The translations under genes and the position numbers were made by a program. Positions 1 to 64,000 of a stretch of DNA of 64,000 bases are shown here, piece after piece. Every line of letters starts with the position of its first letter. Positions within the stretch are counted from its first letter, which is position 1. The DNA comes from Escherichia phage vB_ESM-pEJ01, in the sequence record OP114734.1; one strand, given 5' to 3'. The notes under the pieces were generated by a model. The model made no database searches, was not told the DNA's origin, and worked only from the letters and a program-made list of their open reading frames with translations.

Positions 1-36
1 GTAATAAATAAAACGGGTACTATACGAGGACTTCTT

Positions 37-291
37 ATGACAGAAGACATTTTGTTAAAACTCTATGATCGTCTGGATAACGAATTGGCAACATTGCGGG
101 GTGAAGTTCTCTATTTGTCTAAATGCAATACAGATCTGCTTAAGCAGATTGCAGAAAGGGATGATCAAATAAAATCCCTTTCAGGTGCATTACGTGATCG
201 CGACAAGGCATTAGAGATTTTACAGCGTGTTACCAATAAGGAAGAATTAAAAGACTTCTTACATGGTTATGCTCATGCTATCGATCTATAA
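37..291 (+). CDS. hypothetical small protein (84 aa, predicted coiled coil)
   Basis: ATG preceded by GAGGA; heptad-like charged/leucine pattern; followed by hairpin terminator; no family recognised. Confidence 0.4.
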   Translation: MTEDILLKLYDRLDNELATLRGEVLYLSKCNTDLLKQIAERDDQIKSLSGALRDRDKALEILQRVTNKEELKDFLHGYAHAIDL

Positions 292-295
292 TAAA

Positions 296-325
296 AAAGC
301 CCGTCATTGACGGGCTTAATTTTTA
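296..325. terminator. bidirectional intrinsic terminator hairpin between convergent ORFs
   Basis: stem AGCCCG/CGGGCT with 7-nt loop, A-run before and T-run after. Confidence 0.6.
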
Positions 326-1351
326 ATATGTATCAGCTAATTTAATTATGTTATCAAGTTCCGTGATTGGTAAAGTTTCTGTGTATCCATCTTTCAACAT
401 GGATTTATCAACAACGCCACAATGATAAGTTCTCTTTATTTCCTTTTCAAGTTCCCACGGAATCCAGCCATCAACACTTTGTTTGACGTAAACAAGTTTG
501 TGAACAAACTTAGATTTCTGCATATGTTGTTTCATTCTGGTTTCCGGTAATTCATTGGTTACACCAAACTTTATAAATTTATCATCTAACGTCTGGATAT
601 AAAAATATCCCATCTCAGATGGACGATAGCCAGAAGAACTACATTTCGGACACCCTTTAGCATTTCTGTTGAACGTACAATATCTTACGGAAAATTCTGC
701 ATCATGTTTTGTACATTTAAGTTTTATCCATGAATTTGCAGTACCTATCCATTCACCATCGACACCTATATATTCATACCCTAACTTTTTACATTTATCT
801 TCTATTCTAGATAGTGCATCTTCCACGGGAACGACATATTCCATCTTAAATTGTTCAGCCGCGCATTTCTGACAACCACATGTACCATGATTTTTAAAAT
901 CAAAGAACTTTGTATTCTTCCAAATATGGTCATGTTTCTTGCATCTAAGAATCATCTTAGTAATTTGTGATTTCCACCCACCAACAAATCCCAAAAATTC
1001 ATAATCAAGATCTTTACATTTTTCTTCAATGAATTTGGTTGCTTCCTCTTCTGTCATAACTCCCCTACATTGAGGGCAACCAACAATAACCTTTTTAGCA
1101 TAGAAACTATTACTGGAAACATCATAGACAGATCCATGCTTATTGCATTGGATAACAGATCTAGTCAATTTTCCTTTCCATTCTCCAGAAAATCCTAAAA
1201 ATGTATGGTCGACAAGTTTACACCTCTCAATAACTTTGTCCGCAAATTCTCTAGGAGATTTTGTTACTTTGTTTACTCTGTATTCTATTTCTTCCGGTTG
1301 ACGAAGATCATAAACGTGGGGATTGCTCCCCACGGAATTAATATTAAGCAT
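323..1351 (-). CDS. putative nuclease-like protein with three Zn-ribbon repeats and C-terminal GIY-YIG/T5orf172-like motif
   Basis: three ~55-aa repeats (Y-E-F-L-G-F..G-E-W..C.K-H..G-C-P-x-C); C-terminus GYFYI...KFGVT...R..QH; start moved to ATG at 1351 (RBS GGAAGGA), overlapping gene 2 stop. Confidence 0.5.
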   Translation of the reverse strand: MLNINSVGSNPHVYDLRQPEEIEYRVNKVTKSPREFADKVIERCKLVDHTFLGFSGEWKGKLTRSVIQCNKHGSVYDVSSNSFYAKKVIVGCPQCRGVMTEEEATKFIEEKCKDLDYEFLGFVGGWKSQITKMILRCKKHDHIWKNTKFFDFKNHGTCGCQKCAAEQFKMEYVVPVEDALSRIEDKCKKLGYEYIGVDGEWIGTANSWIKLKCTKHDAEFSVRYCTFNRNAKGCPKCSSSGYRPSEMGYFYIQTLDDKFIKFGVTNELPETRMKQHMQKSKFVHKLVYVKQSVDGWIPWELEKEIKRTYHCGVVDKSMLKDGYTETLPITELDNIIKLADTY

Positions 1352-2165
1352 CCTTCCACACCTTCCTTGCATCATAGTTTTTACCTTTAGAAACAAATTT
1401 ATATGTGTTAAGGTAGATAATATTGCTCCAGTCTTTCGGGCTAATCTCAACAAGTTTTGTTTTAATGTGTCCCGGTAGATATGCTTTGATCATGTGATCA
1501 CTTCCACGCATACCTTTTACATCGCTCCATTTGATTTTTAAGCGTGTTTTATTGCTCAAGGTAGGCGTAGATGCATATTGCTTTAAAAGTGCTTCCAGAA
1601 ACTGCTGACGGGCTTTAGGCGTTACATAGTGTAAGTTAAGACCCAACATTACAGTATTACCCGCCTTTGTCTTAGAATCACCCAGACAAATGATCAGCGG
1701 GAAAACATCCCAATATGGCAAAGTGTCTTTATACTTCGCATCATACATAAAGGTATAGATTCGCCCTACTTGCGGTTTTACAATCTGGTGTCCCTTTATT
1801 CCTGCTTTTATTGTTTTAGTAAACCACTCCTGTGATTTTTCTTTAGGACGACTCTTTGATACAGCACGCATAGACGCACGAAAATCATTAATCATCATCA
1901 TTGCGCGTTGCTGCTTATTGAGACCCTTTGCGCCTTTCCCTTTTAGTTTTTCAACTTCTATTGCTGTTTTAATTTCGCTGGCATAACGAGACATACTTTT
2001 AGTGAAAGTCGCATAGGCTACTCCCTTAGAATCTGCAAATGCTTTAGCTGTCATACCTTTGGCTTTTGCTTTCGCAAATTCTACACCCAATTCGACCCAC
2101 TGTTTAGACTTTCGCTTTTGGGGAGACGGCTTTTCGTCTTCTGTGATTATTTCAAATACGCTCAT
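1344..2165 (-). CDS. 2: DNA end-protector protein gp2
   Basis: 273 aa, lysine-rich N-terminus; position and orientation match T4 genes 2-4-53-5. Confidence 0.8.
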   Translation of the reverse strand: MSVFEIITEDEKPSPQKRKSKQWVELGVEFAKAKAKGMTAKAFADSKGVAYATFTKSMSRYASEIKTAIEVEKLKGKGAKGLNKQQRAMMMINDFRASMRAVSKSRPKEKSQEWFTKTIKAGIKGHQIVKPQVGRIYTFMYDAKYKDTLPYWDVFPLIICLGDSKTKAGNTVMLGLNLHYVTPKARQQFLEALLKQYASTPTLSNKTRLKIKWSDVKGMRGSDHMIKAYLPGHIKTKLVEISPKDWSNIIYLNTYKFVSKGKNYDARKVWKDA

Positions 2166-2176
2166 AATATTATCCT

Positions 2177-2650
2177 CTATTTGTTAAGCCCTTTAAAGCC
2201 AAATACTTTCTTTAATGCATGTTCGGTTATGATCTTAAACTCCATGTTATGCTTTTGGCATAATTTCACGGCAGCTAACCATTTTTCAGTATTTTTTGTG
2301 TACGTCCATACTTCATGCATATACCGTTGCTTTGTCTTCGCGGTCATTCTTTTTGGCTTTTCCGGTGGCCTTGTCTCTTTAGCTGGTTTAACTTCCCATA
2401 AATGCTCCTTGCCATCATCAAACTTAACGTAAAAATCCATAAAGTATCTGTGTCTTTTTCCGTCTGTTGATGACTCATAAGGAATTACTACGGTCTCAGA
2501 TCCCCATTTTGCAACTCTAGGATTGCGGTCTAGCCACTGCATGATCCATCTTTCCCAGCTTGAACGGTATGTGATTTTCCGTATATCCCCTTTATACTTT
2601 TCCTTATTCTCAGGAACATACTTGCCCTTATAAGTGTTAGATCCTCCCAT
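2177..2650 (-). CDS. 4: head completion protein gp4
   Basis: 157 aa; synteny between gene 2 and gene 53, divergent from gene 53. Confidence 0.7.
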   Translation of the reverse strand: MGGSNTYKGKYVPENKEKYKGDIRKITYRSSWERWIMQWLDRNPRVAKWGSETVVIPYESSTDGKRHRYFMDFYVKFDDGKEHLWEVKPAKETRPPEKPKRMTAKTKQRYMHEVWTYTKNTEKWLAAVKLCQKHNMEFKIITEHALKKVFGFKGLNK

Positions 2651-2665
2651 TTTAGCACCCTTTAT

Positions 2666-2673
2666 TATAAATA
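2666..2673 (+). promoter_or_regulatory. T4-type late promoter TATAAATA upstream of gene 53
   Basis: exact TATAAATA about 33 nt upstream of the gene 53 ATG. Confidence 0.5.
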
Positions 2674-2705
2674 CATAATACTATTTATCAATTGAGGGTG
2701 CTAAA

Positions 2706-3260
2706 ATGCTCTTTTCTTTCTTCCCTGCCATAGAATACAACGGCAAGATGATTACTGACATTGTGCGCAATTACCGCGCATATTTCAACGCAATAATTTC
2801 TGATTATAACATACAAACATATTACATTCAAGGTAGTCCACGACCGGAACAGGTTGCATATGAAGTATACGGAAACCAGCAACTTTATTGGATCTTGCTG
2901 ATGCTTAATGACGTATACGATCCGTTTCATGACTGGATCACCGATCAAGAGACAGCATATGAATCAGCCGAACAACGATATGCAAATGTAGGAGGAAATC
3001 AAGTATTATATCACGTTGATATTGACGGAAACAAGTATTGGAATCTTACCGAATATCCGAAAGGATCAAGCAATTGGTACGACAAAGGGGATATTCATCA
3101 CCGTCATTTGCAGTTTCATGGTGCACTGTCGGCGGTAGACACACTGGAAGATGCGATCCTCCGCAACGAGGAACGACGCAAGATCAAGATCATAGATCCT
3201 ACACAAATTAAACAATTTATTAACGCATTCATTCGAGAAATGGAAAAGGCTGATGTGTAA
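2706..3260 (+). CDS. 53: baseplate wedge protein gp53
   Basis: N-terminus MLF.FF..IEY and motifs YYIKGSPRPE, YGN.QLYW, KIKII match my recollection of T4 gp53; synteny. Confidence 0.85.
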   Translation: MLFSFFPAIEYNGKMITDIVRNYRAYFNAIISDYNIQTYYIQGSPRPEQVAYEVYGNQQLYWILLMLNDVYDPFHDWITDQETAYESAEQRYANVGGNQVLYHVDIDGNKYWNLTEYPKGSSNWYDKGDIHHRHLQFHGALSAVDTLEDAILRNEERRKIKIIDPTQIKQFINAFIREMEKADV

Positions 3261-3271
3261 GGTGATTAATT

Positions 3272-5071
3272 ATGCTAATGTTTAATAACTCCGTTAAATG
3301 GTTTACCGGAATTGTAGAAAACAGGGAAGACCCATTAATGTTAGGCCGAGTTCAGGTTAGGATTCATGGTATACATCCTTCGCTATCCGCACACGGTGAC
3401 ATTCAAGGTCTTCCAACCGAAGATCTATTATGGATTACTCCAGTACAAGATATTACAAGCGCGGCGATCTCCGGTATAGGTCAAAGCCCTACTGGTATTG
3501 TTGAAGGTTCAATGGTATTTGGTTTGGCCTTAGATGAACGTTATTTAAACTGCGTTATTCTGGGTACTATTGCCGGACAATATACAGAGAAACCACTCAC
3601 TACAGAAGGTTTTTGCGACCCTTCTGGTGCATATCCGCGTTATATTGGTAATGATGTTAATATTCTTGCTCGTGGTGGTATTAACCCAGAAACCGGACAA
3701 ACAACAAAACCTGATAGTGTCTATATTCGAGATGAAAACACTGGAGTTGCAGTAAATCCAGACGACGAGCCATTAGACCAAATTCCGGTTGACGATAACC
3801 CAGAATACACAATAGAAAAAATGCTGCGGGGCGATGAGGGATATCGCGAGAAATGGTATCTTGATTCAGAAGGATATCCGACAATAGGCATCGGGCATTT
3901 GATCATTTATAAGAAAACCAGTGATCTGGGTATTATCAATAATGAACTTTCTAAGCTGGTAGGGCGTGAAGTTACAAACGGAAGACTTACCGCCGAAGAA
4001 GTTAGCAAAGTATTTGCTGACGATATAGAAAAGACTCGCCGTGATATGCGTAAACATCCACGCATTGCACCAGTTTATAATAAATGTAATGCTTCTCGTC
4101 GTATGGCATTAGAAAACATGGCGTTTCAAATGGGCGTAGGCGGATTGGGTAAATTTAAAAATAGTCTCGCTGCAATGTTAGCAGAAGACTGGAAAAAAGC
4201 CTATGATGGATTGCGTCAATCAGTATGGGCTAATCAAACTCCAGGACGTTCTAGCCGTGTTTCTAAAATTATTCTTACTGGTAACTTAGAATCATATGGC
4301 GTAATTGCTCCAAAGAAAGAGGAATCAATTTCGGATGATCCGCGAGCACGTTTGAGAAATGCCCGTATTGCTGCCTATAAGACGCAGAGAGCAGAAGAAG
4401 ACCCAGAAGCACCGTTTACCCCACAAGACACACGAATCATGTTTAAAGAGCCTAAGAGTTCGTATTCTGCAAGGTATCCATATAACCATGTGTACGAGTC
4501 AGAGAGCGGTCATATTATCGAGATTGATGATACTCCTTCTCATGAGCGATATCATCGTAAACATCCTTCTGGTACATTTGAAGAAACCAGACCGGACGGA
4601 ACGAGGGTAGAAAAGATTGAAGGCGATGATTATCTGATCGTTAAACAAGGCCGGAAAGTAAACGTCAAGGGTAATTTGCAAGTTGTTGTTGAAGGTGACG
4701 CGCAAGTTTATTATATGGGTAATGTGATGCAAACCGTTGATGGTAACGTCACTGAATTTATTCGTGGCAATGTTAATCAGACCGTTGAAGGTACTGCTAA
4801 CATGCATGTTGTTGGTGATGTTATCGCACAGCTTGACGCTAATTTGACGGCTAACGTCAAGGGTAATGCTGAATTAATGATCGATGGTAACACTACCGAA
4901 ACAATTAAAGGTAACTATGATTTAACCGTTGAGGGTAATTTTAATATGACAGTCAATGGCACTAAATCAGATCAGGTTAATGGTGACTGGTCCCGTAATT
5001 GTGGTGCAAGCGTTAAAGATATTGCATCTGGTACAGTTAAAATTGATGGTAGCCGTATTGATCTTGGGTGA
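3272..5071 (+). CDS. 5: baseplate central spike / tail lysozyme gp5
   Basis: N-terminal OB region (WF.G.VE...LGRV.VR.HG), central T4-lysozyme-like domain (EGY..KWYLDSEGYPTIGIGHL), C-terminal beta-helix octapeptide repeats (V.G.). Confidence 0.95.
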   Translation: MLMFNNSVKWFTGIVENREDPLMLGRVQVRIHGIHPSLSAHGDIQGLPTEDLLWITPVQDITSAAISGIGQSPTGIVEGSMVFGLALDERYLNCVILGTIAGQYTEKPLTTEGFCDPSGAYPRYIGNDVNILARGGINPETGQTTKPDSVYIRDENTGVAVNPDDEPLDQIPVDDNPEYTIEKMLRGDEGYREKWYLDSEGYPTIGIGHLIIYKKTSDLGIINNELSKLVGREVTNGRLTAEEVSKVFADDIEKTRRDMRKHPRIAPVYNKCNASRRMALENMAFQMGVGGLGKFKNSLAAMLAEDWKKAYDGLRQSVWANQTPGRSSRVSKIILTGNLESYGVIAPKKEESISDDPRARLRNARIAAYKTQRAEEDPEAPFTPQDTRIMFKEPKSSYSARYPYNHVYESESGHIIEIDDTPSHERYHRKHPSGTFEETRPDGTRVEKIEGDDYLIVKQGRKVNVKGNLQVVVEGDAQVYYMGNVMQTVDGNVTEFIRGNVNQTVEGTANMHVVGDVIAQLDANLTANVKGNAELMIDGNTTETIKGNYDLTVEGNFNMTVNGTKSDQVNGDWSRNCGASVKDIASGTVKIDGSRIDLG

Positions 5072-5079
5072 GGTAACTA

Positions 5080-5646
5080 ATGGTTGAAATTCTTCCGATG
5101 AGTTCAAAATTGGAGGATATCAGCGAGCGAGAAATCTTTGAGGTGGTGTTCTCTTATAAAGCAACGCCACCGGATGCAAATACCACATACACGATTAAAG
5201 AGTTTAAGATCAGCGAGTATCGCCCTAATAAGGGCGTTACCGTTGAAGAAACTAAAATATCTGGTGAGTATCGGGATAGTTTTTCGCTTGGCGCGGATTC
5301 TCTTAAATATATAACGAAAGATAGAATTAAAAAATCTGCCGGAAGTTTTGATGATTTACCAGATCCAACTACCGCAGATCTATATTATTTTAACGCTCCT
5401 ACACGTCTACAGGAGGTTTATACTTATAAAGTAACCCTAACCTATATCCAATCTGTTTCAGAGTCTTCTGGTGGTTCCGGTGAAGGAAATAGTGGTGGTT
5501 CCAATAGCCGAGAGGGTGCTGGTGAAACTAATCCGCCTCCGGTAGTAACCGAGCACACAATAGAGAAAGTTTATACTCAAACCGTTTTTGGAAATTGGGA
5601 TGTGTGGAGTAAACAGTTAAGAGATTATGTACATAGGGGTGTTTAA
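5080..5646 (+). CDS. hypothetical protein at the gene 5.1 position
   Basis: 188 aa, RBS GAGGT, Gly/Ser-rich linker; position between gene 5 and the PAAR gene. Confidence 0.5.
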
Positions 5647-5939
5647 TGGCTGGATTATCCTACGATAAAGCTAAAACTACAGGGCACGGAAACTACCCAC
5701 CTACGGTAATTAATGCAACTCAATCTAAGGTATTTGTTGAGGGTATCCCTGTATTAGTCGAAGGAGACCCAATTACACCACATACAAAAACAACAAAGCC
5801 TTATGATACACACGGGGGAACTACGGTCGCCAGTACCCCGAAAGTATTTGTTACCGGAAAGAAAGCAATTCAAATGGCAGATCGTATTAGCTGTGGCGAT
5901 ACCGTCGCTATGGCATCACCGAAGGTATTCATAAAATGA
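5646..5939 (+). CDS. 5.4: PAAR-repeat spike tip protein gp5.4
   Basis: 97 aa, same length as T4 gp5.4; start overlaps upstream stop (TAATG); immediately downstream of gene 5. Confidence 0.8.
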
Positions 5940-7840
5940 CAAAGCAAAAGATTACACAAATTCCTGATATTTTTAATGCTGCTACATTCGATGAAATTAA
6001 AAGCGCATTAACAGACTGGATGAGAAACCAGGAAGAATTTAAAGATTTTGATTTTAATGGTGCTGGTATTAACGTATTGATGGACTTGCTCGCATATAAC
6101 ACTCTGTATATTCAGCAATTCGCTAACGCCGCGCTATATGAATCTTTTATCAGAACGGCAATTAAGCGTAGTTCAGTTGTTCAAGCCGCGCAAGATTTAG
6201 GATATTTGCCAGCAAGTAAAACTAGTGCATCGACTACAATTATGTTGCACGTAACACATCCGCGAAATCCGGCAAGTATTCGAATCCCACGAGGAACTAA
6301 ATTTATTGCAAGTGTGGATCGCCAGACTTCTTACCCGTTTGTGACTACAGAAGACGTTGTGAGCGTTTTAGGTTCAAATGGTTTATATACGCCTATGCTT
6401 AAAGTCGCACAAGGTCGTATTGTTCGTACAGAGATGTTATTTGATCCGAAGAAACAAATTCTGATCCGCGATCCTGATATTGACCGCGCTCAGGTTAAGT
6501 TGTGGGTAGATGGTGCTGAATGGAAAGACTGGACGCGAGAAAGTATTGTTAATGCAACTGGCGCTAGTAATATTTTCTATATGCGTGAAACCGTAGACGG
6601 ACATACTGAAATTTTCTTTGGTGAGGGTGAATCAACTTTATCTGCCGCTGGCGGTGCACTGGAAGCAAATTATATTGGTGGACTTAAGCCGTCAACTGGT
6701 GCTAATATTGTTATCGAATATATCAGCACTAAAGGCGCGGAAGCAAACGGTTCAGTTAATTTCACATACGCGGATACATTGGCATCAATTTCTATTGTTA
6801 AAATTATTGATAATCCGACAAATGATCGTGATTATGTCGGTGCAGATGGTGGTGGTGATCCTGAATCAATCGAACGTATCCGTGAACTTGCTCCGGTAAT
6901 GCGTGAATCTCAGCGTCGTTGTGTGACTGCTTCCGACTATGAGGCTTTTGTGTCTAGCCGTTTTGGTAGTATTGTTCAGGCGGTACAATGTTTCACCGAC
7001 CGAGAAAAACCGGGTTATGCTTTTGTTGCTGTTAAGCCTAAATCTGGCTTGCGCTTGACAACCGTTCAAAAAGAAGATATGCGGGATTATCTGGCAAAAT
7101 ATAACCTTGCCCCTATCACGCCGAGCATCATTGACCCAAACTATCTGTATATTAAACAGAATATTAAAGTTTCCTATTCAATCAATGACTTATCAGAATC
7201 AGAGCAGTGGCTGCGCGGTGCGGTTATTGATCAGATTGATGCATATTATACCGACGAAGTGGAAATTTTTAACCAGACCTTTAGTAAGTCTAAAATGCTT
7301 GCGCGTATTGACAAAGCTGATGTATCTGTGATAGGTTCTAGTGCAGAAATCGAGATGGTGCGAGAGATCGACAACTTCTATAAAGCACCGATGGCTGGAA
7401 TCAAGTTTTTAAACCAGTATAAGAGCGGAATCAAGTCTAGTTCATTCAACTTCGAAAAGGACGACAAGCAATATCCAATCCATTATGTAAGTACAGAAAT
7501 GAACAAAGAATCCGGTTTAGCTAAATTGCTGGTTGGACCTTTCCCTGTTGATTCTACAATCGCTTTACCGCACTATTCCGGCACTGATTTTGATAAAGAG
7601 GTTATTGACGGGGCGGACCTATACTTTGAGGTTGGAGAGGTTCAGCATTATGACGACCTTATTTCATGGGATCTGGGTAAACTGAATATCAATAGCGATC
7701 GCTTTACTGGTTCATATATTGAGTTGACAGCTAAACCGATTGCTGATAACATCTTTACTAAAGACGGTTCTTTGATCGTGTTTGAAAACGATCTCCGTCC
7801 TCAGTACACAACTATTAGTCTGGAGGCAATTGCTCAATGA
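5936..7840 (+). CDS. 6: baseplate wedge protein gp6
   Basis: 634 aa; synteny 5-6-7-8; ATGA overlap with neighbours. Confidence 0.9.
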
Positions 7841-10800
7841 TTAAAGCGCCTAGTGTAACTAGCTTGACAATAGAAAAATTGTCTGCTAATCAGGCGTATA
7901 TCACATGGGATGACGTAGGCGAAAACTTCTTTTATTTTGTGGAGTTAGCCGAAACCAGAACACGAGACGGGGAGATCATCCCCGTCGATGAGTTAAGCTG
8001 GGTAAACCTGGGATATACTGCCGAACAAAACTGGTTTGAGGATAAAAACCTTTTTCCAGAATATTATTACAAGTTTCGTGTAGCAGTAGCCGCAGAAGGA
8101 TTTGAACAAAGTAAATGGGTTGAGACAGAAGAGTTTCAGACATTTAAAACAAACGCATATAATTTTTCTATGATGCGAGAGTTCAACCTTGCAAACGAGT
8201 TTATAAAGGAAAAATTTACATACGATAATCGAGAGTATGTCAAGTTTAATACTGACCTGATTCAAGCATCATTGATGAAGGAAGATTTTGTCTTTAGTCC
8301 TGAATATGCAAACATGACAAATATCTCAAACTACATTGTAGTTGATGAGAACTTTCATGAAATACAGGACCACATAGAAAAAGTTTGTACTGATATAAAC
8401 CGCACTATGTTAGCGGAAATGAACGGTGTTTTGTACCTTTTCGAACGGTTCCAGCCGATCGTGAAAGTGTCAAATGATAAAGGCCAATCATGGAAAGCAT
8501 ACAAGGCTTTTAATGACCGTGTAGGCAATCCGGTTTCCCGTACATGCGTTTATCAGTCTAAAACCACTACTTACGTTTTAGGATATGACCGAATCTTTTA
8601 CGGACGACAAGCGAACGATACTCGATGGAGCGCGGACGATGTTCGATTTAGTGATGATACGATCACTTTTGCAAAGGTCGGTGACGAAAACGATTTAGGC
8701 TTTGACGTTGAGGTCTTTGGTGTATTTTCCAGATTAACAGGTGATACCACAAAATACGCCGAAGCTATGGCGTGTAGTGATGACTATTTGTGGGTTGGTG
8801 CTAAAGATGTTATTCGCCGGATTCGTCTTAAGAATACTCCTGTTGATACCGTACAGGGTTCGCCTACGTTTGGAGAAAAAATATTCGATCCTGATGTTAT
8901 CCGAGTAACAGGAAATGATAAAGCTGTCATTCAGAAAATGGATGTGATCGACGGTAAATTGCTTGTATTTGTTACGGGTGAAGTTAAACAGCGTTATCAA
9001 GATCCAACTAAACCAGAAAACGTTGTTCCGTCAGATGATGCGGGTGTATACTTAATAGGGAGTGATGGTCTGTCTTTTCAGAGAGTATTTGGCAACACTC
9101 CGCAGGAAAGGGAATATATTCAGCATGGGTTCAGTAATATGTCAACCAATGGTGATGAGGTGTTCATAAGCCATTATAATCATCACTTCGAAAGCATTTT
9201 ACCTGATCCAGAAACTGCCGAGAAATATGAATTGGGAGAAGCTGTAAAATATTCTCATGAGCCAACTTATCTAACTGATAAGAAAATACATCAAACTACT
9301 TTCAGAGCAAGTTATGATGATTTGCGTATTTGGGAGTTAGGACCGCAAGCGTATTATAATGAGGCCGATTATACATGGATGCGTCGAAACGGTGTCCGTG
9401 TGTGGATCACAAATGATAATCGCCCGTTGGTTGTTTATCCAGAGGTTATCTATACTCAAGAAGTTGATACATCTGGCATTCTTGACCAAAATAGGATCAA
9501 CCGAGAAGTTTATGATAAAGGGACCGTGACCTGTTATCTTAACAATGTTAAATTTGAAGGATTCAAACAATATGCATCCGGTGTAATGTTCCATAAAAAC
9601 ACAGGAGAGATCATAGGATTCTATCAATTTAATTATCGTGTTCGTGATCAGGTTGGTGTATATTGGAAACCTACAAATGTAGCATTTGTTGCTGAATTGC
9701 AAAATCAGGTTCGAGAGGTTCCCTGGGTTCCGGTTCACTACGATCGAGAGCAAGATCCAGATTTGCGGCCTTTACTGAATAAGATGACCCCTGATAGCTT
9801 TTTACTTGAGAACGAAAATTTCAGAAAATTCTCTGAATATTATCTGCAATTCTTAAGTGATGGTTCAGGAACATATTATAATAAACTAAAAAATCTGATT
9901 AAAAACAAATATCCACGCGAGCAAGATGCATATGAGTATCTTTGTTCAGAGATGAACAAACGAAACATCTATGCAGATAAAAACAAGCGAGATGCGGTCG
10001 TAAGATTCTTTGAATCCCGCAAATCAGATTTTTATTCCACTAAAGGCGTGGAGGCTTCTTATAAGTTCTTGTTTAAGCTACTTTATAATGAAGATGTGGA
10101 AATTGAGGTTGAATCACAAGCCGGACTAGAGTATGATATTGTTGTTAGTTCAACGAACATTGACGAGGATATCGTAGGTCGCACGATTTATACTCCAACC
10201 GGACGGGCTAACGTGACGTATCTTGAAAGGGAATATGAAGGTGGTCGCCTACGCTGGCGAGTAACCATTCATAACCTGATCGGGCGGTTCGAAGAAGGAC
10301 AAGTGATCAAATCAGAGAAAACAGCGTTTGAAGGGATGATCCTTGTTGGTGTACGTGGTAAAGAGTTGTTGAGTAGTTCAATCGACTATATCAACCGATC
10401 ACGAAGCCAATACACCATGAAGATTAAAAGTGCATTGCCAGTTTCGCGCTATGCAAATGATGTAATGCGATTCGTTCATCCTGTCGGCTTTGGGTTTATC
10501 GGTGTTACCCTGCTTACAATGTTCATTAACAGCGGGTTAAGCATGAAGCACACCGAGACTATAATTCAATCTCTGAAAAATTATAAGTTTGACAGCGGAT
10601 TGCCTAGCGTGTATCCTGATCGGGTGGCAGACCTTGACGTTGACGGAAACATTAAGAAAGACCCGCTTACCGGAAAAGCATTATATTTGACTTCACCTTT
10701 AATCGGTGATGAATTTCCGGTTCCTCCTGAATATGATCAGGAGAACAGCGAATTGTTCCACGGACTTAAAGCAAGCGAACGAAGATTTGCAATGAGTCCA

Positions 10801-10923
10801 CTGTTTGACCAGTCGGCGGTAACATTCTCTATGTTCCGTGAGCTTGTGGATAAACGGTTGAAGGATAATATAGGGAATCCACGCGATCCGAAGAATCCGA
10901 CACAGAGGAAAATTAATGGCTAA
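7837..10923 (+). CDS. 7: baseplate wedge protein gp7
   Basis: 1028 aa (T4 gp7 is about 1030 aa); synteny. Confidence 0.9.
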   Translation: MIKAPSVTSLTIEKLSANQAYITWDDVGENFFYFVELAETRTRDGEIIPVDELSWVNLGYTAEQNWFEDKNLFPEYYYKFRVAVAAEGFEQSKWVETEEFQTFKTNAYNFSMMREFNLANEFIKEKFTYDNREYVKFNTDLIQASLMKEDFVFSPEYANMTNISNYIVVDENFHEIQDHIEKVCTDINRTMLAEMNGVLYLFERFQPIVKVSNDKGQSWKAYKAFNDRVGNPVSRTCVYQSKTTTYVLGYDRIFYGRQANDTRWSADDVRFSDDTITFAKVGDENDLGFDVEVFGVFSRLTGDTTKYAEAMACSDDYLWVGAKDVIRRIRLKNTPVDTVQGSPTFGEKIFDPDVIRVTGNDKAVIQKMDVIDGKLLVFVTGEVKQRYQDPTKPENVVPSDDAGVYLIGSDGLSFQRVFGNTPQEREYIQHGFSNMSTNGDEVFISHYNHHFESILPDPETAEKYELGEAVKYSHEPTYLTDKKIHQTTFRASYDDLRIWELGPQAYYNEADYTWMRRNGVRVWITNDNRPLVVYPEVIYTQEVDTSGILDQNRINREVYDKGTVTCYLNNVKFEGFKQYASGVMFHKNTGEIIGFYQFNYRVRDQVGVYWKPTNVAFVAELQNQVREVPWVPVHYDREQDPDLRPLLNKMTPDSFLLENENFRKFSEYYLQFLSDGSGTYYNKLKNLIKNKYPREQDAYEYLCSEMNKRNIYADKNKRDAVVRFFESRKSDFYSTKGVEASYKFLFKLLYNEDVEIEVESQAGLEYDIVVSSTNIDEDIVGRTIYTPTGRANVTYLEREYEGGRLRWRVTIHNLIGRFEEGQVIKSEKTAFEGMILVGVRGKELLSSSIDYINRSRSQYTMKIKSALPVSRYANDVMRFVHPVGFGFIGVTLLTMFINSGLSMKHTETIIQSLKNYKFDSGLPSVYPDRVADLDVDGNIKKDPLTGKALYLTSPLIGDEFPVPPEYDQENSELFHGLKASERRFAMSPLFDQSAVTFSMFRELVDKRLKDNIGNPRDPKNPTQRKING

Positions 10924-11911
10924 TGAAAATAGTGTGATCTATCGCTCAATCATTACTAGTAAATTCAGAACGGAAAAACTTCTGAATTTCTATAATTCTG
11001 TAGGCGATGGGGCAAATCAAATTACAATTTATGGAACGTTTGGACGTTCGGAGCCGTGGTCAGAAAACGAAAAAGAGGTGGGCTTTGCCCCACCTTATCC
11101 GACCGATTCAACGGCTGGTGTTGTTGATATGTGGACCCATATGATGGGGGCGGTTAAGATTAACAAATCACTTCTTGATGCGGTTATCCCTCGTAAAGAT
11201 TGGGGTGATACCGGACAGGATAACCCGCGCACATTCTTTATCAATGACATTGTTGTTGTCAACTCAGCACCATATAACAGAACTGATGTTGGTAGCGGCT
11301 GGATGGTGTATCGCGTAACCGATGTTCCTGATCGCGGTTACTGCTCGATTTCAAGCATTGACGCTAAAGTAGAGTGTTTGAAGTTGGGCGGAAAGTGGAC
11401 ACCCACGCATGAATCAATTGCGCCACCTGTAGGAAAGGGCGATTCTATTGATATGGGTGATGGGTATCGTTGGGAATATCTGTACACAATTCCACCTGAT
11501 GCGGCGATCAACCGTTGCACCAATGAACATATTGTTGTACCGTTCCCCGATGAACTGCGACAAGATCCGGCGCGTTGGGGATATGATAATGTGATCACCT
11601 GGTATAATGACTATAATCTGCTTTATCGGCTGAAAGTAGTAACTTTGCGTTTTCAGGCTTATATGGACTCTGCGCAATTCCCAACTACCGCGTTAGTGGG
11701 TAATACTGGTTTCCGTCAGTTAAGCATTATCCTTAACCCATTGGAAAAGAAAGCACGCCCTAGCGATCCAGACGTTAAAGCGGTTCAAGATAAGTACCGT
11801 CCGCAAGACTTAGAGCCACACTCAGGCGAAATGATCTACATGGAAAACCGACAACCTATCGTTCGGTCATTAGATCAAACAGAACTTGTTTCTGTATTGT
11901 TTGAGTTCTAA
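10916..11911 (+). CDS. 8: baseplate wedge protein gp8
   Basis: 331 aa; synteny; overlaps gene 7 stop. Confidence 0.9.
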   Translation: MANENSVIYRSIITSKFRTEKLLNFYNSVGDGANQITIYGTFGRSEPWSENEKEVGFAPPYPTDSTAGVVDMWTHMMGAVKINKSLLDAVIPRKDWGDTGQDNPRTFFINDIVVVNSAPYNRTDVGSGWMVYRVTDVPDRGYCSISSIDAKVECLKLGGKWTPTHESIAPPVGKGDSIDMGDGYRWEYLYTIPPDAAINRCTNEHIVVPFPDELRQDPARWGYDNVITWYNDYNLLYRLKVVTLRFQAYMDSAQFPTTALVGNTGFRQLSIILNPLEKKARPSDPDVKAVQDKYRPQDLEPHSGEMIYMENRQPIVRSLDQTELVSVLFEF

Positions 11912-11925
11912 GTGTATGATTTAAA

Positions 11926-11952
11926 AGCCAATTCGAGAGAGTTGGCTTTTTC
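11926..11952 (+). terminator. intrinsic terminator after gene 8
   Basis: hairpin AGCCAA...TTGGCT followed by TTTTT. Confidence 0.6.
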
Positions 11953-11963
11953 CATTTTTGGTG

Positions 11964-11991
11964 TTGACAATCTTATTTGGTAAGGTATAAT
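11964..11991 (+). promoter_or_regulatory. sigma70-like early promoter (TTGACA-N16-TATAAT) driving the inserted cassette
   Basis: -35 TTGACA 11964-11969, -10 TATAAT 11986-11991; leader begins ACACACAT as in the PeSL units at 52-60 kb. Confidence 0.6.
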
Positions 11992-12020
11992 ACACACATC
12001 TAAACAACGGAGGATAAATT

Positions 12021-12278
12021 ATGGCACGTCGTAAATTTACAGATAATTGTGAAGCAATTCAGGTATCCCCTTGCGGTTGGGATGTGATCGCGAATGGTGA
12101 AAAGATCGGAGAGATCATCGATCATACTCATTCATCACTAGCCGATTATACCGATGAACTATGGGAGGGTATCAACTTCATGAATGACACTAAACGATTC
12201 AAGACTATTGATGAAGCTATACATTTTGTGTATAATCCAACTTTCGGTATGTGGAGTGATAGAAAATGGCACGCGTAA
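12021..12278 (+). CDS. hypothetical protein (85 aa)
   Basis: ATG with RBS GGAGGA; first gene of the inserted cassette. Confidence 0.5.
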   Translation: MARRKFTDNCEAIQVSPCGWDVIANGEKIGEIIDHTHSSLADYTDELWEGINFMNDTKRFKTIDEAIHFVYNPTFGMWSDRKWHA

Positions 12279-12598
12279 ATATTAAATTGCATTACACAAT
12301 GAATAAAGCTAAGTTCCCAATGCAAAAGCATTACTATGGTCTACGTGCACAAGATCCTAAACTCTATGGTACTCATTGGTTTTGTAAACATGATAACCAA
12401 TGGCACACATACGAAGAAATGCACGAGATGATGAAACAGGGTATTGAATTTAGTTATTCTAATTATGACCATCGTATAACTTGCATTCGAAAATTGAAAC
12501 GATGGATTCGTAAGAATCCGCAATTTAAAAACTTTGTGTTCTTTATGTCTCATACTTATCTGGGGCATAGCGTTACCGTAACAGCAAAGGTTAAATAA
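12266..12598 (+). CDS. hypothetical protein (110 aa)
   Basis: overlaps upstream ORF by 13 nt and downstream ATG by TAATG, suggesting translational coupling. Confidence 0.5.
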   Translation: MARVNIKLHYTMNKAKFPMQKHYYGLRAQDPKLYGTHWFCKHDNQWHTYEEMHEMMKQGIEFSYSNYDHRITCIRKLKRWIRKNPQFKNFVFFMSHTYLGHSVTVTAKVK

Positions 12599-13437
12599 TG
12601 GCACGACTTTCTAAACAAGAACAAAAATTACACGACCGAGCAATGGAGTTGATTAATTCAGATCGTCCATTGACATTTGAAGAAAAAGAATTTTGCTATA
12701 ATAACTATCATGGCGATGGGCTAGGTGGTTCCGGTGCATTCTTTACCCCAGAATGGCTTGCCTGGGATTTTACCATTGACGCACACTGCACAGGAAAAGT
12801 ATTAGATCTTTGTGCTGGGATCGGTCGCTTATCTTTTTGTATGTTACATCGTTGTAAGCCAGAAAAGATCGTATGCGTCGAACTCAATCCAGAATTTGCG
12901 CGGATTGGCAAGAGACTATTACCGGAGGCAGAATGGATCACCAGCGATGTATTCGAATTTGAGTCAAACGAAAAATTCGATGTGGTGATCAGCAATCCAC
13001 CTTTCGGGAAAATCAATACAACCAACACAAAGGATGTATTTGAGTACACTGGCGGCGAATTTGAATTTAAGGTTATGACATTAGGCCAGAAGTTTGCCGA
13101 TGTTGGCTATTTTATTGTTCCTGTGGGTTCCGCTGGTTTTGCTTATTCCGGCAGACCTTATTATGACGGGACCATGAAGTCTAATAAATATATAAAATGG
13201 AGCAAACAAACTGGTTTGGTGACTTATGCCGGATGTGGGATTGATACATCAATCTATCGCGATGAATGGCACAGTACCAACGTTTTAACAGAAGTGGTTG
13301 AGGTTCGGTATTACGAGAAAGAAGCCGTAGAAGCGCCTAAATCACGCCCTAACGAACAAATAGAAGAAAGTAAGGAGATTACCTTACCGAAACAGGAAAG
13401 CGAGTCTTGGACGCTCTCAGATTTGTTTGACATTTAA
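12598..13437 (+). CDS. putative N6-adenine DNA methyltransferase, gamma-class motif order
   Basis: FFTP motif, then AdoMet motif I VLDLCAGIGRL, then catalytic NPPF about 60 aa later. Confidence 0.7.
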   Translation: MARLSKQEQKLHDRAMELINSDRPLTFEEKEFCYNNYHGDGLGGSGAFFTPEWLAWDFTIDAHCTGKVLDLCAGIGRLSFCMLHRCKPEKIVCVELNPEFARIGKRLLPEAEWITSDVFEFESNEKFDVVISNPPFGKINTTNTKDVFEYTGGEFEFKVMTLGQKFADVGYFIVPVGSAGFAYSGRPYYDGTMKSNKYIKWSKQTGLVTYAGCGIDTSIYRDEWHSTNVLTEVVEVRYYEKEAVEAPKSRPNEQIEESKEITLPKQESESWTLSDLFDI

Positions 13438-13441
13438 TTAT

Positions 13442-13467
13442 AAGCCGTCCTTGTGGGCGGCTTTTTT
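13442..13467 (+). terminator. intrinsic terminator after the methyltransferase cassette
   Basis: hairpin AAGCCGTCC-TTGT-GGGCGGCTT followed by TTTTT. Confidence 0.65.
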
Positions 13468-13477
13468 GTATGTATTT

Positions 13478-13485
13478 TATAAATA
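13478..13485 (+). promoter_or_regulatory. T4-type late promoter TATAAATA upstream of gene 9
   Basis: exact TATAAATA 28 nt upstream of the gene 9 ATG. Confidence 0.55.
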
Positions 13486-13512
13486 ATACATCATAACATG
13501 AGGAATTAAACA

Positions 13513-14367
13513 ATGGCACAAGTTCCAAAGAAAAGAATAGACACAGGTACTGTCGGCAATCCATCGACTGGCGATATCTTATATGATGGCGGTAATAAAA
13601 TTAACGATAACTTTGATTCAATATATGACGCATTTGCTGATCAGCGGTTTAAAGACGTAGACCACGGCGTGGGAAGAATGGTTATTCATGCAACCGGATA
13701 CTATCAGAAGCATCCACGTCAAAGCTACGCTGGTTCCGCTGTTGAGATTGGGAGTCTACACGATATCGATACAACTCAAGGCGCACTTATTGCTATTCTA
13801 CCTAAAGCAAAGGTCGGTGAGGGTGTTGTATTCATAAATAGTAACGGTAGCCTTTCAACGACGACACCGCTCAATATTCGAACTCAAGCAGGTGATTCTA
13901 TTAGCGGTTATTCCGGTGATGCTACAATAACACAACCATTTTCAAAAGTCACTGTTTGGTGTACTGCCGTTGAAGGTAGTCGCGTAACATGGCGATTGGG
14001 TATTGAAAGTATGTTTACCGATACAACAACGCCATTAGATAAAACAGTTAACGTAACTGGAGTAGCAACAAACGTTGCTATTGCCGCAAAAACAGAATAT
14101 GTTTCCATCAAATTATTAACTACCGCTAGCAATACATCCGGTTCAAAAATGCGTTCAAGTGAAACGCTACTGATGATTGATTCTAAAGCCGGAAAAGTTT
14201 ATGCGACGGAATATGCAGTTTTGCAGAAGACAGAAGATGAACTATACACGGTTCGTTATTTCATCGGTTCCGGCGATAAAGTATATGCAGAGTATAAGGC
14301 TACTGGCGAAAATATTCGTTTAGCAGTTAAAGCCGTAGACACTATTAAAATCGGGGTTGCTACATGA
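13513..14367 (+). CDS. 9: baseplate long-tail-fibre socket protein gp9
   Basis: 284 aa; synteny 8-(insert)-9-10-11-12; N-terminal G.GD.L..GG.KINDNF motif shared with gp10. Confidence 0.85.
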   Translation: MAQVPKKRIDTGTVGNPSTGDILYDGGNKINDNFDSIYDAFADQRFKDVDHGVGRMVIHATGYYQKHPRQSYAGSAVEIGSLHDIDTTQGALIAILPKAKVGEGVVFINSNGSLSTTTPLNIRTQAGDSISGYSGDATITQPFSKVTVWCTAVEGSRVTWRLGIESMFTDTTTPLDKTVNVTGVATNVAIAAKTEYVSIKLLTTASNTSGSKMRSSETLLMIDSKAGKVYATEYAVLQKTEDELYTVRYFIGSGDKVYAEYKATGENIRLAVKAVDTIKIGVAT

Positions 14368-16166
14368 AACAATTAATTAATATCGGTGACGTTGTTGATG
14401 ACGGTACAGGTGATTATCTAAGAAAAGGTGGTCAAAAGATTAATGACAACTTTTCTGAACTTTATACTAAGCTGGGGGATGGTGATATCCCTCATGCATC
14501 CGGCGCGTGGAAAACTCACACACAACCAGTATTAAAACCAAATTTTGGTGATGCATGGGCGATTAATACAACGAACAACGCTGTTTCTGTTGAATTGCCT
14601 AAAGGAAGCGCGAGTGATTATAATAAAACAATTAAACTTCGTGATGTTTGGCGCTCATGGGCTGCACATAACGTAACGTTGAAGCCAGCACAAGGTGATA
14701 CCATTAAGGGGTCTCCAATCGACCGTGAGTTGTATAAAGATTTCATGGATGTTGAATTGGTTTATTGTGCGCCCGGACGTTGGGAATATGTCGAAAATAA
14801 ACGAGTAGATACTATCACCACTTCCGATTTAAGCACAGTCGCTAAGGAAGTTTATATTGCAACCGAAGGACAAACAGACTTCCCTAATGTGTTTGGTTCC
14901 AATACTTACAATATTCGAAATGTTGAAGTGTATTATCGCGGTAACTTGCTTTATTATGGCAAGGATTTAACCGATGATTCTAACTATGGTTCAATCGGTG
15001 AAAACGGTGATATTGTTCCTCTTGACGGTAAAAGCATTAAATTACGCTTCCCTTGTTCGGCGGGTGATACCATTCAAATCATCACTTATATGGACGGTAT
15101 CGCATCCTTCCGGTCAAGCTATATTACTCATACAATCCGCGTTTATGAAACAGGAATGACCACTTTGGAATCCATCCCAGGTGAAGTTTGGGTCGGTGAA
15201 CTTGCTAATAAGAAAGAGTTTACTAATGCTGAATTAGGCGTAAGTAAGCGAGATCTTATTAATCCAAATTCATTTGAATTGCTGATCAACGGCACACAAA
15301 TGATTAAAGCGGGTGATGCGGATTTACCTTCCTTTATTTGTGAAGGTGCTGACGGTGAAACGGAAGAAACCTGCGTACTTGCTGGCGGTCAATGGGTGGA
15401 ATCTGGTGAAGATTATTCATTAATGTTTGACGAAAACAGCGTGGTGACTGGTATTAAATTATCTAAAGCACTAGATAACAGAGACACTATCACAATTCGC
15501 TGGTTTAATAATGATATCGGAACATTAATGGAATGGGACGGTGTAGGCGGTATTAAAGAAAAAGCAGATAAAATTTATCTTAATAACGAAGATGAAGTTA
15601 CTCTGACAAATCGAATTGAATATACCGATTTCCAGAATCCAAGCCAAGCAACTAAACGCCCAATGGAAGATTATACAGGTCGTGTGATGGATATCTATTC
15701 CATCTTTGATATTTTCCATCCTATAGGCACAATTTATGAAAACGCGCATAACCCAGCTAACCCGGCGACATATATGGGAATTGGTACATGGGTACGTTAT
15801 GCGGAAGGAGAATTTCTGGCTGGTTGGTCTTCTGACGCAAGCGATCAAAACTTCGCACTAAACAACAACGATCTTGATACACATGGTCAACCTACACACA
15901 CCGCAGGTGGTAACGGTGGTGATGTTGCATACCAGATCAAGAAAAATATGATTCCTGAATTACAGAGCAACGATCGAGTTCTTGTAAAAGATGATAACGG
16001 AAATATTATTATCGGTGGTTGTCAGGTAGACCCTGATGCAGTAGGTCCAGCGTTTACCAAATATCGAGAAGATAATGTTAAAGTTAATCAGGGAAATACC
16101 GATCCATCAATGATGGGTATTCTTCCTCCATACAGAACTGTCTATCGTTGGCTAAGGGTAGGTTAA
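14364..16166 (+). CDS. 10: baseplate wedge / short-tail-fibre attachment protein gp10
   Basis: 600 aa (T4 gp10 about 602 aa); synteny; ATGA overlap with gene 9. Confidence 0.9.
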   Translation: MKQLINIGDVVDDGTGDYLRKGGQKINDNFSELYTKLGDGDIPHASGAWKTHTQPVLKPNFGDAWAINTTNNAVSVELPKGSASDYNKTIKLRDVWRSWAAHNVTLKPAQGDTIKGSPIDRELYKDFMDVELVYCAPGRWEYVENKRVDTITTSDLSTVAKEVYIATEGQTDFPNVFGSNTYNIRNVEVYYRGNLLYYGKDLTDDSNYGSIGENGDIVPLDGKSIKLRFPCSAGDTIQIITYMDGIASFRSSYITHTIRVYETGMTTLESIPGEVWVGELANKKEFTNAELGVSKRDLINPNSFELLINGTQMIKAGDADLPSFICEGADGETEETCVLAGGQWVESGEDYSLMFDENSVVTGIKLSKALDNRDTITIRWFNNDIGTLMEWDGVGGIKEKADKIYLNNEDEVTLTNRIEYTDFQNPSQATKRPMEDYTGRVMDIYSIFDIFHPIGTIYENAHNPANPATYMGIGTWVRYAEGEFLAGWSSDASDQNFALNNNDLDTHGQPTHTAGGNGGDVAYQIKKNMIPELQSNDRVLVKDDNGNIIIGGCQVDPDAVGPAFTKYREDNVKVNQGNTDPSMMGILPPYRTVYRWLRVG

Positions 16167-16167
16167 T

Positions 16168-16812
16168 ATGATTTCTAAAACACGTTCAAAAGCTAGTGTA
16201 TTTTCCAGCGATGCGGCGTTTATTTCATACGATCCAGGATCGAAAGATCCTGTTATCGGTGGTTCTCGTCCAATTGGTGGCGTTAATGTCGATCAATCAA
16301 GAAAAGGTTCCTATGTAAACAACGTTCAATCTGCAATTGATGACCTTTATTCATTGTCAATGATCCGAATTGGTGATGTGTTGGTTACAACCAACTCAAC
16401 TCCACCACAAGCCGCAGGACAGATTGAAACTCTGTCATTTTCTGGTTCTGTTAACAATCAACATAATCCAGACGCAAACAAAGTATTAATTGATGTTTTG
16501 GGTTATCCATTTATTGTTGATGTTGGGTCTTCCGGCGTTTCTCTATGTGAGAAAGTAACGGAAAAATTTACCGAACTAATGAATAAAAACATTATGTTCA
16601 AAGAAGTAAAAAGAAAAGGAAGTGGCAACGACCAATTAGAAATTCATTATATCGATTCTCTTGAACACCCACCAACCGATATTAACAAGTACGGAATTAC
16701 AATCACAGGAAATGTTGATTCTCCTGCTCGTGTTGGTTATGGTTCATGGTCTCGACTGGGTACAGAAGAGAAATTTGGAACTACCCTATATTATTTCAAA
16801 CGTATTGCATAA
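16168..16812 (+). CDS. 11: baseplate wedge protein gp11
   Basis: 214 aa; synteny. Confidence 0.85.
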   Translation: MISKTRSKASVFSSDAAFISYDPGSKDPVIGGSRPIGGVNVDQSRKGSYVNNVQSAIDDLYSLSMIRIGDVLVTTNSTPPQAAGQIETLSFSGSVNNQHNPDANKVLIDVLGYPFIVDVGSSGVSLCEKVTEKFTELMNKNIMFKEVKRKGSGNDQLEIHYIDSLEHPPTDINKYGITITGNVDSPARVGYGSWSRLGTEEKFGTTLYYFKRIA

Positions 16813-16823
16813 GGTGATGTATA

Positions 16824-18224
16824 ATGGCAAACAATACTATTAACCATGTAAAAGACGATGCTCAATACGTCAAGTTTAACCCTGTAAACGATTGGCCTCA
16901 AAGCATTACCAACGTACAAGCGGCTTTAGCCGCTATTAATGGCTTTGCCGTAAATGGATTACCGGACGCTACGGAAGATACAGCCGGGATCGCTGCAATC
17001 GCAACTCAGGAAGAAGTAAACGACGGCACTGTAGACAATAAGATCGTGACTCCAAAAACACTAGCTGTTAAAATGTCACGTCCAGATGCTACAAAAGAAG
17101 TAAAAGGAATTACCCGATTTGCCACGATGGAAGAATCGCTGCAAGAGAGCAACGAGAACATGGCAATCGGTCCAGACACACTAAACCATTACTTCACCAC
17201 TAAAAAAGCGTCAGAGAGCGTTCAGGGGACTATTAAGATATGTTCTCTTGAGGCGGCAAAGATTGGCAGCGATGACACAATGGCAGTAACACCTAAAAAG
17301 ATGCACACTGCCATTGCACAGATTGTGCCGGGATTAATTCCAGATCAAAACACAGCAACCGAAAGCGCACAGGGTTTAGTTCAGTTAGCAACTAATGCGC
17401 AGGTTTTACAAGGCCAGATTCGAGAAGGTTTTGCAATTAGCCCTTATGCATTTGCAAATGCTCGCGCCAATGAGAATCAGGCGGGTACTGTTAAGATCGC
17501 CAGCCAGTCACAGATGAATGCTGGTTCAGATGATACTGTAGTTGTTTCTGCTAAGAAGTTTGCAAGCACTAAGGCAACAACGTCTCAATACGGCATTGTT
17601 AAACTACGAGACACCGTAGGAAGTGAGGCTAACGCTGCACTATCAGCAAATGCTAAGGTTCTTCCTAGCACTGGCGGTACGGTAAGCGGAAACGTCTATA
17701 AAGGTTCAAACTCAGACGGCAACCAGTTTGTTACTAAAAATGAATTAGCGAATCACGCAATGCCAATTGGTGGTATTATCCTTTCTGGATTCAATGCCGA
17801 TCGAGGTGACTTTCTGATCTGTAATGGTCGTTCACTGAATAAAAATCAATATCCGCAATTATTTTCTGCGATTGGTTATACCTTTGGTGGTTCAGGTGAC
17901 AATTTTAATATTCCTGATATGCGCGGTTTAGTTGCTCGTGGTTGCGATCATGGAAGAAACCTTGATCCAGGTCGTCGATTTGGTTCTTATCAAGAAGACG
18001 CAATGCAGAGAATTACTGGTAAATTCCCTGTAGCTGACCGCTGGCGCGGTTGGTATGGTGGCGCATTTACTGCACAGCGCGGTCAATGGAGCACGAACTA
18101 TAAAAACGGTGGTGGTGATGATTGGGGTTCTACTGTTAACTTTGATTCAGGAAGATCCGTAAGAACGGCTAACGAGACTCGCGTCAAGAGTCTGGCATTA
18201 AACTATATCATAAGGGTGCGCTAA
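16824..18224 (+). CDS. 12: short tail fibre protein gp12
   Basis: C-terminal tail-collar-type motif (IILSGFNADRG...YPQLFSAIGYTFGG...FN.PDMRG); synteny. Confidence 0.9.
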   Translation: MANNTINHVKDDAQYVKFNPVNDWPQSITNVQAALAAINGFAVNGLPDATEDTAGIAAIATQEEVNDGTVDNKIVTPKTLAVKMSRPDATKEVKGITRFATMEESLQESNENMAIGPDTLNHYFTTKKASESVQGTIKICSLEAAKIGSDDTMAVTPKKMHTAIAQIVPGLIPDQNTATESAQGLVQLATNAQVLQGQIREGFAISPYAFANARANENQAGTVKIASQSQMNAGSDDTVVVSAKKFASTKATTSQYGIVKLRDTVGSEANAALSANAKVLPSTGGTVSGNVYKGSNSDGNQFVTKNELANHAMPIGGIILSGFNADRGDFLICNGRSLNKNQYPQLFSAIGYTFGGSGDNFNIPDMRGLVARGCDHGRNLDPGRRFGSYQEDAMQRITGKFPVADRWRGWYGGAFTAQRGQWSTNYKNGGGDDWGSTVNFDSGRSVRTANETRVKSLALNYIIRVR

Positions 18225-19993
18225 TGATTGAACAATTAAACATCCACGAGATCCCACATGTTGACGGTGTACCAAGCGAAGGACAGCACCGTATTAACTG
18301 GATCAAGAATGGCGAATGTTTAAGCGCAGCAACGACACAGACTGGCAATGACGGGACGCTTAACCGCGCCCCTGTTGCAATTCAAGAAAACGTTGCACGC
18401 GTAAACGAAAACGCAAAATCAACCGTCGCTAAAGTTAACGAGGTTGTAACGGCGGTTAACGATATTAAAACAACTTTAGGGGTAATTTCTGACGGAAGTA
18501 TCATTGATGTGGTTAACCAGACTGTCGCAAAAGTTGAATCCGTCGAAGAGAACTTAGGAGAAACAGCAAGAACTCTGCAAACAACGGTAGACGCTGTATC
18601 AGAACTTAACATCAAGATTGGTGATCGCCCCGCTGCCGATCCGAGCACAAGAACAATCTATGATGACATTTCTTTCATCAAACAAGAAATGGGTTCTTAT
18701 CCTAACTTTAATATCAATGGTTACCCTGATGCTGGTAGTTCCGGTTCTGGCATCAAATACCGAGTTATTCAGAATACCGCAGCATTAAATGACCACGGTC
18801 GCCGAATCATTCAGCTTGAAAACGACTGGCAAGATTCTGACGTAGGCGAGTTAACAAAACAAGTTAACAAAATGCGCAGTGAGATCGGCGACACGTCTCT
18901 TGCAACACAAGAAAATGTGTATGTTCGTCTCCGCACCAACGCAAGAAACATTGCTAACTTATCAAACGAAGTTCTAGAAGTCAAGAAAGCAATTTTGTTT
19001 GATTCAATCCCTGATATCGGGACTAAAGTCACTACGCTGGGAACTAATTATGAACGTCTAAACAATGATGTTAATGGTGTAGATTCCGGTATTCGTCCTC
19101 GTCTTCTGGCTGTCGAGAATAAGATCGGAACGCCTCAATCGGCTGGAAGCATTGACTATCGATTAACCAACACAGAGCGAGAATTTTTAGATCTTAAACA
19201 GGTTGTTGGTGTAAGCGGTGCTGACGGTTTGCGCGGTGAAGTTGTTCGACTTTCCAATGAGATTGGCACTGACAGCGATCGACATACTCTAGCCGGACGT
19301 CTTAAAGTTGTAGAAAACACTCAGGGTCGGTTAGAAGCAAGAGTACAGGACATGGAACAGATTGTAGGTGATCGCGAATCAGGTTTGACCGCTGGCGTTA
19401 TTAAACTATCAAGTGATATCTATGGCGATGATGGTTCAGAAGATCCATTTACTCAGAAAGGCGTGATTAAAATCGTCAAAGAGCTACAAACATCTAACGG
19501 AAACAAAGTAGATGATGTACCTGATGACGGTTTCCATTATCTGCGTAAGCGCGGAGAATGGGTGCAAGTTGCATATGCTACTGGAGCATTTAAAAATACC
19601 GCAGATATTACGGTTGAACTTGACGAACAGGATGTTTATAAACCGATTCCGCTTAACGACATGGCGGAAGAAGTTAATTCTCGTCAAATGGTGAAAAGTG
19701 AATCTGTTGTTACCGTTCAGGACAAAGGTTTATTCCGTTGTGTATTCCGTTGTGATGTACAAGCTCAACATAATGCAACATTCATTGTTGCGATTTTCAA
19801 AAATGGACAGATGGTACATGAAGCGAAAAATGGTCATTACGGAACAGACGAATTGATCAGCTATTCTACCAGTGCTTTCCTAAATATTGAAACGGGAGAT
19901 CAGATTAACATCCGTATTAAGGGTGTATCTGCCGAAGCAGTAGCACAGCCAGTACAAATTAAAGAGTTCCTCTTTGGGATTTCTCCGGTATAA
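18224..19993 (+). CDS. wac: fibritin (whisker antigen control) with C-terminal extension
   Basis: coiled-coil body; foldon-like motif DGFHYLRKRGEWV at about residue 435, followed by about 135 extra residues; synteny after gene 12. Confidence 0.85.
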   Translation: MIEQLNIHEIPHVDGVPSEGQHRINWIKNGECLSAATTQTGNDGTLNRAPVAIQENVARVNENAKSTVAKVNEVVTAVNDIKTTLGVISDGSIIDVVNQTVAKVESVEENLGETARTLQTTVDAVSELNIKIGDRPAADPSTRTIYDDISFIKQEMGSYPNFNINGYPDAGSSGSGIKYRVIQNTAALNDHGRRIIQLENDWQDSDVGELTKQVNKMRSEIGDTSLATQENVYVRLRTNARNIANLSNEVLEVKKAILFDSIPDIGTKVTTLGTNYERLNNDVNGVDSGIRPRLLAVENKIGTPQSAGSIDYRLTNTEREFLDLKQVVGVSGADGLRGEVVRLSNEIGTDSDRHTLAGRLKVVENTQGRLEARVQDMEQIVGDRESGLTAGVIKLSSDIYGDDGSEDPFTQKGVIKIVKELQTSNGNKVDDVPDDGFHYLRKRGEWVQVAYATGAFKNTADITVELDEQDVYKPIPLNDMAEEVNSRQMVKSESVVTVQDKGLFRCVFRCDVQAQHNATFIVAIFKNGQMVHEAKNGHYGTDELISYSTSAFLNIETGDQINIRIKGVSAEAVAQPVQIKEFLFGISPV

Positions 19994-20000
19994 GAAATTA

Positions 20001-20022
20001 AAGGGGCGTTAAGCCCCTTTTT
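20001..20022 (+). terminator. intrinsic terminator after wac
   Basis: hairpin AGGGGC-GTTAA-GCCCCT followed by TTTTT. Confidence 0.65.
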
Positions 20023-20039
20023 CGTTTATAGGTGATATT

Positions 20040-20972
20040 ATGTCAGGATATGTAACCAATAACCCAAGAGAATTAAAAGACGCTATTCTGCGTCGTTTAG
20101 GCGCACCAGTAATTAACGTAGAAGTAACAGAAGACCAGATTTACGATTGTATTCAGAGAGCATTAGAACTCTATGGGGAATATCATTTCGATGGGGTGAA
20201 TAAAGGATATAAAGTATTTCGTGTTAGTGCAGAGCAAGCGCAACACGGGGTATTTGATTTAAGCGATTCTGGAGTATTCGCAGTAACTAAAATAATTCGA
20301 ACAAACGTAGGTAGCGCGGCTACGATGGATGGTACTGCCGTTTATCCGTGGTTTACTGACTTTCTGTTGGGTTTAGCTGGTGTAAATGGCGGTTTAGGAT
20401 CTGGCTGTAGTAAATTTTATGGTCCAAATGCAATGGGTGGTGATCTAGGATATTTCGAACAGCTTATGAGCTATAGAGCCACTATGCAAAATATGCTCAA
20501 TCCGCTGCCAGATTATTGGTATAACAGCGCAAACGGACAACTTAAGATAACAGGAAACTTCCGAGAAGGTGATCTCATTGTTGTTGAATTATATGTTAAA
20601 AGCTATGTAGACGTTCCTGATATGATCGGCGCGGTTGCTGGTTATGCTCATGCGGGAGGATGTTCTACCGCTGGCGGGATTAGCGCCGTTTATGATAATC
20701 CAACTGCTGGTTTAAGCGGGATTGTTGCTGGCATGGGACCGATCAGTGAGAACAAGCAGGGCGCATATAATAACCGTTGGGTTAAAGACATGGCAACCGC
20801 TTTCACTAAGGAGGTGTGGGGGTCTATCATGGCTAAACATCAAGGTCTGCAATTACCCGGCGGTGTCACTGTTGATGGTATCCGAATCATTGAAGAAGCA
20901 CGCGCCGACATTGAGAAATTGCGACAAGAACTAGAATTATTAGATCCTCCGTTCGGCATCCTCATGATTTGA
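20040..20972 (+). CDS. 13: neck protein gp13
   Basis: N-terminus [24 protein letters not shown]...[20 protein letters not shown] matches T4 gp13 as I recall it; C-terminus LDPPFGIL. Confidence 0.9.
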
Positions 20973-21008
20973 TTTATTGGGGGAGTATTCCCCCATTTGG
21001 AGTAACAT

Positions 21009-21749
21009 ATGTTTAACAACACTCTTTTTGCTCGCCTTGAATCGCAAAAGGATTATGAGAATACACGACAAACAGAGATTCTTAATCCTTATGTGAACTT
21101 TCACAAATATACAAATACTCAGACGTTAGCCGACGTTATGGTCGCCGAGTCTATACAAATGCGCGGCGTCGAGATGTACTACATACCGAGAGAATTTGTT
21201 AAACCTGATATGATATTTGGGGAGGACGTACAAAGCAAATTCACTAAGGCGTGGAAGTTTGCAGCGTACATAAATTCTTTCGATGGGTATGAGGGTGCTG
21301 GCAATTTCTTTCAATCTTTCGGTTATACCGCTAATGATGAATTAACCATAACCATAAATCCAAATTTATTCAAACATCAAGTAGACAACCAAGAGCCTAA
21401 ATCCGGCGATTTGTTTTACATTCCTATGAGCAACGATTTATTCGAAATCTCATACGTCGAGCCATATCAGCCGTTTTTTCAGGCTGGCAAAAATGCCATG
21501 CGTAAAATTATTGCAGAGAAATTCGTGTATAGCGGTGAGGAATTGCGACCAGAATTACAACGCAATGAGGGAATTAATGTTGATGAGTTTGCGGATCTGG
21601 ATCTTGCACCGATCACTAATCTGGACGGGTTAACAGATATCAACTTAGATCAGTACAAAGAAGATAAGCAATTCAGAAGCGAAGGACAAGATTTTATTGA
21701 TCCGTTTGATCCTATTAATGGCAAGGGTTCACCTTTCGCCGATTTTTGA
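21009..21749 (+). CDS. 14: neck protein gp14
   Basis: 246 aa; synteny 13-14-15. Confidence 0.85.
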
Positions 21750-21775
21750 TAAATACTCATAAACAAGGGGGTCAA

Positions 21776-22609
21776 ATGTTCGGTTGGCACTATAATTCGT
21801 CAATTAGACGGTATATTGTATTGCTGGGTAATTTATTCTCCGGCGTACAAATTAAAAGGGTGCGTAGTGACGGTGAGCGGTTTATTAAAGTTCCTATCAC
21901 CTACGCAAAGAAAGAAAAATTCATGATGAGTCTGGACAAATATAACAATATCTCAAGTGAGGAAGACGTAGCAAAGGTAGAAACTATTTTACCGCGTATG
22001 TGTCTTTCTTTGATTGATATGACATACGCCCAGAACTTTAAAACCAATATTGCAAATAAGACAGTACCAAAATATACGGCTGATGGAATCAGGAGCGTAA
22101 CACAATATAATCCTGTACCATATAAGTTTACTTTCGAGTTAGGGATTTATACGCGTAACGAAGATGATATGTTTCAAATAATTGAACAGATTCTTCCTTA
22201 CTTCCAGCCTCATTTTAACTGTAAGATTAAAGAACTACACGGTAATGATGTATGGATTGATCGAGATATTCAGGTCACAATTAGTTCTATTACTCCAGAT
22301 GAACAGGTAGGCGAAGATAAGTTTTCTCGTCGTCGTCTTGAGTGGACCATTATGTTCGAATTTATCGGGTTTATATATCCTCCAGCTACCGACGTTAAGG
22401 GGGAAATTAGAACGATTTATCTTGATTTTCATGCCAATTCTCGTGAATTGAATCCTAGCGGTAATTTTGAATCAGTGGATCACGAGGTCGTTAAACGTGA
22501 CGTCGAGCAAGAAGATTGGGACGGAACTATCAAAGAATCATATTCTAGTGATATTCCAATACCAGTTGCACCGACTCCACCGGGTCCACGTAGTGTAAGA
22601 GAATTTTAA
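21776..22609 (+). CDS. 15: tail sheath stabiliser / tail completion protein gp15
   Basis: start moved to ATG at 21776 (RBS AAGGGGG) giving MFGWHYNSS.RRY...FIKVPITYA, which matches the T4 gp15 N-terminus. Confidence 0.85.
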   Translation: MFGWHYNSSIRRYIVLLGNLFSGVQIKRVRSDGERFIKVPITYAKKEKFMMSLDKYNNISSEEDVAKVETILPRMCLSLIDMTYAQNFKTNIANKTVPKYTADGIRSVTQYNPVPYKFTFELGIYTRNEDDMFQIIEQILPYFQPHFNCKIKELHGNDVWIDRDIQVTISSITPDEQVGEDKFSRRRLEWTIMFEFIGFIYPPATDVKGEIRTIYLDFHANSRELNPSGNFESVDHEVVKRDVEQEDWDGTIKESYSSDIPIPVAPTPPGPRSVREF

Positions 22610-22622
22610 GAGGTAATTTATT

Positions 22623-24943
<2,321 letters not shown>

Positions 24944-24974
24944 CGATAATGCATAAAAAGATGAGGAAATTCTA

Positions 24975-26972
24975 ATGACTCTATTATCACCGGGTTTCGA
25001 AACGAAAGAAACTACTCTCTCCACTACCATTGTGCAATCTGCGACTGGTCGCGCGGCACTGGTGGGTAAATTCCAATGGGGTCCAGCTTTCCAGATTATT
25101 CAAGTAACTAATGAGGTTGAATTAGTTAATAAATTTGGTCAGCCGGATAATAACACCGCAGACTATTTCATGAGCGGGGCTAACTTCCTCCAGTATGGTA
25201 ATGACCTGCGTGTTGTTCGTGTACTGAATAAAGAAAAAGCAAAAAACGCAACTGCACTGGCTGGTAACGTCGAGTTTGAAATCACAAACGAAGGTTCAAA
25301 CTATAAGGTTGGCGATAAGATTAAAGTAAAATATCAAAATACGGAAATTGAAACTGGCGGTAAAGTTACTAAAATCAGCGCAGAAGGTAAAATTAAGGGT
25401 ATTTTTATTCCAACTGGCAAGCTGATTGCACACGCAAAAGCAATCGGGGTATATCCAAAACTGGAAGGGTACACCGTAGAAATCACTTCTGAAACAGGTA
25501 ACTCAGGCGCATCGATCACTGTATCTGGGATTGTAGTAGACTCCGGTCTTCTCTTAACGGATCTGGAAACTTCCCGTGCCAATATCACAAGTCAAACTTT
25601 CTTGACTAAACTCAAGAAATATGACATGCCAGCGGTAAGCGCGATCTATGCTGGTGAGATTGGTAACTCTCTGGAAGTTGAAATTCTGGCACGTAGTGCG
25701 TTTAAGAATACTGCACCGGATCTGACCATGTATCCTTATGGTGGCGAGCGCACCGCAGCACGCAACCTGATTCCATACGCACCGCAGAATGATAATCAAT
25801 ATGCGTTTATTGTTCGTCGCGATGGTGTTGTGGTAGAATCCTATGTACTGTCTACTCTGAAAGGGGATAAAGACGTATACGGCAATTCTATCTATATGGA
25901 CGACTTCTTTGCTCGTGGTTCTAGCCAGTACATCTATGCAACCGCTCAGGGCTGGGTAGATGGTTTCAGTGGCATTATCTCTCTTGCTGGCGGTGTTTCT
26001 GCGAACGAATCCAGCACGAGTGACCACAAAAATGATCCGTTCATCGGTGCGATGATGCAAGGTTGGGATCTGTTCGCTGAACGTGAATCTATTCACGTAA
26101 ACCTGCTGATCGCTGGCGCGTGTGCTGGTGAGAGTGACGCATTTTCTACTGTACAGAAACATGCTGTTTCTATCGGTGACGAGCGTCAGGATTGCTTAGT
26201 AATGGTTTCCCCTCCGCGTAGCACTGTTGTTAATATTCCGGTGACTACCGCAGTAGACAACCTGATCCACTGGCGAGAAGGTAGTAATAGCTACACAGAC
26301 AACAACATGAACATTAATACCACTTACGCGGTTATTGATGGTAACTACAAATATCAATATGACAAATACAACGATGTAAACCGTTGGGTTCCGTTGGCTG
26401 CTGATATTGCTGGTTTGTGTGCTCGTACTGATGCTGTATCTCAGCCGTGGATGAGTCCGGCAGGTTATAACCGTGGTCAGATTATGAATGTTGTTAAGCT
26501 GGCTATTGAGCCTCGCAAGGCGCACCGTGATCGTCTGTATCAGGCCGCAATTAACCCGGTAATCGGTGCTGGCGGTGAAGGGTTTATCCTGATGGGTGAT
26601 AAAACTGCTACGACTGTTCCTAGCCCGTTTGACCGCATTAACGTTCGTCGTTTGTTTAACATGCTGAAAAAGAATATCGGCGATTCAAGCAAATACAAAC
26701 TGTTTGAAAACAACGATAACTTTACTCGCGCTTCCTTCCGTATGGAGGTTTCGCAATATCTAAGCACGATTCGCTCTCTGGGCGGCATTTATGACTTCCG
26801 AGTACAATGCGACACCACGAACAACACGCCGGATGTAATTGATCGTAACGAATTTGTTGCTAGTATGTTCATCAAACCAGCAAAATCGATCAACTATATC
26901 ATGCTCAATTTCACTGCTGTTGCAACTGGTGCTGATTTTGACGAAATTATCGGTCCAGCTAACCAGGCATAA
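24975..26972 (+). CDS. 18: tail sheath protein gp18
   Basis: 665 aa; N-terminus MTLLSPG...; synteny 17-18-19. Confidence 0.95.
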   Translation: MTLLSPGFETKETTLSTTIVQSATGRAALVGKFQWGPAFQIIQVTNEVELVNKFGQPDNNTADYFMSGANFLQYGNDLRVVRVLNKEKAKNATALAGNVEFEITNEGSNYKVGDKIKVKYQNTEIETGGKVTKISAEGKIKGIFIPTGKLIAHAKAIGVYPKLEGYTVEITSETGNSGASITVSGIVVDSGLLLTDLETSRANITSQTFLTKLKKYDMPAVSAIYAGEIGNSLEVEILARSAFKNTAPDLTMYPYGGERTAARNLIPYAPQNDNQYAFIVRRDGVVVESYVLSTLKGDKDVYGNSIYMDDFFARGSSQYIYATAQGWVDGFSGIISLAGGVSANESSTSDHKNDPFIGAMMQGWDLFAERESIHVNLLIAGACAGESDAFSTVQKHAVSIGDERQDCLVMVSPPRSTVVNIPVTTAVDNLIHWREGSNSYTDNNMNINTTYAVIDGNYKYQYDKYNDVNRWVPLAADIAGLCARTDAVSQPWMSPAGYNRGQIMNVVKLAIEPRKAHRDRLYQAAINPVIGAGGEGFILMGDKTATTVPSPFDRINVRRLFNMLKKNIGDSSKYKLFENNDNFTRASFRMEVSQYLSTIRSLGGIYDFRVQCDTTNNTPDVIDRNEFVASMFIKPAKSINYIMLNFTAVATGADFDEIIGPANQA

Positions 26973-27006
26973 TCAGTAAATTAGCATAGTTTAAAAGTTA
27001 AATCAA

Positions 27007-27025
27007 GCGGGGAGAAGTTCCCCGC
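27007..27025 (+). repeat. 19-nt hairpin GCGGGGAGAAGTTCCCCGC upstream of gene 19 (copy 1)
   Basis: 7-bp stem and 5-nt loop; identical copy at 27553-27571. Confidence 0.5.
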
Positions 27026-27045
27026 TCTATTAAGGAATATCAATT

Positions 27046-27540
27046 ATGGCACTCGATTTGAATGATATTACACGCGGTTTCGAGTCTGGCGATTTTGCTC
27101 GTCCTAACCTGTTTGAAGTTGAGATCCCTTATTTGGGGCAAAACTTTAAGCTGATGTGTAAAGCCGCAACTGTTCCTGCTGCAACCGTAGAAAAAATTGC
27201 TGTAGGCTATCAAAACCGTAAAATTAACATCGCTGGCGACCGTGTATACGACGACTGGACCATCACTGTATTCAACGACGACGCACACAAGATCCGTGAT
27301 GCTATCGTCGCATGGAGCGATCAGACACACGGTACTGGTTCGGCGATCACTGGTGCAACTCCTGCACAATATAAGAAACAAGCTATTGTTCGTCAACTTA
27401 ACCGTAACACCGAAGCATCAAGCGAAAAAACATTGTACGGTATTTTCCCGACTAACGTTGGTGAAGTAACCCTCGATTGGGATCAAAACAACGAAGTTGA
27501 AACGTTTGAAGTTACTTTTGCTATCGATTGGGTAGAATAA
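27046..27540 (+). CDS. 19: tail tube protein gp19
   Basis: 164 aa (T4 gp19 163 aa); synteny. Confidence 0.9.
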   Translation: MALDLNDITRGFESGDFARPNLFEVEIPYLGQNFKLMCKAATVPAATVEKIAVGYQNRKINIAGDRVYDDWTITVFNDDAHKIRDAIVAWSDQTHGTGSAITGATPAQYKKQAIVRQLNRNTEASSEKTLYGIFPTNVGEVTLDWDQNNEVETFEVTFAIDWVE

Positions 27541-27552
27541 ATATATTATCAC

Positions 27553-27571
27553 GCGGGGAGAAGTTCCCCGC
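27553..27571 (+). repeat. 19-nt hairpin GCGGGGAGAAGTTCCCCGC downstream of gene 19 (copy 2)
   Basis: identical to 27007-27025. Confidence 0.5.
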
Positions 27572-27598
27572 CTAATTTCTCCCAATTCGAGGTGAATA

Positions 27599-29164
27599 AT
27601 GTTTAGTAGATTAAAAATGCTTGCGCGTTGGGCTGATTTTGACAACGACAAATACGAAGAACAAATTAAAGATAAAGCAGAGTCTATCGCCGCACCTAAA
27701 AATAATGATGGTGCTACGGAAGTAGAAATTAATGATAATTCTCCGGCTAGCGCATGGAACTCTCTTACCCAGCAATTTTACAGCACCGACCAGAAAATCA
27801 GCACAACTAAGCAATTAGTTAACACATATCGCGGTTTGATGAATAACCATGAAGTCGAAAACGCTGTACAAAATATCGTTAACGATGCGATTGTATTTGA
27901 AGACGGTCACGATGTGGTTTCATTAAATCTTGAGGCGACTGGTTTTAGTGAATCTGTAAAAGAGCGCATTCATGAAGAATTTAAAGATCTTTTAAACACT
28001 ATCCAGTTTGAGAAACGCGGTCAGGATATGTTCCGTCGCTGGTATGTCGATTCGCGTATTTTCTTCCATAAAATCATCGGTAAAAATCCAAAAGATGGTA
28101 TCGTAGAATTACGCCAACTTGATCCGCGAAATCTTGAATATGTTCGCGAGATCATTACAGAAGACACACCGGAAGGTAAAATTTATAAAGCAACGAAAGA
28201 ATATTTCATTTACACTGTAGGCAATAGCTCTTATTGCGCAGGTGGTCAAGTATTCTCTCCTAATAGTCGCGTTAAAATCCCGCGTAGTGCCATTACATAC
28301 GCTCATAGCGGCTTGATGGATTGCGATGATAAATATATCATTGGTTATTTGCATCGGGCTGTTAAGCCAGCAAACCAGCTTAAATTGTTGGAAGACGCAA
28401 TGGTCGTTTATCGTATCACGCGTGCACCGGAACGCCGAGTGTTCTTTATTGATACCGGAAACATGAACAACCGCAAGGCTGCACAGCACATGAACTCAGT
28501 GGCACAGTCTTTTAAAAACCGCGTTGTTTATGATGCATCGACTGGTAAACTTAAAAACCAGCAAGCAAACCTATCAATGACAGAGGACTACTGGTTACAG
28601 CGTCGAGATGGTAAAGCAATCACCGATGTTACTACTTTACCCGGTGCATCTGGTATGAGTGATATCGATGATATTCGCTACTTTAACCGTAAATTGTATG
28701 AAGCGTTGCGTGTACCATTGTCCCGTAGTAATCTCTCTGATGCTAATATGGTTATTGGTGGTGATGGTTCAGAAATTACGCGCGATGAGTTGGAATTTTC
28801 GAAATTCATTAGAACTCTGCAAACACAGTTTTCGGAAGTATTGCGCGATCCACTTAAATATAATCTGATTCTTAAAAATGTAATTACGGAAGACGATTGG
28901 GATCGTGAAATAAATAATATCAAGGTGGTTTTCCATCGGGACTCTTATTATACAGAAGTTAAAGACGCGGAAATTTTAGAACGTCGAATCGGTCTAATCG
29001 AACGTATCGCCCCTTACATTGGTAAGTATTTCTCTAACCAGACAGTGATGCGTGACATTCTGAAATATACCGATGACCAGATGGACACCGAGAAGAAACA
29101 GATCGAAGAAGAAGCGAACGATCCGCGCTTTAAACAAACTCCCGATGAAATAGAGGATTTTTAA
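27599..29164 (+). CDS. 20: portal vertex protein gp20
   Basis: 521 aa (T4 gp20 about 524 aa); synteny 19-20-67-68-21-22-23. Confidence 0.95.
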   Translation: MFSRLKMLARWADFDNDKYEEQIKDKAESIAAPKNNDGATEVEINDNSPASAWNSLTQQFYSTDQKISTTKQLVNTYRGLMNNHEVENAVQNIVNDAIVFEDGHDVVSLNLEATGFSESVKERIHEEFKDLLNTIQFEKRGQDMFRRWYVDSRIFFHKIIGKNPKDGIVELRQLDPRNLEYVREIITEDTPEGKIYKATKEYFIYTVGNSSYCAGGQVFSPNSRVKIPRSAITYAHSGLMDCDDKYIIGYLHRAVKPANQLKLLEDAMVVYRITRAPERRVFFIDTGNMNNRKAAQHMNSVAQSFKNRVVYDASTGKLKNQQANLSMTEDYWLQRRDGKAITDVTTLPGASGMSDIDDIRYFNRKLYEALRVPLSRSNLSDANMVIGGDGSEITRDELEFSKFIRTLQTQFSEVLRDPLKYNLILKNVITEDDWDREINNIKVVFHRDSYYTEVKDAEILERRIGLIERIAPYIGKYFSNQTVMRDILKYTDDQMDTEKKQIEEEANDPRFKQTPDEIEDF

Positions 29165-29383
29165 ATGAAACAATTTATCGAAGCAATTAAAACTCGCGAT
29201 CTAACGCTGATCGAAAAAGAATTTGATAAGATCATGGAGGCTAAAAAAGCCCAGATCATCGAATCCCAGCGTGTCGAAATCGCATCCAGTGTCATGATCG
29301 AAGGTGAAGAAGAACAAGACCGCGATGATGAGGACAACGAAGATCGCAAAGACGATAAAAAAGACAAAGAAGACGACGAATAA
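29165..29383 (+). CDS. 67: prohead core protein gp67
   Basis: 72 aa with highly acidic C-terminus; synteny after gene 20. Confidence 0.7.
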   Translation: MKQFIEAIKTRDLTLIEKEFDKIMEAKKAQIIESQRVEIASSVMIEGEEEQDRDDEDNEDRKDDKKDKEDDE

Positions 29384-29395
29384 TAGGAAGCCAAC

Positions 29396-29803
29396 ATGAT
29401 TAAAGATTTTACTCCTAAAGCTGACTTGGAAACTTTTCTGCCGGAAGCACAGGAAAAATTGGACATGTTGGCTATGTTTGAGTCAGAAGAACTATTGAAA
29501 ATCGTTGAAGGTATCGCCGAAGATGAGCCGGAATTGGCTGTAGCAATGCTGTCTATCATCGACGGAATCACTGTAAACGAGGCAATGGTTAAACATGTAA
29601 ACGCACGCGGGGAAGTTGCACGTAAGAAAGATCGCAAAACCCGTGAGCGTAATGCTTACATGACTACTGGCCTAAGCAAAGCTAAACGCCGTCAAATTGC
29701 CCGTCGTGCTGCAAAAACCAAACGTGCAAATCCATCTATCGAACGTCATGCGGAACGTAAGCGCAAAAAAGCAATGCGTAAACGTAAGGCGTTAGGATTA
29801 TAA
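29396..29803 (+). CDS. 68: prohead core protein gp68
   Basis: 135 aa, basic C-terminus; synteny. Confidence 0.7.
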   Translation: MIKDFTPKADLETFLPEAQEKLDMLAMFESEELLKIVEGIAEDEPELAVAMLSIIDGITVNEAMVKHVNARGEVARKKDRKTRERNAYMTTGLSKAKRRQIARRAAKTKRANPSIERHAERKRKKAMRKRKALGL

Positions 29804-29814
29804 CAGGAAACAAC

Positions 29815-30510
29815 ATGGAAAAGAACGAATTACTGATCGAACAATGGGGCGTTCCTTGTGCTCGCGGTAGTTCGTCATTGCTTGAATCATTTGATGATAA
29901 GGCTACAGGAAATCTCTATATTCAAGGGATTTTCCTGCAAGCCGAAACAGTAAACCGTAATAAACGCTGGTATCCTCGCAGCGTTCTAGAAAATGCGGTT
30001 ACTAAATACATACATGAACAAGTTGAGACACATCAAGCTCTAGGCGAACTTAATCACCCAGCAAGAGCAATGCCAGATCCATCGAATGCTTGCATCATAA
30101 TTGAAAAATTGTGGTGGGAAGGTAATAACGTGATGGGTAAAGCCCGTGTTATTGAAGGGGATAAAGGCGCAGGTGATAAACTTGCCGCACTGATTCGCGC
30201 TGGCTGGATTCCTGGCGTTTCATCCCGTGGATTGGGTCGGTTGAAAGACTCTGGACGCGGATACAATATTGTACAGGAAGGGTTTGTGTTGACGGTTGGT
30301 GTTGATGTTGTATGGGGTCCGAGCGCACCAGATGCGTGGGTAACTCCGGTGGTTGAGTCAACGGATAGCGATTCTAGCGCGTCAGACGCACCAGAAAGCG
30401 TTAAAACCGAAAAAGTGACTAACCCTACAGCCCCACAACAAAACATCGTAGAATCGAATAATAGCGCGTTTATGGCGCTCGCAGAAGCGTTATCTAAACG
30501 CTATAAATAA
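29815..30510 (+). CDS. 21: prohead core protease gp21
   Basis: 231 aa; synteny before scaffold gene 22. Confidence 0.85.
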   Translation: MEKNELLIEQWGVPCARGSSSLLESFDDKATGNLYIQGIFLQAETVNRNKRWYPRSVLENAVTKYIHEQVETHQALGELNHPARAMPDPSNACIIIEKLWWEGNNVMGKARVIEGDKGAGDKLAALIRAGWIPGVSSRGLGRLKDSGRGYNIVQEGFVLTVGVDVVWGPSAPDAWVTPVVESTDSDSSASDAPESVKTEKVTNPTAPQQNIVESNNSAFMALAEALSKRYK

Positions 30511-30541
30511 TAACGTCGTTATCAACAAGAAGGTTATAACC

Positions 30542-31336
30542 ATGCTTAAAGAAATGCTGCTCGAAGAAGCAAAACAGATCACCGTAGACGTTGCTCTCGA
30601 TGACCTGTTTGAATCCGTCGAACTGTCGCCGGAAGTAAAAGAAAATTTTGGTACTATCTACGCTCAAGCGGTAAAAGCTAATGCTGTTGCACTGGCAGAA
30701 AGCCACATTGAAAAAATCGCCGCTAAAGCCGATGAACTGGTAGAATCAAAGGTCGAAGAAGCACGCACCGAGATTGAAACCAAACTGTACGAAGATGCAG
30801 ATAAATTCCTGAATCACTTAGGCGCTAAATGGCTGGCAGAAAATAAAGAAGCCGTCACCCGTAATATTAAAGCGGATCTGTGCGAATCCCTGATTGGTTC
30901 TCTGAAAGATGTTTTCGTTACTCACAATGTTGTAGTACCGGAAGAATCTGTAGACGTTGTTGCTGAACTGGACGAAGCACTCAAAGAAGAAAAAGAAAAA
31001 ACTTCTGAACTCTTTGATGCCAAACTGCAACTTGAAAGCGAAATTCGTGGCATGAAGCGCGAACAAGCGATCAATGAAAGCACGCGTGATCTTTCCGATA
31101 CTCAGAAAGAAAAAGTAACCGCGCTGATTGAAGGTCTGGAATATAGCGAAACTTTCGATAAGAAATTAACTGCAATTGTCGAAATGGTTGCTAAGAAAGA
31201 AGACAAACCAGCGAAGATTGAAGAATCACTAAATACTGATGCCGACAAGCTGAATGTTATTGCAGAAGCTGTCGAAGAATCAGAGAAAAAAGCAACTGTA
31301 GATTCCGGCGTATCTCGCTACCTGAATTTCATCTAA
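30542..31336 (+). CDS. 22: prohead core scaffold protein gp22
   Basis: 264 aa, acidic alpha-helical composition; synteny. Confidence 0.85.
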   Translation: MLKEMLLEEAKQITVDVALDDLFESVELSPEVKENFGTIYAQAVKANAVALAESHIEKIAAKADELVESKVEEARTEIETKLYEDADKFLNHLGAKWLAENKEAVTRNIKADLCESLIGSLKDVFVTHNVVVPEESVDVVAELDEALKEEKEKTSELFDAKLQLESEIRGMKREQAINESTRDLSDTQKEKVTALIEGLEYSETFDKKLTAIVEMVAKKEDKPAKIEESLNTDADKLNVIAEAVEESEKKATVDSGVSRYLNFI

Positions 31337-31354
31337 TGTAATTCAAATCTACTT

Positions 31355-31362
31355 TATAAATA
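31355..31362 (+). promoter_or_regulatory. T4-type late promoter TATAAATA upstream of gene 23
   Basis: exact TATAAATA about 34 nt upstream of the gene 23 ATG. Confidence 0.6.
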
Positions 31363-31395
31363 CTTTAGGTTAACAACAAACAAGGTTTAAAGAAC

Positions 31396-32982
31396 ATGAA
31401 AACTACCAAAGAACTGATGGAAAAATGGTCCCCACTGCTGGAAAACGAAAAACTGCCGGAAATCGCAACTGCGTCTAAGCAGAAACTGGTTGCTAAAATT
31501 CTGGAATCTCAGGAAGCGGATTTTGCTGTAGACCCGATCTATAAAGATGAAAAAGTTGTTGAAGCATTTGGTGGCTTTATCGCAGAAGCAGAAGTTGCTG
31601 GCGACCACGGTTACGATGCAAATAAAATCGCCGCAGGTCAAACTACTGGTGCAATCACCAACGTAGGTCCGGCTGTTATCGGTATGGTTCGCCGTGCTAT
31701 TCCTAACCTGATCGCATTTGATATCTGTGGCGTTCAGCCGATGAGCACCCCGACTAGCCAGATTTTTGCAATCCGTTCTGTATACGGTGCTGATCCGCTG
31801 AAATCCGGTGCTCGCGAAGCATTCCATCCGATGTTTGCACCTGATGTATTCCATAGCTCTCTTGCTGCTAAAGATGCTACCGCACAGTCTCCGCTGGGTA
31901 CTGCGTTCCAGAAACTAACTATGTCCAATGCTATCAATGTTGGTGATATTGTTTATCACGTATTCGCAGAAACTGGTATTGCTTATCTGCAAAACGTTTC
32001 CAGTGCACAGGTTACTCCGGCGAAAGTAGGTCAGGAATCCGAAGATGAAGTTGTAACCAAACTGATCGAAGAAGGCAAACTGGCAGAAATCGCGCATGGC
32101 ATGGCTACTTCCATTGCAGAAATTCAGGAAGGCTTTAACGGTTCCAGCAATAACCCGTGGTCTGAAATGTCAATGCGTATCGACAAACAGGTTGTTGAAG
32201 CGAAATCTCGCCAACTGAAAGCTCGTTACTCTATCGAAGTTGCGCAGGATCTGCGTGCTGTACACGGTATGGACGCTGACGCTGAACTGAATGCTATTTT
32301 GGCTAACGAAGTTCTGTTGGAAATCAACCGTGAAATCGTTGATGTAATCAACTTTACCGCTCAGGTTGGTAAAACTGGTATGACTCAGACCGTTGGTTCT
32401 AAAGCTGGTGTATTTGACCTGCAAGACCCGATCGATACTCGCGGTGCTCGTTGGGCTGGTGAATCCTTCAAATCTCTGATCTACCAGATCGACAAAGAAG
32501 CTGCTGAAATCGCTCGTCAGACTGGTCGCGGTGCTGGTAACTTTGTTATCGCTTCCCGTAACGTTGTAAACATTCTGGCTTCTGCTGATCAGGGTATCAG
32601 TCTTGCTATGCAGGGTGCTGCAAAAGGTCTGAATACCGACACCACTAAAGCTGTTTTCGCTGGTGTTCTGGCTGGTAAGTACAAAGTGTTCATCGACCAG
32701 TATGCTCGTCAAGACTACTTCACCGTAGGTTACAAAGGCGACAACGAAATGGATGCTGGTATCTACTATGCTCCGTATGTTGCTCTGACTCCGCTGCGTG
32801 CAACTGACCCGCAGTCTTTCCACCCGGTTCTGGGCTTCAAGACTCGCTATGGCATCGGTATTAACCCGTTTGCAGACAGCAAATCCCAGGCACCGTCCGC
32901 TCGCATCACCTCCGGTATGTTGAGCAAAGACAGCGTAGGTAAAAACGCATACTTCCGTCGTGTATGGGTTAAAGGTTGCTAA
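31396..32982 (+). CDS. 23: major capsid protein gp23
   Basis: 528 aa; strong codon bias typical of a highly expressed gene; paralogous to downstream gp24 (shared ELMQDLEA and SANPY motifs). Confidence 0.97.
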   Translation: MKTTKELMEKWSPLLENEKLPEIATASKQKLVAKILESQEADFAVDPIYKDEKVVEAFGGFIAEAEVAGDHGYDANKIAAGQTTGAITNVGPAVIGMVRRAIPNLIAFDICGVQPMSTPTSQIFAIRSVYGADPLKSGAREAFHPMFAPDVFHSSLAAKDATAQSPLGTAFQKLTMSNAINVGDIVYHVFAETGIAYLQNVSSAQVTPAKVGQESEDEVVTKLIEEGKLAEIAHGMATSIAEIQEGFNGSSNNPWSEMSMRIDKQVVEAKSRQLKARYSIEVAQDLRAVHGMDADAELNAILANEVLLEINREIVDVINFTAQVGKTGMTQTVGSKAGVFDLQDPIDTRGARWAGESFKSLIYQIDKEAAEIARQTGRGAGNFVIASRNVVNILASADQGISLAMQGAAKGLNTDTTKAVFAGVLAGKYKVFIDQYARQDYFTVGYKGDNEMDAGIYYAPYVALTPLRATDPQSFHPVLGFKTRYGIGINPFADSKSQAPSARITSGMLSKDSVGKNAYFRRVWVKGC

Positions 32983-33067
32983 TATAAGCCATTCCTGAAA
33001 AACTCCGGTCGGGTGCAATACCCGACCTATCATAAACCTTATGACAGTGTAAAGTGTTAATTCCAAA

Positions 33068-33096
33068 GGGAAGACTCGAAAGGGTCTTCCCTTTTT
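33068..33096 (+). terminator. intrinsic terminator after gene 23
   Basis: hairpin GGGAAGAC...GTCTTCCC followed by TTTTT. Confidence 0.7.
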
Positions 33097-33112
33097 GCGT
33101 ATTATATCCCGT

Positions 33113-33120
33113 TATAAATA
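33113..33120 (+). promoter_or_regulatory. late-promoter-like TATAAATA in the 23-24 intergenic region
   Basis: exact TATAAATA just after the gene 23 terminator; target unclear. Confidence 0.45.
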
Positions 33121-33481
33121 AGGTTGCAAGCCTATATTCTATTGGGAGCGAAAATAGATACACACAACAAAGACAGGAAGATGCAGAACATCGGTGGGTT
33201 GCTAGCCTAAATCCGGTGGCTATGATATGTGATTTCTTTTGATGCTGGATTTATTAAAACACAACAAACAATTCCACCAATTTTCGTAGTAACTGCATGG
33301 CAAAGGGACCAATGAATGAAATGAGCGTTCATGTTGATATTGGGTCGGATAGATTTGGTAGATATACAGATCTGGTGTATGCCGACCTTGTTATGACATT
33401 CCAGTGTGACGCTAGCGGTAATTTTTGGTTTTGGTACGCTGTTCCCCGAATTAACCCAAAATTCTCCATAAGGAGGAATGC

Positions 33482-33634
33482 ATGAGTAAGAAAGAAAACA
33501 GCTATGTTATGACTCGTAAGGAATACAACGAATTGATGTTAGCATTAGCTTATGCAATTATTCGTTCTGATCATGCAATTAATCTGGTAAACAAAGTTAA
33601 CCGTAGCGTTGATAATGTTTCTAGGAAGAAGTAA
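33482..33634 (+). CDS. possible small protein (50 aa)
   Basis: ATG preceded by strong RBS AAGGAGG; lies in the 23-24 intergenic region. Confidence 0.35.
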   Translation: MSKKENSYVMTRKEYNELMLALAYAIIRSDHAINLVNKVNRSVDNVSRKK

Positions 33635-33673
33635 GTTTATTTTTGGAATCCTTTGGATTCCTTTTTCTTTTTG

Positions 33674-33681
33674 TATAAATA
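33674..33681 (+). promoter_or_regulatory. T4-type late promoter TATAAATA upstream of gene 24
   Basis: exact TATAAATA about 38 nt upstream of the proposed gene 24 ATG. Confidence 0.55.
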
Positions 33682-33718
33682 TGATATATCCATTAAGGCA
33701 AATACAGGATTCATAAAC

Positions 33719-34960
33719 ATGACTCATATTTTTACTGAACTGTTGCGGGAATCTACTTCCTCAGTAGCTAACCAGACAGCGCGACCGCAACTATTATCAT
33801 TAACTCGCGCGGTAAACAACCTGATTTTCTCTGATCTGGTAGCAATCCAGCCAACGGATCAACCAGTATCTGCATTGTACGGCCTACGTTATCTTAATCA
33901 TGATGGTCAGATGACTTTCCGAACTGCTGCGACCTACGGTGGCGCGGCTGGTGATCGCACAGAGATTGAAGAGTTTTCAAAAGAAAAATCTTATGAAGAA
34001 GGCGCACTATTCAAATCAGGCGATGTTGTATACGAAGTTGTGACCGCTGGTACAGTCGGTGAAGATGCCGCAACTCCAGAAGCTGCGATCTTTAAAGGCG
34101 TAATGACAAACAAAATTCGTTTCTATAGCGATTGTGCATCGGTAGAATACTTTGAAGATAAAAACACCGAAATTTCGTCTACCTCTATGCAGTTTGATAA
34201 ATGGCAGGTTAATGTAGGTTCTCGTAAACTGAAAACCTCATTCACGACCGAATTGATGCAGGATCTTGAGGCAAGCCAAATCAACTCTGAAAACTCTGTA
34301 ATTGATCTTCTGGCTACTGTTGCTTCCGAAGAGATCAACAAAGATATTATTCAGAAGTTGATCACTGTATCATCTCGCTATAAAATTAAAGGGATCACCC
34401 CTGATGGCGTACTTTCTCTCGTTAGCGTTCAGGATGCACCAACACAAGCGCGTGAACTTTACCGCTACGCGTGCGAAATGAGCAATCAAATGTTGCGTAC
34501 TTCCTCCTTTGCTGGTACATACGTTTTGGCTTCTTCTCGCGTGGTTGGCCTCCTGCAATCTACCGGGTGGATGGAAGAAACCGACAATGCTCTAAGCGAA
34601 GGTCGTCTACGTTGCGGTCTGGAAGTGTACGCAGACACGACAACACCTTTCGATTATATGCTCGTTGGTTGTAAGCACATGATCGGTGATATGGAGAGTG
34701 TAGGTTCTCTGTTCTACTCCCCATATACAGAAGCCGACGGCGCTGGCGCGTATAAGAGCGTAATTGACCCTAATAGCTTCCAGCATCATGTAGCTATTAT
34801 GAATCGTTATTCACTCTCTGTCAACCCATACACATCAAAAGTTGATCAGGAAGAACACCAGGTCATCAAGGGTGACGATTGGGGTAAAATGGCTGGACGT
34901 TCAGAAATGTCCTACATTTTAGGAATCGAACTGCCACCGCTTGAGATTGACAACGCTTAA
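33719..34960 (+). CDS. 24: capsid vertex protein gp24
   Basis: start moved to ATG at 33719 giving MTHIFTELLREST..., matching the T4 gp24 N-terminus region (ELLRESTT); gp23 paralog. Confidence 0.9.
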   Translation: MTHIFTELLRESTSSVANQTARPQLLSLTRAVNNLIFSDLVAIQPTDQPVSALYGLRYLNHDGQMTFRTAATYGGAAGDRTEIEEFSKEKSYEEGALFKSGDVVYEVVTAGTVGEDAATPEAAIFKGVMTNKIRFYSDCASVEYFEDKNTEISSTSMQFDKWQVNVGSRKLKTSFTTELMQDLEASQINSENSVIDLLATVASEEINKDIIQKLITVSSRYKIKGITPDGVLSLVSVQDAPTQARELYRYACEMSNQMLRTSSFAGTYVLASSRVVGLLQSTGWMEETDNALSEGRLRCGLEVYADTTTPFDYMLVGCKHMIGDMESVGSLFYSPYTEADGAGAYKSVIDPNSFQHHVAIMNRYSLSVNPYTSKVDQEEHQVIKGDDWGKMAGRSEMSYILGIELPPLEIDNA

Positions 34961-35548
34961 CTAAATATCTAACCAAGACAAGTCAGATCCGCCCAAGATT
35001 TTTTCGACGGCGGATCTATTTTCTTGATGATATAAGTTAAAACATGGTATCCCATGTCTACGGGCAACATAAACAGCAATTCGAGTTCCTCCCGAAACGA
35101 TTCCATTAACTTCTTTCGCCCAGAATATCACACAATCTACAGGATCATCAAGTGTCTCACCTAAGACTTGAGCAACATTTCTAGAAAACAGATTTTGCAT
35201 GTATAACGGTATAGAACGAGGATTATCATAAACGTGTTCTAATTCATCCATCGCCAGATTCTTTTGTTCTAAGGTTTGCCATGCAATAACATCATGACCG
35301 TTATGCTTATGGTCATAAAACTTCCAAATTGGAATGAAAATTTTTCTATAATCTGGATCGTAATACTTCATGAAAGCATTGTCCATACCGTAAGCCCCTC
35401 CAGAATGCGCTACAACGCGATTTTCTGACAATACCCTCCCAATGGTACTAGCCATTATCAAAATGTCGTTAGGCGCTTTTCTAGAGCCTATCAAAGCACA
35501 TCTACGAAGTGGTTTTACTCCAAATAGATCTTGTAACTGGTCAAACAT
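34961..35548 (-). CDS. DprA/Smf-like (SLOG-type Rossmann) domain protein
   Basis: ALIGSRKAP...RVVAHSGGAYGMD resembles the DprA motif (GSR...SG.A.GID); second glycine-rich segment VSGGTRIAVYVARRHGIPCF; RBS GGAGGA. Confidence 0.55.
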   Translation of the reverse strand: MFDQLQDLFGVKPLRRCALIGSRKAPNDILIMASTIGRVLSENRVVAHSGGAYGMDNAFMKYYDPDYRKIFIPIWKFYDHKHNGHDVIAWQTLEQKNLAMDELEHVYDNPRSIPLYMQNLFSRNVAQVLGETLDDPVDCVIFWAKEVNGIVSGGTRIAVYVARRHGIPCFNLYHQENRSAVEKILGGSDLSWLDI

Positions 35549-35691
35549 AATATTTCCTCCATAGAAAGCAATATCATACTACAAGTTAATAACAAATGCA
35601 AGTATCCGCGTAGCGGAAGCGAGCACAGCGAGCAATAAAAACACTTCCAGTAATTGATTAATAAATGTTCGAAACAAATTTTTATTATTCT

Positions 35692-35727
35692 ATAAGATAA
35701 GTCTTCGTTTTGATCATAATTTAATCA
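35692..35727. repeat. imperfect direct repeat copy 1 in AT-rich intergenic region
   Basis: 26-nt core TCTTCGTTTTGATCATAATTTAATCA identical to 35851-35876. Confidence 0.5.
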
Positions 35728-35840
35728 TACATGTAAAAACTACACAAAAGGATATCGCTTCGCGAACCCCTACGGAGTATAACATTTGTGTTACAATATG
35801 TAGTGATTAATAATTAACCAAAGATACATTTTCTATGTTC

Positions 35841-35876
35841 TAAAGATCTTTCTTCGTTTTGATCATAATTTAATCA
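35841..35876. repeat. imperfect direct repeat copy 2
   Basis: same 26-nt core, 149 bp downstream of copy 1. Confidence 0.5.
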
Positions 35877-35927
35877 AACAGTATTAATATTGTGCACATG
35901 TAAACTAAAATTATGTTAATAACAGAT

Positions 35928-35958
35928 ACAAAAAAGCCGCCCAGAAGGACGGCTAATG
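35928..35958 (-). terminator. intrinsic terminator after the 145-aa gene
   Basis: on the - strand: hairpin AGCCGTCC/GGGCGGCT followed by UUUUUU. Confidence 0.55.
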
Positions 35959-35962
35959 TTAA

Positions 35963-36400
35963 TTATTTGTTGATAACGATCTGATTTCGGCGAATGGTAA
36001 CATTACTCTTAGAGATGATCAGATCATCCGGCACTACGTTAGTTTTGTATGGTTGGAATCGAACAAGCATCTGATTGCGTTTAGACCATTCCTTAATCTT
36101 GATTTCCATCTGGATATTGTTGCCTACGTGAGCAACCGCAATTTCACCTTTATTCTCATAGACCCACTTGCTGGTAACGTCTCCAGCAAAAGCCTTAATA
36201 ACTTGCAATGCTTCGTCGTATGCGGTAGAGCTGTGAACTTTCAGAAGGCCAGCCGTAGCAAGACGGGAGCAGGTGATCGCCGGAGATTGCCAAACATCAA
36301 CATTAATTTGCTCAATCAGAGTAACACCGCCCTGATCAACTGCTTTGAATGCTTCGAACATTGCCTTTTTCATTGCTACGTGGTTTTTACGGAATTTCAT
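35963..36400 (-). CDS. hypothetical protein (145 aa)
   Basis: ATG with RBS GAGGTG; no family recognised. Confidence 0.5.
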   Translation of the reverse strand: MKFRKNHVAMKKAMFEAFKAVDQGGVTLIEQINVDVWQSPAITCSRLATAGLLKVHSSTAYDEALQVIKAFAGDVTSKWVYENKGEIAVAHVGNNIQMEIKIKEWSKRNQMLVRFQPYKTNVVPDDLIISKSNVTIRRNQIVINK

Positions 36401-36446
36401 AATTAGTCACCTCTATTGATTAGTTATTCAGAATATTAATTACAAA

Positions 36447-36722
36447 TCAGGACATTGCCCGTTTGAATGCGTCCATTATAACAGTGTTATTTGGCTTGTC
36501 AACACGTTTTTGAACTTTATTTTTAAATTTTTTGTTGATGTGGTGTTTACGATAAACAACCTTTTCACGATTGGCGTAAGACTCTCGTGCATCTTTTACC
36601 ATCAACCATGCCTTAGCCGCATCTTGTCCGCTGATCCCGCCAATCTTCTTAGCAATATCAACAAAATTAAGACCGTGGTCTTCGCGTAGCATGTAAACCA
36701 TTAACGCTGTTTTCTTGTCCAT
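36447..36722 (-). CDS. hypothetical basic protein (91 aa)
   Basis: lysine-rich C-terminus; abuts the upstream ORF. Confidence 0.45.
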   Translation of the reverse strand: MDKKTALMVYMLREDHGLNFVDIAKKIGGISGQDAAKAWLMVKDARESYANREKVVYRKHHINKKFKNKVQKRVDKPNNTVIMDAFKRAMS

Positions 36723-36919
36723 TACTTCGCCTCATTGACGATTAACAGGATAGTGATCAGTACCGGAAACTGGATCATGACAGTACCAAAAAACCGGATA
36801 AACGCATTTTCTGACTTCCACACATGACATGCGACTAGCTGATAGACCATTGTTGCAACCAAAGCCAGAAAATACATCTCGATTGGTGCTTCTTTGATCA
36901 ATCGTACAATCTCATTCAT
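36722..36919 (-). CDS. small predicted membrane protein (65 aa)
   Basis: two hydrophobic segments; downstream of an early-type promoter. Confidence 0.45.
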   Translation of the reverse strand: MNEIVRLIKEAPIEMYFLALVATMVYQLVACHVWKSENAFIRFFGTVMIQFPVLITILLIVNEAK

Positions 36920-37046
36920 ACTTCACCTCATACATTCATAAACACAACAACGAATAATACAGTAACAGTTATCAACGCCATTTTCAACCCCATATTCATA
37001 ATATTTTCTTCTCCTCACTATGGACAGTAGCATGTCGATGCGTGCC

Positions 37047-37074
37047 ATTATAGGCATCTAAATCGCTCTGTCAA
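37047..37074 (-). promoter_or_regulatory. sigma70-like promoter (TTGACA-N16-TATAAT) downstream of hoc
   Basis: - strand -35 at 37069-37074 and -10 at 37047-37052; directed at the small ORFs at 36.4-36.9 kb. Confidence 0.55.
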
Positions 37075-37086
37075 GCACAAAAACAA

Positions 37087-37114
37087 AAAAGCCACCCCGA
37101 AGGATGGCTGATAG
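37087..37114 (-). terminator. intrinsic terminator after hoc
   Basis: - strand hairpin with UUCG loop (AGCCAUCC-UUCG-GGGUGGCU) followed by UUUUUU. Confidence 0.65.
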
Positions 37115-37120
37115 ATTTCA

Positions 37121-38335
37121 TTAAGCAGGATGCGTTTCACGAATGCGTAGAACTCGCTCTAACGTATCTCGGTCCAGTTTATGTAACTCTTTGGAATGAT
37201 ACATGAAACCATTGCGAGATTCCATGCAAGTGCAGTCACTATATTTTTCTTCCGCTGCCGCGATTGTCTCCAGATCTTTGGCGTACTTGCTGGTTGAATA
37301 AACTTCTCTGTTACGCCACTCTAACCCAGCCTCATTGAATTTAACAATCTCGTCAAATACCCACCATCCAATGTAGATAAATGAAGTTTTGCGCCACGGG
37401 ATCGGGTGTACGTAACGAAACATTTTAACAACTTCCATTGAACATTTTCTACTTGTACTTGTTGCAACTTCTACTGTTTCATCTTCGATCTGTTGATATA
37501 GTTTAGCAACACACCAGAATTTGGCTGTGTCATCGTAAGTAGCACTCTCTTTGAACAGATGACCGTCTGGAGTGATAGAAAATCCTTCCAGTGCTTCGCC
37601 AACCTCACTACCGATCAGAGTCGGTGGTATTTGCCCTTCGCGCTGCAAATACCAGTTATATTTGATCGTCAAATTAGGCATACCGCTAGAATCGCCTACA
37701 ATGTTCTCTGACACAACATAATTAAGTAAGATCTCATTACCTAGTGCCACGGTCTTTGATTCCACCACATCCTGATCTACGTTCATTGTTGCCAGCATGA
37801 TTTTAGTCGATGCGCTAGCGGCTGAATCTTCCGACTCACCCCACACTTTTACAGTATACACGCCGTTTTTATCTGCTGTAAATTCTTGGATCGTAATATC
37901 CTTTTTTGTGTCTATAACGCCATCGCCCTTACTCCAACTATAATGTAGTTCATAGTTGTCTGATGGAGTCTTCCCACCCGAAAATTTTACTGTTGCATGT
38001 AATTCTACGTTTGTTTGTGATGATACGTAGAAATGCTGCGGTTCGGTGATATTTACGATTAATTCAGCTTCTTCAATGAGGAAAACTTCAGATTCTACTG
38101 ATGTCATCGTATCGGTATCCTGTACCGTTACTTTATAGCTACCCGCATTTTCACTTGTTGCGTCTGCTACAGTTAGCGTAGCTGTGCTATTTTCATGCGG
38201 TTGGTCGTCTTTTGTCCATGTATATGTCAAATTGCTGGGTAATGGTTCGTCACCCGCTACAGTCGCCGTTAAGGTGAAACCATCTCCAGCAAGAAAACAT
38301 CTTTTGTCAGATTTAATTGATACTGTGAAAGTCAT
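37121..38335 (-). CDS. hoc: highly immunogenic outer capsid protein Hoc
   Basis: N-terminus MTFTV; Ig-like repeats; C-terminal capsid-binding region YVHPIPWRKTSFIYIGWWVFDEIVK...ESRNGF matches T4 Hoc (YVHPLPHR...GWWVMDEIQK...ESRNGY). Confidence 0.85.
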   Translation of the reverse strand: MTFTVSIKSDKRCFLAGDGFTLTATVAGDEPLPSNLTYTWTKDDQPHENSTATLTVADATSENAGSYKVTVQDTDTMTSVESEVFLIEEAELIVNITEPQHFYVSSQTNVELHATVKFSGGKTPSDNYELHYSWSKGDGVIDTKKDITIQEFTADKNGVYTVKVWGESEDSAASASTKIMLATMNVDQDVVESKTVALGNEILLNYVVSENIVGDSSGMPNLTIKYNWYLQREGQIPPTLIGSEVGEALEGFSITPDGHLFKESATYDDTAKFWCVAKLYQQIEDETVEVATSTSRKCSMEVVKMFRYVHPIPWRKTSFIYIGWWVFDEIVKFNEAGLEWRNREVYSTSKYAKDLETIAAAEEKYSDCTCMESRNGFMYHSKELHKLDRDTLERVLRIRETHPA

Positions 38336-38504
38336 ATAAAGCCACTCCCATAGAAAATCCGAATTTAATTAATTGAAATAGTTGATTGCCATCAACCAGA
38401 TAACCATTGCGAGATTCCAATACATGAGTATTAGAATAGTGATGCCACGAGGCCGAAATAGTATCGATCTCGTCTGGGTATTTGTTCTGTTTGATGTAAT
38501 ACAT
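38313..38504 (-). CDS. small ORF resembling the Hoc C-terminal tail (possible remnant)
   Basis: contains ESRNGYLVDGNQLFQ, like the Hoc C-terminus; in frame with the upstream inh-like ORF but separated by two stop codons. Confidence 0.3.
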   Translation of the reverse strand: MYYIKQNKYPDEIDTISASWHHYSNTHVLESRNGYLVDGNQLFQLIKFGFSMGVALYDFHSIN

Positions 38505-38600
38505 TGATTTTGTTAGACATGTAGTATCCTCTTTTTAATTGCATAACGGAACTACAATTAAAATTATAACAAATATTTCACAACTTTTATCACCCAAAAA

Positions 38601-39326
38601 TTACTTGAGTGTGTGGAATTGGCTGTGTTTAGTCTCTCGCACCTTGACAGACCCATCGCGTTTGATATAATAGATCAGCGACTTGAGGGTGTCGTGTACA
38701 TACGCGTGCGGGAAACGTTCTGGATACTTCTTCCAATCTGGAGTATTAACGATCCAGTCGAAAATCCACCACGGGCAGGAGTAGTAACCACGACCGCCAC
38801 CGATCAAGCAAATGGTCGGACGGAAGCCAGTAAGATCGCAAAATGAATCAGTGTCATGTGCTGGGGAACGATGCTCTGCTTCGTTAGAGAAAATGTTGGC
38901 TACCGGAGATTCCACTTTAACTTCCGGTGCTTCTTCAACATATGACTTAACTTCTTCGACCACTGGTTCAACTGCCGGAGATTCTTCTTTTGTTTCTTCA
39001 ATGACGATCTCAGGTTCTTTCATTGCTTCAACCAGAGACGGATCAACTTCGTCGAATACCACTTTATCATCTGCGGTGTCTGCTGCCAGAATAAGATCGT
39101 TAATACTGGTTCCTTCCGCCGGAGTTTCTTCTTCCATTTCGGAAGCCAGTTTAGTTAATTCTGTTTCTACGAACTCGATCATGTTCTCTAGCGAGAGCGT
39201 CTTTTTGACCTTTATATCAAATTGTTTTGCGTAGTCCGCTAATTCTGTTTTAGCGACTTTCTGTGATTCTTTGTCGTCGGACGCCGCAATAGCGCGGAGT
39301 TCTTCGAAATATTCTTTATCAAACAT
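38601..39326 (-). CDS. Inh-like head protein (by position) with acidic low-complexity centre and Hoc-like C-terminal motif
   Basis: position between hoc and uvsW as for T4 inh; E/P/V-rich acidic linker; C-terminal CPWWIFDWIV resembles Hoc GWWVFDEIV. Confidence 0.45.
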   Translation of the reverse strand: MFDKEYFEELRAIAASDDKESQKVAKTELADYAKQFDIKVKKTLSLENMIEFVETELTKLASEMEEETPAEGTSINDLILAADTADDKVVFDEVDPSLVEAMKEPEIVIEETKEESPAVEPVVEEVKSYVEEAPEVKVESPVANIFSNEAEHRSPAHDTDSFCDLTGFRPTICLIGGGRGYYSCPWWIFDWIVNTPDWKKYPERFPHAYVHDTLKSLIYYIKRDGSVKVRETKHSQFHTLK

Positions 39327-39352
39327 GTTATTCTCCTGATTGGGGGTGTTTG

Positions 39353-39360
39353 TATAAATA
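39353..39360 (+). promoter_or_regulatory. T4-type late promoter TATAAATA upstream of uvsW
   Basis: exact TATAAATA 37 nt upstream of the proposed uvsW ATG. Confidence 0.55.
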
Positions 39361-39396
39361 TTTGTATACTGTATTTATTGAGTGAGGCTATTCGCT

Positions 39397-40899
39397 ATGC
39401 AAGATATTAAAATTCACTTTCTGAACTACTCCCATGTTCAAATTGAATGTAGCGATTCAATTTTATTAGAAATGCGAGATTATTTTAGTTTTGAAGTCGA
39501 GGGAGCGCGGTTTCAAAAAAGATTTAAGTATGGTGGATGGGATGGGCGTATTCGTCTTTTAGATTACAACGGAAAGCTGCCAATCGGCCTAACTAAAACC
39601 GTGGGAATCTTCGCTAAAAATATGGGCTATAGCGTATGGGTAGATCCTCGCTTATTCGAAAAAGAACAAGTTACAGAAGAAGAAATTACAAAATGGTGTA
39701 ATGACTTAGAATTATATTCCGGTGCTAACAGGATCACCCCGCATTGGTATCAATCAAAGGCCGTCTTTGAAGGTATTCATCATAAACGCCGTATGTTAGT
39801 TTTGCCTACGTCCGCTGGTAAATCTGCGATTGCTTGTATGTTGTCTCGTTGGTACTTAGAGAACTACGAAGGGAAAGTGTTGATCATCGTTCCTACCACG
39901 TCGCTAGTGCTGCAAATGCGTGATGACTTTGTTGATTATCGCCAGTTTCCTTATGAAGCAATTCATACTATCATGAGCGGTACTAGTAAACACGTAGGTG
40001 ATCGCCTGATCGTTGTTAGTACGTGGCAATCTGCATGTAAACAACCTCGTGAGTGGTTCCAACAATTCGGGATGGTTATTGTTGACGAATGTCATAAAGC
40101 CACTGCTAAAAACCTGCTAAACATCGTTACTGATATGGATCATTGCCAGTTCAAAATCGGTATGACTGGTTCCCCGAAAGAATCAAAGTGCCATTTAATG
40201 CAGTATGTCGGGCTTTTCGGTGATATTTCTAAGATCGTGAGTATTGACCGCCTGATGGAAGAAGGCCAGGTGACAAAACTGAAAATTAACTGTCTTTTCC
40301 TTCGTTATACCGATGAGGAATGTAGCGCGGTTAAGGGGCGAGAATATGCGGAAGAGATCAAGTATATTACGTCTAACCCACGACGAAATAAGTTTGCTTG
40401 TAATTTGGCGCTAAAACTCGCTAAGAAGGGCGAAAACGTATTCCTGATGTTCCGCAATACTAAGCACGGAAAACTTATGTATGACGCGTTACAGAAGGTA
40501 CACGACAAGGTTTATTATATTGACGGTGGAGTTAAGACAGAAGAACGTGATGAATTTAAGAAAATGGCGGAGGGTGACACCGGGATCATTTGTGTTGCGT
40601 CTTATGGTGTGTTCTCTACTGGTGTTTCAATTAAGAATTTGCACCATGTTATTTTCGGTCATCCAGTGAAGGAATCAACTATCGTTCGTCAGAGTATCGG
40701 TCGTGCATTGCGCAAACATGGTTCTAAGGATATTGCAACGGTCTGGGATCTTATAGATCATCTGGCGGTGAAGACAAAGAGCAAGAATGCTAAGAAACAG
40801 TTTAGTCACCTTAATTATGCTCTTAAACATGCCCTTGAAAGAATAAAAATTTACAACACCGACCGATTTGAATATGTCACGAAAACCATCGAGATTTAA
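39397..40899 (+). CDS. uvsW: UvsW DNA/RNA helicase
   Basis: start moved to ATG at 39397 (MQDIKIHF..., T4 UvsW begins MDIKVHF); FSFE..G.RF..RF.YG.WDGRIRLLDYN and Walker A LPTSAGKS match T4 UvsW. Confidence 0.9.
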   Translation: MQDIKIHFLNYSHVQIECSDSILLEMRDYFSFEVEGARFQKRFKYGGWDGRIRLLDYNGKLPIGLTKTVGIFAKNMGYSVWVDPRLFEKEQVTEEEITKWCNDLELYSGANRITPHWYQSKAVFEGIHHKRRMLVLPTSAGKSAIACMLSRWYLENYEGKVLIIVPTTSLVLQMRDDFVDYRQFPYEAIHTIMSGTSKHVGDRLIVVSTWQSACKQPREWFQQFGMVIVDECHKATAKNLLNIVTDMDHCQFKIGMTGSPKESKCHLMQYVGLFGDISKIVSIDRLMEEGQVTKLKINCLFLRYTDEECSAVKGREYAEEIKYITSNPRRNKFACNLALKLAKKGENVFLMFRNTKHGKLMYDALQKVHDKVYYIDGGVKTEERDEFKKMAEGDTGIICVASYGVFSTGVSIKNLHHVIFGHPVKESTIVRQSIGRALRKHGSKDIATVWDLIDHLAVKTKSKNAKKQFSHLNYALKHALERIKIYNTDRFEYVTKTIEI

Positions 40900-40942
40900 T
40901 AAATAGGGGCTTTAATGCCCCTTTATTCTACGGAGATTAAAA

Positions 40943-41179
40943 ATGATTAGCTTTAAACGTTTTTTGGTTGAGGCCGCTATTGACGGTTTCATGCGTAAGA
41001 TTTATTCTTGTAATACTATCGAGGGATTAAATGAACTTGAGGCATATTATGAGAAGCGCAAGAAAGAAACAGAATTGAAACCTGCTGATGATATTTCGAT
41101 CCGTGATGCCATCGCTGGACGCCGTAAGCAACTGGAAGCGGACAACGAGCCGGAAGAGGAGCCGGAAGAGGATTTTTAA
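40943..41179 (+). CDS. uvsW.1: UvsW.1-like small protein
   Basis: 78 aa immediately downstream of uvsW, as in T4. Confidence 0.6.
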   Translation: MISFKRFLVEAAIDGFMRKIYSCNTIEGLNELEAYYEKRKKETELKPADDISIRDAIAGRRKQLEADNEPEEEPEEDF

Positions 41180-41183
41180 GATA

Positions 41184-41209
41184 TAAAAAAGCCCCATCAA
41201 TGATGGGGC
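41184..41209 (-). terminator. hairpin terminator (- strand) between uvsW.1 and the uvsY upstream ORF
   Basis: palindrome GCCCCATCA/TGATGGGGC with A-run on + strand (U-run on - strand). Confidence 0.5.
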
Positions 41210-41247
41210 AAAATAAACCAATTAAAATCGGTTATCAACAAATTACA

Positions 41248-41418
41248 TTAACAGCATTGTTTGCTCTACGAGTTGTTCTTGTTCTTCGCCGTTCGCATCT
41301 TCACTAATCGAACGTTCTGTTACTAGCTGTAAGCAGTAGCCAGTGTGAACAACGCCGTTTTCTGTCTGGACGGATAACGCATCCTCGACAGGTTGTTTAC
41401 AACAAATACAGATTTTCA
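41248..41418 (-). CDS. small Cys-rich protein (56 aa) at the uvsY.-2 position
   Basis: manually found ORF MKICICCKQP..., below the track length cutoff; position only. Confidence 0.4.
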
Positions 41419-41440
41419 TAAAAATTCCTCCTGCATGTAT

Positions 41441-41848
41441 TTAGCGACCAGATTCCAGCATACGCAATTCTATAGCATTCTTGATCGCAAAGCCACGAGA
41501 TTTAACGATATCAAGTGCGCGACCAGCAAAATCCATTACCATCTGGTAATATGCAATTTTCGTATCAAGCGGTAAGATCTCGTCGTCTGCTGCCATGACA
41601 ACTTTCAATTCTGATTTCTCATATTCAGCACGACACCAGTCATCACTACGGTTAGTGTAAAAATCAAGACGATTTTTCATAGCCTTTTTCTTTTTAGCCT
41701 CAAGAGCAATCGTCTCTCTTTTCGCCTCGCTGTAAATCCTTAACCACTTTGAGTATACTACCGGATTATTCAGCGCCTCCCATTGCAACTTAGTCGCATC
41801 GATCTTCATGTCAGCTTCTAATTGTTCTTTCAAATCGTTTAGGTCCAT
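41441..41848 (-). CDS. uvsY: recombination mediator UvsY
   Basis: 135 aa; KLQWEA.NN...YSKWL and C-terminal KSRGFAIKN match T4 UvsY (KSRGFAIKH). Confidence 0.9.
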   Translation of the reverse strand: MDLNDLKEQLEADMKIDATKLQWEALNNPVVYSKWLRIYSEAKRETIALEAKKKKAMKNRLDFYTNRSDDWCRAEYEKSELKVVMAADDEILPLDTKIAYYQMVMDFAGRALDIVKSRGFAIKNAIELRMLESGR

Positions 41849-41895
41849 AATATCCCCTTATTCACACTAAGACCTATATCATATCACACACAAAA

Positions 41896-42294
41896 TCACT
41901 TTGCAAGTCTTATGCGTAGTTGTTCAAGATCATCTGGGTTATCTATTACTGAAAAGTAGATTGATACTATGATCGAGTTGTCATCATACTGCGGAGTTAC
42001 TTCTACTGTCAGGTTTCGGACCCGTGGTTCATAGTTTCGGATCGCCTCATTGATGTTTTTTGATAAGGTATCCACTGTCAGTGGGTTCATGTTCTCAAAC
42101 AGTGATTTATTGAGATCGCATCCAAACAGTGGATCAAATGGACGAGATCCTTTGCGAGTAGTTACGATCAGTAGAATAGAATCCTTAACCGCTTTAATCC
42201 CTATGTTCTTTTTAACGTCGTTATTCCACGATCTGGATATATTGAGATCCAAATCAGTATACATCTGATTAATAGTTGCCATGTTATACCTCAA
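41896..42294 (-). CDS. 25: baseplate wedge protein gp25
   Basis: 132 aa; TTRKGSRPFDP.FGCDL and FSVIDNPDD..Q match T4 gp25. Confidence 0.9.
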   Translation of the reverse strand: MRYNMATINQMYTDLDLNISRSWNNDVKKNIGIKAVKDSILLIVTTRKGSRPFDPLFGCDLNKSLFENMNPLTVDTLSKNINEAIRNYEPRVRNLTVEVTPQYDDNSIIVSIYFSVIDNPDDLEQLRIRLAK

Positions 42295-42920
42295 AGAATT
42301 TTAAGGAAACTGGATAGACCTGATAATGAATATACACCAGATTCCCCGCATTCGCACTTGATCGGTACTGCCAGCGTGATTTGATTTCTTGTTAGCTCGT
42401 CGATCACTTCTTCCACTTTATCCGTGGTAAGCATATCCAGCACGCGGTCAAAGTCCTGTGCGTTCAGGTCGTCTATATTGAATTGCTGATCGCCGATCAC
42501 GATATATTCGATACATGCAATTACCATCTGCATAATATCAACATCTTCTGTAAACTTAGGTTGACGAAACTTGATTTTTACTTGTCCTAAGTCTAGAATA
42601 TATGGTTCAACTTCTGGTATCTGTGTGCGTGAAACATCAAGAGAGTATACTTTCTCTTTATTGCATACACCACACACCCAAGTAGCATCAATTTTCATCT
42701 TATTGAGGCTGTGACACCATAAGAGAAGAAAAATATATTCTGCTTCGCATTTCTCTAGCTCTAATGCATTGATCCCCGTACATTCATGTATGATCTCTAT
42801 AACAACCTCTGACAGCTTGCCAGTCTCTTTTGCTGCTACCAGTTTTTGAAATTCGCCGAAGGTGAAAGCACGGGCGTGTATCAACTTTTCGCCTAATTGG
42901 ATCTTGAAAAAGTATTGCAT
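42291..42920 (-). CDS. 26: baseplate hub subunit gp26
   Basis: 209 aa; synteny 25-26, divergent from 51; ATGA overlap with gene 25. Confidence 0.75.
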   Translation of the reverse strand: MQYFFKIQLGEKLIHARAFTFGEFQKLVAAKETGKLSEVVIEIIHECTGINALELEKCEAEYIFLLLWCHSLNKMKIDATWVCGVCNKEKVYSLDVSRTQIPEVEPYILDLGQVKIKFRQPKFTEDVDIMQMVIACIEYIVIGDQQFNIDDLNAQDFDRVLDMLTTDKVEEVIDELTRNQITLAVPIKCECGESGVYSLSGLSSFLKIL

Positions 42921-42990
42921 AATAAAACACCCTTTATAAACACATAGAATTATTTAGTATTTTATAAATACCCGAAAGGGGGATTATACC

Positions 42991-43761
42991 ATGAATATTA
43001 TCCGAATAAAACTACCGGAAGGTGTGCAGAGATTTAAACCATTCACGGTAAAAGATTATAGAGATTTCCTTCTGGTGTCAACTGAAATTAAGATGAATCC
43101 AGAAGAAGAACAAACGATTCTTGATGAGCTATTAGAAGAAATATATCCAGACGTAGATCCGGCATTTCGTGAATATATTTTCCTGAATGTCTTTACTAGT
43201 TCAATTGGTAAAACTAAGATACCGCTTTGTTTTACTTGCCCGACTTGCAACAAAGAAAGAAGAATGTTGCTTAACTTACAGGTTGAAGCACTAAAACCAA
43301 TCGTTCTAGAGGCCGCAGGGCTTAAAATAACTTTCCGGTATGTTAAACCATCAACCGACTATGCAAAAACGTTTCTGGATGCGATAGAGCGTGTATCTGA
43401 TGGTATTAATGACTATCTATGGACTGAATTGCCGGAAGAAGTTAGAGAACAGGTTATCGATTCAATCTCATTTTCTGAATTTGAAGAAGTTGTTAAGCAG
43501 ATGCACACAATCAAGATCGAACAAAAGATATCTTGTTGTGAGAGTCATGACCTGAAATACATAGGTCTTCTTCCATTATTCAAATTGTTGTTGAATCCAG
43601 ATGAGTTATTCATCTTTTATCGAATAAACCATCTATTGGCAAAATCAAATTATTCTATCAGTGATCTTATGGACATGTTACCCGTCGAGAGAAACATTGC
43701 ACTGACACTGGTCGAGAAAGACGTAAAAGAGGCAAACAATGCAAAGAACGGGGTTTCCTAA
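42991..43761 (+). CDS. 51: baseplate hub assembly protein gp51
   Basis: 256 aa; synteny 26-51-27; Cys pairs CFTCPTC. Confidence 0.75.
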   Translation: MNIIRIKLPEGVQRFKPFTVKDYRDFLLVSTEIKMNPEEEQTILDELLEEIYPDVDPAFREYIFLNVFTSSIGKTKIPLCFTCPTCNKERRMLLNLQVEALKPIVLEAAGLKITFRYVKPSTDYAKTFLDAIERVSDGINDYLWTELPEEVREQVIDSISFSEFEEVVKQMHTIKIEQKISCCESHDLKYIGLLPLFKLLLNPDELFIFYRINHLLAKSNYSISDLMDMLPVERNIALTLVEKDVKEANNAKNGVS

Positions 43762-44848
43762 TGTCTCAATAAAACTTTATCAGGATTATGAGGCATTTCT
43801 AAATCATCGCTTTATAGAATTGGGTGCTACCTTTGTTACAATGACTCTGCGTGATTCGATTCGTGGGGTGAACGAAGGATTGTTGCAATTCTATGATAAT
43901 AAGGCGATGCATACAAAATTAAATGGACGAGAGATCATTCAGATTTCGCTATCCACTGCTAATACAGATGAAGTGTTTAACCGAATCTATGGGATCTCTC
44001 ATAGTAATGTAACGATTGACCAAAAATCTGACAACATTTTAACATTCCAGTTAAAGAGCTATCACGAAACACTAAACCTTAAATTTTCTCGCTCATTAAC
44101 AAATAACGCTGTTAATAACGTAACTAGCATGATCGATGCCATCTATAAGGAAGTTCCTTTATGGAAACCTACTATAAAGGGTGATAACGTTGTTATTCCT
44201 CGTTGTCCGTGGGTTAGTACCATAAATGACTATATGGATTTTGTTAGGGTATACGGGCAAAGCGTAGAAACCGAGTCTTTCGTGTATTGCTGGGAAGATT
44301 TTGATGGTATAACGATCGCTGGACACGATACAATATTAAAAAATGAGCCAATACCAGCTATAATCTGTGAGCCTAGACTCATGGGGCAATTTATTGATAT
44401 GTCGCCTAATCTGATGGTTTTTAATTTCGAGTGGCAGACTAAGAGCAATGCTAAAGTTAAAAATTCATTTAGCAATGTGACATACACAACTATTGATTTT
44501 GTTACTAAGCAGTATAATAAAATTGTTGTTGGTAATGGGGATAATATTGCACACTTTGCTCATGGTGGCGCTTATGGTAATTTAACTTATAAGAATGCGT
44601 TTTTGGAAGGTTCTAAACTTGCCACAATAGAACAATATGATTCATATGCTACCGCCGTGTGTCACGGTAATTTTTCGTTGCGCCCTGGTATGGTTATTCG
44701 ATTCTTTGATGAGAAGCAACAAGCACGCAATGATTTTATTGTTGACGAAGTGGTGCATGAAATTAGCCGAGAGCAATCATTAACTCACCTGTATATGATC
44801 GGTAACAGCGAAGAATTACAGGAAGTCAAATTTGAAGGTAAGATATAA
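43739..44848 (+). CDS. 27: baseplate hub protein gp27
   Basis: 369 aa; synteny 51-27-28-29. Confidence 0.8.
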   Translation: MQRTGFPNVSIKLYQDYEAFLNHRFIELGATFVTMTLRDSIRGVNEGLLQFYDNKAMHTKLNGREIIQISLSTANTDEVFNRIYGISHSNVTIDQKSDNILTFQLKSYHETLNLKFSRSLTNNAVNNVTSMIDAIYKEVPLWKPTIKGDNVVIPRCPWVSTINDYMDFVRVYGQSVETESFVYCWEDFDGITIAGHDTILKNEPIPAIICEPRLMGQFIDMSPNLMVFNFEWQTKSNAKVKNSFSNVTYTTIDFVTKQYNKIVVGNGDNIAHFAHGGAYGNLTYKNAFLEGSKLATIEQYDSYATAVCHGNFSLRPGMVIRFFDEKQQARNDFIVDEVVHEISREQSLTHLYMIGNSEELQEVKFEGKI

Positions 44849-45366
44849 TGACAGAAACTAAACCTATGTTAAAATTTGTTGTTCCTGTAAAAAAATTAGA
44901 GATAAACGGGAAACATATCAAGATCCCAAAAATGGGGATTAAGCAACATCGATTATTAAAAGATGTTCGTAGCTGTGATGAAACATTAAAGATTCTTCTT
45001 GATTCAATCTGTCCTGGGTTAAACGCTGCCGAGTCTGAATTGGTTATGCTTAACCTTTGTGCGTTTAATGGTAAGTGTCTGGAAGAAAAAGATGGTCTTA
45101 AGCTGTCTGATGTGTATATTTGTACAGAGACTGAATTTACTTTAAATGGTAAAGTCTTTAAATTTAAAAATCCAATGTATACTTCTGACCCCATTATCGA
45201 TGACGCTGATTTCTTGAGTCATCATTATCACGATCCTAGCGTAGACTTCCATGATTTCCCAGCTTTTATTATGGATTGGGCTACAGGATTAAGAAAAACT
45301 ATTGCACTGGATACACCGGAAGGTACTATCTATGGTGGAATTAACATATTGGATCGCCTATCATGA
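44848..45366 (+). CDS. 28: baseplate hub distal subunit gp28
   Basis: 172 aa; synteny. Confidence 0.75.
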   Translation: MTETKPMLKFVVPVKKLEINGKHIKIPKMGIKQHRLLKDVRSCDETLKILLDSICPGLNAAESELVMLNLCAFNGKCLEEKDGLKLSDVYICTETEFTLNGKVFKFKNPMYTSDPIIDDADFLSHHYHDPSVDFHDFPAFIMDWATGLRKTIALDTPEGTIYGGINILDRLS

Positions 45367-47096
45367 ATGACGCATTAACATCATTTCGCGGGATGCGCAA
45401 GGAAGCGGAAGAAAACCCGATTGATAAACTTAACAAATTAGATAAACTTGATTCTATTGATAATTTGCAAGCCGCTACCGAATTGGTGGCGGAGACAGTA
45501 GAACAAAAATCTAATGAAGTTGTTGGTGCGGTAGAGGATAACACCGCAGCCAATGAATTGACGGCAGAGAATACCCAATCTACCGCTGGTAATACCCAAA
45601 AAACTTATGAAGAATTGCAAAAACTCAATAATTTCTCTTCTCAGATGAATGAGAAATTACGTGGTTTTGGTGTTATGATGGAACGTAGATTTGGTGTTGT
45701 CAGTAAAATGGCTAGCGGTATTGGTGCGATTGAAGAAGCACTGAAAAAACCGGAACAGCCGCAAACAATGCCATCACCTCAGCCAGTTTTGCCTACTGTA
45801 CCGGAACAGCCTAATAATGACAACTATCAAGGTCTTCCAAAGAAAAAACCAGATGTTGAGGAACGGAAGAAAAAGAACGCCACAGATAAGCGTAATGCCG
45901 ATTCTATGGAAAATCTTCTTAAAGTTGTTCGTGGAGGATTTAAAGAAACCATAGGTATCTCTAATAAGGTCTTAGGGATGTTATTTAAGATCACCTTGAC
46001 CGCTATGGCAGAAGCCGCAAAATGGGGCGCTATTTTGATGGGTATTGTTTTTGCCATCGACACCCTTATGATTCATTTCAGATATTGGAGTGATTTATTC
46101 GAAACAAAATTTGATGAATTTATGGATAAGGCCGGAGAATGGGCTGGACCAATTAGCGATATCTTAACCACGATTCGTCAAGTTCGAGATTATTGGTCTA
46201 AAGGCGAATATGGAGAATTAATTAAATCTCTTGTTATGGGTATTGGTGATGCATTCTATAAAACCTTTATCCAACTTGATCGAATTATCACTACTGGTAT
46301 TGCTAAAATTCTTCGCATGATCCCCGGTATGGGTGATTATGCCGATAAGTTAGAATACGGTGCTTTAAAGTCTGCTGTTGCTAAAGGCTATAAGCCAAAT
46401 GAAAGAGAACTTGAATTAATGGATAAGGTCGAGTCTGAACACGAAGAAGACAAATATGGAGAGCGCACAGGATGGACAGGAAAAGCCCGTGATATTGGCG
46501 AAGCTATTGGGGATTCTATTAAGGATAAAGTTAACGAAGGTCTTGTTAGTCTGGGCTGGAGAGATCAAAAGGATGTTGACGCAGAGAAACGACAAGAAGA
46601 ATTAAAACGCGGGGAATACAAGTCTGTTTCTGCTGAACAACGATCTGCTAGTCGTAAACTTAAAATTAAAAGTGAGGGAGCGATCAATAATATTAATGAA
46701 GTTATGGAGAATTTGAGCGGTGACTATGACAAAGAAAGAATGGGAGAGTTGAAAAAGGATATTGATGTTTACCGTGAGCAAGTTCAAGATCCTACATTAG
46801 TTGAAAGTGATCGTTCTCAGTTAGAGCGTCTTATTGAAAAATTTGATGAGATGTATGCTGATAAAACTAAGGGTGTGGTTCCAACTAATCCTGTTCCTGC
46901 AACTGAAACGGAAACAGCAAAACAAGCGGAACGTACTGAACAAATGCAGAAACAAGCTGCAATCCAGCAACAAACGACAAATCAGACCTCAAACGTAAAT
47001 AATACACAAATTGTAACAAACAATAGAACTATTAAACAGGGTGCACCAACAACTAGAATTGATGCTCCCGGTACAATTAATATGGGGAACTTTTAA
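45363..47096 (+). CDS. 29: tail tape-measure / baseplate hub protein gp29
   Basis: 577 aa (T4 gp29 about 590 aa), coiled-coil rich; synteny. Confidence 0.8.
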   Translation: MNDALTSFRGMRKEAEENPIDKLNKLDKLDSIDNLQAATELVAETVEQKSNEVVGAVEDNTAANELTAENTQSTAGNTQKTYEELQKLNNFSSQMNEKLRGFGVMMERRFGVVSKMASGIGAIEEALKKPEQPQTMPSPQPVLPTVPEQPNNDNYQGLPKKKPDVEERKKKNATDKRNADSMENLLKVVRGGFKETIGISNKVLGMLFKITLTAMAEAAKWGAILMGIVFAIDTLMIHFRYWSDLFETKFDEFMDKAGEWAGPISDILTTIRQVRDYWSKGEYGELIKSLVMGIGDAFYKTFIQLDRIITTGIAKILRMIPGMGDYADKLEYGALKSAVAKGYKPNERELELMDKVESEHEEDKYGERTGWTGKARDIGEAIGDSIKDKVNEGLVSLGWRDQKDVDAEKRQEELKRGEYKSVSAEQRSASRKLKIKSEGAINNINEVMENLSGDYDKERMGELKKDIDVYREQVQDPTLVESDRSQLERLIEKFDEMYADKTKGVVPTNPVPATETETAKQAERTEQMQKQAAIQQQTTNQTSNVNNTQIVTNNRTIKQGAPTTRIDAPGTINMGNF

Positions 47097-48154
47097 TGAA
47101 AATTAGTGTTATCAATGATGCCGTTGATAGCTTTAAAGCGGGGGTTAAAACCTCCGCTGGTTTTACCTCAAAAAATAAAGGGAAAACATTAACCGCTCAA
47201 TTCCCCGCTGAACGTGCTAGCGGTAATGATGCTAGCGGTTATTATATCAACGACTTATATAATAATGGTCTGTTATTCACTGCATACGATTATACATCTC
47301 GTACTACTGGTTCGTTGCGTGATTTCAGGAAAAAGAAAAATGTTGCTAGCGGTTTTGGTGGTAGCGTTAATATCGCTGGTTTTGATTTAAATTTGGGTGG
47401 GAGAAATGCTGCATTTGACCGAGAGGCAATTGCTAATATTCTTCTTCCTCGTAGTCAATCTGACGTTGACGCTGCTAGCCATAAGTTTAATGATGTTGGT
47501 GAATCTGTTATTTCTCGCGGTGGTGGTACTTTAGGCGGTGCTCTTTCTAATATGGCATCTACTGCCGTTTTTGGTGGTATCGAAAGTATTACTGGTGGAT
47601 ACCTTGCCGATCACGGTGAACAGATTTATAATACTGCGCGAAGCATGTATGCTGGTGCTGACGCACGAACTAAAAACTACGTATGGCATCTAACCCCACG
47701 TAGTATTGAAGACCTTCGCAATATTCTGATCATATACGAAACGTTTTTAGAGTTGTCTTATGGGTCTAGTGGTATTTCCAGCACCGCAAAAGAATTAAAA
47801 GCGGAAGTTGATGCGTGGTATAAAAATACACTATTGAGAAAATCCACCCCAGAGGAAGCGAAGAGAAATGATACTCTGTTTGAAGGGATCACCGATTTTC
47901 TATCAAACGCAATTACTGTATCTAACCCGACAATATGGATGATCTCTAACTTCGGCAAGCGTACATCGTTTGAAGGGCGTAGCGATGCATTTGGTCCCGC
48001 TCAGATCTCAAGTGTACGTCTGGACAAGTCGCCTGATGGTAAGTTTAATGGCCTTGCTATTTCTCCTAACTTGCCCAGTACATTTGTTCTGGAAGTATCA
48101 TTTAGAGAGATCTTGACACTTTCCCGTGGTACTATATTTGGGAGTGTGGTATAA
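47096..48154 (+). CDS. 48: baseplate-tail tube junction protein gp48
   Basis: 352 aa; synteny 29-48-54. Confidence 0.8.
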   Translation: MKISVINDAVDSFKAGVKTSAGFTSKNKGKTLTAQFPAERASGNDASGYYINDLYNNGLLFTAYDYTSRTTGSLRDFRKKKNVASGFGGSVNIAGFDLNLGGRNAAFDREAIANILLPRSQSDVDAASHKFNDVGESVISRGGGTLGGALSNMASTAVFGGIESITGGYLADHGEQIYNTARSMYAGADARTKNYVWHLTPRSIEDLRNILIIYETFLELSYGSSGISSTAKELKAEVDAWYKNTLLRKSTPEEAKRNDTLFEGITDFLSNAITVSNPTIWMISNFGKRTSFEGRSDAFGPAQISSVRLDKSPDGKFNGLAISPNLPSTFVLEVSFREILTLSRGTIFGSVV

Positions 48155-49086
48155 TGTTTGATTTAAATGATTTTAACGAACAAGCCGCTAACCTTGACTT
48201 TCAGCGATCTAACTTATTCAGCGTGGCATTTGCCACCACTCCAAGTAATAAGACACAAGCGATCCTAGAAAGTATGGGCGGTGCGGTATATGATATTATA
48301 CCAAATGCATTAAATGACTATTTCGGGATTACTCGTGGTGATTATACTGACGCATTAACAAATCTTGCTGTACAGGGTGTTAGGCGTGCTGTTGATTCAT
48401 CCGGTGTCAAAAAGTATCTTTTAGGTGCAATGTCATCCCGCGTAGTTCAATCTCTTCTGGGGCAATTTGATGTTGGTACATATGCGCTTGACTGGTTCAA
48501 TATGGCATATAAGACAAGCGGTCTTCTGGTGTATGCTGTTAAGGTTCCAGAAAACAGATTGAATTATGAAATGGACCGTAACCACAATGCGCCAAACATT
48601 CGAATTACCGGACGTGATTTTGATCCGCTTGTATTGAGCTTTAGAATGGACTCCAGCGCATCAAACTATAGAGCAATGCAGGATTGGGTTAACTCAGTAG
48701 AAGACCCCGTTACAGGGCTTCGTGCGCTTCCTGTTGACGTTGAAGCAGATATTCAGGTTAACTTACATAACCGAATGGGAGTTCCTCACACGATCATGAT
48801 GTTTAATGGTTGTGTTCCTGTTGGTGTGAGTGCACCGGAATTAACCTATGAAAATAACAACGAAATTACAACATTCGATGTTACTTTTGCGTATAGGACT
48901 ATGCAAACTGGTGCTGTAGGAGAGCAAGCCGCTCGAGAATGGATTGAGGATAAGGCAATAAACGCAATAACAAACACTTTCGGCAATAATTTACTTGATA
49001 GTGGGTTATCTGCTGCTGGTAATGCTTTATCGCGTCTAAATGGCGTTGGTGGACGTGTGGTGAATACTGTCACTAACTGGTTCTGA
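48154..49086 (+). CDS. 54: tail tube initiator protein gp54
   Basis: 310 aa; synteny; shares the FEVTFA motif family with gp19 and gp48. Confidence 0.8.
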   Translation: MFDLNDFNEQAANLDFQRSNLFSVAFATTPSNKTQAILESMGGAVYDIIPNALNDYFGITRGDYTDALTNLAVQGVRRAVDSSGVKKYLLGAMSSRVVQSLLGQFDVGTYALDWFNMAYKTSGLLVYAVKVPENRLNYEMDRNHNAPNIRITGRDFDPLVLSFRMDSSASNYRAMQDWVNSVEDPVTGLRALPVDVEADIQVNLHNRMGVPHTIMMFNGCVPVGVSAPELTYENNNEITTFDVTFAYRTMQTGAVGEQAAREWIEDKAINAITNTFGNNLLDSGLSAAGNALSRLNGVGGRVVNTVTNWF

Positions 49087-49092
49087 TAAACG

Positions 49093-49120
49093 AAAGGCGG
49101 GGATAATCCCCGCCTTTTTA
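49093..49120. terminator. bidirectional terminator between gene 54 and the convergent lipoprotein gene
   Basis: hairpin AGGCGGGG-ATAAT-CCCCGCCT flanked by A-run and T-run. Confidence 0.65.
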
Positions 49121-49603
49121 TTTTGCTAAATCATTGCAATATTTTAGTGCCTTAGTTTGAAATTCTGAGCTGTTAAGTTCTTCATAACGGTCATAATCAC
49201 CGTTTAATGCTGCCTTTCTTGCTTCTTGCTCTATCTGCATGTCAGACATGATAATACAGCGATCCCGCGCTTTCATCTTCTCAAGTTGTATAGACTCTTC
49301 TTTCTGCTTGCGCAATTCTTCTTGACGCTTCTTTTCTTCTTGTGCTTTCTCTTCCCGCGCTTCTTTGATTGCCTCCTTGAACATCTGCGTTTGTGGTGCT
49401 AAACCAACTTTAACTCGATCTACGTCTCGACGTTCCATTTTAGAAATAAAGCATGATTCGATCTGATCATCACTTGCATATGCTGCTTTACATTCACGAA
49501 GCAAGAAAACCGGATCTGATTTAGCATTCATCATAGCTTCCATGTTGGCACAACCAGTAAGCATGAATGCAGCCGCAAGACCAATCAGTTTAATCATTTT
49601 CAT
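49118..49603 (-). CDS. putative lipoprotein
   Basis: N-terminal signal peptide with lipobox LTGC (MKMIKLIGLAAAFMLTGC); charged coiled-coil middle region. Confidence 0.6.
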   Translation of the reverse strand: MKMIKLIGLAAAFMLTGCANMEAMMNAKSDPVFLLRECKAAYASDDQIESCFISKMERRDVDRVKVGLAPQTQMFKEAIKEAREEKAQEEKKRQEELRKQKEESIQLEKMKARDRCIIMSDMQIEQEARKAALNGDYDRYEELNSSEFQTKALKYCNDLAK

Positions 49604-50424
49604 TTAGTCACCTCACCGAAAATTGTAAATTGTCTACGATTCTCATCGCCGAAAGATTCTACTACGTCGTTTACCTTGACGCAAGTCCCTCGCGGTAAAA
49701 TTACTTCACATTCGCAAGGGTTCCATGCAATTGACCCAACAACAAAACCTTTATGATCTTTTACGTCAATTACCCATGATACATTACAAGAATGTTGCAT
49801 CTTTCCGGTCATTGATTCATATCGATTCTCACAATAAAGGCTAGTGCTGTTTGATAGCCATCCTCCAAAGATGATCGGTGTCATGCTGGTAGATACAAAG
49901 TTTTTAAAGGTAAACTCCTTATCTTCAATGATACGCTCTATTGTCTGAATGTCAAGATGTTGACCTCGATAAAGAGTACCGTTTAACTTTTCGGTTTTAT
50001 CCATGACACAATCCATCAAATCAACAATCTCTGATATCTCATCGGTCATGTCTTCTTCCCCTAAGAGAGCACCATTTACCCATTCGTATTGTTCAGACAC
50101 ATAATCACAGATTGCATTATATTCTGCTGGGGTTATGTTGTTATGTTTGTAATGTTTGAATACATTATCTCCAAAGTCTTCGGAGTGTACTTCATACATC
50201 ACATTAATGATTTTCTTGACAAATCCATAATCTTGTGTCTCGCGCTCAAGGAAGCGGATAACCTTCACATAATCATCAAAGTTAATCTGATCGCTGATCA
50301 TCTCAGTGATCATGTAACCATTAATCCCCTCAATGTCATATGTTTCGATGTAATTATCCATACGTTCCATCATTGATTCGCGTGATTCTTCTGAAAGACG
50401 AAAATCCTGTAATTTCTTGAACAT
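49600..50424 (-). CDS. Alt-like ADP-ribosyltransferase paralog (short form)
   Basis: R-S-E triad: LYRGQ, FVSTS, CECEVILPRG; aligns with the C-terminal domain of the adjacent 683-aa Alt (YRG, KNYVSTS, IFGGW, ECEILLPRG). Confidence 0.7.
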   Translation of the reverse strand: MFKKLQDFRLSEESRESMMERMDNYIETYDIEGINGYMITEMISDQINFDDYVKVIRFLERETQDYGFVKKIINVMYEVHSEDFGDNVFKHYKHNNITPAEYNAICDYVSEQYEWVNGALLGEEDMTDEISEIVDLMDCVMDKTEKLNGTLYRGQHLDIQTIERIIEDKEFTFKNFVSTSMTPIIFGGWLSNSTSLYCENRYESMTGKMQHSCNVSWVIDVKDHKGFVVGSIAWNPCECEVILPRGTCVKVNDVVESFGDENRRQFTIFGEVTK

Positions 50425-50440
50425 TTTAAACCTCCCATAT

Positions 50441-50476
50441 AACAGAAAACGGGGCTAGTATAAAACTAGTCCCCGT
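50441..50476 (-). terminator. hairpin terminator after alt
   Basis: - strand hairpin ACGGGGACTAGT/ACTAGCCCCGT followed by UUUUCUGUU. Confidence 0.55.
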
Positions 50477-50485
50477 TTGAGTCAA
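50457..50485 (-). promoter_or_regulatory. putative promoter TTGACT-N17-TATACT overlapping the hairpin, upstream of the Alt-like gene
   Basis: same architecture as the PeSL-like units at 52-60 kb. Confidence 0.45.
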
Positions 50486-50502
50486 CCATTATTTCTTAAA
50501 AA

Positions 50503-52554
50503 TTACATTTTAAATTTATCTGGCATTGCGTCTACAGATACCAGATCAGCGATAAGCTGACGTAGAGTTGCCTTATCTGCTTTCTTACGTTCGGTTTTAG
50601 CTTCGCTAATGAAGCTGGAGAAAGACAGGTCAGAAGCAGGTTTAATAACACCTTCACGGATGAATGCATCACCGTCCGCGATCATCTCGCCAGATTCTTG
50701 TAATGCTGCCAGTTCATTTTTGTTCATAATATGTGCCTCAATGTAATAAGTTTCTTGTGAATCAGTCGATGCCGTGGCACTAGTTACCGTATCAAAGGAT
50801 AACACAACACCGCGAGGAAGTAAAATCTCGCATTCTTTGTAAGCAAATGCTTTGTTACCTACTGGCAATACAGGGATGTTTTCCGCGCCAGCAATGGAGA
50901 AAGCAACATTAGCGCCACCTTCACCGCGAGAGCCAGCCATAGAATCAACACCAGCAACGGCACTAGCCACGTTTGCATTCCAGCCGCCAAAAATGTTAGG
51001 TGCAAGGGAAGTGCTCACATAGTTTTTAAAGTAAAACGCTTTTTGCTTACGTGCAGTTTCCCACATTTGCGACCGGAAGTCCATACCACGATACAGAATA
51101 GTACCCGGATCAAGTTTAACGCCATAGTTGGAGAAGGCATTATCCAGTGCATCGCACATCTTGACCAATTCTTCTGGATCTGCGATGCCTTCAAACTCTT
51201 CCAGCTTACGGTCGGTTAGGAAGTTGTTCATATTGATGTATGCTGCATCGGCATATTCGCTCAACACAAAACCTTCCGCGCCTGGCAGATCAAGATCAAT
51301 ATCTGCCATCATTTCACCCATGTTGCTAGCAATTGCTTCAAACATACCGGACGCAACATTACGTAGGGCATCGGTTTTAATCTGGGTGATATGACTACGC
51401 AGCATTTCAGCTTTTACATCTGCTGGCATAGACTGGTCTACTCGATCCATTGCCAGGGCGGTGATCTTGTTTTCGAATACTTCCTCGCTCATGATTTCTT
51501 TTAAGCGTTTGACCGAGGCTGCGATAACTTCCGCAGACAACGGATCATATTGATCCTGAACTTTTACCAGTTCGCTTACTGCGTATTTTGCATCGGCTTC
51601 GCTTTCAAAAATAGTACGCATGAAACCATAGCGAGTGATAATATCACTTGTCCAGTCATTCAGAGAACGGGCGGTTGAACGTTCTAAGGCTTGACGGTCA
51701 ATCAGAGTATTAAACTGTTTCTTAGGTTCGGCTTCGGTGATATCTTCTTCCGGTTTAAGATTAATTTTTTCTGGATGATTCACATAGTCGCTGTTATAGG
51801 TCGCTTGAGTTTTCAGCATTTCTTCTTTAGTCAAACGAGATTTAGCCGCTACGCGTTGTTCCGCTTCCGCGTTTCGTTCTTCTTCTGACACAAGACTAGC
51901 CGCATACGCTTCATCTTTAGTCAGAGATTCACCGGTAGCCTTAGATACCCAGCGATCACCTAAATCACTTTCTACTTTAGTGAACAGGGAATCATCAAGT
52001 TTAATCCCTTTAATCTTATCAATCGCCATACCGCGACGCTTGACAACAACTAAAGCGATCTTTTTGCTGGTCATTACTTCCTGCTGGAATACTTCAAACT
52101 TCGGTGTACGACGCACCAAACGCTCTATAACGCGCTTAACCAGTTCGGTCTTACCTTTCATGCGGGATACGTTAAAACGGAACATAACAGCGTCTAATTG
52201 CGCTTTACGGGCTGTTTCCATAACCACATCAAAAGCACTTGCCATAACTGCAATCGGGTTATCACCTAGACCATTTTTAAGCTGTACAATACGACCGCTT
52301 TTGTTCATTTCGCACAGTACAACATGTGCGGTCTTGTCACCCATACGAATGATTTTAGGTGTTTTGTTGGTGAAGTTACAAAGACGGACAATCACATCTT
52401 TATCGCGTGTCTGTACTGCAAAAAGCTGTTTAGGATTCTGCTTAGGCTTTAAGCACTGTACCGGGGCAATACTACCAAAGTTTTCTTCCTCTTCCGTCAA
52501 CAGCCATTTCTCGAAAGATTCAATCATTAGATCGTCGATTTCTAAGTTAAACAT
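50503..52554 (-). CDS. alt: ADP-ribosyltransferase Alt
   Basis: 683 aa (T4 Alt 682 aa); C-terminal ART domain with ILYRG, YVSTS, ECEILLPRG; position between gene 54 and gene 30. Confidence 0.8.
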   Translation of the reverse strand: MFNLEIDDLMIESFEKWLLTEEEENFGSIAPVQCLKPKQNPKQLFAVQTRDKDVIVRLCNFTNKTPKIIRMGDKTAHVVLCEMNKSGRIVQLKNGLGDNPIAVMASAFDVVMETARKAQLDAVMFRFNVSRMKGKTELVKRVIERLVRRTPKFEVFQQEVMTSKKIALVVVKRRGMAIDKIKGIKLDDSLFTKVESDLGDRWVSKATGESLTKDEAYAASLVSEEERNAEAEQRVAAKSRLTKEEMLKTQATYNSDYVNHPEKINLKPEEDITEAEPKKQFNTLIDRQALERSTARSLNDWTSDIITRYGFMRTIFESEADAKYAVSELVKVQDQYDPLSAEVIAASVKRLKEIMSEEVFENKITALAMDRVDQSMPADVKAEMLRSHITQIKTDALRNVASGMFEAIASNMGEMMADIDLDLPGAEGFVLSEYADAAYINMNNFLTDRKLEEFEGIADPEELVKMCDALDNAFSNYGVKLDPGTILYRGMDFRSQMWETARKQKAFYFKNYVSTSLAPNIFGGWNANVASAVAGVDSMAGSRGEGGANVAFSIAGAENIPVLPVGNKAFAYKECEILLPRGVVLSFDTVTSATASTDSQETYYIEAHIMNKNELAALQESGEMIADGDAFIREGVIKPASDLSFSSFISEAKTERKKADKATLRQLIADLVSVDAMPDKFKM

Positions 52555-52597
52555 TTTATATCCTCTAGTTGATAACCTATAAACCTATATTTATGAA

Positions 52598-52620
52598 AAG
52601 GGGGCTTAACGCCCCCCTTT
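52598..52620 (-). terminator. hairpin terminator upstream of alt
   Basis: - strand hairpin GGGGGGCGUUAAGCCCCC followed by UUUU. Confidence 0.6.
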
Positions 52621-52621
52621 A

Positions 52622-52834
52622 TTATAATGCACCATCGAGCAATTGCTCTAATGTGTATCCTGAATAGTCTTTTTCAATCAGGATATATTTTCCTACTCGT
52701 TTAATACAACCGCGCATTTCAACGTATTCTGCGTAGTTGATGGTGCGAGTTGTTCCATCTTCTAGCAAAGCAGTACCGATTTCGTTAATGCGGTCATAAG
52801 TTACGTCGGTAATGATGATTTCGATGTTAGCCAT
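52622..52834 (-). CDS. hypothetical protein (70 aa)
   Basis: start moved to ATG at 52834 (RBS AAGGAG); N-terminus MANIE identical to the ORF at 54721. Confidence 0.55.
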   Translation of the reverse strand: MANIEIIITDVTYDRINEIGTALLEDGTTRTINYAEYVEMRGCIKRVGKYILIEKDYSGYTLEQLLDGAL

Positions 52835-52870
52835 TTGATACTCCTTAGTAGTTCGTTTCGGTATGTGTGC

Positions 52871-52900
52871 ATTATAGGGGATCACCGATCCCCCTGTCAA
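52871..52900 (-). promoter_or_regulatory. PeSL-like early promoter unit 1 (TTGACA-N18-TATAAT, palindromic spacer)
   Basis: - strand -35 at 52895-52900, -10 at 52871-52876; spacer GGGGATC...GATCCCC. Confidence 0.6.
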
Positions 52901-52907
52901 CAACTTT

Positions 52908-53426
52908 TTAGTTATTTTTTAATTGTTCATCTTGCAATAATGCAATCACATGCTGGCGATGCTCTTCTGATTGAGGCACACCAAAAAAGTTTGTTTTGTA
53001 GAAATACTCTAATCGGTCTTCTCGTGTGCTCTCTTCCATCATGATCGCGGGTAGTCCGAGATTTCGGAAACGTCGCTTTTCTGCTGGCGTAAAATCACTG
53101 TAATACAACATAGAATCATCATTACCAGCAATGCTAAACTCATCCTTCATGAAAGAGAATATTGCGTTTAAACGCTGTTTACCGTCCACGATTTCGATCT
53201 CATAGCGAGAGCCATCATCAATCTTAGCCATTGCGATAGAGCCTACCGGAAAATCATTAATCATGTTTTCGATAAACATACGTTTGTTTTCGGTGTCCCA
53301 TACCAAAGGACGCTGATAATCTGGGTTCATGTTGATATAGCCATCTTCTAACCATGCCTCATAAACAGAGATGACAAAGTTTTTAGTATTGGTATAGTAA
53401 CGGCGTTTAGGCGTTAAACGGTTCAT
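52908..53426 (-). CDS. DUF262 / ParB-like nuclease-domain protein
   Basis: motifs NPDYQRPLVWD and VDGKQRLNA (DGQQR-type); start moved to ATG at 53426 (RBS AGGAG), 1 nt after the upstream stop. Confidence 0.65.
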   Translation of the reverse strand: MNRLTPKRRYYTNTKNFVISVYEAWLEDGYINMNPDYQRPLVWDTENKRMFIENMINDFPVGSIAMAKIDDGSRYEIEIVDGKQRLNAIFSFMKDEFSIAGNDDSMLYYSDFTPAEKRRFRNLGLPAIMMEESTREDRLEYFYKTNFFGVPQSEEHRQHVIALLQDEQLKNN

Positions 53427-53427
53427 G

Positions 53428-53760
53428 TTATAGTCTCCTGAATGGATCATCACGTAAATCAATATCTTTTAAGAACTCATCCCATGAATGGCGGATATTA
53501 TTCTTAATTCTCCAGATAAGCGAAGGGATTGAACGCTCTCCCATCTGGAAGTATGGATCATATGATCCGTATGCCCAATATGCTACTACAATTCCGCAAT
53601 CAGTGCAATAGTATTCTATCTCGCTTGCTGGCGACCAAAGTCCATCAATATGATCACGGATCTTGCTTTCAATGTTATGACTATGGCAATCAGGGCAACG
53701 GATGCAATGACCTTGTTTGTCATAATTTGACGTTAGCGAATACTTAAACAATCTCATCAT
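53428..53760 (-). CDS. Zn-ribbon protein (110 aa)
   Basis: CIRCPDC...H and CTDCG cysteine pairs; start overlaps upstream stop by 4 nt. Confidence 0.6.
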   Translation of the reverse strand: MMRLFKYSLTSNYDKQGHCIRCPDCHSHNIESKIRDHIDGLWSPASEIEYYCTDCGIVVAYWAYGSYDPYFQMGERSIPSLIWRIKNNIRHSWDEFLKDIDLRDDPFRRL

Positions 53761-54473
53761 AGATCCTTATTGGCTTCAAATACTGCCTTTGCGAATCCTC
53801 GCGGGGTAAGTGACCTGATAGTCTTTGTTCTGGTTCCTTTCCCGCCTAGCTTAGAATGCTGTTTACTGTACCCTTTATTAATCGGCAACGGTTTCTTTTC
53901 TGGCATTATAAAGCCTTGTCCGGTCCATAAGCAAGTCTTTTTCGGGTACATATCACGGGCGGCAATATACTCAGGAAACGTAGGATGTATATCATCTTCC
54001 GGCAAATAACCGCCATATTCCCACGGGTGGAACATGTAATCAGGCTTACGCCACATGCTAGAGATAACGCTTACAGGATTCTCTATCATGTAGGGAACTC
54101 CTAGCCATTCACCCAAATAAGCGGTTATTTTAGCTGCCCGTACATCATGAACTTGAATCAACGGTCCTTGTTCTAGTTTCTTTCGTTCAAAGTGCGCAGC
54201 GCCACTAACAGCTAAATTGGTGCACGGTGGGAATGCAAAGATAATATCCGGTTTCCCCCATTCAAGGTCCATTGCTCTTTCCAGCCAGTTCAAATCAATC
54301 CAGGTGTTTACATAGGTAATGTTTTGATGTTCAAATCGGGTATTATATTTTTTGTATGTACCGTGGTCGCCATCGTCAGCATTAAAGCAGATCACCTTAT
54401 GACCTGCTTTAGCCCATTCTAACCCCATTATCCCCGATCCGTCAAAGTTGCAGAATATTAATTTTTGTTTCAC
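53757..54473 (-). CDS. compact DNA C5-cytosine methyltransferase-like protein (no large target-recognition domain)
   Basis: motif I FCNFDGSGIMG, motif IV FAFPPCTNLAVSGA (Pro-Cys), motif VI MIENPVS, motif IX-like IRSLTPRGFAKA in canonical order; GTG start overlapping upstream TGA. Confidence 0.65.
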   Translation of the reverse strand: MKQKLIFCNFDGSGIMGLEWAKAGHKVICFNADDGDHGTYKKYNTRFEHQNITYVNTWIDLNWLERAMDLEWGKPDIIFAFPPCTNLAVSGAAHFERKKLEQGPLIQVHDVRAAKITAYLGEWLGVPYMIENPVSVISSMWRKPDYMFHPWEYGGYLPEDDIHPTFPEYIAARDMYPKKTCLWTGQGFIMPEKKPLPINKGYSKQHSKLGGKGTRTKTIRSLTPRGFAKAVFEANKDL

Positions 54474-54721
54474 GCTGCCCCCATTGGTTTGATAGTAACA
54501 GAATCTAAAAGACCTTTGTTAGCCAGTTCGCGGCAAGTTTTCAGATCCGCAACTTCCCAGCCAGCCGCAATCAGGTTATCGATTAGGCTGTTAGCAACTT
54601 CTTCGCTCATGAAAGAGCACTGTTTGCCGATGGTGTAGCGTACACGCTGTAATTTCAGTTTACGGAAGCCTTTAACGTTCAGGTCTTTAGCGATTTTCTT
54701 TGCGGTTTCGATGTTAGCCAT
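54470..54721 (-). CDS. hypothetical protein (83 aa), first gene of the four-gene operon
   Basis: ATG with RBS GGAGAA directly downstream of PeSL unit 2; N-terminus MANIE. Confidence 0.55.
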   Translation of the reverse strand: MANIETAKKIAKDLNVKGFRKLKLQRVRYTIGKQCSFMSEEVANSLIDNLIAAGWEVADLKTCRELANKGLLDSVTIKPMGAA

Positions 54722-54761
54722 TGTTTGATTCTCCTAAGTGGTATCTCGTCTTGATGGTTGT

Positions 54762-54790
54762 ATTGTAGGGGAGTTATCCTCCCCTGTCAA
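54762..54790 (-). promoter_or_regulatory. PeSL-like early promoter unit 2 (TTGACA-N17-TACAAT)
   Basis: palindromic spacer GGGGAGGATAACTCCCC. Confidence 0.6.
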
Positions 54791-54804
54791 CACTTTTTAT
54801 AAAA

Positions 54805-54972
54805 TTATTTGTTAATTTCTGGTGCGTTGCTAGGATAGTAACCTTCTTTAACTCCGAGATATTTCGCAACCATCCCTACAATCTTCTGTGCTACTACAAT
54901 GTCAAATTTCAGATAATCTTCGCCGTGGGTTTCAATGATATATGCTTCACATGCTGCTTTAGTCTCGAACAT
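54805..54972 (-). CDS. small protein (55 aa), paralog of 58083-58250
   Basis: manually found ORF MFETKAACEAYIIETHGEDYLKFDIVVAQKIVGMVAKYLGVKEGYYPSNAPEINK; RBS GGAGAA. Confidence 0.55.
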   Translation of the reverse strand: MFETKAACEAYIIETHGEDYLKFDIVVAQKIVGMVAKYLGVKEGYYPSNAPEINK

Positions 54973-55005
54973 TTTGATTCTCCTATTTCGTTTCGTTATG
55001 TGTGT

Positions 55006-55034
55006 ATTATAGGGGATCTCCAGATCCCCGTCAA
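55006..55034 (-). promoter_or_regulatory. PeSL-like early promoter unit 3 (TTGACG-N17-TATAAT)
   Basis: palindromic spacer GGGGATCTGGAGATCCC with two GATC. Confidence 0.6.
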
Positions 55035-55048
55035 CAACTTTTTTAAAA

Positions 55049-55330
55049 TTATTCGTGATTAGTTTCGATGTTGTGCATTTTGCACCAGTTCAGCCAATCA
55101 CCCAGATCCTGATAGTTAATGCTTTTATCTGCTGCCATCGTTTTTGTCTTGATACCCATATGTGCGTTATGAGTAAGCATTTTTACAGTGAACTCAATTT
55201 TATCACCTTTAGCTTTAACATCAACCAGTTTGGTCCACTGGCTACCAGCGCCGCGAATGTTCATACCAACGATGTTTCCGATGTATGCTTCTTTGTTTTT
55301 CAGGATTTCGGTTGCTTTGATGAATTTCAT
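55049..55330 (-). CDS. hypothetical protein (93 aa)
   Basis: ATG with RBS GGAGAA downstream of PeSL unit 4. Confidence 0.55.
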   Translation of the reverse strand: MKFIKATEILKNKEAYIGNIVGMNIRGAGSQWTKLVDVKAKGDKIEFTVKMLTHNAHMGIKTKTMAADKSINYQDLGDWLNWCKMHNIETNHE

Positions 55331-55363
55331 TTTTGATTCTCCAGTTCGTTTCGGTATGTGTGT

Positions 55364-55392
55364 ATTATGCTATGTTCTTACTTTGGTGTCAA
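55364..55392 (-). promoter_or_regulatory. PeSL-like early promoter unit 4 (TTGACA-N17-CATAAT)
   Basis: no spacer palindrome. Confidence 0.5.
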
Positions 55393-55400
55393 CAACTTTT

Positions 55401-55670
55401 TTAGATATTTTCAGAAATAAATTTTAAAACTTGACGTAAATGTTTCTCATCTTTGATAGTCGCCGGAAGTTCTTCTTTTACTTCCTGTGCAAGATAGATA
55501 TTTCCGTTCCAAGTGAAAGATCCGTCTTCGTTTACGCGATAGCTGAACATCCACTCGCAATCATTTTCGATTTCATATACACACAGAAGGGTGTAATCGT
55601 TAAAGCTATTGATTTCAAGGTCGAAGCCGTGACGTTTTGCAAAGTTGGTAGTGGTTTTAGTCAGCGCCAT
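55401..55670 (-). CDS. hypothetical protein (89 aa)
   Basis: ATG with RBS GGAGAA downstream of PeSL unit 5. Confidence 0.55.
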   Translation of the reverse strand: MALTKTTTNFAKRHGFDLEINSFNDYTLLCVYEIENDCEWMFSYRVNEDGSFTWNGNIYLAQEVKEELPATIKDEKHLRQVLKFISENI

Positions 55671-55710
55671 TGTTTGATTCTCCTAAGTGGTATCTCGTTT
55701 CGATGGGTGT

Positions 55711-55739
55711 ATTATGCTATAGGCGTGATCTGGTGTCAA
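55711..55739 (-). promoter_or_regulatory. PeSL-like early promoter unit 5 (TTGACA-N17-CATAAT)
   Basis: leader nearly identical to unit 6. Confidence 0.5.
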
Positions 55740-55763
55740 CAACTTTTTTAAAATTTTATGCAA

Positions 55764-55788
55764 TAAAAAGCCGACACTAAGGTCGGCT
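55764..55788 (-). terminator. intrinsic terminator after family member A
   Basis: perfect 7-bp stem AGCCGAC/GTCGGCT, U-run on - strand. Confidence 0.65.
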
Positions 55789-55795
55789 AATAAAA

Positions 55796-56104
55796 TCATT
55801 TAGACAAATAATCATTCAGTGCAATCCGGTCGGCATGTTCCGGCGTTACGTCAATCGCAATCAGTTTAACGCGTGCTTTCTTGCGACCTGGGTTTTCTCG
55901 TAACCAGTGCTCATGACCGTGAACATTTTTATACTGCGATGCTTCTTCGAAGGTACGGATCGGACCTGGGTAATCAGCGTAAAGGATCTCTAGGTCATCG
56001 GTGATGTAAAAATATACGTTGTAATTGCTGTTCTCTAGTTTAAGCAGAGACATTCGGAACATTGGGAGATTTTCGCGGGTAAATTCAAAGATATTATCTT
56101 TCAT
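55796..56104 (-). CDS. H-x-H-W family small protein A (102 aa)
   Basis: start moved to ATG at 56104 (RBS GAGGA); C-terminal HGHEHWLRENPGRKKARVKLIAIDVTPEHADRI. Confidence 0.55.
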   Translation of the reverse strand: MKDNIFEFTRENLPMFRMSLLKLENSNYNVYFYITDDLEILYADYPGPIRTFEEASQYKNVHGHEHWLRENPGRKKARVKLIAIDVTPEHADRIALNDYLSK

Positions 56105-56130
56105 AGTATTATCCTCAATAGTTGGATGAA

Positions 56131-56150
56131 ACGGGGGCTTAACGCCCCGT
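56131..56150 (-). other. hairpin of the GGGGC-TTAAC-GCCCC family
   Basis: same stem-loop as at 52601-52620 and, in the gene-sense orientation, 20002-20018. Confidence 0.4.
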
Positions 56151-56153
56151 ATA

Positions 56154-56441
56154 TTAAAACAGCCCTTCCTGTACACCGTAGTAGAGTTCATCGCTGATAA
56201 TTTCATTAATGCGACGGTGTGCATATTCCTGATTTGCGAAGTTGTCAGCAAGTTCTACTTTAGTTTCGCCGTCATGAGTCCATTTAGTGATAACTTTACC
56301 ATCTGCAAATTTGAAGTTGAACTCTTTAGCTACCGCATCGCGTACCAGACGTGCAAACTTGTTGTTGCGGATTGCATTGTCGGTTTCGTGTGCAGCGTGA
56401 GCGAATTTGTTAACTTTCAGAGTGATAGTAATGTATGCCAT
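56154..56441 (-). CDS. hypothetical protein (95 aa), paralog of 59727-60038
   Basis: RLVRDAVAKEFNFK versus REVRKALAKEFNTK in 59727-60038; RBS GGAGAA. Confidence 0.55.
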   Translation of the reverse strand: MAYITITLKVNKFAHAAHETDNAIRNNKFARLVRDAVAKEFNFKFADGKVITKWTHDGETKVELADNFANQEYAHRRINEIISDELYYGVQEGLF

Positions 56442-56487
56442 AATTTGATTCTCCTAGTTAGAAAGTGTATCTCGTTTCGATGGGTGT

Positions 56488-56516
56488 ATTATGCTATACA
56501 CCCGATCTTATGTCAA
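56488..56516 (-). promoter_or_regulatory. PeSL-like early promoter unit 6 (TTGACA-N17-CATAAT)
   Basis: leader nearly identical to unit 5. Confidence 0.5.
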
Positions 56517-56522
56517 CACTTT

Positions 56523-56801
56523 TTATAAAATAATTTTTTGATATTTTTCTATGATGTTCGTGTAAGTCACATCAACCGCTATCACCGTTGCTTCGAATCC
56601 ACCGTTTAGCCAATGGCTATGGTCATGATCGTGAAAGAAACCAAGACCAGTACGAAGACCTTCTTTATATTCGGCGCGTACATTTAGATCATCATCGATA
56701 AACAGATAAAACCATGAATTTTTACTAGGATTGATGATACAACCTTTCAGATTAGGGAGAATATCACGACTAAGAATAAACTTATCACCTACTTTGAACA
56801 T
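56523..56801 (-). CDS. H-x-H-W family small protein B (92 aa)
   Basis: start moved to ATG at 56801 (RBS GAGGAA); C-terminal HDHDHSHWLNGGFEATVIAVDV. Confidence 0.55.
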   Translation of the reverse strand: MFKVGDKFILSRDILPNLKGCIINPSKNSWFYLFIDDDLNVRAEYKEGLRTGLGFFHDHDHSHWLNGGFEATVIAVDVTYTNIIEKYQKIIL

Positions 56802-56815
56802 AATATTTTCCTCAC

Positions 56816-57124
56816 TTATAAAGTTTGACCGTTGTTTTTCGCGTAATGCTGAATGCGTGCTTGATCTGCTTCCGCTGGTGATAGATTCCATGCAACCACT
56901 ACAACTTCTGACGCATCGTCATCCGTTTCTGATACCCAATGATTGTGATTCATACAGTTATTTGCTATCGAGTGAGCAAATGATTTCATCACTGGAGACG
57001 TATAATCATAGTAACGGATTTTCAGATTTTCATCAACATACAAGTAGATCGTATAAGGTTTATATTCAGTAACCAGTAACAGACAGTTACGCAATTCTGG
57101 GAAAATCTTTTTAGTTAATTTCAT
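56816..57124 (-). CDS. H-x-H-W family small protein C (102 aa)
   Basis: start moved to ATG at 57124 (RBS GAGGA); C-terminal HNHWVSETDDDASEVVVVAWNLSPAEADQ. Confidence 0.55.
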   Translation of the reverse strand: MKLTKKIFPELRNCLLLVTEYKPYTIYLYVDENLKIRYYDYTSPVMKSFAHSIANNCMNHNHWVSETDDDASEVVVVAWNLSPAEADQARIQHYAKNNGQTL

Positions 57125-57125
57125 T

Positions 57126-57344
57126 TTATAATCCTCGGTCTCGGCTATAGTACACGGTACGCCATACAATTTCATGTTTCGTGTCGCTCCAGCACACGAT
57201 CTCATTTACTCTTAAATCTTTGTTATCAACAAAAGATGAACATTGTGACGCTTCTTTCATCATTTTATCTGCTGTTTTCTCATCAAATACAGCACAGATT
57301 TCTTTATACACTCGATAATCTTTGAATTGACTCTGAATACCCAT
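57126..57344 (-). CDS. hypothetical protein (72 aa), tandem paralog of 57304-57561
   Basis: SQFKDYRVYKEI...KMMKEASQC versus SKFKEYKAYQQI...KMMEDASKC. Confidence 0.5.
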   Translation of the reverse strand: MGIQSQFKDYRVYKEICAVFDEKTADKMMKEASQCSSFVDNKDLRVNEIVCWSDTKHEIVWRTVYYSRDRGL

Positions 57345-57561
57345 AATTAACACCATTCCAACCAATTGTTTTTGAGAAAACGTCTATCCACTGTTGAGTG
57401 TAGCATGTTTCTTTCCATGATACAATACGAGTGGAATAATGGTTTTTGTTTCCAGAAAAGGACGGGCATTTTGATGCATCTTCCATCATCTTTTCGGCGA
57501 ACTCTGGTGCGTATACTCGCAGGATCTGTTGATATGCTTTGTATTCTTTAAATTTGCTCAT
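57304..57561 (-). CDS. hypothetical protein (about 85 aa), tandem paralog of 57126-57344
   Basis: overlaps the downstream paralog by about 40 nt; start ambiguous (57561 or 57567). Confidence 0.5.
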   Translation of the reverse strand: MSKFKEYKAYQQILRVYAPEFAEKMMEDASKCPSFSGNKNHYSTRIVSWKETCYTQQWIDVFSKTIGWNGVNYGYSESIQRLSSV

Positions 57562-57826
57562 AATCATTCACTACCTTATCAGCTTCTTTTGTTGTTTTTA
57601 CATCAACTGCGATAACTCGTAAAGGTTCGTCATGGTTCCACCAGTGGTCATGAATATCAGCTTGTGATTTATCACCAAAGGAATCACGAATATCATTTTT
57701 ACATTTATAGCTAATGTGACCTTCATAGTCAACATAAAGGTAATTATCGAAAATCGGCGTTTTTAAGATCATACCGAAAAATCTTTCTTTGTGTGTCTTA
57801 TCCAGCGTTACAGTAATTCGCATCAT
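57548..57826 (-). CDS. H-x-H-W family small protein D (92 aa)
   Basis: RBS AAGAGGAA; C-terminal IHDHWWNHDEPLRVIAVDVKTTKEADKV. Confidence 0.55.
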   Translation of the reverse strand: MMRITVTLDKTHKERFFGMILKTPIFDNYLYVDYEGHISYKCKNDIRDSFGDKSQADIHDHWWNHDEPLRVIAVDVKTTKEADKVVNDYEQI

Positions 57827-57838
57827 AATATATTCCTC

Positions 57839-58018
57839 TTAGAAAGGGATGGTCATTTCTTGAGCTTGTACATTCTCGTTAGGATTAAACTTCATCCAAC
57901 CGATATTGTCTACCAGCATATGTACATTTTTATCATATCCTACGTGAGTAGTCAACACTAAATGTGCTTTACCTTCAACGATGATTTCCATGTACTTCTG
58001 AACTTCGATAGCTTTCAT
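57839..58018 (-). CDS. hypothetical small protein (59 aa)
   Basis: manually found ORF MKAIEVQKYMEII...; RBS GGAGAA downstream of PeSL unit 7. Confidence 0.45.
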   Translation of the reverse strand: MKAIEVQKYMEIIVEGKAHLVLTTHVGYDKNVHMLVDNIGWMKFNPNENVQAQEMTIPF

Positions 58019-58050
58019 TTTGATTCTCCGTTTGTTGTCTTGATGGGAGT

Positions 58051-58079
58051 ATCTTACTACTCCCTTTAATCATTGTCAA
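58051..58079 (-). promoter_or_regulatory. PeSL-like early promoter unit 7 (TTGACA-N17-TAAGAT)
   Basis: palindrome GGGAGTA...TACTCCC overlaps the -10. Confidence 0.5.
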
Positions 58080-58082
58080 CTA

Positions 58083-58250
58083 TTATTTGTTAATTTCCGG
58101 TGCGTTGCTCGGATAGTAACCTTCTTTAACACCTAGATATTTTGCAACCATTCCGGTGATCTTCTGTGCTACTACGATATCGAATTTCAGGTAGTCTTCA
58201 CCGTGGTTTGCTACAATGTATGCTTCGCATTCTGCTTTAGTCTGGAACAT
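58083..58250 (-). CDS. small protein (55 aa), paralog of 54805-54972
   Basis: start moved to ATG at 58250; MFQTKAECEAYIVANHGEDYLKFDIVVAQKITGMVAKYLGVKEGYYPSNAPEINK. Confidence 0.55.
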   Translation of the reverse strand: MFQTKAECEAYIVANHGEDYLKFDIVVAQKITGMVAKYLGVKEGYYPSNAPEINK

Positions 58251-58284
58251 TTTTGATTCTCCTATATCTCGTTGGTATGTGTGC

Positions 58285-58313
58285 ATTATAGGGGATCGGT
58301 GATCCCCTGTCAA
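58285..58313 (-). promoter_or_regulatory. PeSL-like early promoter unit 8 (TTGACA-N17-TATAAT)
   Basis: spacer GGGGATCACCGATCCCC on the - strand, same palindrome arms as unit 1 with inverted centre. Confidence 0.6.
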
Positions 58314-58320
58314 CAACTTT

Positions 58321-58623
58321 TTATTCTTCATCTTTATCTTGATATGCGTACTTCATAAATTTGTCTGCTACTTTGTCCGCGTTTTCAGGTTCTACGTCTG
58401 ACGCTAGGACAACAGCTAGTTCGGTTTTGTCGTTTCCATCATACCAATGATTATGAGTGTCGTTTTCTTCGATATAAAACGAATCGTTTGGAGTTGTGCG
58501 ACAATATACGTCTAAATTCCCATCGATATAAAAGATCCAATCCGAATACAAAATGATTGTTTTAGCAAGATTTTTATTGTCTCTTACAAAAGGTTCCGCG
58601 ACAAATAGCTTAGTTTGTTCCAT
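58321..58623 (-). CDS. H-x-H-W family small protein E (100 aa)
   Basis: start moved to ATG at 58623 (RBS GAGGAA); C-terminal HNHWYDGNDKTELAVVLASDVEPENADKV. Confidence 0.55.
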   Translation of the reverse strand: MEQTKLFVAEPFVRDNKNLAKTIILYSDWIFYIDGNLDVYCRTTPNDSFYIEENDTHNHWYDGNDKTELAVVLASDVEPENADKVADKFMKYAYQDKDEE

Positions 58624-58639
58624 AATATTTTCCTCAAAA

Positions 58640-58828
58640 TTATACAGCTTCGTAAACTTCCCAATGTTCAGCACCAACACGCTTAACGAAAAGGTTTTCT
58701 TTGATGTTATTCATAAACGTCTGGATGGATTTAATGCGGTTGGAAGGTTTCCAGTCTTCGTTGGCATTGCGGTGATACATAATATTACCAGTTCGCTTAT
58801 ATTCAGCAACCATTTTAAGACCACACAT
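58640..58828 (-). CDS. hypothetical protein (62 aa)
   Basis: ATG with RBS GAGGA; preceded by hairpin 58848-58866. Confidence 0.5.
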   Translation of the reverse strand: MCGLKMVAEYKRTGNIMYHRNANEDWKPSNRIKSIQTFMNNIKENLFVKRVGAEHWEVYEAV

Positions 58829-58847
58829 AATATTATCCTCAATTTGT

Positions 58848-58866
58848 GGGAGAGTATTACCCTCCC
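58848..58866 (-). other. hairpin GGGAGAGTATTACCCTCCC (degenerate PeSL-like element)
   Basis: palindrome containing a TAATAC -10-like hexamer; no clear -35. Confidence 0.35.
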
Positions 58867-58884
58867 GATTATTGTTATACTACA

Positions 58885-59187
58885 TTACGCAAAATGGCGT
58901 GTCAATGCTTCTTTTGCTGTTCCGCTAAGATTCTCGATCTCTCCTGGCATAACATCAACCGCCAGAACTTCTACAACATCCTCTGATCCTAACCAGTGAG
59001 TATGACCTTTGTAGAACTTGATATCCCATTTATCGCTATCGCTAGCCCACCACACATCACCGTCTATAAAGTTGATGTAAAGCACACTACGACACATTGA
59101 ATTAGTTACTTTCAATACTGCGCCTTTCATCTCTTCCACGGTATGGTCTTCCATTTTGAAGACCTCGCCTACCTTAACTTTTGCCAT
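58885..59187 (-). CDS. H-x-H-W family small protein F (100 aa)
   Basis: start moved to ATG at 59187 (RBS GGAG); C-terminal GHTHWLGSEDVVEVLAVDVMPGEIEN. Confidence 0.55.
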   Translation of the reverse strand: MAKVKVGEVFKMEDHTVEEMKGAVLKVTNSMCRSVLYINFIDGDVWWASDSDKWDIKFYKGHTHWLGSEDVVEVLAVDVMPGEIENLSGTAKEALTRHFA

Positions 59188-59188
59188 G

Positions 59189-59455
59189 TTACATGCTCCG
59201 AATATGTTTAGATGCATCTTCCAGTTCGTCGATAGTGACACTGTGAGCCAGTAAGTGTACTGGTTGTGGTTCTTCACCTTCCATAGTATTGATCAGATGA
59301 CCGTTTCCTGGGTGGAATGTATCGTTGCCGTTCCAAATAGCATACACATCATCTTCTGTTACGTAGATAATAAGTCCAATCGGTGATTCTGGTAATTGAA
59401 AAATTTTACCCACTGCATCTTTGCGATTGTTTACGATATCTTTTACTGTCTTCAT
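59189..59455 (-). CDS. hypothetical protein G (88 aa), possibly a divergent family member
   Basis: RBS GAGAGG; YVTEDDVYAIW...H.....LLAHSV..DELEDA loosely resembles the family layout. Confidence 0.5.
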   Translation of the reverse strand: MKTVKDIVNNRKDAVGKIFQLPESPIGLIIYVTEDDVYAIWNGNDTFHPGNGHLINTMEGEEPQPVHLLAHSVTIDELEDASKHIRSM

Positions 59456-59474
59456 TTAGTTACCTCTCGTTAAA

Positions 59475-59654
59475 TTACATCACAATCACGCCAGCCGTTG
59501 AAAGTTGATGTTTCAACTGAGCATTTTCTGCTACTGTCAAATCAATGATTTCTTGTGACGCTGCAATCATATAGCCATTGGTGATATTGTTTTGCATCAG
59601 TTCAATGGTCTCTTCGTTGTAGCGGATTTTAGCGATGATTTCGTTGAAGTTCAT
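59475..59654 (-). CDS. hypothetical small protein (59 aa)
   Basis: manually found ORF MNFNEIIAKIRYNEE...; RBS GGAGAA downstream of PeSL unit 10. Confidence 0.45.
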   Translation of the reverse strand: MNFNEIIAKIRYNEETIELMQNNITNGYMIAASQEIIDLTVAENAQLKHQLSTAGVIVM

Positions 59655-59688
59655 AATTGATTCTCCTAGTTCTTTTCGGTATGTGTGT

Positions 59689-59718
59689 AGTATAGGGGAG
59701 TTTAACCTCCCCTGTCAA
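59689..59718 (-). promoter_or_regulatory. PeSL-like early promoter unit 10 (TTGACA-N18-TATACT)
   Basis: palindromic spacer GGGGAGGTTAAACTCCCC. Confidence 0.55.
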
Positions 59719-59726
59719 CAACTTTT

Positions 59727-60038
59727 TTAAAGTTTTTCCATGATAACGGTCATAATTACATCTTCTGCGCGAGCGGTCAGATTATCGGCGTCAGCATGTG
59801 GGCGGTTGGTTGTTACAGAGATAACACCGTTGCGCACTGGTTTAATATTGATATCAAGATGGTCCGCGAAACGTTCGCCAGTTACAGAATGAATTTTGGT
59901 GTTAAATTCTTTTGCCAGTGCCTTGCGAACTTCACGAATCAGGGTAGCGTTTTTCAGTTGGTTCTCCGCGCTCATGGTCTTCTGGGTGTTCATGGTTCCG
60001 TCGAAGTCAATCATTGGCAGCGTTACGATGTATTTCAT
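59727..60038 (-). CDS. hypothetical protein (103 aa), paralog of 56154-56441
   Basis: RBS GGAGAA downstream of PeSL unit 11; shared REVRKALAKEFNTK region. Confidence 0.55.
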   Translation of the reverse strand: MKYIVTLPMIDFDGTMNTQKTMSAENQLKNATLIREVRKALAKEFNTKIHSVTGERFADHLDINIKPVRNGVISVTTNRPHADADNLTARAEDVIMTVIMEKL

Positions 60039-60083
60039 TTTTGATTCTCCGTTTAAGAAAGTATGTTTCGTTTTGATGTGTGT

Positions 60084-60112
60084 AGTATAGGGGATATGTG
60101 ATCCCCTGTCAA
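60084..60112 (-). promoter_or_regulatory. PeSL-like early promoter unit 11 (TTGACA-N17-TATACT)
   Basis: palindromic spacer GGGGATCACATATCCCC. Confidence 0.55.
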
Positions 60113-60125
60113 CAACTTTTTTGAA

Positions 60126-60602
60126 TTATTTTTCTTGATGCTCGCGCTCGTACTTTTCGAAATAAAATTCTACTGGCTGGTCATGAATTGACAGCAAGCC
60201 AAAGCGTTTAGCCGCTCGCAATCCCATATTGCGCTGAATGTACTTCTGGAAGTTCTCGCGTATACACTTACGCCAGTATTCTAAGCCCATACAGCTTTTA
60301 TAAAGATTGCATTGCACACACGCCGGATTCATGTTATCAAGTATATCATGTTCCGGTTTATGCATTCCTACAACCTTATACTTCCACGATCCATCATCAT
60401 TACGGGCAATTCGTCCATTTTCATCATAGACTACCTTTGAGCGTCGCAATACTGGTTTGATGTGGTCTGCGTGCCAGCGATCCCCTAGTTCCTCGCCACA
60501 ATAGGCACAACGTCCACCGTATTTCATTTTCAGGATCTGGCGTTGCTCTTTCTTTGACAATTTTTTAGGTTTAGGGGCTTTCGCCCCTTCATTATCACAC
60601 AT
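60126..60602 (-). CDS. HNH endonuclease-family protein
   Basis: C-x2-C...H-A-D-H...C-x2-C (CAYCGEE, WHADHIKP, CVQCN); ATG overlaps the ligase stop by 8 nt. Confidence 0.7.
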   Translation of the reverse strand: MCDNEGAKAPKPKKLSKKEQRQILKMKYGGRCAYCGEELGDRWHADHIKPVLRRSKVVYDENGRIARNDDGSWKYKVVGMHKPEHDILDNMNPACVQCNLYKSCMGLEYWRKCIRENFQKYIQRNMGLRAAKRFGLLSIHDQPVEFYFEKYEREHQEK

Positions 60603-62091
60603 CGAATACCTCTTTTACTGTATTTGCAGTGGTCTTGTCGTAGCGAATACGTTTGATGATTGGGAGAAATAAAGAGAACTCCGGTTCATCTTCTTTACGT
60701 GATTTGCTGCGGATATACCCGTTGCATGTCATCTCAATGACTTTTCCGATCAGGTTATGCCGATCAGCCCATAACATTTCTCGGTCAAGTTCATTTCGAC
60801 GATCGAACGGAATTACACGTTCAATACCATCATCACATTTTTCGGTTGTAGTGTCGGTTAATCCCGATCCGGTGTTAGTCATCATTCGTCCGCACGCACT
60901 ACGGACAGTAAAACCGCCTACCTTATTAGGATCTTTACTATGCGGATATACATCAACAATTTCAGCGTCGAAGTCAATCACTTCTTTAAATTTAACCTGG
61001 TCTTTACTACGGCGATCTTCAAATACACCATGTAAATTTTTAAGGATAATACCTTCTAAGCCCATGTTTACATAGCGATGATATACTTCGCGAGCTTCAT
61101 CGATATTGTTAACTACAGTGTTTTCGATTATCTGAACACGAGGATCGTTAAGTTCTTCAACAATCTGTTTTAGTTCTTCGAATCGATCTTTATATTGCTT
61201 AGTTGCTTTCTCGTTTCCGTAATACACATCACGGTCGATAACATCCCAGACAGTATAAACAATACATTGGGCTTCTTCTTTTGGAATAGTTCCTTTAAGT
61301 GATTTGTTGAGGATACCATTTCCGGTCTGACGATCTGCAACAACGGATTCTTTCACTGCTTCCGCTACTGGCGTTAATGGCATTTCCTCTTCTTCAAATA
61401 TCCATGACAGAGTACCATCATAAACGCTTTCAACGAAGTTCTGCGCTGGTGTTTGCGAAAGGGTAGGCATATATACCAATTCGCCATCTAGAACAATTCC
61501 ACGGCCTCGTAGACGCTCTAAAACCGCAAACAAATCATCAAGTCCCTGATAGGTATTACCTGAACGGGTATAGATTGCTAATGTTTCCCCGTCAATATCA
61601 GCCATACCACGAGCGCCATCGCTTTTAAGTTGTGCATACGCCGGATACTTGATATTAGCAATAGTCTTATCAGAACATGACGATGCAAGGTGGCACGGCT
61701 GCTGGGGGATCAGTTTCTTCCATACCTTGTTTGCAGTGGTAGCGGAACAACCGCATTCCAGATCACGATTCAGGACCATCATTGCAACTTTAGCATCATC
61801 TTCTGACAAGCAAGTCAGAGTATCGGTAACTAGCTGTAATGCTGCGTTACCAGTTACTTGACGCGTGGCAAGTTTATTTTTAAAGACCTGTAATGCACCG
61901 GATAAAGACAATACAGACGAATAACGCGATGGTTTATCGTATTTCTTTACGCCAAACGTAACCTGTTTGCAATATGCCAGATAAAAGCATTCTTTCAGAG
62001 TTTCATTGCTTGCGGATTCTTTCAGGATCTTTTCTTTCAGCGATGTTTTGTCGGTCGCTGCAAGCTGGTTAATGATATTAAGAATTGACAT
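60595..62091 (-). CDS. 30: ATP-dependent DNA ligase gp30
   Basis: start moved to ATG at 62091 (RBS GAGGTG; track used GTG); adenylation motif KSDGAR, RDLECG and LASS motifs match T4 DNA ligase. Confidence 0.9.
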   Translation of the reverse strand: MSILNIINQLAATDKTSLKEKILKESASNETLKECFYLAYCKQVTFGVKKYDKPSRYSSVLSLSGALQVFKNKLATRQVTGNAALQLVTDTLTCLSEDDAKVAMMVLNRDLECGCSATTANKVWKKLIPQQPCHLASSCSDKTIANIKYPAYAQLKSDGARGMADIDGETLAIYTRSGNTYQGLDDLFAVLERLRGRGIVLDGELVYMPTLSQTPAQNFVESVYDGTLSWIFEEEEMPLTPVAEAVKESVVADRQTGNGILNKSLKGTIPKEEAQCIVYTVWDVIDRDVYYGNEKATKQYKDRFEELKQIVEELNDPRVQIIENTVVNNIDEAREVYHRYVNMGLEGIILKNLHGVFEDRRSKDQVKFKEVIDFDAEIVDVYPHSKDPNKVGGFTVRSACGRMMTNTGSGLTDTTTEKCDDGIERVIPFDRRNELDREMLWADRHNLIGKVIEMTCNGYIRSKSRKEDEPEFSLFLPIIKRIRYDKTTANTVKEVFDV

Positions 62092-62557
62092 TTTCACCTC
62101 GTTTTGTTAAACGTTCACGAATATCATTGAGGATACTACAAAATTCCGATTCAGTCAATATAGTCTTTAACGGATCAGTTCCACCTATGCTATGACGTAA
62201 TTTCTTATTTCCGGTAGCGAGTAATGCTTTACAAAATTCTGGGTTATTCCGTGCCATCGTAACAAATGCCAGATGTACCAGTCTGTAATAATGCTCACTC
62301 ATTCGATGAATCTGGCGACCCTGAAAATATAACAGGTGATTCTCAATCTTTTCAGTTCTTCCGGTTCTTTTTGCTTTGCCACCGTGCATCAAAAAGATTT
62401 CTCTTTGTCTCTGGGGGTTCTTAAATCTTAGCCCCTGTAAAAATCCTTCTGTGCTGTTAATATCGCAACCAAATAAACGGAATGGTCTTTTATTGAAATT
62501 ACTCAATTCACCCGATGGATAAGGTCCACCCGCATAGATATCAATTTCAGAAGTCAT
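62078..62557 (-). CDS. NADAR (YbiA-like, DUF1768) domain protein
   Basis: IYAGGPYPSGELSNF, STEGFLQGLRF and ALLATG parallel the E. coli YbiA motifs (FSNF, TSEHYFQAQKF, ALLLAT); stop overlaps the ligase start. Confidence 0.75.
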   Translation of the reverse strand: MTSEIDIYAGGPYPSGELSNFNKRPFRLFGCDINSTEGFLQGLRFKNPQRQREIFLMHGGKAKRTGRTEKIENHLLYFQGRQIHRMSEHYYRLVHLAFVTMARNNPEFCKALLATGNKKLRHSIGGTDPLKTILTESEFCSILNDIRERLTKRGENVNS

Positions 62558-62710
62558 TGAAACTAATCTCGCTAATTAGAGAGAACGGATCATAATCGTC
62601 ATTAGGAATATCGATAGTAATCGAATGAGGATTTACCCATACACCAAACTGGCCTTCTTCGGTGAATACTTCGGTATGGATTTCGTGGATGTTTACATTC
62701 ATAGTTTTCA
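62551..62710 (-). CDS. possible small protein (53 aa)
   Basis: manually found ORF MKTMNVNIHEIH...; overlaps the NADAR start by 7 nt; weak support. Confidence 0.3.
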
Positions 62711-62794
62711 TAATAAAATTTCCTTAATAATCAATAACTTACAAAATCATATAGCCAAAATATAGGCGGGATTATTTCCCGCCGTTTAAAATCA

Positions 62795-63118
62795 TTAACC
62801 GTAAACTACCACAATATTCTGTTTGTGTGTTACAGTCCATTTCAGGTCGATCTCTTCTTCCTTCTTAACGCCGTTAATAACGTCTGGATGAGGAACTTTA
62901 TTAAGTTTCCCATGAGGAAGCAATACAGTCTTGCCCAGCAATTCTTTATCAACGTTATCACCGATATCAATAATTTTACCGACTAAAGGAATCTCTCCCA
63001 TAGTTCTTTTTTGCTCGATGATAATACCAAAATCGCTCTTTACTTCTGTCCCTGCGCTTTCCGCTTTAGCTTCAATGATCACATAGTCACCAAGTGCTTT
63101 AGGAGTTTTAACGGTCAT
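62795..63118 (-). CDS. 31: GroES-like co-chaperonin gp31
   Basis: 107 aa; GDYVII...GE.P...NVPHP pattern matches T4 gp31 (GEYVIL...NVPHP). Confidence 0.75.
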   Translation of the reverse strand: MTVKTPKALGDYVIIEAKAESAGTEVKSDFGIIIEQKRTMGEIPLVGKIIDIGDNVDKELLGKTVLLPHGKLNKVPHPDVINGVKKEEEIDLKWTVTHKQNIVVVYG

Positions 63119-63154
63119 AATTTTCTTACCTCTTCAATTCATCTCAATAGTAAA

Positions 63155-63766
63155 TTATTTATATTTCGCGACCTTTGGATTTCGCCGCAGACCGGAATGT
63201 ATTTGCGCTATACAACAATAAGAAACATTAAACATATCAGCTATAATTTGCTTCTTAACTTTTCCTTTAAGCCGCATTATTTCTTCGACTTGCGCATTTG
63301 TCAGTTTTGCCCGTGAGTGGTTTTCACCGACATTGTTATTGAGTCCAGTTCTAAATGAATGTCTCATATTTTCTAGTAAGGTTACTATTTCTAGATTCCA
63401 CACATAATTGCAGGTTTTTACACCATTGATGTGATTAACCTCAAGTCCGGTAACGTCTCCTAGAAATGCATTTGCTACAAGTCGATGTATCTTTTCGGCT
63501 TTAACTGAGATTTTACCATTGTCGTTTTGTTTTGACAATGTTGAATAATAATATCCATATCGGTCTAAAATTGGTTTTATTATTTTACCAGCACGTTTTT
63601 GTTTTACGAGCTTAATATTACCGGGAGAAACTTCTCTATAAAATTCGATACTTCGGTCAATAGATCTCAACCTACCATAATTAGAGATTTCATACCACGG
63701 ATAACCTACAGCTTGTCTCCATTCTTCCGGTGCTGGTAATATGATATTATCATCTTTTGTTTCCAT
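63155..63766 (-). CDS. HNH homing endonuclease (NUMOD4 / HNH / C-terminal HTH)
   Basis: WYEISNYGRLRS (NUMOD4-like), HRLVANAFLG...EVNHINGVKT (HNH), C-terminal helix-turn-helix-like NVSYCCIAQIHSG; start moved to ATG at 63766 (track used TTG). Confidence 0.75.
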   Translation of the reverse strand: METKDDNIILPAPEEWRQAVGYPWYEISNYGRLRSIDRSIEFYREVSPGNIKLVKQKRAGKIIKPILDRYGYYYSTLSKQNDNGKISVKAEKIHRLVANAFLGDVTGLEVNHINGVKTCNYVWNLEIVTLLENMRHSFRTGLNNNVGENHSRAKLTNAQVEEIMRLKGKVKKQIIADMFNVSYCCIAQIHSGLRRNPKVAKYK

Positions 63767-63768
63767 TG

Positions 63769-64000
63769 TCAACTGCCACCGTGAATTTCGACGATCTGCG
63801 CTGGAGTCAGCCCGTCCACATTAATCAGACTATCAAGCCCAAAACTACGGAAACCTTCAACTGCAATTTCATATACTGGCAAAGATGTTTCTGATTCTTT
63901 ACGCGGTTTTTCAACATTCGGAACTAACCACTTTTCGTATGTTTCGAAAGGCATCAGTGCCGGATCTCGCGTGGCGATCATATCTCGGACAGTACCATCT
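63769..64000 (-). CDS. partial CDS (C-terminal part; 5' end lies beyond the window)
   Basis: reading frame stays open to the window edge; identity not recognised. Confidence 0.4.
   Translation of the reverse strand, partial: DGTVRDMIATRDPALMPFETYEKWLVPNVEKPRKESETSLPVYEIAVEGFRSFGLDSLINVDGLTPAQIVEIHGGS

Follow-up and report, generated by a model that had tools for sequence, protein, structure and literature searches.

A probable ortholog of the T4 anti-DarTG1 protein AdfN (gp30.3), with a predicted NADAR fold, encoded next to the DNA ligase gene of Escherichia phage vB_ESM-pEJ01

The window, a stretch of 64,000 nucleotides of Escherichia phage vB_ESM-pEJ01 (OP114734.1), carries a gene which is very likely to be the Krischvirus ortholog of T4 gene 30.3 (adfN) and to encode a guanine-ADP-ribose hydrolase directed against the DarTG1 system. 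Membership of the gp30.3/AdfN family was indicated by a family-profile score above threshold, a modelled NADAR fold, the His residue that is the hallmark of phage NADARs and an intact C-terminal helix. For the AdfN proteins of T4 and T2, the activity of the enzyme and its necessity on DarTG1 hosts have been described, and the same role is predicted by analogy for the window protein, which we regard as an unexceptional ortholog of a counter-defence enzyme that is already known. The gp30.3/AdfN finding is already known biology, and the first reading of this gene, as a NADAR counter-defence factor that takes ADP-ribose off guanine in DarT-modified DNA, amounted to a rediscovery of published work; that reading finds support, by analogy, in the experiments on T4 gp30.3/AdfN combined with a family assignment by sequence and fold.

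The ORF of 159 codons was present exactly as described beforehand, with an ATG start and on the minus strand (Table 1), and its product contained all of the motifs that had been quoted, namely LSNF (residues 18 to 21), STEGFLQGLRF (residues 35 to 45) and ALLATG (residues 111 to 116). The reported overlap with the DNA ligase gene was also real, as the TAA stop codon of 30.3 (62080..62078) lies within the 5' end of the ligase gene. The ligase start is most likely the ATG at 62091..62089, which is preceded by a Shine-Dalgarno-like GAGGTG and gives an overlap of 14 nt, and the RefSeq record of phage JSE is annotated with the same overlap; an alternative GTG start at 62097 in the ORF list would make the overlap 20 nt. 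This arrangement suggests that one shared transcript is used for translation of both genes, and we infer that 30.3 is co-expressed with ligase. At the other end of the gene, the last 11 nt of a 54-aa ORF, its stop included, are shared with the start of 30.3. The overlaps and an upstream hairpin indicated that ligase, 30.3 and the 54-aa ORF lie closely packed in one direction as a single block, and the 54-aa ORF is probably the first gene of this transcription unit. The hairpin might mark the upstream boundary of the block; terminator-like sites were no more numerous in the hairpin scan than in shuffled sequences. A promoter scan upstream of the block detected nothing above the shuffle expectation and no convincing promoter.

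Table 1. Features of the window that bear on gene 30.3, and conserved residues of the predicted protein (nucleotide positions are those of the window; residue counts are from the 167-row alignment described in the text)
Feature	Position	Strand	Evidence or remark
adfN / gene 30.3 CDS, 159 aa, predicted single-domain NADAR-fold ADP-ribosylglycohydrolase, phage gp30.3 family	62078..62557	-
14-nt overlap of 30.3 3' end and DNA ligase 5' end, ATGTCAATTCTTAA	62078..62091	-	sequence; identical overlap annotated in JSE
Shine-Dalgarno-like GAGGTG for ligase, inside 30.3 CDS, 3 nt upstream of ATG 62091	62095..62100	-	sequence
Gene 30, ATP-dependent DNA ligase, neighbour	60595..62091	-	PF01068, E 2.8e-22; PHROG 114, E 1.3e-141
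54-aa ORF, phrog_15277, upstream of 30.3	62547..62711	-	also annotated in JSE, copy 98% identical
Terminator-like GC hairpin and T-run, between gene 31 and 54-aa ORF	62765..62783	-	sequence scan
Alt-like ADP-ribosyltransferase, 683 aa	50503..52554	-	PF03496
Alt-like ADP-ribosyltransferase paralog, 274 aa	49600..50424	-	PF03496
Ser	residue 19		Ser in 157/167 rows
Asn	residue 20		Asn in 159/167 rows
Glu	residue 37		Glu in 161/167 rows
Gln	residue 41		Gln in 155/167 rows
Lys	residue 63		Lys in 136/167 rows
His (KLRHSIGG), last strand	residue 122		His in 159/167 rows
Gly	residue 125		Gly in 158/167 rows

Comparison with profile libraries, which had been proposed as a check of NADAR membership, gave a divided result. 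The generic Pfam NADAR model PF08719 remained below its gathering threshold (16.7 versus 35.1 bits), but the protein matched PF08010 (Phage_30_3, bacteriophage protein GP30.3) with E = 9.5e-38 and 129.6 bits against a gathering cutoff of 36, residues 13 to 148 aligning with profile positions 2 to 138 of 138. A match to PHROG 652 (E = 5.5e-45) was also detected, and BLASTP aligned the protein with T4 gp30.3 at 38% identity over 151 aa (E 1e-28), colinear from end to end. The relationship to NADAR proteins emerged only when profiles and folds were compared. When a profile of 70 family members was compared with PDB sequences, the best match was E. coli YbiA (E 0.0013), followed by a Phytophthora NADAR (E 0.41), and these alignments ran through the SNF and E-x3-Q-x2-K motifs. 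NADAR membership is based on the fold and the gp30.3 family and not on the PF08719 score. The NCBIfam model NF053876 (DS32_2 NADAR family anti-phage protein) scored 14.2 bits against a cutoff of 240, and PADLOC gave no match for either the window protein or T4 gp30.3. The top match of a single-sequence PDB search, the D-alanine carrier-protein ligase DltA (7vhv; E 7e-4), with a weak echo in NCBIfam (E 0.16), was rejected as spurious, since the family profile favours YbiA and 8bau and the fold searches showed no similarity to adenylation domains. Domain fusions among 150 family representatives mostly involved unannotated hydrophobic N-terminal regions, with one Metallophos domain, one LRR domain and some tandem duplications, and none of these partners is informative for the window protein.

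The preliminary description had made its reading depend on the predicted structure, and a NADAR fold was found. An AlphaFold2 model built on the alignment of the 70 family members had a mean pLDDT of 95.5 and a pTM of 0.90, and a Foldseek search of the PDB with this model gave three matches with a probability of 1.00, all of them to NADAR proteins: 2b3w (YbiA), 8bau (PnNADAR with ADP-ribose) and 8bat (the DarG1-type NADAR of Geobacter lovleyi). As modelled, the protein has the YbiA fold of a helical core with small flanking beta hairpins. Residue conservation was examined in an alignment of the window protein, T4 gp30.3 and 160 proteins from two protein searches (167 aligned rows), 150 of the 160 being drawn from the 971 matches at E <=0.001 in a search of 1.84 billion cluster representatives. 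The window protein carries every one of the conserved residues in Table 1 and the S19-N20-F21 motif. Among 70 family representatives, N20, E37 and H122 did not vary at all and Q41 hardly varied. The residue at the position of the YbiA Glu and the DarG1 Asp is H122, the hallmark of phage gp30.3 proteins. The C-terminal helix is intact at residues 136 to 157 in the model and aligns with the T4 C terminus.

Homologs were detected in 1,509 phage records, in 1,502 of which they were near full length. A match with 95 to 100% identity was present in each of 59 Krischvirus records, the gp30.3 proteins of JSE-like Krischvirus phages being 97 to 100% identical to the window protein, and about 1,450 further records, with homologs of less than 60% identity, came from T4-like phages of Escherichia, Klebsiella, Acinetobacter, Aeromonas and Vibrio and in some cases from unrelated large phages. 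Krischviruses are RB49-like relatives of T4 that infect E. coli, and the 4 kb around the gene matched Krischvirus genomes, among them JSE, KFS-EC and ECD7, at 97 to 99% identity. A comparative-genomics study of 2022 had already listed NADAR domains in T4-like phages (PMC9503650).

NADAR proteins reverse the ADP-ribosylation of guanine catalysed by DarT1, and the catalytic Glu of YbiA-type proteins is replaced by Asp in DarT1-linked NADARs and by His in phage NADARs (Schuller et al., PMC11543638), the latter feature being defined also in PMC11125620. Activity of the T4 enzyme in vitro was described in 2024: gp30.3 hydrolysed guanosine-ADP-ribose but not thymidine-ADP-ribose and did not rescue cells from DarT1 (Toxins; PMC11125620). 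The genetic role against DarTG1 followed in 2025, when resistance of T-even phages was mapped to gene 30.3, renamed adfN (Johannesman et al.; preprint, PMC11257639; Nat Commun, PMC11825919). On DarTG1 hosts, plating of T4 and T2 without adfN fell by about 4 logs (preprint, PMC11257639), and purified AdfN stripped ADP-ribose from DarT1-modified DNA (PMC11825919); T4 AdfN is thus described as a guanine-specific DNA ADP-ribosylglycohydrolase that is required for growth of T4 on DarTG1 hosts (PMC11825919; PMC11125620). Rescue was impaired by the E36A and K43A substitutions and by a C-terminal truncation mimicking RB69, a DarTG1-sensitive phage whose protein is without the C-terminal helix, indicating that this helix is needed for full activity (PMC11825919). 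Independent confirmation came from a transposon screen in which 30.3 insertions were lost on DarTG1 hosts only and the gene was dispensable on K-12. T4 AdfN is fully effective only during T-even infection, for which a further T-even protein is suspected as a cofactor, and it cannot stand in for DarG1 in uninfected cells (PMC11825919). Representatives of all NADAR families, the T4 enzyme included, also strip guanosine-ADP-ribose from RNA in vitro (PMC12945103).

By analogy, in infected E. coli with a DarTG1-type toxin-antitoxin, DarT1 would attach ADP-ribose to the N2 amino group of guanine in the phage DNA, and replication of the phage would be blocked. The phage enzyme would then bind the ADP-ribose, with Glu37 contacting the distal ribose and Arg44, in place of the usual Lys, contacting the diphosphate, a contact made by Lys50 in 8BAU, and His122 would serve as the phage-family counterpart of the catalytic Glu or Asp. 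Cleavage of the N-glycosidic bond between ribose and guanine would release ADP-ribose and restore a normal guanine, allowing replication to resume. In the literature searched, no paper joined Krischvirus with DarTG or RB49 with DarTG1.

The window protein shares with T4 gp30.3/AdfN the PF08010 domain, a single-domain NADAR core of the same size, the SNF, E-x3-Q and H-S-I-G motifs and the C-terminal helix, and both genes lie in the order gene 31 ... 30.3 ... gene 30 ... alt in T4-like myoviruses of E. coli. It differs in having Arg44 instead of the catalytic, phosphate-binding Lys43 and seven extra C-terminal residues, in the overlap of its gene with ligase without 30.1 and 30.2, and in residing in a phage with unmodified cytosine and no AdfA homolog. 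The DarT1-associated NADAR antitoxins (DarG1 and the BC4488 family, including G. lovleyi 8BAT and the E. coli C7 NADAR) have Asp on the last strand where the window protein has His122. In DarG1, additional elements at the N terminus form an electropositive channel (PMC12945103), whereas the window protein is a bare 159-aa core, and DarG1-type genes adjoin a DarT1 toxin gene, whereas the neighbours here are the 54-aa ORF and DNA ligase and the ADP-ribosyltransferases of the window are Alt-like PF03496 proteins. Lacking the Asp, the N-terminal extension and a linked DarT gene, the window protein is not a DarG1-type antitoxin. AdfN-Bas32 and AdfN-Bas60, from T5-like and Vequintavirinae phages, are likewise phage-encoded, guanine-specific NADARs that counter DarTG1, but these arose by separate acquisitions from other NADAR branches, are effective in uninfected cells as well and are not of the PF08010 type.

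Adjacency to ligase had been taken as a hint of function in DNA repair, and this hint did not hold. Genes 30.2 and 30.1 stand between 30.3 and gene 30 in T4, and an Acinetobacter phage has a 30.2 homolog (45% identity) between the 30.3 homolog and ligase. Within approximately 3.5 kb of the homolog, no ligase is annotated in either the Aeromonas T4-like phage Asfd_1 or Caulobacter phage CcrPW. Homologs of 30.1 and 30.2 were not detectable in Krischvirus, and it is owing to their absence that 30.3 runs directly into ligase. The adjacency is an inherited T4-type gene order, compacted here, and not a conserved functional coupling, because linkage of 30.3 to ligase is conserved only in part of the Straboviridae. 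Nor does the chemistry call for coupling of the two in repair: judging from the published reaction, NADAR enzymes give back an intact guanine in an unnicked strand, and ligase would not be needed mechanistically.

Modification of the phage DNA was also considered. RB49 DNA is unmodified (PMC4041780), and no ortholog of the gp42 hydroxymethylase was found in the JSE segments plus the window (the window standing in for the 70- to 125-kb region of JSE), the only weak match being to td (thymidylate synthase). A preprint proposed that T4 AdfN prefers hydroxymethylated DNA (PMC11257639), but the published version withdrew the idea of a DNA preference, as AdfN is still required by T4-GT7, whose cytosine is unmodified (PMC11825919). 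The possibility of using Krischvirus as a natural counter-example to a hydroxymethylcytosine preference is moot for this reason, and the presence of AdfN in a phage with unmodified DNA is to be expected rather than surprising. No homolog of AdfA/61.2 was found in the JSE segments plus the window. JSE carries a tk.4 macrodomain gene, a homolog of T4 AdfM (anti-DarTG2). As T4 AdfN needs T-even infection for its full effect and Krischvirus is without detectable homologs of 30.1, 30.2 and AdfA/61.2, the same dependence cannot be assumed for the window protein.

Counting against an AdfN role are the identity of only 38% to the characterised T4 protein, the subthreshold PF08719 score, the reliance of T4 AdfN on T-even infection for full effect, coupled with the lack of detectable 30.1, 30.2 and AdfA/61.2 homologs in Krischvirus, and the replacement of the phosphate-binding Lys by Arg, given that K95R of the E. 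coli C7 NADAR is non-protective in vivo. Arg44 aligns with the diphosphate-binding Lys43 of T4, so that the E-x3-Q-x2-K motif of the window protein retains E37 and Q41 with Arg at the Lys position; across the alignment this position is Lys in 152 of 167 rows and Arg in 10. The Arg is common to the other Krischvirus-like sequences, namely P0001, JSE and a metagenomic sequence of 69% identity (P0002), and it recurs in several other lineages and in a T4-like phage of Acinetobacter (47% identity). The nearest representative among the matches listed, P0013 (47%), has Lys, and this pattern of Arg in separate lineages indicated that the Lys-to-Arg switch is recurrent. A weak or inactive hydrolase, or one tuned to another DarT1 variant, another nucleic-acid ADP-ribose adduct or another cofactor context, would be a possible outcome of this substitution, and the failure of K95R to rescue cells from DarT1 (PMC11543638), the impairment of T4 K43A and the lack of 30.1, 30.2 and AdfA homologs in Krischvirus are all in its favour. 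We regard this outcome as unlikely, since Arg has the same positive charge, K95R does hydrolyse guanosine-ADP-ribose in vitro (PMC11543638) and even T4 K43A gives partial rescue (PMC11825919). Furthermore, retention of Arg in lineages 47 to 69% identical to the window protein, in which the other catalytic positions are invariant, and the near-identical matches in all 59 Krischvirus records speak for an enzyme that is functional and maintained by purifying selection. On these sequence comparisons, Arg44 is read as a tolerated natural variant which probably substitutes for Lys, with a minority chance of reduced or shifted activity.

It seems quite unlikely that the main substrate is something other than DarT1-modified DNA, such as RNA guanosine-ADP-ribose, soluble ADP-ribose-derived immune signals or by-products, or the adducts of the phage's own Alt/Mod enzymes. 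The in vitro activity of NADARs on RNA is consistent with such a substrate, as is the presence, approximately 10 kb downstream on the same strand, of two Alt-like ADP-ribosyltransferases, but sensitivity to DarTG1 was the only phenotype of 30.3 loss in T4, with no requirement for the gene on K-12, and the flanks that were surveyed showed no NAD-salvage genes. The two ADP-ribosyltransferases had been cited beforehand as context for a counter-defence role; both are indeed present and belong to PF03496, but they are Alt-like and not DarT-type, and nothing ties them to 30.3 beyond a comparative-genomics remark on co-expression. The T4-type Alt/Mod ADP-ribosyltransferases are protein- and RNA-directed enzymes rather than DarT-type DNA modifiers, and T4 Alt/Mod modify arginine in proteins, a linkage on which we know of no reported NADAR activity. 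A modB gene is also annotated in JSE. An activity of the YbiA/COG3236 type, in which an N-glycosidase would destroy reactive intermediates of the riboflavin pathway as metabolic housekeeping, is extremely improbable. The label "YbiA-like" in the preliminary description was imprecise, although the NADAR assignment stood, by fold and by PF08010 (gp30.3 family): the protein is only about 20% identical to E. coli YbiA (2B3W), and since it has His122 in place of the last-strand Glu by which the YbiA family is defined, it is not a member of that family. The roles of YbiA in swarming and riboflavin metabolism find no support for the window protein, no riboflavin genes were present in the annotated JSE segments or the surveyed parts of the window, and the direct ortholog has a demonstrated role on DNA-ADP-ribose.

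Identification of the window gene as an AdfN ortholog adds no new principle. By analogy with T4, the gene would explain one layer of phage resistance to DarTG1, a known defence of E. coli, and may be of use in host-range prediction for RB49/JSE-type phages, some of which are used in therapy. There is a small chance that the gp30.3 proteins of Krischvirus and the Acinetobacter phage, which have Arg and, in the case of Krischvirus, a genome without 30.1, 30.2, AdfA and cytosine modification, differ functionally from T4 AdfN, for example in having no need of a T-even cofactor or in acting against other DarT1 variants or on other ADP-ribosylated bases. If so, a comparison of Arg-type gp30.3 with T4 AdfN could reveal why T4 AdfN depends on infection.

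Comparison of the region around adfN, the gp30.3-family NADAR gene, with the related Krischvirus JSE detected a ~640-bp insertion (63142-63783) between gene 31 and gene 31.1, within which lies an endonuclease gene with NUMOD4 and HNH_3 domains. Of the Krischvirus records listed as the 25 best matches, no more than 11 covered this stretch, with a 4-kb query being covered to 98-100% in these records and to about 84% in the others. Such a patchy presence is that expected of a mobile homing endonuclease. At the ligase stop there is an 8-nt overlap with a second ORF for an HNH endonuclease, of which JSE also has a copy. The start of adfN is translationally overlapped with a 54-aa ORF, which was observed in the window and JSE and was not found at the examined loci of T4, Acinetobacter-phage, Aeromonas-phage and Caulobacter-phage.

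Features of the window in and around the ligase-adfN region
Feature	Coordinates	Strand	Family or location
Short ADP-ribosyltransferase paralog, 274 aa	49600..50424	minus	phrog_15144
Alt-like ADP-ribosyltransferase, full-length, 683 aa	50503..52554	minus	
184-aa ORF, GmrSD_N/DUF262 partial	52908..53462	minus	PF03235, phrog_1583
DNA methyltransferase-like ORF, GTG start	53757..54473	minus	phrog_757
Second HNH endonuclease ORF	60126..60602	minus	phrog_2118
54-aa ORF	62547..62711	minus	phrog_15277
NUMOD4 + HNH_3 endonuclease ORF	63155..63772	minus	inside insertion 63142-63783

The two ADP-ribosyltransferase genes adjoin each other, the shorter product comprising the catalytic part only in comparison to the Alt-like protein. 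Matches of the 184-aa ORF were limited to the N-terminal half of GmrSD_N/DUF262 and to positions 9-183 of the 417 positions of phrog_1583. A Type IV-restriction-like gene that has been shortened or divided may be represented by this ORF, in a phage whose DNA is unmodified. The methyltransferase-like ORF is distinct from dam, which is annotated elsewhere in JSE.

Fusions of gp30.3-type NADARs were detected among the homologs. Eight metagenomic proteins of alignment A4 (P0021, P0038, P0069, P0083, P0089, P0118, P0147 and P0160) carry strongly hydrophobic, poorly conserved N-terminal regions of about 310 aa, which look like membrane segments. In P0094 the fusion partner is a calcineurin-like phosphoesterase and in P0053 it consists of BspA-type LRRs, each being a single case; tandem NADAR duplications were observed in P0016 and P0019. 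A purely DNA-directed role is hard to reconcile with gp30.3-type NADARs that, as their sequences suggest, would be membrane tethered.

The Krischvirus genome also encodes a tk.4 macrodomain protein, the homolog of T4 AdfM; T4 AdfM is a reported anti-DarTG2 factor. The JSE stretches bearing on the anti-DarT genes are 1773-2228 of segment L009 (JSE 50001-70000) and 11295-15360 of segment L007 (JSE 1-50000). As no homolog of AdfA/61.2, 30.1, 30.2 or gp42 was detectable in the JSE segments examined and the window, the anti-DarT toolkit of Krischvirus appears to consist of AdfN and AdfM only.

Follow-up and report, generated by a model that had tools for sequence, protein, structure and literature searches.

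A putative free-standing homing endonuclease gene beside gene 31 in some Krischvirus phages and the diverged gene 31 tract linked to it

Organisation of the gene 31 locus

The window analysed here, a stretch of 64,000 nucleotides, comes from the Krischvirus (RB49-like) phage vB_ESM-pEJ01 (OP114734.1). Close to its end the minus strand carries the 3′ part of gene 31.1 (63769..64000, cut by the window end), a putative homing endonuclease gene (63155..63766) and gene 31 (62795..63118), the last being followed by a terminator-like hairpin (62765..62783, minus strand) which is annotated as a terminator in phages G37-3, G2494 and G2248. The endonuclease gene, identified from the ORF list, Pfam and PHROG, is an intact ORF of 203 amino acids with an ATG at 63766 and a TAA stop at 63155-63157, these limits being identical to those given in a preliminary description of the locus. 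The description had also placed the gene next to gene 31, which is borne out by the product of 62795..63118. This matches PHROG 931 ('head morphogenesis', E-value 4.7e-36), shows a weak match to Cpn10 and is in synteny with the annotated gene 31 of RB49, consistent with a GroES-like head-assembly co-chaperonin. The upstream neighbour, 31.1, has in the window a weak match to WYL_2 (E-value 0.31) and belongs to PHROG 1086, for which a function is not given. Its labels among GenBank relatives vary between 'tail fiber protein', 'WYL domain containing protein' and hypothetical, of which 'tail fiber' seems to have been carried over from other annotations.

Alignment of 10 carriers of the endonuclease gene with 11 phages without it shows that the gene is part of a 620-bp insert (63164..63783) that is absent from the latter. 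The insert junctions, read by eye and then from the 21-sequence alignment, are GTCGAAATT|CACGG... and ...GCGAAA|TATAAATA on the minus strand. On that strand the empty site of non-carriers reads ...GTCGAAATT TATAAATA ATTCATC..., and the filled site of the window consists of GTCGAAATT, the insert (CACGGTGGCAGTTGACA ATG ... GTCGCGAAA) and TATAAATA ATTTAC.... The TATAAATA box (63156..63163, minus strand) conforms to the T4-type late promoter consensus, has just one minus-strand copy in the 64-kb window and, from that consensus, would act as the late promoter of gene 31. In non-carriers the box, 41 nt 5′ of the gene 31 ATG, coincides in part with the stop and final codons of 31.1, and in the window with the stop and final two codons of the endonuclease gene. 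The latter gene has taken over the ancestral TAT AAA TAA to finish its own reading frame, and the box is thereby retained in front of gene 31. It is worth mentioning that G37-3 lacks one base inside this box.

At the other end of the insert, the C-terminus of the 31.1 product is ...EIHGGS* here and ...EIYK* in non-carriers, and the TGA stop of 31.1 is situated 2 nt before the endonuclease ATG. An alternative TTG start for the endonuclease is found at 63772, 6 nt 5′ of the ATG, where it overlaps this stop. No good Shine-Dalgarno sequence was found at the usual distance from the ATG. Some T4 endonuclease genes have their start codon hidden by an RNA hairpin. Such an arrangement was rejected here, with the region 63720-63840 (minus strand) folding at z = 0.43, no better than shuffled sequences. 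Phage ELT4 has a 16-nt deletion in 31.1 approximately 180 bp upstream of the endonuclease gene (L010, 5768..6072), resulting in two annotated ORFs.

Searches against Rfam families, including group I introns, gave no match at E ≤ 1 in the region 62500-64000, and a group I intron or other RNA element at the locus was rejected on this basis. The endonuclease gene is a separate ORF, bounded by the stop of 31.1 and the promoter of gene 31, with nothing to indicate location in an intron or intein.

An imperfect direct repeat is present at the insert ends (63164..63173 and 63784..63793; minus strand), its two copies being GTCGAAATT, in the flank upstream of the insert, and GTCGCGAAAT, where the endonuclease gene ends. 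This repeat and the shared TAT AAA TAA could be what remains of the illegitimate event by which the insert first arrived, or may be due to chance. Direct and inverted repeats near the insert are otherwise short and at chance level, and no terminal inverted repeats, long direct repeats or stem-loops were found flanking it. A sigma-70-like promoter match (TTGACA-17 nt-TAATAT with an extended -10 TG, 10 of 12 positions) occurs at 63744..63772 on the minus strand. Created by the insert, it straddles the endonuclease start codon, and transcripts from it would lack the ATG yet enter gene 31.

These features bear on whether the insert could be a cassette acquired through recombination at PeSL elements (early promoter plus stem-loop), or through a transposon-like mechanism, as has been proposed for differences between RB49 and phi1, both of which are known to have such cassettes (PMC2839356). 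The sigma-70-like motif (TTGACA-17-TGnTAATAT) at the 5′ end of the insert would suit this explanation, but it lies inside coding sequence and may be there by chance, as the scan found nine such sites against 6.8 expected. In addition, the insert has no flanking stem-loop, G/C-tract hairpin, terminal inverted repeat or long direct repeat, and its empty site is a late-promoter box with no PeSL. As no repeat flanks the insert, ends of the transposon or PeSL type were rejected; the insert does not resemble the PeSL cassettes of RB49 and phi1, and an origin of this kind is considered highly improbable.

Further downstream, 62078..62557 (minus strand) encodes gp30.3 (Pfam Phage_30_3, E-value 9.5e-38), with a weak match to NADAR (E-value 0.009) that falls under the cut-off. 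A second and unrelated HNH ORF of 158 amino acids is located at 60126..60602 (minus strand; Pfam HNH PF01844, E-value 5e-6; PHROG 2118, E-value 8e-55), where it shares 8 nt with the 3′ end of gene 30, which encodes DNA ligase. This ORF (RB49ORF212c) was found in all fetched Krischvirus loci that reach that far, in carriers and non-carriers of the gene 31 endonuclease gene, and so behaves as a fixed gene, unlike the latter.

Predicted domain structure of the endonuclease

The preliminary description had proposed that the protein combines a NUMOD4-like N-terminus, an HNH core and a C-terminal helix-turn-helix (HTH)-like tail, with failure of domain searches to back the first two named beforehand as what would count against it. 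Both were upheld by Pfam, in which membership means a score over the curated gathering threshold. The NUMOD4 match (PF07463, E-value 2.2e-11, 44.2 bits against a cut-off of 23.4) takes in profile positions 1-48 of 49 and corresponds to amino acids 14-77 (63536..63727, minus strand), within what the model strands and the alignment with I-HmuI indicate to be an N-terminal beta-sheet module; the motif WYEISNYGRLRS is found here at amino acids 24-35. The HNH_3 match (PF13392, E-value 8e-9, 35.4 bits against a cut-off of 24.8) takes in profile positions 2-46 of 46 and corresponds to amino acids 92-135 (63362..63493, minus strand). The ORF also matches PHROG 59, 'HNH endonuclease', with an E-value of 1.9e-35. 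No paralogues of the gene were found within the 64-kb window.

In an alignment of the endonuclease with 16 homologues from a large protein database, each of which possesses NUMOD4 and HNH_3, the residues H94, N111, H112, N120, N124 and N133 are invariant among all 17 sequences. The pair N111-H112 aligns with D74-H75 of I-HmuI and N133 aligns with N96, these I-HmuI residues being what we take to be the metal-ligand and general-base residues. By comparison with the homologues and I-HmuI, the hallmark of HNH nucleases, namely a catalytic histidine and a metal-ligand asparagine or aspartate, appears to be present in the protein.

A Pfam search with the C-terminal 63 amino acids gave nothing meaningful, and the proposed HTH is consequently a reading of predicted structure. 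The AlphaFold2 model of the protein (mean pLDDT 80.6) consists of beta strands at amino acids 16-92, a beta-beta-alpha unit at 93-140, a poorly predicted linker and helices at 157-190. The last of these form a predicted three-helix bundle (63197..63298, minus strand) with helices at 157-166, 172-179 and 183-190 and a pLDDT of 82-91. In local Foldseek searches the bundle matches HTH DNA-binding domains, for example that of DeoR (7bhy; probability 0.98, rmsd 1.4 Å over 36 columns), in agreement with the tail that had been proposed.

The intron-encoded endonuclease I-HmuI (1U3E) is the sole PDB sequence match to the protein (E-value 1.3e-3) and also the sole significant PDB fold match, over its full length (Foldseek E-value 1.3e-6, probability 1.0, 198 columns), with the NUMOD4 region of the model aligning to the N-terminal domain of I-HmuI. 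The TM-score of the model against 1U3E is low, at 0.45-0.52, and the rmsd is 10.5 Å; this is to be expected of an elongated multi-domain protein modelled without DNA, as domain orientations may differ. The protein is thus predicted to have the architecture of I-HmuI, comprising, from the N-terminus, a NUMOD4 module of beta-sheet for DNA binding, an HNH_3 nuclease of the beta-beta-alpha-metal type, a helical linker and, at the C-terminus, an HTH.

Distribution of the gene and its linked tract

A 2-kb query around the gene matched 59 phage records, all of them Krischvirus coliphages and Shigella phages. The insert is present in 11 of these GenBank records (nine distinct phages), which cover the whole query at 97.5-98.5% identity. 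In the remaining 48 the match is broken into two parts, the endonuclease gene being cleanly absent between them. Carriers span four ICTV species, namely ecd7, kfsec, gec3s (E26) and RB49 (PHB13), of which two also have non-carriers, with the type phages RB49 and GEC-3S being without the gene. Comparison of the gene 31 neighbourhood in related phages, which had been suggested as a check in the preliminary description, therefore showed that the gene is either present (11 of 59 records) or cleanly absent at a single fixed position between genes, in a pattern that is incongruent with relatedness and accompanied by a linked flank on one side.

The window protein is 100% identical to the copy in G2494, and copies of 98-99% identity annotated as 'HNH homing endonuclease' are found in ECD7 (HNH_2, ASJ80305.1; 99%), E26 (QHB48812.1) and ELT4 (UNY41536.1). 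Beyond the Krischvirus gene 31 group, the best relatives are only 34-45% identical; the protein database has one cluster at 98% and nothing at 45%-98% identity. The ECD7 copy is the only one in IMG/VR, and in JGI metagenomes no sequence was found to match the pattern at the start of gene 31 exactly. One contig of the Logan assembly was identified as a further carrier, having a 96.9%-identical copy in the same context and with the same linked allele.

The linked allele was revealed by a scan of approximately 7.3 kb of aligned sequence from 10 carriers (the window and nine phages) and 11 non-carriers, a linked difference being a position at which carriers and non-carriers differ nearly completely. 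All 43 linked differences fall within approximately 260 bp (270 alignment columns; 62903..63152) on the gene 31 side of the insert, and none was found on the 31.1/cd side or elsewhere in the 7.3 kb. This tract comprises the 31.1/31 intergenic region and gene 31 codons 1-72, and its core, in perfect linkage and fixed in all genomes examined, is 63008..63152. Divergence between the two groups in the tract is 15.4%, with only 0.9% within carriers, whereas each other 300-bp block has a divergence of 1-5% that is equal between and within groups. The nearest neighbour of a carrier is another carrier in 10 of 10 cases for the tract, in 0 of 10 for the adjacent 300 bp of 31.1, and in 0-6 of 8-10 elsewhere, so that outside the tract carriers are shuffled among non-carriers. 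In the census, a 270-bp tract query matched the 11 carriers at 97-99% identity and the 48 non-carriers at 82-92%. The tract has stayed attached to the endonuclease gene while the surrounding DNA was reshuffled, and this is indirect evidence of co-conversion at the level of the population, with linkage perfect across the 59 records, as distinct from one obtained in a cross.

Within gene 31, pS between the two allele types is 0.49-0.66 for codons 1-72 and 0-0.05 for codons 73-107, compared with 0.10 for the ligase gene, and the allele types differ by just five amino acids. Given the difference in pS between the two parts of the gene, the 5′ two-thirds of gene 31 in carriers would so appear to derive from a much more distant, unsampled lineage, making the gene mosaic in these phages. 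Two non-carriers, UPWr_E1 (L015; 62903..62987) and JK32 (L017; 62903..62930), possess the carrier-type allele in the distal tract only, which indicates recombination breakpoints inside gene 31 and a mosaic gene 31 in the population. It should be mentioned that the tract alleles are 15% diverged with a longest identical run of 38 bp, and the perfect linkage may thus partly reflect suppressed recombination. The distal tract boundary and the insertion junction are common to all carriers, which one import with ordinary recombination thereafter could also produce, and which means that independent homing events are not countable; the sampled carrier sequences are also closely related and do not represent independent observations.

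This common boundary and single junction lend themselves to the explanation that the insert is an immobile passenger, having been acquired a single time, along with the diverged gene 31 segment, through a recombination event (ordinary or illegitimate) with a divergent phage, its patchiness being due to recombination and loss with no self-spread at present. The imperfect direct repeat of GTCGAAATT and GTCGCGAAAT flanking the insert would fit this explanation, as would the highly mosaic nature of Krischvirus genomes in general (PMC2839356, and the nearest-neighbour counts above). Moreover, two of the 11 endonuclease copies are frameshifted, that of G37-3 (L003, 7160..7764) by loss of one T in a run of five and that of FL20 (L004, 7155..7767) by gain of one A; the element may really be decaying in these phages, or the shifts may be sequencing errors in homopolymers.

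Against an immobile passenger stands the conservation of the protein. Two allele groups of the endonuclease gene can be distinguished, one consisting of the window, ECD7, G2494, KFS-EC, E26, PHB13 and ELT4 and the other of phiS and the Logan contig. Between them pS is approximately 0.12 and pN approximately 0.006-0.008, giving a pN/pS of 0.05-0.07, and the HNH core has no amino acid change. To judge from these substitutions the gene is under strong purifying selection, whereas a functionless passenger should decay. Linkage that is perfect on one side, with the other flank fully shuffled, also fits selection through self-cleavage and not neutral hitch-hiking. On balance, the passenger explanation is regarded as unlikely.

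Homing interpretation and comparison with known systems

The Pfam domains, the match to I-HmuI, the polymorphism in 11 of 59 records, the one-sided linked tract, the purifying selection and the low GC content of the gene (35.1%, compared with 40.6% for the window) are together in favour of what the preliminary description had suggested from sequence, namely a free-standing homing endonuclease. The gene is considered likely to be of this kind, with I-HmuI architecture, having entered some Krischvirus phages between 31.1 and the gene 31 late promoter.

Enzymes of the free-standing type cleave DNA some way from where their own gene is inserted, with co-conversion of flanking markers (PMC2988022). 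When two phages infect together, the gene 31 enzyme would nick or cut the allele without the gene, the likely cut site being in the 31.1/31 intergenic region or the first approximately 37 codons of gene 31, equivalent to 63008..63152 of the window. Recombinational repair would then copy the 620-bp insert, along with the DNA between insert and cut, from the carrier genome. The diverged stretch in carriers is presumably resistant to cleavage, and for this reason insert and stretch would stay together amid recombination: a genome parting the gene from the resistant site would cut itself. Such self-cutting would account for the restriction of perfect linkage to the side of the target, and this reasoning places the target in the non-carrier equivalent of 63008..63152. 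The linked tract, in other words, probably holds the cleavage-resistant form of the target site. Two candidates for the target can be put forward, the first being the intergenic stretch from the promoter box to the ribosome-binding site, with 14 differences including a 6-nt indel, and the second being codons ~17-37 of gene 31, in part of which nine differences are crowded into 22 bp. It is from these comparisons that we infer the protein to be an active enzyme, the target to lie where stated and the linked allele to be resistant.

A further possibility is that the nuclease is kept for the benefit of the phage and is not purely selfish, serving as a weapon against co-infecting relatives (marker or partial exclusion) or in DNA processing. 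The homing endonucleases of T-even and SPO1-like phages do exclude the markers of competitors (PMC2988022), the presumed target region here takes in essential gene 31, and purifying selection has acted over an appreciable divergence. However, repeated homing cycles alone also predict such selection, 48 of the 59 relatives do well without the gene, two carriers have frameshifted copies, and no sequence feature separates benefit from selfish drive. A role of this type is judged rather improbable.

More speculatively, and with doubts outweighing confidence, the endonuclease and the diverged 5′ two-thirds of gene 31 may constitute a two-part drive cassette of nuclease and resistant target, one that is actively sweeping through Krischvirus and excluding the gene 31 alleles of competitors. 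The cut would then be made approximately 12-165 bp from the insertion, within or just upstream of gene 31. If this were true, the locus would be a natural and still-running marker-exclusion system in a cytosine-DNA T4-like phage, and could be used to study how an enzyme of the I-HmuI type, probably nicking, triggers recombination.

The records of ECD7, E26 and ELT4 already label the gene as an HNH homing endonuclease, and this homology-level annotation is confirmed here. With near-identical genes already so labelled in public records, the case is an ordinary one and its importance is limited. No publication describing the gene 31 endonuclease locus was found in a literature search. What is added is comparative, namely a sharp, one-sided block of approximately 260 bp that is perfectly linked to the endonuclease gene and has near-saturated synonymous divergence within essential gene 31. 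The block narrows the probable target site to approximately 145 bp, a prediction that is directly testable. The mechanism of free-standing HNH endonucleases that nick is still poorly understood (PMC2988022), and the same-species pairs of carrier and non-carrier (PHB13 and RB49; E26 and GEC-3S) would be convenient material for its study. For phage-therapy cocktails containing Krischvirus phages, the element would represent one route for the exchange of DNA around gene 31 between co-infecting phages.

Among known genes, the closest are the Krischvirus orthologues in ECD7, E26, ELT4 and G37-3 (in the last labelled 'protein with NUMOD4 motif'), which are 98-100% identical, have the same position and flanks and do not differ in substance from the window gene; their labels are homology-based only. 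Other NUMOD4-HNH_3 genes labelled as homing endonucleases occur in Krischvirus phages TB34, KMB43, Cognac, Whisky and SAP. These share the Pfam architecture but are approximately 34% identical and are situated near record position 11 kb or 98 kb, not at gene 31.

In phage T4, the Seg proteins are GIY-YIG enzymes, and MobA and MobE nick DNA. To our knowledge, the gene 31 locus on the T4 map has no endonuclease gene. Similarity of the window protein to T4 MobE, the Mob protein used for comparison, is not significant (BLASTP E-value 0.82), and MobE matches Pfam HNH PF01844 instead of NUMOD4 and HNH_3; on this comparison with MobE, membership of the T4 Mob family was rejected. What the gene has in common with the T4 Seg family and MobA-E is its lifestyle, being a separate ORF between conserved T4-like genes with a sporadic presence in close relatives. 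The linked flanking tract likewise fits a cut site distant from the insertion, as in the Seg/Mob systems (PMC2988022).

The closest characterised relative is I-HmuI, an HNH enzyme of Bacillus phage SPO1 and a nickase (PMC2988022), with which the endonuclease shares domain order, fold and HNH signature residues at an identity of only approximately 22%. The two differ at the first metal-ligand position, which is N111 here and D74 in I-HmuI, and the window protein has extra insertions at amino acids 1-12, ~45-60 and ~80-90. They also differ in setting, as I-HmuI is encoded by a group I intron lying within a gene for DNA polymerase, whereas the gene described here is free-standing between two protein genes.
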